Assembly (NCBI RefSeq): GCF_004010195.1
Contig: NC_057756.1
Location: 4,906,209-4,926,208, forward strand
Length of the DNA stretch: 20,000 bases
Source of the DNA: Chiloscyllium plagiosum
Lineage: Eukaryota
Direction of reading: 5' to 3'
How positions within the stretch are numbered: position 1 is the first letter of the stretch; every line of letters starts with the position of its first letter. A model generated the notes under the pieces. It saw only the letters and a list, made by a program, of their open reading frames with translations, was not told where the DNA came from and made no database searches. Positions 1 through 20,000 of this stretch are shown here, piece after piece. A program made the translations under genes and the position numbers.

Positions 1-991
1 CAAGAACTGCTATTTATTACAAATATGTAGATTCTAACCACAGGCAAATAATTATGAAAACTTCACAGAAACTATACAAGCTAAAATTCAAAGCCCCTTC
101 TCAAGTACCCTTTTTCGTACACATTTACAGACAAAAAAACGTTGGTGTTATGAGTGGAGGGGAAACCAATACTGGGGAAACAATTCAAAAGCACTAGTCT
201 GCAGGACTCAATCCATTGTTCCTTTTGCTTCCTGAGTGCATCACTTTTCTGATATTTTCTTTCAGGTTTTCTCACATTTTCACAGGAGGTAGAGAGAGAC
301 TGGTTCACACATGATAAAATTTCTGTCTTATTCATAAAAGACGGCACCTTATAATAATGTGTGGACAAAAGTAAACTAGTTTTCTTCAGGCTTTCGGTAG
401 TTTGTTGCAGAGTCAGTGGTGCATGTCTGCCATTAACTTCCTCCAATATCGTTCACACCCAAGCTGTTCAGCTAGCTAGGAGCCAATCAGATGATTGTTG
501 TCAGGACTATGACTTGTGGCATCCACATTTGATCACAACTTCACAACCCAATTCTGATCGAGTATCACTTTGTACACGCCCTGTGATGCCAGCCCATCTG
601 CAAACAGCTCCCCCCACAGTTTGAACAATGTAAACCACCAGTTGCAATGAGTTGCTTTTTACAAGTACAGCAATTCCTTCCTCAGTCCTTTGCTGTAAAA
701 TAGTCATTTTCCTAGTTCAGTCCGCAATCCCAAGCAAAGTACAATAAAAAAACGCACCCTTTACATATGTTTTGACCCAATATCCATGAAGAAATCACTG
801 TATATATTCAAGTGGCAGATACTGTAGGTTTGCCAAACTTATACAGTTGCCAATGGGTGCTGTTACTGTGGGGCAGCAAGATGATAAGTCAAAAGAAATA
901 GATATTGAGTTCCCAGAGATGTAGTGTTGTGGGATAAGAAACAGCAAATTGCTGCAGATAATCTGATTGCAATACCATAGGGAAGAGTGAC

Positions 992-1292
992 ATTCAGCAA
1001 CAGCTTTACATTGAGTTGAACAACAGAGGAGAGGTGTTAAAGAGGATGGGGTGCATGGGCAAGAGCTCAGATGATGCAGGCTTCAGTAAAGTTAAGAAGG
1101 GAGGAATGGGTTGAGAGGGAGAGATGGTCAACAGGATAAGATGGAACAAGAAGAGAAAAGAGACAGGGTGGGAGACAGAAACTTGGAGTGAGAGGGAGAC
1201 AGAGAGATTGAGTGAGAGGGGCTGAGACAGAATGATTGGGTGATAGAGAGAGGCAGAGCAAGAGGAAGTGAATGGAAGAGTTGGAGAGAGAG
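992..1292 (+). repeat. Purine-rich dispersed repeat, copy 1 (partner at ~3043-3510)
   Basis: Shares colinear blocks with the second copy: tcagcaaca.cttt.catt, gtgttaaagagg, caggcttcagt.aagtt.agaa and gaatgatt.ggtga.ag.gagag.cagagcaag.ggaagtgaatgga.gagttggaga. Confidence 0.7.
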
Positions 1293-2004
1293 GGTGACAA
1301 GATGAGAGATAGTGATGATGAGCATGTTTATGCGGGGGGGGGGCAAGAAAGGAAGAGATAGGAATAGATTAACATCAAGAAGCTCAATGACAAGACTGGG
1401 ACATGTCAGTGGATACCAGGAAGACCGTTTGCATGATGTGGAGGTACACTGAGCTTGTAAGAACACTGAAATCAGAGGGCAGCAAGCAAGTTGAGATGTA
1501 GATTGAAATAATGAATCTCAGAAATTGCTCAATAAAATTTGTGAGACAATAATAATGGAGACTCTTAAGGGATGGGGTGGGAGATTTGCCTCTGAAAGAA
1601 TTTTAAAAGCAAAGATGAGAGAAGTGCATTGTGGTAGGACATTAATGAATCTTGTCTCTTGTTGCATCGAGTCACAACCAACAATGTTGTGAAGTCGTCA
1701 ATTGTATTATTCCCTGTGGAGGCAAAATTACACACAGTGTTGGTTCTACATATATTACTCTAGAGAAACAGCTATCTAAGTTCCTGTAAGGACAGAGTCG
1801 GTGGTTGGGAATGTGATATGCATAAAGCTGCCAAATACTCGGGAAAACAAGATGTGACATGCCCTCAGGAAATAAAATACTTTGACTGCTAGAAATCTGA
1901 AGTAATCAGTGTTCTAATTTGTTTCACAATGACACAGAATATATTCCCAGTAGAGAATGAATTCCAGGTGGTTTTGACAGACCTACATAAAGTTTCTGTG
2001 AATG

Positions 2005-2320
2005 AAAACAGGATATGAGCATCACTGGCTAGGCCAACATTTATTGCCAATACTATAGTCAACCTCATTGCTGTGGGTCTGGAGTCACATAAGCCACATA
2101 AGGATGGCAGCTTTCTTTCCCTAAAGGACAATGGTGAACTAGATGGGATTCCCCCTGGTAATCAGCAATGGTTTGATGGTCATCATTTGACACTTTATTC
2201 CATATTTTTATTCAATTCAATTCCATTATCTGCCATGGTGAGATTTGAACACAGGTCTCCAGACCCCTAGGTCTCTCTGCAGTAATTGCCAAGAAATAAC
2301 ACTACTAGATAATTGACCCT
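2005..2320 (-). mobile_element. Old tRNA-derived shark SINE (non-HE1 family)
   Basis: The minus strand shows an A-box-like ctagtagtgtt and B-box-like tgttcaaatctc head, then body tagggaaagaaagctgccatcctta...tgactccagacccacagcaatg. Related fragments at ~2990-3040 and ~7640-7720. Confidence 0.6.
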
Positions 2321-2386
2321 GCCTCAAAGGAAGAGGTCTCCGGTCAAACCTCTCAGATGTGGTTTAATGAACACTAACTAGTTCAT

Positions 2387-2737
2387 GGGTGACATAATGG
2401 CTCAGTGGTTAGCAGTGCTGTCTCACACCACCAGGGACGCAGACTTGGTTCCACACTCAGGCGACTGTCTGTATGGAGTTTGCACATTCTCCCCATGTCT
2501 GTGTGCACTTCCTCTGGATGCATCTGGTTTCCTCCCACAATCTAAAGATGTGCAGGTTAGGTGGATTGGCCATGCTAAGTTGACCATTGTGTCGAGATAT
2601 ATTCAGGCTAGGTAGATTAGCCATGGGAAGTGCAGGATTATGGGGATCGGGTGTGCCTGGGGGAAATGCTTCTCAGAGGTTTGGTGTGGACTCATGGGGT
2701 CAAATGGCTTGCTTTCATATTGTAGGGATTCTATGAT
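2387..2737 (+). mobile_element. HE1-type V-SINE (diverged)
   Basis: tggctcagtggttagca head, V-domain tgtatggagtttgcacattctcccc...ggtttcctcccaca, tail gggattctatga. Confidence 0.88.
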
Positions 2738-3042
2738 TTTACTTGTATGCAGAGAAGGAATATCAGATAGGCTCAAGTCCTGAAACTACTGAACTATTAG
2801 AAAGCAGTTGATCTGGAACGGAAGCCAAAACATTAATTTTTCCCTCTTCCCAGATCTGGAAGTTTAGGTAAATAATGCAGCACTGGTTCCATGTGAAGCC
2901 TATCAAAGCTGAACTTAATTTGTTTAAGGTGCTCAGTGTGGTTATCTTTGGAATTTCAATAATCAGTAGTTTGACATTCTATAGTGCTTCAGTGGGCAAT
3001 TAAAAGTGAACCACGTTGCTGTGGGTCTGCAGCCACAGTGAT

Positions 3043-3510
3043 AATCAGCAACAACTTTGCATTCAGTTAGATAGCCCAAAAGTGTTAAAGAGGGATTGGA
3101 GGGGGTGGAATGGGGAAGCTCACACACTACAGGCTTCAGTGAAGTTGAGAAAGGAGGGAGGGAAAGATGAGCAACAGGGAAAAGTAGCAGAAAAAGAAAA
3201 ATGTGACAGGGCGAGAGAGAGAATTGGATCGAGAGGGAGTGACTGGGGCCCCAAGAGAAGGTAATGGTGTGAGAGACAGTGCTACCAGGAAAGAGATGGG
3301 GAGAGAACGATATGGGAAAGAGAGGGAGAGAGACGGTGCACAAAGAAGATGGAGAGAATGAGAGAGAGAGGCGAGATGGTACAGCAGGGAGAGGTGGAGT
3401 GTGAGATAGGATGAGAGGAAGAGAGAGATAGATGGGGTGAGAGGCAGATGGAATGATTAGGTGACAGGGAGAGACAGAGCAAGGGGAAGTGAATGGAGGA
3501 GTTGGAGATA
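3043..3510 (+). repeat. Purine-rich dispersed repeat, copy 2
   Basis: Diverged direct repeat of ~992-1292 with a longer GA-rich interior. Confidence 0.7.
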
Positions 3511-3979
3511 GGTTTTGAAACAACTCCAGATTTTACAATGAATAAAATGCTCTCCAGCAGCCAATGATGCAAGTTGAAACCAAGTCTTTAACATATTCCA
3601 TTAGGGAGTCTCTGGACAGTTAGGTTAGTGAGAGTGCCATGATGTTTCCACCTCCTCCTGACTGAAACACTAATCAGTACTTAGCACGTTGACAATGCAC
3701 TCAAATGGCATGCGTTATTCTACAGTGCAGAGAACCTGAATGACTGTTCACTTCAAGTTCAAAATTCACAACAGCACATGTTGAAATTGGGTTCACTAGA
3801 TCCGGTTATGTGTGAGTAAGCACTGTAAATAGCTCTGAAAGCACATTTGTTCTCAAGAAAACCTGATTGTTTTGTAACAGCCTTCCAGGAAATATGCACA
3901 CTGTGAAGATTAAAGTCTCCACTCTTACACAAGATATTCAACATTGAATGGTGATGCATATTTACCATCTTGATATGTT

Positions 3980-3990
3980 TTACCCCTGTT
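3980..3990 (-). other. Candidate start of terminal exon of the CEACAM-like gene
   Basis: Good acceptor catttttatttattctcag|AA CAG GGG TAA. In phase 1 it would end the uninterrupted protein as ...YCELTEQG*. No nearby poly(A) signal seen. Confidence 0.3.
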
Positions 3991-4099
3991 CTGAGAATAA
4001 ATAAAAATGTGTGCATTCTCTATCTTTATAATCTGAATATAATGGAGGTCTTGCAAACATTTCATACAATTATATAATACATGTATTGTAATTCTATGT

Positions 4100-5140
4100 A
4101 TGGACAGAGAGCAATTACAATACAGGTGAGCGTCTTTGGCCCATCAAGTCTGTCCTGCTAAATCAACATTGAATCTGCACTAGTCCCACTTTCCAACACT
4201 AGTCTCATAGCCTTTAATGCTATGACATTTCAAGTGCTCATCCAAGTGCTTGCTAAAGATTGTGAGGTTACCTGTCTCAACTACTCACCCAGGCAGCCCA
4301 TTCCAGACACAGGTCCCCACCTTCTGAGTGAAAGAAGTCCTCAAATCAACTCTAAATTTCCTTCATTTCACCTCAAAATTCCATCGTTACAGATCAAGGG
4401 GAAGTGTTGCTTTCTATTCACCGACCCACGTCCCTTATAATCCCAAGCTCTTCTGGTGCAGCGTTAATGATACTACCTCTGGTCAGGAGAACAGGGTTCA
4501 AGCCCTATCTGCTCCAGCAATTGTAATAATATTTCCAAATTGGTTAATTAGGAAATAACTACTCCCTCGTAATCTCATACACCTCTATTTTGTCTGCCTC
4601 AACCTCGTCTGTTATAAAGATAACAACCTGATCTGATAAAGTAAGCAACAAATGCTGGACATCACGACAGGTCAGACAACATTCATGAACAGAAAGCAAG
4701 CTAACACTTCGAGTCTAGATGACTCTTCATCAGAGATCTGACAAACAGTCATCTGGACTCAAAGAATTAGCTTGATCTCTCTCCATGGATGCTGTCTGAC
4801 CCGCTGTGATCTCCAGCATTTGTTGCTTTCAGTACAGATTCCAGCATCTGTAGTAATTTGTTCCAAATGAACTTACACAGCCTCTCTTTATGCTCAACTT
4901 CAGGTAACTTCCTGGTAAAATGCCTTTGGATCCCCTCCAGTACCATCACATCCTTGCTGTGGTGTGGAGACTAGAACTGCACACAGTACCCCAGCTGTGA
5001 CCGAACCAAAGTTCTGTACATCTCCAACATAACCTCCTCACTCTTATAATCTATCTTGAATGATAAGGGCAAGCACCCCATATGTCTTCTTAACTACCCC
5101 ATTAGCCTACCCTTTGCCTTCAGGGATGTATGGACAATAT
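4100..5140 (-). mobile_element. Degraded CR1 LINE 3' end, interrupted by a PLE foldback
   Basis: Traces of the ORF2 C-terminus (e.g. VLEGIQRHFTRKLP) and a CR1-like 3' UTR; insertion at ~4643-4860. Confidence 0.7.
4643..4860. mobile_element. Palindromic pair of Penelope-like termini with two decayed hammerhead motifs
   Basis: Inverted arms from aagcaacaaatgctgga (4643) to tccagcatttgttgctt (4828), centred on catcag-agat-ctgaca. Minus core ctgatgaagagtcatctagactcgaagtgtt; plus core ctgacaaacagtcatctggactcaaagaatt. Confidence 0.7.
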
Positions 5141-5415
5141 CCTGCTGAGCTTCCTAGTGTTCTGATTTCTAATCAATCTGTTCAGACACATCTCTGGAAG
5201 AGGTGGGACTTAAAACCTTGGCTCCCAGCCTCAAAGGTTATTACTGTACTAGACGTATTCTTGTTATTACTGCAAGTATTTTTGACCAACCTGCTCAGGA
5301 TGTTGTAACACATGTGGGAATTGAAACTAGATCTTCTGGCTTTGACGTAGGGTCACTACCACTGTACTGCAAGACTGTGCTCTTCAGTAACTTAAAAACT
5401 TTTCTGTCAACTTAC

Positions 5416-5458
5416 CTGTCAGTTCACAGTACACAGTCAAATCTTATGGCTGCAATTC
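5416..5458 (-). CDS. CEACAM-like receptor, cytoplasmic micro-exon 4 (second half of ITAM, in-frame TAA at 5446-5444)
   Basis: 43 bp after a 129-bp intron; acceptor ttttggttataacag|GAA, consensus donor CAG|gtaagt. Reads ELQP*DLTVYCELT, which aligns with the CEACAM3 ITAM half ELLKHDTNIYCRM. Confidence 0.7.
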
Positions 5459-5587
5459 CTGTTATAACCAAAAGGATAGCTGTTATTCATGAACAAAAGT
5501 AGCGAGTGATTTAAAGAGATCCTTTGTAAAATAGGGAATACATTGTAACTGGATTTTTGAAATGAATATACAAAATGAGGTCCTGAC

Positions 5588-5629
5588 CAAGTAGAATGCG
5601 TTCCCATCAGGTAGATTTGTATCGCTCTC
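5588..5629 (-). CDS. CEACAM-like receptor, cytoplasmic micro-exon 3 (first ITAM tyrosine)
   Basis: 42 bp, strong acceptor cttttctctttaatttcatttgtacag|GAG, donor TTG|gtcagg, phase 0-0. Encodes ESDTNLPDGNAFYL. Confidence 0.72.
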
Positions 5630-5899
5630 CTGTACAAATGAAATTAAAGAGAAAAGATTATGTAATAAGGTTCTGCAAAAAAATGACACAGTACCTTCAG
5701 AAATTAGACATGTCCATGTTCAGTCAAGTGAGTTCAGCTCAAAGGCAGGTCCTTTGCTCATTCTCAACTGATGACTCATATCGAGCTGTTTTCTTTGGCA
5801 GTCTTTGTTAACCACAGTTTACCACTACCCCCCACCCCCCGCCACCACCTCCCCCCCCCAAATAAAGGCTGGTGAGGAAACCAGTTCCAAGTCTACCTC

Positions 5900-6540
5900 A
5901 TAGAGTCGTACAGATGTACAGAACAGAAACAAACCCTTTGCTCCAACTCGTCCCTGCCGACCAGATATCCCAACCCAATCTAGTCCCATTTGCCAGTACT
6001 GGGCCCATATCCCTCTAAACCCTTCCTATTCATATACCCATCCAGATGCCTTTTAATTGCTGTAATTGTACCAGCCTCCGCCAGTTCCTCTGGGAGCTCA
6101 TTCCATACACGTACCACCCTCTGCGTGAAAACATTGTTCCTGAGGTCTCTTTCATATCTTTCCTCTCTCACCCTAAACCTATGCCCTCCAGTTCTGAACG
6201 CCCCCCCACCCCAGGGAAAGGACTTTGTCTATTTACCCTATCCATGCCCCTCATGATTTTATAAACCTCTATAAGGTCATCCCTCAGCCTCCGACGCTCC
6301 AGGGGAAAACAGCCCCAGCCTACACAACCTCTCTCTTTAGCTCAAATCCCTCCAACCCTTGGAGGATTGTAAATCTTTTCTGAACCCTTTCATGTTTCAC
6401 ATTATCCTTCTGATAGGAAGGAGACCAGAATTGAACGCAATATTCCAAACGTGGCCTAACCAACGCCCTGTATAGGTGCAACATGACCTCCCAACTCCTG
6501 TACTCAATACTCGGACCAATAAAAGAAAGCATACCAAACA
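5900..6540 (-). mobile_element. CR1 (HER1-like) LINE 3' fragment
   Basis: Typical CR1 ORF2 C-terminal peptides IEYRSWEVMLHLYRALVRPRLEYCVQFWSP and RNNVFTQRVVRVWNELPEE, followed by the 3' UTR. Confidence 0.92.
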
Positions 6541-6727
6541 GCAGTCAGAGCAAAAATCAAGTTTGCTATTGAATTTTACATTTTGTTTTCTTCATCTTTA
6601 CCTTGGAGTTGGGAACTGTGACCTGAGAGCTGACCATGACCTTTGGATTGAGAGCAGCAGCATGTTAAAACATGCACTGTCAATGTTATGGTTCTGGAGA
6701 GGCGTTATGCTCATAACAAACATTGAA

Positions 6728-7400
6728 TGTTAACTGGGGCATAATGGGCAGGCAACCAGTCTAACAAAGAGAAGCCAGGGTTTAACTTTGACCTTTCACT
6801 TATGTTTGAGTCAGAAGTAAAGTACCTGCAAAAACTGCAGGATGGAAGTTTGATTGCTGTCTGGTTAACCCCTGATCATCAACTTATTGAAAATATGGAG
6901 AATAGAATCTCTGTAGGAAATGAACGAATATTCCTTGGAGTCTATTGGAAGCTATCTACGTACATCAGGAACCGAGAAAGATACCGTCCCATGTTCCTCT
7001 GATGTTATGAATCACGGAAACAGCTTAAGATAGTGGCCAGTTCGATGTTATTTATTTTTGCATTTTGGAGACACAAACTGTGTCTGTTTGCCTGTCTGTC
7101 TTTGTATGAGAGTGGGGCTAGAATAAAGAAAGATTGGGTTTAAATCATAGATGTTAATTCGATTATTTTGTGACATAGCATTGTTCTGCTAAACCGACTG
7201 TATTATTAACAGCTTGTCAAATCTTTAAGCTATGGTATCTGATATCAATTGTTCACAAAGTCTGGTGCTGGCTATTAACCTCATTAGGAACCACTGGGTC
7301 AATTTTGCAGGTTATTTGATATTTTAATTTTACTGTGTTGGAAACGCAGGGATAGGCAGGCTGACTTGATTTGGTTGTCTGTCTCCGTGTCGGAATATTT
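6728..7400 (+). mobile_element. Possible degraded solo LTR
   Basis: TGT start, internal AATAAA (~7122) and a T-rich U5-like end. No target-site duplication confirmed. Confidence 0.25.
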
Positions 7401-7830
7401 GTGTTGTCGACAATTAGAACACTAAACAAAGTTAGCGGAGATCTGTCTCTGGTGTTTCATACATCTCAAATTGCAATCTGATCCAAACTTCCCATCCTCA
7501 AAATGAATTTCAGTGGTGAAAGTCCACTTTGAACAATGAAGGAGCAAACGCTCATCCAATTTCAATCTGATGAGATTCTCATTTTGGCGATGACATTAGA
7601 AAGCCACATCAAGATGCTATCTTCCACGAGGAACGTTTATGGATTGTCGTTAGATCCAGTTGGGTCCTGAGTAAGGGAAAGGAAACTGAATCCTATAGAC
7701 CTCACCCCAGTATGGCCTATCTGTTAATGCAGCTCATTTCAATTACAGAAATGACAGCGTTGGTTGCACAAGACAGTTTTTACTCAATACTCTCAACAGT
7801 GTAAGCATCCATTAAAATAAGTGGACCAAC

Positions 7831-7895
7831 CTTCTCTGTTCTTGGAATATTTTCATATATCGCTGCTGAATTTTCATCCAATACAGTGCAGTATT
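7831..7895 (-). CDS. CEACAM-like receptor, cytoplasmic micro-exon 2 (tyrosine motifs)
   Basis: 65 bp, acceptor ttgcattcccacag|AA, donor AAG|gttggt, phase 1 to phase 0. Encodes (E)YCTVLDENSAAIYENIPRTEK. Confidence 0.78.
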
Positions 7896-7920
7896 CTGTG
7901 GGAATGCAAATTGTTAATTA

Positions 7921-8222
7921 GAATCTTGACAGTGTGGAAACAGAATCTTTGGCCCAACAAGTCCGCACCGGCCCTCTGAAGGGTAGCTCACCCAGACTCA
8001 CTCCCCTACCCTATATTTACCCCTGACTAATAACCGACACCATGGGCAATTTAGCACAGCCAATTCACCTTGCCCGCACCTCTTTGGATTGTGGGAGGAA
8101 ACCCACGCAGACACAGGGAGAATGTGCAACCTCCACACAGACAGTCACCCAAGGCTGGAATTGAACGTGGGGCCCTGGCACTGTGAGGCAGCAGTGCTAA
8201 CCACTGAGCCACAGTGCCACCC
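7921..8222 (-). mobile_element. HE1-type V-SINE
   Basis: Reverse complement of gggtggcactgtggctcagtggttagcactgctgcctcacag...tgtttccacactgt. Confidence 0.92.
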
Positions 8223-8299
8223 TTACCATATTGAATCAGAGAATGAAGCAAATCAGAAACAAACCTTTTCACCTGCCACTTCATTATCAGCTCTACATA

Positions 8300-8490
8300 C
8301 TATCCCGGGATCATTTGGTTGGATTGAGGATTTGTGTTACCGAGTTCAGGGTTACCATGAAGAATTGTCCTTCTCAATCTTTTCCCCTTGCCTGATGTGT
8401 GGTGACCCTCAGGTTAAACCACTGCTAATTGTCTATCTCTAGTAAGAGGGCAGCCCCATGGCCTGGTAAGACTATGGAGGCTTTACTCCC
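8300..8490 (+). mobile_element. Fragment of a third SINE-like family
   Basis: ggtgaccctcaggttaaaccac...ggtaagactatgg.ggctttac body. A probably related minus-strand piece with a tRNA-like head lies at ~9715-9860. Confidence 0.4.
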
Positions 8491-8974
8491 ATTTCCCCAC
8501 GGCTTTGTCAATAAGTTCCCTTCAATTTTCATTGGAAATTCCTTTGCAATTTGCTTGAAGTGGCATTTTGGACTGTATATTTTGGCTGGGAAAAACTCTG
8601 CATCTCACAGCTGTTAACTTTTAAATTTTTAATCCTGCAATTAATTTGCTCTTTTCTGTGTCTGAAAACAGCCTGGCCTAATATCCTCTGTGTCACAATT
8701 GTTTTATCACCTCTGTCAAATTTCTGTTTAACCTCAATTCTTTAAGAGGAATCACCCTGATATGTCCAGTCTCTCCACTGAACTAAAGTCCTTGTTTCCT
8801 GTCAGTAATCTGGTCACACACACACACTTCAAGACACCAACATTAGCCTCAAATCAATGAATCATCCCAGTGCCAAAAGACTTCAAACAATTAATTTCCT
8901 TTGGAGGAATTATAGCTTTATTTTTTGCTCTATATGCTGGTTTCTAAACGGATTCTGTGTTTCCCTAAATAAAT

Positions 8975-9270
8975 GATTAGATTAGATTACTTACAGTGTG
9001 GAAACAGGCCATTCAGCCCAACAAGTCCACACCGACCCTCCGAAGAGCAACCCACCCAGACCCATTCCCCTACATTTACCCCTTCACCTAACACTACGGG
9101 ACAATTTAGCATGGCCAATTCACCCTAACCTGCACATTTTTGGACTGTGGGAGGAAACCCACGCAGACACGGGGAGAATATGCAAACTCCACACAGTCAG
9201 TCGCCTGAGGTGGTAATTGAACCCAGGTCTCTGGCACTCTGAGGCAGCAGTGCTAACCACTGCACCCGTG
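8975..9270 (-). mobile_element. HE1-type V-SINE
   Basis: (taatc)n tail, V-domain and tRNA head on the minus strand. Confidence 0.92.
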
Positions 9271-9479
9271 GCTACTAGGGTGAGAAAATTACAATCAAAG
9301 GCATTCATTTGAAACAATCTTAATTTCGGAATGGGAAGCTTTAAGATTATAAGAGTGATTTAAACTTTACATGTTCATGTTAAATGAGTAACAGAGTCAG
9401 AGTCCCATTTCACATATCATTTTACACAACAGGTAAGGAAAAAAAATGATTTGCTCTCATCTGTCCCCAGACAGAAGTG

Positions 9480-9609
9480 ACTCTTGCATAGGCACATGGA
9501 TGATAGTAAAATGAAGGGTATGTAGGTTAGTTTGATCTTACAGTAGGATAAAAGGTTGGCACAACATCAGGGGCCAAAGGGCCTGTGCTGTGCTGTTCTA
9601 TGTTCTATG
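9480..9609 (+). mobile_element. CR1 extreme 3' end
   Basis: gggccaaagggcctgtgctgtgctgttctatgttctatg terminal stem-loop plus short-repeat tail. Confidence 0.7.
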
Positions 9610-9974
9610 AAACAGCCTGAATGCGTCATTATCTGGGTTGTCGTGATAGCTGACTGATAAGACAAATGGAGCTCATTGACTAAGTTGTCAAAGTCCTGTT
9701 CAGTCATTAGGCAGACACAACTGGTGGTGATCTGCCCACGCCTCGGCTGAGGAGAGAGGTTGTCAAGAAGAGAACAGGAATTACAACCGTTGTAGGAATT
9801 GAACCCATGCTGTTGGTGCCACTCTTCAAACCTGCCATTCGGCCAACTGAACTAACAACCCCTTTCACAAAAACTGGGGACCAAAGAATTCAAAACATCC
9901 ATCTCCTTGTTAGTCCCCTAAGTAGCGTGCGTGCATGGAGTAGTTGGGACTGAGAACCCAGATGCTTTGACTCC

Positions 9975-10497
9975 TGAGTACTGGGTTCAATCCTGGTTGA
10001 CCAGTTATCGGTAGGGTATTGTTAAGCTGGAGAGGGTTCAGAAGATATTATTATGTTGTCAGGTACGAAAGGTTTGAATTATAAAGAAAGGCTCGATAGG
10101 CTGGGACATTTTTCACTAGAGTATAGGAGGTTGAGAGGTGACCTAATACAAGTTTATAAAATCATGAGGATAGGTTTAAGGGCAGGTACCTTTTACCCAA
10201 GGATGGGGGATTTCATGACTAAGGGACACAGTGTGAGGAGAGAGATTTTAAAAAGACATGAGGGGCAAATCTTTTACCCAGAGGCTGATTTGTGTGTGGA
10301 ATGAGCTTCCTGATGAAGTGGTGGATGTGGGGACAGTTACAACATTTAACAGCCATTTGGATAAGGCCATGAATGGGAAATGTTTAGAGGGATATGGGCC
10401 AGGAGCAGGCAAATGGGACTGGTTTAGTTTGGGATTACGTTTGGCATGGACTGGTTGGATGGAAGAATCCCTTTCTGTGCTGTACGACTCTTTGACT
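9975..10497 (+). mobile_element. CR1 LINE 3' fragment
   Basis: LNYKERLDRLGHFSLEYRRLRGDLIQVYKIM and FTQRLICVWNELPDEVV peptides; tail tgctgtacgactctttgact. Confidence 0.92.
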
Positions 10498-10745
10498 GTA
10501 CTCTGCACAGTCTTGAGCTTTCATGAAGAAAAGGTCAAAGGAGTCAAAACCGACAAGAAACAGAGCATGCGTGATGTATAAGTCAAGAGATTTGCAATAG
10601 CAGATAGTTCGCATTAGGAATAACCTCTGTTCACCATTCACAAAATAGTACAATGTTGAATATGTGCATGAAGTAGAATTTTCAGTCATGCATGTGTTGA
10701 GAATAGTGTCCTCAAAATGAACATCAAGCGAGCCATGCAATCACT

Positions 10746-11063
10746 GGGCGGCACAGTGGCACAGTGGTTAGCACTGCTGCCTCACAGCTCCAGAGACCCG
10801 GGTTCAATTCCCGCCTCAGGCGACTGACTGTGTGGAGTTTGCACGTTCTCCCAGCGTCTGCGTGGGTTTCCTCCGGGTGCTCCGGTTTCCTCCCACAGTC
10901 CAAAGATGTGCAGGTCAGGTGAATTGGCCATGCTAAATTGCCCATAGTGTTAGGTAAGGGGTAAATGTAGGGGCATGGGTGGGTTACGCTTCGGCGGGTC
11001 GGTGTGGACTTGTTGGGCCGAAGGGCCTGTTTCCACACTGTAATGTAATGTAATCTAATCTAA
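10746..11063 (+). mobile_element. HE1-type V-SINE, full-length and young
   Basis: gggcggcacagtggcacagtggttagcac (A box), gggttcaattccc (B box), V-domain, CpGs retained, tail taatgtaatgtaatctaatctaa. Confidence 0.95.
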
Positions 11064-11097
11064 AGCATAGAACGAGGATTGATGCATTCGCTTGTCT

Positions 11098-11240
11098 TCA
11101 TTTAGTTATGACGTTGGTCTGGGGTGGACAAATCACACGACGCTGGGTTCTAATTTTTAAAAATTTGTTTAGTTGAAAACACAAGCTTTTGGAGTCCTGC
11201 TACAACCCCCTGTCGTGTGATTTTTAAACTCATTTAGTTA
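11098..11240. mobile_element. 121-bp insertion with inverted PLE-like termini and 11-bp target-site duplication
   Basis: Direct repeat tcatttagtta at 11098-11108 and 11230-11240. Inverted aaatcacacgac (11130-11141) and gtcgtgtgattt (11212-11223). Confidence 0.65.
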
Positions 11241-11358
11241 CAAACAAAAGAAATTAAATGAAAAGCAAAATGATGCACTAAATTAACTCGAAGTCAACAA
11301 GCAGAGTTAAAGCCTGCACTGCCACAGCAGTGTGGAAATACTGAAACATTTCACCTAC

Positions 11359-11414
11359 CATTTGCTGTTTGACTAAAGTTCCTTTCGTGTTGTCCCTGTG
11401 TTTGAGCTTCATTC
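11359..11414 (-). CDS. CEACAM-like receptor, cytoplasmic micro-exon 1
   Basis: 56 bp, acceptor attgtttag|G, donor G|gtaggt. Phase 2 to phase 1 fits both neighbours. Encodes (E)NEAQTQGQHERNFSQTAN. Size and frame behaviour resemble the 53-nt exon 7 of CEACAM1. Confidence 0.72.
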
Positions 11415-11593
11415 CTAAACAATTGTGGTGTGACAGAACAAAATATCAACTGCTGAGGGGGAGTGTCATGTCAAGAAGTAGATCAAAACATAAAATTATG
11501 TTCATTAATGATTTCTTATTAAGGAACATATTTTGCGAATTGGAAGCAACAAATTCACTGAATACTGGCTGACACCCACGTTATGCATAAATA

Positions 11594-11935
11594 CTGTAAG
11601 AACATAAGAACCAGGACAAGGAATTGGCCGTTCCATCCCTTGGGTCTGAGAGCACACGTTTAATACAATCATTGCAGATTGCAGCATGGACTCAACTCCA
11701 CTTTACTGCCCTGTCGTTATAACCTTTCAACTGTTTAAAAATCTGACACCTGCTCCTCAAATTAATTCAGCACCCACCACAATCGGGGGGTAGCAAATTC
11801 CATAGATTCATAGCCCTTTGAGAGAACTAATCCCTCCTTATCGCTGTCTTAAGTCTGTCCATTTGCAGTTTAAAACTACAGCCTCTCATTGTGGAATACC
11901 CCAAAACAGGGAATATCTGCTCCACGTCTTCTTGA
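11594..11935 (-). mobile_element. Old CR1 3' end
   Basis: (taagaaca)2 tail, i.e. ttcttatgttctta on the minus strand, with a CR1-like 3' UTR and ORF2 end. Confidence 0.7.
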
Positions 11936-12285
11936 GCATATGAAACATAAATGAAAGGTTATATATTTAGTTGTTTCTGCAAGTAGCGAAATAAGGAAAC
12001 TTGAAGCTACTGGAAAAGAGAACGATTCTGGCCAAATGTTTAGATTCTCTCTCTCTCTTACAGTTTGAATCGATAGGAGATGCAAAGTCAAATCACAGTA
12101 TCAAAATGTGAAGAGAGACGTTCAAGTTCCTGTGATGTAGTGGTAGTGATCTTAGTTCTGATTTAGCTATGTTTTGGGTCCAACCCCAACTACTCCAGAG
12201 CTGTGTAATAATGCTTCGAAAAATTTATACAATTTTCTATTAACCCCCTCTCCAGGGCACAAAACAAGCGGCCTGAGTTTTACTC

Positions 12286-12862
12286 CAGAGTCGAGAAAAT
12301 GTGGAGCTGGAAAGGCACAGCAAGTCAGACAGAGGAGCAGACAAGTTGACGTTTTGGGTCAGGACCCTTCATCAAGACTTGGGGTGGTGGGGGAGAGGGG
12401 AAGGAAGCTCAGAAATAAATAGAGAGAAGGGGTTGGGACTGGGGGATGGTTGGGATGGTGATAGGTGGATGCAGGTAGTGGGTGATCATGAGTGGTCAGT
12501 GGGATAGGTGGAGCAGACAGGTGAGAAGGAAGATGGAAAGGTTAAGTTGGGTCAAGGAGGTGGGGAGGAGAGGGAGGGATGGGCATTGGATGAGGTTTGG
12601 GGGTAGGGAGAATTTGAAGCTGGTGAACTCTATGGTGAGGCCATTAATCTCCTGAGGCGCCTTTTCCCTCCAGTGTGCGTTGTGGCCTCATTTTGACAGT
12701 GGATGAGGCCTAGGATGGACGTGTCGCCAAGGGAGAGGGAGGGGGTGTTGAAAATGGCTGGCAACCAGGAAGTGGTGTTGATCGGAGCGTAGAGAGCACA
12801 GATGCTCCCCGAGTCGGAGCTTGGTCTCTCCTGATGTAGAGAAAACCACGTCAGGAGCATTA
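12286..12862 (-). mobile_element. Penelope-like element 3' fragment (GIY-YIG remnant, pyrimidine-rich UTR, hammerhead-like terminus)
   Basis: Frameshifted GFLYI/GETKLRLGEHL...FNTPSLSLGDTSILGLIHCQNEAT. Terminal motif agtc-ttgatgaa-gggtcctgaccc-aaaacgtc-aact at 12379-12344. Confidence 0.8.
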
Positions 12863-12929
12863 GAGCAGGTTAGAAGAAGTGCCGTGGAACAAGAAGTGGC
12901 AGAGTTAAATCAGAGTTGAGGAGAAATTG

Positions 12930-13142
12930 CTTCTCTCAGATGGTCAGAGTGCGGTGGATGGTGGGACAGTGAATAAAGTTAAGGAGGAGATCAACAGATT
13001 TTTAATTAGTCGTGGATTGTAGGGTGATGAAGAGTGGGCCGGAAAGAGGAATTGAGGCCAAGGGGAGATCAGCCATTATTACGTTAAATGGCAGAGCAGG
13101 GGGCTAAATGGCCTCACCCTGCCCCTTGTTCTTATGTTCTTA
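12930..13142 (+). mobile_element. CR1 3' end
   Basis: cagagtgcggtggatg...aaggaggagatcaacagattttt, ending cttgttcttatgttctta. Confidence 0.75.
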
Positions 13143-13218
13143 CAGTCCCAGAGTAAGGATATACTATCTAGAAAGGCCTTAATCAATTTGAAATATGCAG
13201 CGAATACAAATATGCCTA

Positions 13219-13527
13219 TAATTACTGAAGTAGACAGGCAAAAGGCTGGGAGAACACAGCAAGCCAGGCAGCATCAGGAGGTGGAGAAGTCAACATTTCA
13301 GGTGTAACCCTCCTTTAGGACTGGGGGTGGGTGTAGAGAGAGGGGGGGCGGCTGTGGGCTGCCCAGGCGGAAAGATGAGGTGTCGTTCCTCCAATTTGCG
13401 GTGTGGTAATGTAGGAGGTCAACATTGACTCCTGGTACTGTCTGGCTTTCTGTGTTCATCCAGCCTCCTGCCCCGTCTAATTTGGATTCTGACATCTGCA
13501 ATTTTTTTCTTCTTCTAATTACTGAAG
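13219..13527. mobile_element. Short PLE-derived insertion with inverted termini and 12-bp target-site duplication
   Basis: taattactgaag at 13219-13230 and 13516-13527. Arms aggctgggagaacacagcaagccaggcagcatcaggag and ctcctggtactgtctggctttctgtgttcatccagcct. Minus-strand KLEERHLIFRLGSPQP-like remnant; hammerhead-like motif at 13322-13288. Confidence 0.75.
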
Positions 13528-13738
13528 CAGAAATAATGGAATAATTTTTTTTTTAAGAAAAGCGTGCTTTGCTGGCCTTGGGCAATGCTATGAGGTGCGC
13601 AAGGAAATTTTAAACACTGCATTTACTTCTAATTACTGAAGCAGAAATAATGGAATAATTTTTTTTTAAGAAAAGCGTGCTTTGCTGGCCTTGGGCAATG
13701 CTATGAGGTGCGCAAGGAAATTTTAAACACTGCATTTA
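13512..13738. repeat. Two-copy tandem duplication (114 + 113 bp)
   Basis: Units 13512-13625 and 13626-13738 are identical except for a T10 versus T9 run. Confidence 0.95.
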
Positions 13739-13739
13739 C

Positions 13740-13863
13740 TCATCCTTCTTCCTTTTGATCATCCACGCACTGATCCCGCTGATCAAACCGAGACTGAGAA
13801 GAACTGCAGTTACTATGGCTACTATGACTCCATCACTTAGTTCGGTGCTGCCAGTGAGTTTGC
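13740..13863 (-). CDS. CEACAM-like receptor, transmembrane exon
   Basis: Acceptor ttttcttgcattttcag|GC (phase 1). Encodes GKLTGSTELSDGVIVAIVTAVLLSLGLISGISAWMIKRKKDE: hydrophobic helix plus basic stop-transfer. LSDGVIVAIV resembles CEACAM1 LSPGAIAGIV. Phase-2 donor GA|gtaaat; read-through gives TAA at 13738-13736. Absent from the ORF track. Confidence 0.88.
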
Positions 13864-14169
13864 CTGAAAATGCAAGAAAACACAATGCTGAGCTTGCCAG
13901 AGATGACTGCATACCAGGAGCAATGTGGAGATGTTTAAGATATCTTCATGTTGTAATATCTGACCAGCTTCGAATTGCAAACGTCCTTGGAATAAAAGTG
14001 ATCATGATCGAAACTTGTAGAGCTCAGCGTCAAGAAATTGAAAATGAATTCCCATGCGACCAGCTAACTGAGTTTCTGTTCTCTTCATCCTGTGATGCGG
14101 TTATTGTTTCTTCCTACAGCTCCTGCCCACAAGTGCAAATGGAAATTTGGCATTTATTTCTAAAGGAAT

Positions 14170-14650
14170 GGAATATGAAAGTAAGGATGTATTGCTGCAA
14201 CTGTAAAAGGCATTGGCGAGACCGCACCCCAAGTATTGCAAACGATTTTGCTTCCCTGACTTGGGAAGGGATGCAGTTCCATTGGAGGCAGTTCAGAGGA
14301 AGTTCACGAGATTGATTCCAGAGATGGGGTGTTTGCCTTATCAAGGGATATTGAACTGTTGAGGTCTACACTCTCTGGAATTTAGAAGGAAGAGAGGAGA
14401 TCTAATTGAGGCATATAAGATACTCAAGGAGGTTGACAAAGTGGATGTGGAGCCGATATTTCTTCATGTGGTGCAACCTGGAATGAGAGGTCCTAGTTTT
14501 AGAATAAAAGATAGCAGATTAAGACAGAGATGAGGAGAAATTGTAACTCTCAAAGGGTCATGAAACTGTGGAATTCAATCCCACAGAGTGCAGTGGATGC
14601 TGAGACATTGAGTAAATTTAAGGAGGAGATAGATAGATTTTTCATTTTAA
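14170..14650 (+). mobile_element. Degraded CR1 ORF2 3' fragment
   Basis: gaatatgaaagtaaggatgtattgctgcaactgta...gagaggagatctaattgaggcatataagata...ctgtggaattc, i.e. the CR1 EYKS...RGDLIE.YK...LWNS motifs. Confidence 0.82.
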
Positions 14651-14654
14651 TTCT

Positions 14655-15142
14655 TGCATGTCCTTGGCAGGGCAGGACAAGGAGTTGAAGTGATCGGTCA
14701 CAGGGCAATGGGGTTGATTGGTGTGTATGTCCCAGAGGGGTTCTCTGAAACATTCCGCAAGTTAGCATCCTGTCTCTCCAATGTAACCACAAGTGATCAA
14801 TGTCAACTTCACCACTTTCCTCATCTCCCCTCCCCCCCCCCCACCTTATCCCATCTCCAACCCTCCAACTCGGCACTGCCGTCTTGAACTGTCCCACCTG
14901 TCTCCACCTTCCTTCCCACCTATCTGCTCCACCCTCTGCTACGACCTATCGGCACCCCCTCACCTTTATCTACCTATCGCCTTCCCAGCTACCTTGCCCA
15001 CCGCCTCACCCCCTCCCATTTATCTCTCAGCAAACCCCCCTCCCATCCCGCCACATTCCTGATTAAGGGCTGATAATTGAAAGATCGATTCTCCTGCTCC
15101 TGGGATGCTGCCTGACCGGCTGTACTTTTCCAGAACCACACT
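14655..15142 (+). mobile_element. Penelope-like 3' fragment with a short inverted 5' piece
   Basis: Minus-strand PVTDHFNS remnant (~14655-14706). Plus-strand INVNFTTF ORF end, C-rich UTR, decayed hammerhead-like attc-ctgattaa-gggc...gaaagatc-gatt (15055-15090) and terminus gatgctgcctgaccggctgtacttttccag. Confidence 0.72.
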
Positions 15143-15348
15143 GATCTCCCTTTCCCCTATAGTAAAACCTTGTTCAGTCTCAAAAGTCGAACAGCCTTCA
15201 GATTATATTGCATTCGGAAAACCTGAGTGATGATTCTTTTGTTGTTAATTTGGGCAGTATAATCTAGATAACGGTTCGAAATGTAAAGGGTAGCTGGTGT
15301 TAGGTTTTTGTAGGTTGTATTGAAGTTTGCAGTAAATCTTTTGTTTAC

Positions 15349-15606
15349 CTTGTACAATCACTTGTACAGTAACGTTGCGGCTTTCCTTGTTAATGATGTT
15401 TTTAGCCTGACAAGTATAATTCCCACTATTATTCCTGCTCAGCGAGTCAATGTTAGAAACTTGTCCCGTGTTTAAAAGTCGACTCCCATTGTACCATCGA
15501 TATCGAGCAGGTGGGATTGACACAGCAGAACAACGTAAGGTAAGCATTTTTCCCACTTCGACTTGAATTAGCCCTGAGGGTGTGATAGAGACATTCTCTG
15601 GTCCAT
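15349..15606 (-). CDS. CEACAM-like receptor, IgC2 (B-type) exon
   Basis: 258-bp phase1-phase1 exon after a 101-bp intron; acceptor tttatttgatag|AT, donor G|gtaaac. The junction makes the CEACAM-typical 'RIN-YGP'. Encodes YGPENVSITPS...LTLRCSAVSIPPARYRWYNG...NNSGNYTCQAKN...RNVTVQVIVQ. 5 sequons. Confidence 0.93.
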
Positions 15607-15707
15607 CTATCAAATAAAGGAATCGAGACAGTCTATGATTTCTATTCAGCCAAAACAATTGCTAACATTGAAAGTAGAAGGATGCTTTAAGCTCCCTTTG
15701 TACTTAC

Positions 15708-15983
15708 AATTAATCCGCAGGATGGTATGCCCGGAATCACTGCTAAAGTTATTGCTGGCTTGGCAATGATATATTCCTGAATCATTTCTGTTCACATTGA
15801 CTATAGTCAGGGTGACATTGTCTGAAGAAAGTAGCGTTCTGGAATTAAACTGGATATCTCGGCTATTTTTGAGCCATTTTCGTGACTGCACAGAACCTGA
15901 GGCATGGCAAGTTAGTAAAACGGTGTCAGTGTTTTCAACTGGTTTTGAATTGTTGACCAACACAAAGACATTGTAAACTGCGT
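15708..15983 (-). CDS. CEACAM-like receptor, IgC2 (A-type) exon
   Basis: 276-bp phase1-phase1 exon with acceptor ttcacag|AC and donor T|gtaagta. Encodes xAVYNVFVLVNNSKPVENTDTVLLTCHASGSVQSRKWLKN...LSSDNVTLTIVNVNRNDSGIYHCQASNNFSSDSGHTILRIN, with Ig C...W...DxGxYxC and the CEACAM A-domain hallmark NNSKPVE. 4 N-glycosylation sequons. Confidence 0.93.
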
Positions 15984-16098
15984 CTGTGAACGAAATGGGA
16001 CATAAGGTTATGCTCTTTTCTCTGCATCATCTGCTGGTCCTTTGTAGGTTCATCAACTTCCTCTTTAATGGGAATCAACTTCAGTTAGATTCAGTGTC

Positions 16099-17004
16099 CA
16101 GAGGAACCTCGATTATCCGAACATCAATTATCCGAACTTCGGATTTTCCCAAGAAGGTCCGCTAAAAACGTTACAGCAAAGAGGTAAGTGAATTTGGATA
16201 ACCTGTACCGGAGAACATGTGAAAATGCTGGCAAAAGCAAAGAAACAGGAATATCTCAAGCATCAGCGACTGTATATTTTTTACGCGAGTGTTAGTTAGA
16301 GTCCTTTGCAAAAGTAAGTGATTTATTCCTGTCAATGTTACTGGCCGTTCATGGAAATCAGAGAAAGTGAGCAGATGTACTTCTGTGTTTCTATCACGGA
16401 AACTAATGTATGCTCTTGTGATTGTAGAAGCTGTTGGGGACCTTGCTTAATGCTGGATTTGTTATACAATATTTATGTGATGGTAAGGGTTTGGTCCTTC
16501 TCAGTTTAACCTGCAATTGGCAGAATGCAAAGATTGGCTGGTTTAAATTAGGCATGATGGCTCAGTGGTTAGCACTGTTGCCTCACAGCTCCAGGGACCG
16601 AGGTTCGATTCCCACCTCGGGCGACTGTCTGTGTGGAGTTTGCACATTCTCCCCGTGTCTGCGTGGGTTTCCCTGTGTGCTCCGATTTCCTCCCACAATC
16701 CAAAGATGTGCAGGTTCGGTGAATTGGTCATAGTCGGGGGTAAATACGGGGAATGGGTCTGGGTGGGTTACTCTTCGGAGAGTCGGTTTGGGCTTGTTGG
16801 GCCGAAGGGCCTGTTTCCATACTGTAGGTAATCTAATCTAAAAATTGCAGACTCATCAAAATTATAGATTTAAATAAACTCTCCAGTAGAGCAGTTTGAT
16901 CAGAACAGCTTCCCTTGTTTAAGATCAAATCAATTATCAGAATAATCAATTATCCGAATTAAATAGTGCCTGCCCATCTGGTTTGGATAGTCGAGGTTCC
17001 TCTG
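16099..17004. mobile_element. Non-autonomous Tigger/pogo-like (Tc1/mariner) DNA transposon with nested HE1 SINE
   Basis: 24-bp TIRs CAGAGGAACCTCGATTATCCGAAC (16099-16122) and GTTTGGATAGTCGAGGTTCCTCTG (16981-17004), 22/24 match. TA on the right, TC on the left; subterminal attatccga repeats. Confidence 0.85.
16551..16841 (+). mobile_element. HE1-type V-SINE nested in the TIR element
   Basis: tggctcagtggttagcac, ggttcgattccc, V-domain, taatctaatctaa tail. Confidence 0.92.
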
Positions 17005-17214
17005 TATACGTCAATAGTCCTGAACCATCTTGTGACACAGTGGTAATGTCCTTGCCACTGAAACAGATACCTAGGCTCAAATTACAACATCCCTGTAACA
17101 GGTAGATTGAGAAATGTCTACGTTTCAACTCTGCCTCAACTAATCTGTGGCTGAAATTCTGCTTTATTCACCTGCGCCCTCTGGGCCTAAGCAAAGTGGT
17201 TCACTCCTGCCCAG

Positions 17215-17415
17215 CATCTCAACTTGCATTTGTCGAGATTTTGAGTGCATTCCTGGGATGACAAGACTGGAATCAAAGGAGAGGTTGAATTGATTAAGAT
17301 TACGCTCGCTCGAATTCAGAAGGAAGAGGGGGGCGTTGGGTAGTCTTACAGAAACCGATAAAATTCTAACAACACTGGACAAGATGAATGCAGGAATGAT
17401 GTTCCCGATGGTAGG
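17215..17415 (+). mobile_element. Short degraded CR1 ORF2 fragment
   Basis: attcctgggatgacaagactg...gagaggttgaat...gaattcagaaggaagagggg...aaaattcta (IPGM...ERL...EFRR.RG pattern). Confidence 0.6.
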
Positions 17416-17508
17416 AGCAACGTACTGCAGATGCTGGAATCACTACTGAAAGCAAAAGAAATGCTGGAAATCACAGCGGGTCAGGCAGCATCTGGGGGGA
17501 GAGAGAGC

Positions 17509-17548
17509 ACTCTAATGTTTCGAGTCTAGATGACTCTTCATCAGAACT
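17509..17548 (-). ncRNA. Minimal type-I hammerhead ribozyme-like motif (PLE-associated, probably decayed)
   Basis: AGUU-CUGAUGA-A-GAGUC-AUCUA-GACUC-GAAAC-AUU: intact catalytic boxes and a perfect 5-bp stem II. The stem III palindrome AACGUU appears CpG-mutated to AACAUU, and the 3' strand of stem I is poor. Confidence 0.62.
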
Positions 17549-17575
17549 GATGAGAAGAGTGGAAGAGGCAGTACA

Positions 17576-17976
17576 GGGCAGCACGGTGGCTCAGTGGTTA
17601 GCACTGCTGCCTCACAACGCCAGGGACCCAGGTTCCATTCCTGCCTTGGGTAACTGTCTGTGTGGTGTTTGCACATTCTCCCCGTGTCTGCGTGGGTTTC
17701 CTCTGGGTGCTCTGGTTTCCTCCCACAGTCCAAAGATGTGCACCCAGGTTCCATTCCTGCCTTGGGTAACTGTCTGTGTGGAGTTTGCACATTCTCCCCA
17801 TGTCTGTGTGGTGCTCTGGTTTCCTCCCACAGTCCAAAGATGTGCAGGTCAGGGTGGATTGGCCAGGGGTGATTATGGGCAATGGATCTGGGTGGGTTAC
17901 TCTTCGGAGGGTCAGGTATGGACTTGTTAGGCTGAAGGGCCTGTTTCCAAACTGTAGGGAATCTAATCTAATCTAA
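17576..17976 (+). mobile_element. HE1-type V-SINE with internal tandem duplication
   Basis: The B-box plus V-domain segment is repeated at 17626-17741 and 17742-17845. Confidence 0.92.
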
Positions 17977-18159
17977 TTTATGCAATGGTGGGGTAATGGG
18001 GGAGAAAGAGTATTGACCATTCAGATTAACTGATCAGAATGCAAAAATGGAAGAACAATGGCTATATCTAACTGCCAAACTGGAAAGAGCAGTCAGTCCC
18101 ACTGAGGTGGGGGGAGGAGGGGGTTGGGAGAGGGGAGAGAGGACAGGGAGACAGAGAAT

Positions 18160-18478
18160 GATTAGATTAGATTACATTACATTACAGTGTGGAAACAGGC
18201 CCTTCGGCCCAACAAGTCCACACCGGCCCGCCGAAGCGCAACCCACCATACCCCTACACTTACCCCTTACCTAACACTACGGGCAATTTAGCATGGCCAA
18301 TTCACCTGACCTGCACATCTTTGGACTGTGGGAGGAAACCGGAGCACCCGGAGGAAACCCACGCAGACACGGGGAGAACGTGCAAACTCCACACAGTCAG
18401 TCGCCTGAGGCGGGAATTGAACCCGGGTCTCAGGCGCTGTGAGGCAGCAGTGCTAACCACTGTGCCACCGTGCCACCC
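18160..18478 (-). mobile_element. HE1-type V-SINE, full-length and young
   Basis: Near-identical reverse complement of the 10746-11063 copy, including the (taatg)(taatc) tail. Confidence 0.95.
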
Positions 18479-18514
18479 ACAAAACGTCCACACTAACCAA
18501 CCCGCTGACATTGT

Positions 18515-18707
18515 CCCTTTCACCTAACACTACAGGCAATTTAGCATAGCCAATTTACCTAACCTGCACATTTTTGGACTGTGGGAGAAAATCCATGCAG
18601 ACACAGGAGAATGTGTAAACTCCACACAGACAGTCACCTGAGGCAGGAATTGAACCAGGGTCTCTGGCGCTGTGAGGCAGCAGTGCTAACAATTGTGCCA
18701 ATGTGCT
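18515..18707 (-). mobile_element. HE1-type V-SINE, partial older copy
   Basis: tRNA head and V-domain on the minus strand; 3' part largely lost. Confidence 0.85.
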
Positions 18708-18972
18708 GACCAATGGAACAAGCAAATCTGAAAGAAAGGGAAGAATTGGGAGTAGGTTCACACTCTTCAGTCCAGCAGGTTACAAAGTGCCCAGTCTGAA
18801 GATGAGATGTTGTTCCCCCATTGCAGCATTGCTGGGGACAGACCAGTGGGCACGCGAGCAGGGCGCTGTGTTAAAATGACCAGCTAGAGGAACGTCAGGG
18901 TCATGTTTGCACATGGACAAGAGGTGTGCTGCAAAGCGGTCACCCAATCTGCGTTTGGTTTCTCCAATCCAA

Positions 18973-19295
18973 TTCTCCTGTCCGTACATAAGCATTACCC
19001 CGGCCTTCTCATTGTCGGTCATTTTAACACAGCCCCCCTGCTTGCGTGCCCACTGCTCTGTCCCCAGCAATGCTGCAACACTCCAGTGAATCACTGTGCA
19101 AACTGGAGGAACAACATCTCATCTTCACACTGGGCATTTTACAACTCCCATTTCTTCCCTTCTTTTTCGTTTTACTTGTTCCAATCTCTGTCGCCCTCTC
19201 TCCATTCCCCTCCACCACCCCCCCATTTGGACTGTCTGTTCTTTCTAGTTCGGCAGCTGGACACACCATTGGTCTGCATTACTCACATTCCGATC
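18973..19295 (+). mobile_element. Inverted copy of the PLE GIY-YIG C-terminus and UTR
   Basis: VGHFNTAP and CKLEEQHLIFTLGILQ remnants. 19017-19078 is complementary to 18822-18880, and ~19220-19295 is complementary to ~18033-18110. Confidence 0.8.
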
Positions 19296-19461
19296 CCTGT
19301 TCACCACCTACAAGGCACAAGTCAGGAATAAGTGCGGCCTGGATGGGGGCAGCCCCGATAACACTCAAGAAACACGACACCATCCAGGGACCCCCACTTG
19401 ATTGGCCCCACATTGACTCCCTCCCACACCGACGCTCAGTAGTGGCAGTGTGTACCACCTA
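19296..19461 (+). mobile_element. CR1/L2-group LINE ORF2 C-terminal fragment
   Basis: YKAQVR...AWMGAAPITLKKHDTIQ...IDSLPHRRSVVAVCTTY peptide pattern. Confidence 0.72.
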
Positions 19462-19822
19462 CAGAGGAACTTTGATCATCCAAATATCAATTATCCGAAT
19501 ATCGGGTTATCCGAAGGAGATCTCGAGGTCCCGATAGAAACATTACATCAAAGACGTGTTTCCAACACTGATAACGTCTTTTGTTTACAATGATTAAAGG
19601 TGAACGTGGCTTACTGAAATGCTACCGAGAACAGTGCTGGACTGATGGGAGCCCAGGCACCGCCTCCAAATGACTGACCGCACTCCCTCTCTCTATCCCC
19701 CCAGACTTTCCCTGGAGTTCTACATAGTGGTGTTCCCTAAACCCCACGTCCCCAGATAATCTCTCCAACACTGTCCTGTACAGGGCAAACGTGGAACCTG
19801 TCAAAAAGTTGCAGTAAAACGT
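19462..19822 (+). mobile_element. Second Tigger/pogo-like element, left end only
   Basis: TA|CAGAGGAACTTTGATCATCCAAATATCAATTATCCGAA matches the left end of 16099-17004. The right TIR is not in the window. Confidence 0.78.
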
Positions 19823-20000
19823 TTGTGTGCGTGTGCCTGTGTGTCTGTGTGAGAGAGTAAGTGTGTGTGTGTGTCTGTGGGTGTGTGGGGGTGTCTGTGT
19901 CTCTGTGTTTGTGTGTGTCTGTATCTGTGTGAGAGAGTATGTGTGGATATGTGTGTGTATGTATGTGTGTGTATGTGTTTGTGTGTGTATGTGTGTGTGT
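19823..20000. repeat. Imperfect (GT)n microsatellite
   Basis: Interrupted gtgt run continuing to the window end. Confidence 0.95.

Follow-up and report, generated by a model that had tools for sequence, protein, structure and literature searches.

The in-frame TAA in the cytoplasmic tail of this Chiloscyllium plagiosum receptor gene is the gene's old, fixed and already annotated C-terminus. We conclude that the gene is a LIPE-linked CEACAM member that was remodelled before the two bamboo-shark genera split, and that it now consists of a leader, a stalk, A and B domains, a transmembrane (TM) segment and a tail with a YEN motif and one YxxL. A fixed stop in a remodelled CEACAM-family gene, with the relic of an ITAM behind it, is quite probably the overall explanation of the locus. 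The window, that is, the whole stretch of 20,000 nucleotides that was analysed, contains the A, B, TM and four tail exons, and all exon phases fit (Table 1).

Table 1. Features of the gene, in window coordinates or, for exons lying outside, in their window equivalents
Feature	Position	Strand	Remarks
Leader exon	window-equivalent 45217-45166	-	beyond the window, on C47
Stalk exon	window-equivalent 32268-32152	-	39 codons; beyond the window, on C47
IgC-like A-domain exon	15708..15983	-	276 nt, phase 1/1
IgC-like B-domain exon	15349..15606	-	258 nt, phase 1/1
Transmembrane exon	13740..13863	-	124 nt, phase 1/2
113-bp tandem duplication, 99% match	13512..13740	.	begins at the TM splice donor
Cytoplasmic exon 1	11359..11414	-	56 nt, phase 2/1
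Cytoplasmic exon 2	7831..7895	-	65 nt, phase 1/0; conserved YEN and upstream Tyr (YxxV-x8-YxxI)
Cytoplasmic exon 3	5588..5629	-	42 nt, phase 0/0; AG..GTCAGG flanks; encodes ESDTNLPDGNAFYL
Cytoplasmic exon 4, coding part ELQP	5447..5458	-	completes the YxxL
TAA stop codon	5444..5446	-	aligned to Gln of intact homologs
Relic of the second ITAM half	5417..5443	-	would read DLTVYCELT; now 3' UTR by inference
Putative donor GTAAGT after 5416	5410..5415	-	consensus donor; no counterpart at the homologous site of the intact paralog

Spliced in phase 0, cytoplasmic exons 3 and 4 read NAFYL/ELQP-stop-DLTVYCELT (the slash marks the junction), exon 3 closing with Y-L, the first part of the split YxxL. 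The initial annotation had described both micro-exons, their phasing and the TAA at 5446-5444 correctly, and the remaining two frames of exon 4 are likewise closed by stops. The splice sites had also been called intact, which holds for the AG/GT consensus flanks; the site at 5416, however, is a putative donor, the paralog having no GT there. The TAA lies 28 nt from the 5416 junction and falls in the spacer of the motif, so that no YxxL/I-x6-8-YxxL/I is translated at the tail end of this gene. The stretch 5380-5700 is present once in this assembly, as judged by DNA search. By chance, a YxxL/I pair with a spacer of 6-8 occurs in 161 of 14,544 overlapping 30-mers from the gene's own introns (1.1%). 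Aligned to the intact Heptranchias tail, the nine residues after the stop give a score of 21, which none of the 14,557 overlapping intronic 27-mers of the chance control reached.

The ancestry of this exon pair is legible in its homologs. A profile made from three TM-plus-tail stretches retrieved 4 proteins among 3,736 candidates, the new one being P0007 of the sevengill shark Heptranchias. Its terminus is YMGL-x7-YSDL-VRH, while P0073 of the sawshark Pristiophorus has YMGL-x7-YSDL and P0015 of Narcine YMGL-x7-YCSL. The pattern YxxΦ-x6-8-YxxΦ occurs within the last 160 residues of 8 of the 154 proteins collected, and these three carry it at the homologous place. Furthermore, a paralog in the same genome, at C47:8169538-8140371 (-), has its N, TM and tail exons 2-4 intact and encodes ENIYT/GL-x7-YSEL; its tail exon 1 was looked for and not located. 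A degenerate pattern for the start of exon 4 matches at only two places, this gene and the intact paralog. The proposed descent from an ITAM split in phase 0 is thus well founded, P0007, P0073 and the in-genome paralog all having the intact motif. A sense codon, sought in shark orthologs and paralogs, was found: the residue at the stop position is Gln in P0007 and P0073 and Glu in Narcine P0015, and the codon of the paralog aligned to the TAA is CAG. From these alignments, Gln is likely the ancestral residue. The single step CAA>TAA that had been proposed agrees with an ancestral Gln, but the only aligned codon, CAG, is two steps from TAA. Behind the stop, the sequence agrees with the intact paralog at 19 of 27 nt and, on translation, at 5 of 9 residues, and the YCEL found there is likely a non-coding relic of the ancestral ITAM.

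The age of the stop was assessed with contigs from 4 of the 24 listed sequencing runs, corresponding to three samples of organism A (2 studies) and one of organism B, a second species. In each of the four runs a single contig covers 5300 to at least 5808. All of them, and therefore two species, have the TAA at 5446-5444 unaltered, a result with which a rare sense allele is compatible, as contigs lose rare alleles. Differences from the window amount to 2, 2 and 4 places in organism A and to 17 places plus 2 gaps in 509 in organism B. Since the window departs from all four runs at 5447, a synonymous change in a Pro codon, and at the intronic position 5465, the run contigs are not copies of it. 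The window letters at 5447 and 5465 are private alleles or errors beside the stop, which is unaffected. The Hemiscyllium ocellatum ortholog P0001 (XP_060708685.1, a predicted model) also ends in YLELQP, at the same residue; organism B represents a third lineage, as its exon-3 codons do not match P0001. With the TAA unaltered in the four runs and P0001 ending at this residue, the stop is fixed and predates the Chiloscyllium/Hemiscyllium split. Organism B has no change across the stop and the following 28 nt (31 nt), which has a chance P of 0.35.

The initial annotation had taken the stop to be recent, and possibly a signalling-attenuated allele or a base-call error. Its constancy in four runs and two species and the identical end of the Hemiscyllium protein contradict a recent origin; the same TAA in runs from two species does not fit a private allele, and contigs that are not copies of the window, differing from it at 5447 and 5465, read TAA as well. 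Checking other individuals at 5446, as had been suggested, returned TAA in the three organism-A samples and in the second species, and a private allele or sequencing error was accordingly rejected. No date for the stop comes from Heterodontus P0004, which has a different end after exon 3, or from Pristis P0124, which stops within the second half-motif. As the Rhincodon models end inside the B domain, the stop is not placeable relative to Rhincodon.

Exon 4 is probably the ancestral last exon, because its homolog in the intact paralog has no GT at the 5416 equivalent and continues to its own stop, and because three outgroup proteins (P0007, P0073 and P0015) end 2-3 residues past the motif. The donor at 5416 may have arisen by chance or be derived; among the 26 acceptors scoring at least 4.5 that were listed within 25 kb after it, none was singled out as the start of a fifth exon. 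Poly(A) signals lie 1,225 and 3,075-3,398 nt beyond the TAA. NMD is governed by a 50-nt rule. The earlier reasoning that the transcript might escape NMD needs a junction after exon 4, which is missing from the intact paralog, and since the exon is terminal there, the argument is probably inapplicable. The stop would escape the rule either way, unless more than one intron follows.

That the gene belongs to the CEACAM family, as first proposed, is supported by the best three PDB sequence matches of its A and B domains, CEA (1e07) and CEACAM1 (9gh5, 9gh6), and by linkage to LIPE. Pfam assigns the IgC-like domains to Ig_3/Ig_2/I-set. The best LIPE-family (HSL_N) match is at C47:5.24-5.26 Mb, about 0.33 Mb from the gene (4.91-4.95 Mb). 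LIPE, APOE and others are given as markers of the CEACAM locus in passages of PMC3628338; an Apolipoprotein search had no C47 match among the 101 matches listed, and synteny stands at one of the two markers tried. The RefSeq model of the gene, P0003 (XP_043539134.1, "CEACAM6-like", Chiloscyllium plagiosum), has letter-identical exons and the C-terminus YLELQP. In this model the A exon starts from an internal AG (15896), which costs 29 A-domain residues including the first Cys. On a crude matrix the acceptor at 15983 scores 4.9 and the internal one 1.9, and use of the latter, as in this predicted model, would cripple the A domain. A 6,519-base assembly gap lies immediately upstream of the window, between the stalk and A exons, and could conceal another exon in this assembly. 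The 113-bp duplication copies the TM donor and may be an assembly artefact.

The gene is a CEACAM member by descent and atypical by architecture. Between leader and stalk, beyond the window, lie two broken IgV (N-domain) exons at C47:4950651-4950338 and 4943792-4943442 (-), one frameshifted and the other with stops and frameshifts. No IgV N domain is present in the predicted protein, the three carpet-shark models (P0001, P0002 and P0003) all skipping the relics. These two relics match the N-N of Pristiophorus P0073, whose plan is leader-N-N-A-B-TM-ITAM. In the models of Chiloscyllium, Hemiscyllium and Rhincodon alike the order is leader-stalk-A, so loss of the N domains likely preceded the stop or went along with it. 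The gene had been presented as an activating receptor; its ancestry is indeed that of an ITAM-type CEACAM, but with both IgV ligand-binding exons broken it is not otherwise intact. The stalk exon has a conserved N-T-S and S-G-D in the models of these three genera, and Ser-Gly close to acidic residues is a type of glycosaminoglycan site. In a tree of the A and B domains (13 rows), this gene groups with Hemiscyllium (99/97), then with Rhincodon (100/99) and then with Heterodontus (85/90), an order that follows the species, (Heterodontus, (Rhincodon, (this gene, Hemiscyllium))). P0073 takes no firm position inside the same larger clade, so that its orthology rests on architecture.

The remaining frame is still open when compared with Hemiscyllium. 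With the full A exon, the model and the predicted model P0001 differ at 34 of 334 residues, and the comparison shows neither stops nor indels. In a neutral simulation the lack of stops had P=0.17, which is weak by itself, and its joint occurrence with a lack of indels had P=0.0004-0.014, the indel rates per substitution being 0.118 (from only 2 gaps, organism B), 0.059 and 0.05. The leader is identical at 17 of 17 residues between Chiloscyllium and Hemiscyllium, and three Tyr of the tail are kept in both genera, two in exon 2 (YxxV and YENI) and one in the terminal YLEL. On the other hand, the branch leading to the two bamboo-shark-family genes in the tail tree (7 rows) measures 0.93, against 0.21 for Pristiophorus, and both of the two changes in exon 3 of organism B alter amino acids; the long branch and these replacements are compatible with relaxed constraint. 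A dispensable gene decaying slowly in a slowly evolving shark genome, with the IgV loss and the stop as steps to a pseudogene, would account for the two broken IgV exons, the shortened A domain of P0003, the Rhincodon models that end in the B domain and the tail stop in a neighbouring paralog, and an amino-acid divergence of 10% corresponds to only about 5% neutral nucleotide divergence. We nevertheless consider it unlikely in view of the joint probability of 334 codons free of stops and indels across two genera, the identical leader, the retained Tyr and the exon phases that all still fit.

By sequence, YEN fits a GRB2-type YxN motif and YLEL an endocytic YxxΦ motif, following the definitions of YxN, YxxΦ and ITAM in passages of PMC2832619 and PMC5112662. 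Tandem-SH2 binding at the old ITAM site would be lost. The first exon-2 Tyr is missing at that codon in all four homologs aligned without gaps (P0007, P0073 and two in-genome paralogs), and Heterodontus P0004 has a Tyr one codon after this position. Syk might then still be activated through a new exon-2 tandem, YxxV-x8-YxxI, in place of the distal ITAM. Retention of this Tyr in both genera (P0001 and P0003), its absence from the four homologs and a spacing that obeys the x6-8 rule quoted in PMC2832619 argue for such a turnover; however, the first half is YxxV and not YxxL/I and lacks the D/E at -3 of the consensus in the same source, a single base change could yield the Tyr by chance, and no ligand-binding IgV domain is left as a trigger, which together make it improbable. 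In a broader and likewise doubtful scenario, carpet sharks would have rebuilt an N-N-A-B ITAM CEACAM by exchanging the IgV domains for a stalk with a possible glycosaminoglycan site (Ser-Gly-Asp) and an N-glycan sequon, bamboo and epaulette sharks dropping the distal ITAM and gaining a tandem Tyr motif one exon pair upstream. If true, a single gene would show ITAM turnover in progress, its old motif remaining legible in the 3' UTR.

That the ITAM is restored in some products through stop read-through or a shifted acceptor is very hard to sustain: the frame is open past the stop as far as the 5416 donor and for a few codons after it, but a UAA before a purine makes for tight termination, the intact paralog has other residues at 4 of the 9 post-stop positions, and each of the two AGs that the exon contains as far as the stop (they end at 5450 and 5443) leads directly into a stop in phase 0. 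That an otherwise intact activating receptor carries a recent nonsense allele or a base-call error is scarcely credible, since codons that still resemble an ITAM half and the unchanged 31 nt of organism B, the latter compatible with chance, stand against the same TAA in four runs and two species, the shared Hemiscyllium C-terminus and the broken IgV exons.

Under the preferred reading of a fixed stop in a remodelled gene, the ancestor would have been a leader-N-N-A-B-TM receptor resembling P0073, with four tail exons and an ITAM split in phase 0. In the carpet-shark line both IgV exons would have decayed, a short stalk exon now standing between leader and A domain, and a Gln codon would have become a stop before Chiloscyllium and Hemiscyllium split. 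The product is predicted to be still a membrane protein of the order leader-stalk-A-B-TM-tail, devoid of the IgV face used for ligand binding in CEACAMs and of the tandem YxxL pair for the tandem SH2 domains of Syk/ZAP70. Its role would most likely be adhesive or adaptor-coupled, through YEN (GRB2-type) and the single YxxL (endocytic-type), while canonical ITAM signalling would remain with the intact paralog on the same contig.

Several known systems resemble this gene in part. It has four cytoplasmic exons and a first YxxL split by a phase-0 intron, as described for ITAM-bearing CEACAM1-related receptors (human CEACAM3 and the marsupial, Xenopus and reptile ITAM CEACAMs) in passages of PMC2832619, PMC5112662 and PMC13278318, the first of which gives four tail exons for mammalian ITAM-type CEACAMs. 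An A/B IgC pair and a LIPE-linked locus are also shared, and marsupial ITAM CEACAMs have a YxN in cytoplasmic exon 2, as the shark gene does. Unlike these receptors, the shark gene has a fixed stop ahead of its second YxxL and lacks an intact IgV N domain; it also has an additional stalk exon and an additional upstream Tyr. Mammalian CEACAM20, too, is described with a YxN in cytoplasmic exon 2 and a variably truncated N-domain exon (PMC2832619, in part), whereas here two whole N exons are skipped pseudo-exons; as passages of the same source report CEACAM20 not found outside mammals, the resemblance is likely a parallel case. Trimming by stops or splice mutations after duplication is a recurring route in passages of PMC2832619 and PMC13278318, secreted or GPI forms arising by stop codons in the former and turtle CEACAM1-derived genes losing their signalling exons with a TM donor mutation in the latter, and the shark gene is alike in this. 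Such trimmed genes keep N and lose the whole tail or anchor, whereas the shark gene keeps the TM segment and most of the tail and loses its N domains and half of the ITAM. The hemITAM receptors CLEC-2 and Dectin-1, whose fold and topology are unlike CEACAM, have a lone YxxL near the chain end, as here. CLEC-2 requires a triacidic stretch ahead of the Tyr, according to passages of PMC3576117; the single YxxL of the shark tail is preceded by no such stretch, both genera having one Asp, at -5, and by this criterion it is not a hemITAM.

Other members of the cluster were encountered on C47. A gene at C47:5085758-5155000 (+) has an N exon, four A-B pairs, a TM exon and, in its terminal exon, the ITIM/ITSM-like motifs VVYSQP and TAYAEL; its middle tail exons were not located. 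Its N domain and that of the intact paralog (C47:8169538-8140371) are identical at 77 of 94 residues (82%), and the two genes are candidate shark CEACAM paired receptors, ITIM/ITSM versus ITAM. A further paralog, C47:7395112-7383061 (-), has three N exons, a TM exon and a tail exon 2 with an in-frame TAA, which makes it the family's second truncated tail; no homolog of exon 3 or 4 was found for it within the 90 kb scanned. More CEACAM-type IgV and A/B exons lie at C47:6.65-7.43 Mb and belong to several further cluster members. A TM-like match at C47:5176097 was rejected as a telomere-like repeat.

No publication on this gene appeared in the searched literature on CEACAMs of sharks and cartilaginous fish (mostly open access, judged by titles and passages). 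The abstract of PMC3628338 claims a CEACAM architecture with ITAMs for species ranging from cartilaginous fish to humans, its passages covering teleost ITAMs and, for skate, only ESTs; paired receptors were uninvestigated in fishes as of 2016, according to passages of PMC5112662. The headline claim of a recent signalling-attenuated allele falls, and the remodelled gene varies only modestly on the CEACAM turnover already known. What is left is a dated example of CEACAM domain and motif loss, in sharks, where the composition of the family has been little studied. If confirmed, the pair formed by the ITIM/ITSM-like gene and the intact paralog would extend CEACAM paired receptors to cartilaginous fish. 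Finally, sharks and rays have, like marsupials and frogs, the exon layout of ITAM-type CEACAMs, with four tail exons, a phase-0 split and a YxN in exon 2.

Follow-up and report, generated by a model that had tools for sequence, protein, structure and literature searches.

The stretch of Chiloscyllium plagiosum DNA that we analysed (20,000 nucleotides; hereafter the window) carries on its minus strand seven exons that encode two IgC2 domains, a transmembrane (TM) helix and a cytoplasmic tail (Table 1). As an earlier note on this sequence had proposed, all seven are bounded by AG...GT, with intron phases that are consistent throughout and as it listed them. Its count of nine N-glycosylation sequons also held (four in domain A and five in domain B), as did its tail of about 64 amino acids, which measures 64 residues when counted from the first basic residue beyond the TM helix up to an in-frame TAA. 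The exon model is more than a chance assembly, because it is identical to RefSeq XP_043539134.1 (C. plagiosum, 'CEACAM6-like') over the last 248 residues and because a family profile matched five of the seven exons (not the 42- and 43-nt ones) among 993 six-frame segments. Both Ig exons show up in a stop-to-stop open reading frame scan, a splice scan of the window at a strict cut-off recovered 0/7 exons, and the exons were recovered by relaxed splice scans together with homologues.

Table 1. Features of the CEACAM-like gene in the window.
Feature	Position	Strand	Description
IgC2 A-type exon	15983-15708	minus	276 nt, phase 1-1; 4 sequons, both cysteines
IgC2 B-type exon	15606-15349	minus	258 nt, phase 1-1; 5 sequons
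TM exon	13863-13740	minus	124 nt, phase 1-2; helix without charged residue
Cytoplasmic exon 1	11414-11359	minus	56 nt, phase 2-1
Cytoplasmic exon 2	7895-7831	minus	65 nt, phase 1-0; YCTV and YENI
YCTV	7893-7882	minus
YENI (YxN motif)	7857-7846	minus	8 residues beyond YCTV
Cytoplasmic exon 3	5629-5588	minus	42 nt, phase 0-0; first ITAM tyrosine at 5593-5591
Cytoplasmic exon 4	5458-5416	minus	43 nt, phase 0-1; completes first YxxL, then stop
In-frame TAA	5446-5444	minus	inside ITAM spacer
Untranslated distal ITAM half	5416..5443	minus	YCEL at 5431-5420, in frame, 7-residue family spacing

The donors of the TM and 42-nt exons are weak (scores of -1.4 and -0.5); unspliced read-through of the TM exon meets a stop just past the basic cluster, and skipping of cytoplasmic exon 1 is predicted to cause a frameshift that leaves a short tail. 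A hydrophobic candidate TM exon at 13245-13118 (minus strand) was rejected, because homologues place the TM segment at 13863-13740. A 113-nt tandem duplication (13512..13740, two copies, 99% alike) begins at the TM exon donor and may be either genuine or an assembly artefact. No single terminal exon stood out downstream of 5416 among several possible acceptors, with six hexamers of poly(A) type in the same region, and a Pfam search of six repeat-derived frames gave no match. Among the 19 runs listed for the two Ig exons, 7 contained part of that stretch, none of them recorded as RNA. The same gene is modelled in Hemiscyllium ocellatum (XP_060708685.1, 'CEACAM5-like'). Although XP_043539134.1 shares its C-terminal residue with that model, it uses an exon A acceptor at 15896 and so drops 29 residues, including the first cysteine; the exon A start given here agrees with the Hemiscyllium and whale-shark models. 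Contrary to the suggestion that automated annotation may miss the tail, RefSeq has it complete in both bamboo sharks, under 'CEACAM5/6-like' names that are silent on the cut ITAM and the IgV stub described below.

The ectodomain consists of alternating A- and B-type IgC2 domains, each on its own phase 1-1 exon, that are closest to CEA-family domains. Domain A scored 43-50 bits per domain against CEA A-domains and at most 25 against titin; CEA and CEACAM1 were within the first three of 39 matches in a two-domain protein search, and CEACAM6 and CEACAM5 took ranks first to third in Foldseek. These results bear out the proposed CEACAM-like identity. Domain B alone is not discriminating (49.4 bits for CD22 d6-d7 versus 51.4 for CEACAM1), and on whole-sequence score FCRL5 ties with CEA. 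A tree of A+B, built without a HEPACAM, VSIG10L or Siglec outgroup, places the gene among shark CEACAM-like proteins. Flanking markers described for the CEACAM locus are LIPE, CNFN, PAFAH1B3 and ATP1A3 (PMC3628338, in part). Contigs of equal length give no more than a hint of a gene cluster, for the proteins P0003 and P0064 and for P0001, P0036, P0049 and P0070.

The translated tail has three tyrosines, in YCTV, YENI and YLEL, and a fourth lies behind the stop. YENI is a GRB2-type YxN motif, placed 21 residues before the first ITAM tyrosine in keeping with family spacing. The first ITAM YxxL is split by a phase-0 intron, with the tyrosine and the next residue in the 42-nt exon, an arrangement that available portions of two papers give as a hallmark of ITAM-type CEACAMs (PMC5112662, PMC2110893). 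TM segment and tail matched a profile of five ITAM-type proteins at 38% identity (E = 1.9e-22). Owing to the TAA in the spacer, the tail end lacks a complete translated YxxL-x6-8-YxxL; at the position of the stop, 21 intact homologues have Q (13), E (6) or G (2). The stop sits 13-15 nt into the last exon, so that 28 nt of it, fourth tyrosine included, are untranslated; right behind the exon is the donor that scores highest on the minus strand of the window. Given the 50-55 nt rule of nonsense-mediated decay and a stop only 28 nt before the next donor, the mRNA would be expected to escape decay if no more than one exon follows. The post-stop 8-mer is the best of the 27,060 stop-free 8-mers of the window against an ITAM profile; at 16.0, it scores below all 21 intact homologues (20.0-29.7, scored leave-in) and seems to behave as a decaying relic would. 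The Hemiscyllium protein model ends at the same residue, which at the level of protein models makes a single-assembly error unlikely.

The N-terminal part of the gene appears to be reduced as well. In models from three carpet sharks (C. plagiosum, Hemiscyllium and whale shark), the IgV domain has shrunk to a stub of about 38 residues that is joined directly to domain A; the leader and stub exons, which fall outside the window, come from automated models, and on these models the protein is without the complete N-terminal IgV (N) domain of the CEACAM family. A profile of shark leader + IgV aligns colinearly, over about its first 57 positions, with the N-terminal stretch of the models. When the stub alone was shuffled 500 times, its score was reached by 0 shuffles for whale shark, 8 for Hemiscyllium and 56 for C. 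plagiosum, so the likeness to IgV is weak in C. plagiosum itself. Residues 1-53 have pLDDT < 50 in the predicted structure, with the stub unstructured. The window contains no IgV exon, and at 16100-20000 neither tblastn nor a profile search gave a convincing match to a leader, stub or IgV exon.

We then compared the gene with its relatives. Over A+B, it is 46-48% identical to the inhibitory-type CEACAM of bamboo sharks (with C. punctatum and Hemiscyllium proteins standing in for C. plagiosum), against 74-90% for 6/6 such pairs in other species; the ectodomain thus does not match that of its inhibitory member as in paired receptors, and there is no IgV to compare. The A+B tree joins the gene to its counterparts from whale shark and Hemiscyllium (93/99) rather than to paralogs from its own species; that tree includes one poorly aligned long-branch row (P0033), leaves out two rows of <50% coverage and is confined to CEACAM-type sequences. 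The TM + tail tree resolves the gene with Hemiscyllium only (100/99), leaves its link to three other carpet-shark paralogs unstarred (85/90) and sets no one-to-one orthology with non-carpet sharks. Bamboo sharks also have an intact-ITAM paralog (P0052, P0070), and models of three sister carpet-shark paralogs likewise end without an ITAM. The frame is open across all seven exons in both Chiloscyllium and Hemiscyllium, with all cysteines, exon phases and 9/9 sequons retained. Between these genera, A+B identity is 92.7%, compared with 88.1% for the inhibitory-type gene; stub identity is 87.5%, with a junction common to whale shark too, and tail identity is 87.3%, not above the 90.5% of the intact-ITAM paralog. 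The whale-shark counterpart model ends within the B domain; this truncation and the loss of the first domain A cysteine from the C. plagiosum model both fit decay.

The wider family gives a different picture from this copy. The ITAM is intact in 21/28 comparable shark and ray tails (21 proteins from 15 species), and a YxN + ITAM tail is also present in paddlefish, sturgeon, bichir and bowfin. The idea that the activating CEACAM tail dates to early jawed vertebrates therefore holds for the family, in sharks and rays plus four basal ray-finned fishes; the activating architecture claimed for the locus stands for the shark and ray family, in which most comparable tails are intact, and is not supported for the present copy, in which a stop interrupts the ITAM. 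YxN + ITAM proteins of sharks and rays (sawshark P0009, sevengill shark P0061 and bamboo-shark P0052 and P0070) share with the window gene the TM class, the YEN motif, 19-23 residues from YEN to ITAM and a 7-residue spacer, but differ in having full IgV domains and both ITAM tyrosines. In 15/17 cases, the IgV of a shark or ray ITAM-type member tracks the inhibitory-type IgV of its own species, which, at the level of sequence, is a paired-receptor signature. In a profile search with representatives, no named mammalian or amphibian ITAM tail was among the 10 named of 150 listed matches, so that the case for homology with tetrapod tails is made by the spacing of motifs and the phase of introns, taken for tetrapods from published figure legends. 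As early as 2013, a range 'from cartilaginous fish to humans' was asserted for ITAM-bearing CEACAMs, in a source whose available part displays the motif for teleosts (PMC3628338).

We consider that this ITAM-cut, IgV-poor bamboo-shark CEACAM is a retained, stripped-down surface glycoprotein with single tyrosine motifs and not a pathogen-eating decoy, a reading to which we give a probability of about 55%. The stop in the ITAM, the IgV stub, the unpaired ectodomain and the intact-ITAM paralog in bamboo sharks together point to a copy that is probably a disarmed, uncoupled paralog, keeping three tyrosines of which two form a lineage-specific ITAM-like pair, and that likely no longer serves as a microbe-eating receptor. 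Its ancestor would have been a CEACAM of the YxN + ITAM type. In carpet sharks, the gene would have kept only some 38 residues of its N exon and dropped out of concerted evolution with the inhibitory-type CEACAM, an escape also described for bovine CEACAM32 (PMC7042247, in part); in bamboo sharks, a later one-base nonsense change would have removed the distal YxxL. On clustering, Src-family kinases may phosphorylate the remaining tyrosines, YENI may recruit Grb2-type adaptors, and the orphan YxxL, which lacks the tandem-SH2 docking site that a full ITAM offers, may serve as a half-ITAM or as an endocytic signal, leaving signalling or internalisation to single tyrosine motifs. According to the accessible part of one source (PMC7026191), the membrane-proximal tyrosine of CEACAM3 serves as its main SH2 hub, in a role compared to that of a hemITAM; mutating either tyrosine reduces uptake, and one study could no longer detect phosphorylation after a single mutation. 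A half-ITAM may, by these results, be nearly silent.

The most serious rival, although unlikely, is that the ITAM has been rebuilt one exon upstream, with YCTV-x8-YENI as a new tandem-SH2 site in a still-activating subunit that, for want of a ligand-binding IgV, would be triggered in cis by partners. A YxxL/I/V motif lies 6-8 residues before YEN in only 3/59 retrieved tail-YEN proteins (isoforms included), namely the bamboo-shark orthologue pair plus a chimaera protein. Chiloscyllium and Hemiscyllium have each retained both tyrosines, and in these data the extra tyrosine goes with loss of the distal one. However, the first motif ends in V and has no acidic residue three places before the tyrosine, where a partly available source gives the consensus as D/ExxYxxL/I (PMC5112662); the two related species count as one event, and with a tyrosine only one column off in a paralog from the horn shark, the residue may be ancient and have no connection with the loss.

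It is doubtful that a former decoy receptor is here in slow decay, with little if any function left and its frame open because sharks evolve slowly. Such decay would account for three separate losses (the IgV stub, the ITAM stop and the whale-shark truncation) and for the weak TM and 42-nt exon donors, and it gains from an intact-ITAM paralog that makes the copy dispensable and from the three sister paralog models without an ITAM; it sits poorly with an A+B region better conserved between genera than that of the inhibitory-type gene and with the retention of cysteines, sequons, exon phases, stub and stub junction. We regard as similarly speculative a broader proposal, in which sharks and rays have a paired CEACAM system, with IgV domains matched via gene conversion, plus a bamboo-shark ligand-free subunit with a rebuilt ITAM-like pair; the window paralog would then have given up ligand binding and lost its ancestral ITAM to the stop codon. 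We know of no ligand-free signalling subunit in CEACAM families.

That the gene is an ordinary activating, CEACAM3-like pathogen receptor, with a full IgV upstream and a TAA that is an error, a polymorphism or read through, is improbable. The in-frame, ITAM-like sequence after the stop, the strongest donor of the strand behind it and a TM segment and tail of the ITAM-type class would be expected of such a receptor, but a second genus ends at the same residue, models from three species splice the stub to domain A, the relic scores under all 21 intact copies and the ectodomain is unmatched to an inhibitory-type partner. TAA is, moreover, the least leaky stop, which counts against read-through. 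Finally, membership of another Ig family (Siglec/CD22, HEPACAM, VSIG10L or FCRL) with superficial CEACAM likeness is very improbable: the near-equal domain B scores, the FCRL5 tie and the other automatic names of some relatives are set against domain A scores, two-domain and Foldseek ranks, and the CEACAM hallmarks of an A-B exon pair, a YxN motif and a phase-0 split of the first YxxL.

The gene offers a natural half-ITAM mutant beside an intact paralog in a laboratory-bred shark, suited to comparing hemITAM with ITAM signalling, and a case for studying how decoy receptors are retired or re-used; it also corrects the reading of a RefSeq 'CEACAM5/6-like' model. For the family, these data give sequence-level support, of which we found none in the literature searched, for intact YxN + ITAM CEACAM tails across sharks, rays and basal ray-finned fishes, and for near-identical IgV domains of activating- and inhibitory-type members within shark and ray species. 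If true, the record of paired CEACAM receptors would extend beyond amphibians to the base of jawed vertebrates, on the broader proposal above the CEACAM-pathogen arms race would reach the first jawed vertebrates, and CEACAM-binding shark pathogens are predicted. Because ITAM-bearing CEACAMs from cartilaginous fish had already been asserted, this would be welcome rather than startling to a specialist.

Among known systems, human CEACAM3 and CEACAM4 and the ITAM CEACAMs of Xenopus and reptiles share with the shark gene the phase-0 split of the first YxxL; human genes have the same four cytoplasmic exons, and reptiles have a further tyrosine motif about 17-21 residues upstream. Unlike the shark gene, these encode decoy or endocytic receptors that carry an IgV domain and both tyrosines. 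Premature termination of ITAM-type TM and cytoplasmic exons is described for human CEACAM21 and dog CEACAM29, at the end of exon Cyt2 or through loss of the Cyt3 donor (PMC2110893, available portion), whereas the shark gene has its stop in the ITAM spacer, retains one YxxL and has a reduced IgV as well. Mammalian CEACAM20, an accepted CEACAM member despite its truncated N domain, resembles the shark gene in that truncation and in its A-B domains, TM segment and YxN + ITAM-type tail (same portion of PMC2110893); it differs by its two A-B pairs and by the presence of an ITAM consensus, and reports of it, in the excerpts available, come from therian mammals only. Because the shark gene nests among shark paralogs, its likeness to CEACAM20 is likely convergent.

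The window gene is a derived CEACAM-like variant that carries two disabling changes, a stop codon inside its ITAM (the tail motif YxxL-spacer-YxxL) and a stub in place of its N-terminal IgV domain, each with its own mammalian precedent: passages of PMC2110893 describe truncated ITAM-type tails in CEACAM21 and dog CEACAM29, and a truncated N domain in CEACAM20. The window is repeat-rich vertebrate DNA, in which splice scores are insufficient to pick out the seven AG...GT exons and homology does so. All seven were recovered with the phases that an earlier note had proposed, and its nine sequons across two Ig domains (4 + 5), its TM helix and its ~64-residue tail were found as well, the tail having 64 residues and a TAA terminus at 5446-5444.

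Exons of the CEACAM-like gene in the window
Exon	Content	Position	Strand	Phase
1	Ig domain A, 4 sequons	15983-15708	minus	1-1
2	Ig domain B, 5 sequons	15606-15349	minus	1-1
3	TM helix without charged residues	13863-13740	minus	1-2
4	56-nt, cytoplasmic	11414-11359	minus	2-1
5	cytoplasmic	7895-7831	minus	1-0
6	cytoplasmic	5629-5588	minus	0-0
7	cytoplasmic, holds the stop	5458-5416	minus	0-1

The donor of the TM exon, at 13740, is weak, and read-through there would stop directly behind the basic cluster. A 113-nt tandem duplication (13512-13740, 99% alike) starts at this donor and copies it, and may be an assembly artefact. Many copies of interspersed repeats lie in the introns of the window (for example 5980-6540, 7930-8220, 8980-9270, 10000-10480, 10745-11070, 14130-14640, 16550-16840, 17575-18700 and 18780-19120); we take them to resemble shark SINEs, CR1-type LINE ends and one Penelope-like fragment. 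A Pfam search with six repeat-derived frames of the window gave no hits. A (TG)n microsatellite at 19824-20000 continues past the window end.

Domain A scored 43–50 bits per domain against CEA A-domains, compared with no more than 25 for titin. Taken by itself, domain B gives no clear answer (CD22, 49.4 bits; CEACAM1, 51.4 bits), and FCRL5 equals CEA on total score. When the two-domain Hemiscyllium protein was the query, CEA and CEACAM1 ranked first to third of 39 hits; Foldseek with its predicted structure (two confident Ig domains and a TM helix, with unstructured ends) placed CEACAM6 and CEACAM5 at ranks first to third. The window gene is already known and annotated as CEACAM-like: exon A as a query returned 36 candidates, three of them named, namely a whale-shark model and the RefSeq records XP_043539134.1 (Chiloscyllium plagiosum) and XP_060708685.1 (Hemiscyllium ocellatum), and the last 248 residues of the window exon model are identical to XP_043539134.1. 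The earlier note suggested that automated annotation may overlook the tail; this is refuted, because both bamboo-shark RefSeq models contain the entire tail with the same final residue. On the N-terminal side of exon A, by contrast, that note's model is better than the C. plagiosum record, which starts at an inner acceptor (15896) and loses 29 residues and the first cysteine; this acceptor is weaker than that at 15983, the equivalent of which is used in the Hemiscyllium and whale-shark records. The whale-shark model of the gene (P0002/P0004) ends in the middle of domain B, where its relatives run on to a conserved tryptophan.

The tail tyrosines of the window gene lie at positions 26, 38 and 59, with a fourth at 70, behind the stop. 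A phase-0 intron divides the first YxxL, a trait given as characteristic of CEACAM ITAMs in passages of PMC5112662 and PMC2110893. Two further searches (10 and 68 proteins) brought the proteins to choose from to 75, and we chose 33 shark and ray ITAM-type proteins, excluding duplicate isoforms, inhibitory-type tails and bony-vertebrate rows. A YEN-type motif was present in 28 of the 33, followed 19–23 residues further on by an intact YxxL-x7-YxxL in 21 (15 species); the remaining seven comprised the pair of bamboo-shark orthologues plus five models that break off early or continue into other sequence. The window gene has the family layout, with 21 residues from YEN to ITAM and a 7-residue spacer, and its TAA, one base away from a Gln or Glu codon, occupies a site where the 21 intact homologues have Q (13), E (6) or G (2). 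TAA is a stop of low leakiness. The eight residues behind it are the top ITAM match among the 27,060 stop-free 8-mers of the window, scoring below all 21 intact homologues (themselves scored leave-in), and the donor after this stretch, 28 nt beyond the stop, is the strongest on the minus strand; by the nonsense-mediated decay rule, an mRNA with this stop-to-donor distance would probably escape decay, provided that a single exon follows. Up to the donor, the stretch reads as a relic exon end, and the Hemiscyllium stop would be in the same place, judging from where the protein ends.

The second change lies at the other end of the protein. In three carpet-shark models, a leader is followed by ~38 residues and then by domain A. 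This stub is colinear with the start of a shark/ray leader and IgV profile (28 regions), and shuffles of the stub alone reached its score in 0/500 cases for whale shark, 8/500 for Hemiscyllium and 56/500 for C. plagiosum; in the predicted model it is unstructured. Searches with tblastn and profiles found no leader, stub or IgV exon within the window, and the stub reading therefore rests on automated models.

A second class of shark and ray tails, labelled inhibitory-type by tail motif alone, ends in T-x-Y-x-x-L/V and resembles the C-terminal motif of an elephant CEACAM1 record. We took 23 other IgV-bearing proteins; 17 of these were ITAM-type and had a same-species inhibitory-type IgV to compare (10 species), and for 15 of the 17 the closest was that of their own species, with best identities of 89–98% in seven species. 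The preference ran the other way for a horn-shark protein and a sawfish protein, and in the two bamboo sharks it was marginal only (79 versus 76, 72 versus 70). In an A+B domain tree of CEACAM-like proteins only, the two types form same-species pairs, with starred support, in sawshark, horn shark, Mustelus and sawfish. These pairs carry the signature of concerted evolution that is described for mammals and Xenopus, read here from automated models that can be chimeric in tandem clusters. The window gene appears unpaired where its relatives are paired: across A+B it is 46–48% identical to the inhibitory-type gene of the bamboo sharks, compared with 74–90% in six other pairs, but 92.7% identical to Hemiscyllium and 77.3% to whale shark. 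Escape from concerted evolution is known in mammals (PMC7042247), and bamboo sharks have a separate paralog with a full IgV and an intact ITAM (P0052, P0070). Of more value than the window gene itself is a by-product, the signature of paired receptors in sharks and rays.

A profile from five IgV-TM-ITAM shark/ray proteins, searched against 1.84 billion representatives, found tails with the same YEN...YxxL-x7-YxxL pattern. Of the 10 hits given a name, those with this tail came from paddlefish, sturgeon, bichir, bowfin and thorny skate, among others; a chimaera hit has the YEN and a model without the distal ITAM, and another has no useful name. No mammalian or amphibian ITAM tail was among these 10, and the putative homology to tetrapod tails, that of mammalian CEACAM3 included, rests on motif spacing and intron phase. 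Five proteins of paddlefish, sturgeon, bichir and bowfin (P0152, P0163, P0166, P0184 and P0188) carry the shark YEN + ITAM tail, with the YEN doubled in sturgeon and bowfin. By sequence pattern, then, cartilaginous and bony fishes both have the architecture, and at the level of the family this supports the earlier inference of an activating tail in early jawed vertebrates; for the window copy, its ITAM cut by TAA, the inference is not supported. Marsupial and eutherian ITAM exons are judged independently acquired in PMC2832619, the YxN type being tied to CEACAM20; PMC13278318, on reptiles and birds, notes a further tyrosine motif 17–21 residues upstream of the ITAM, and PMC4079198 used a single skate EST. 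None of the literature matches listed deals with the tails of shark CEACAMs or with shark paired receptors, and skate tails or exon phases may already be present in supplementary material.

Other models depart from this layout. A second carpet-shark paralog group (P0064, P0057 and P0053) has multiple IgV domains and a TM; the models end at or ahead of the YEN exon, and their missing ITAM is either a true second loss or incomplete annotation. Like the window gene, the chimaera (Callorhinchus) model P0106 bears two tyrosine motifs of which the second is YENI, and it shows no distal ITAM; in P0090 and P0161 the distal ITAM half directly follows YEN, as though the first-tyrosine exon were skipped.

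We favour, at a probability of about 0.55, the reading that the protein is retained and uncoupled and signals in an adaptor or endocytic mode, because the proximal ITAM tyrosine of CEACAM3 is the main SH2 hub and is likened to a hemITAM, yet both tyrosines count for uptake (passages of PMC7026191). The product would be a heavily glycosylated two-Ig membrane protein unable to present the IgV face to which pathogens bind, and its tail would offer an orphan YxxL and one additional tyrosine besides a GRB2-type YxN motif. The boldest alternative, a rebuilt ITAM, is unlikely. In its favour, a YxxL/I/V 6–8 residues ahead of YEN occurs only in 3 of 59 fetched tail-YEN proteins, namely the two orthologues from bamboo sharks and that from the chimaera; against it, the upstream motif has V as its last residue and is without the acidic residue of the consensus. 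Slow decay ranks next and seems improbable, although a tail identity between genera of 87.3%, compared with 90.5% for the intact paralog, leaves room for it. An intact activating receptor is very unlikely, as an IgV exon that has escaped view and a stop that is false or leaky would both be needed.

Skipping of the 56-nt exon is predicted to cause a frameshift and a short tail without tyrosines, resembling the CEACAM1 53-nt exon switch. The inhibitory-type shark models (P0005/P0012, P0007/P0014 and P0036/P0049) comprise long- and short-tail isoforms that split directly behind the TM exon, much as CEACAM1-L and CEACAM1-S do.
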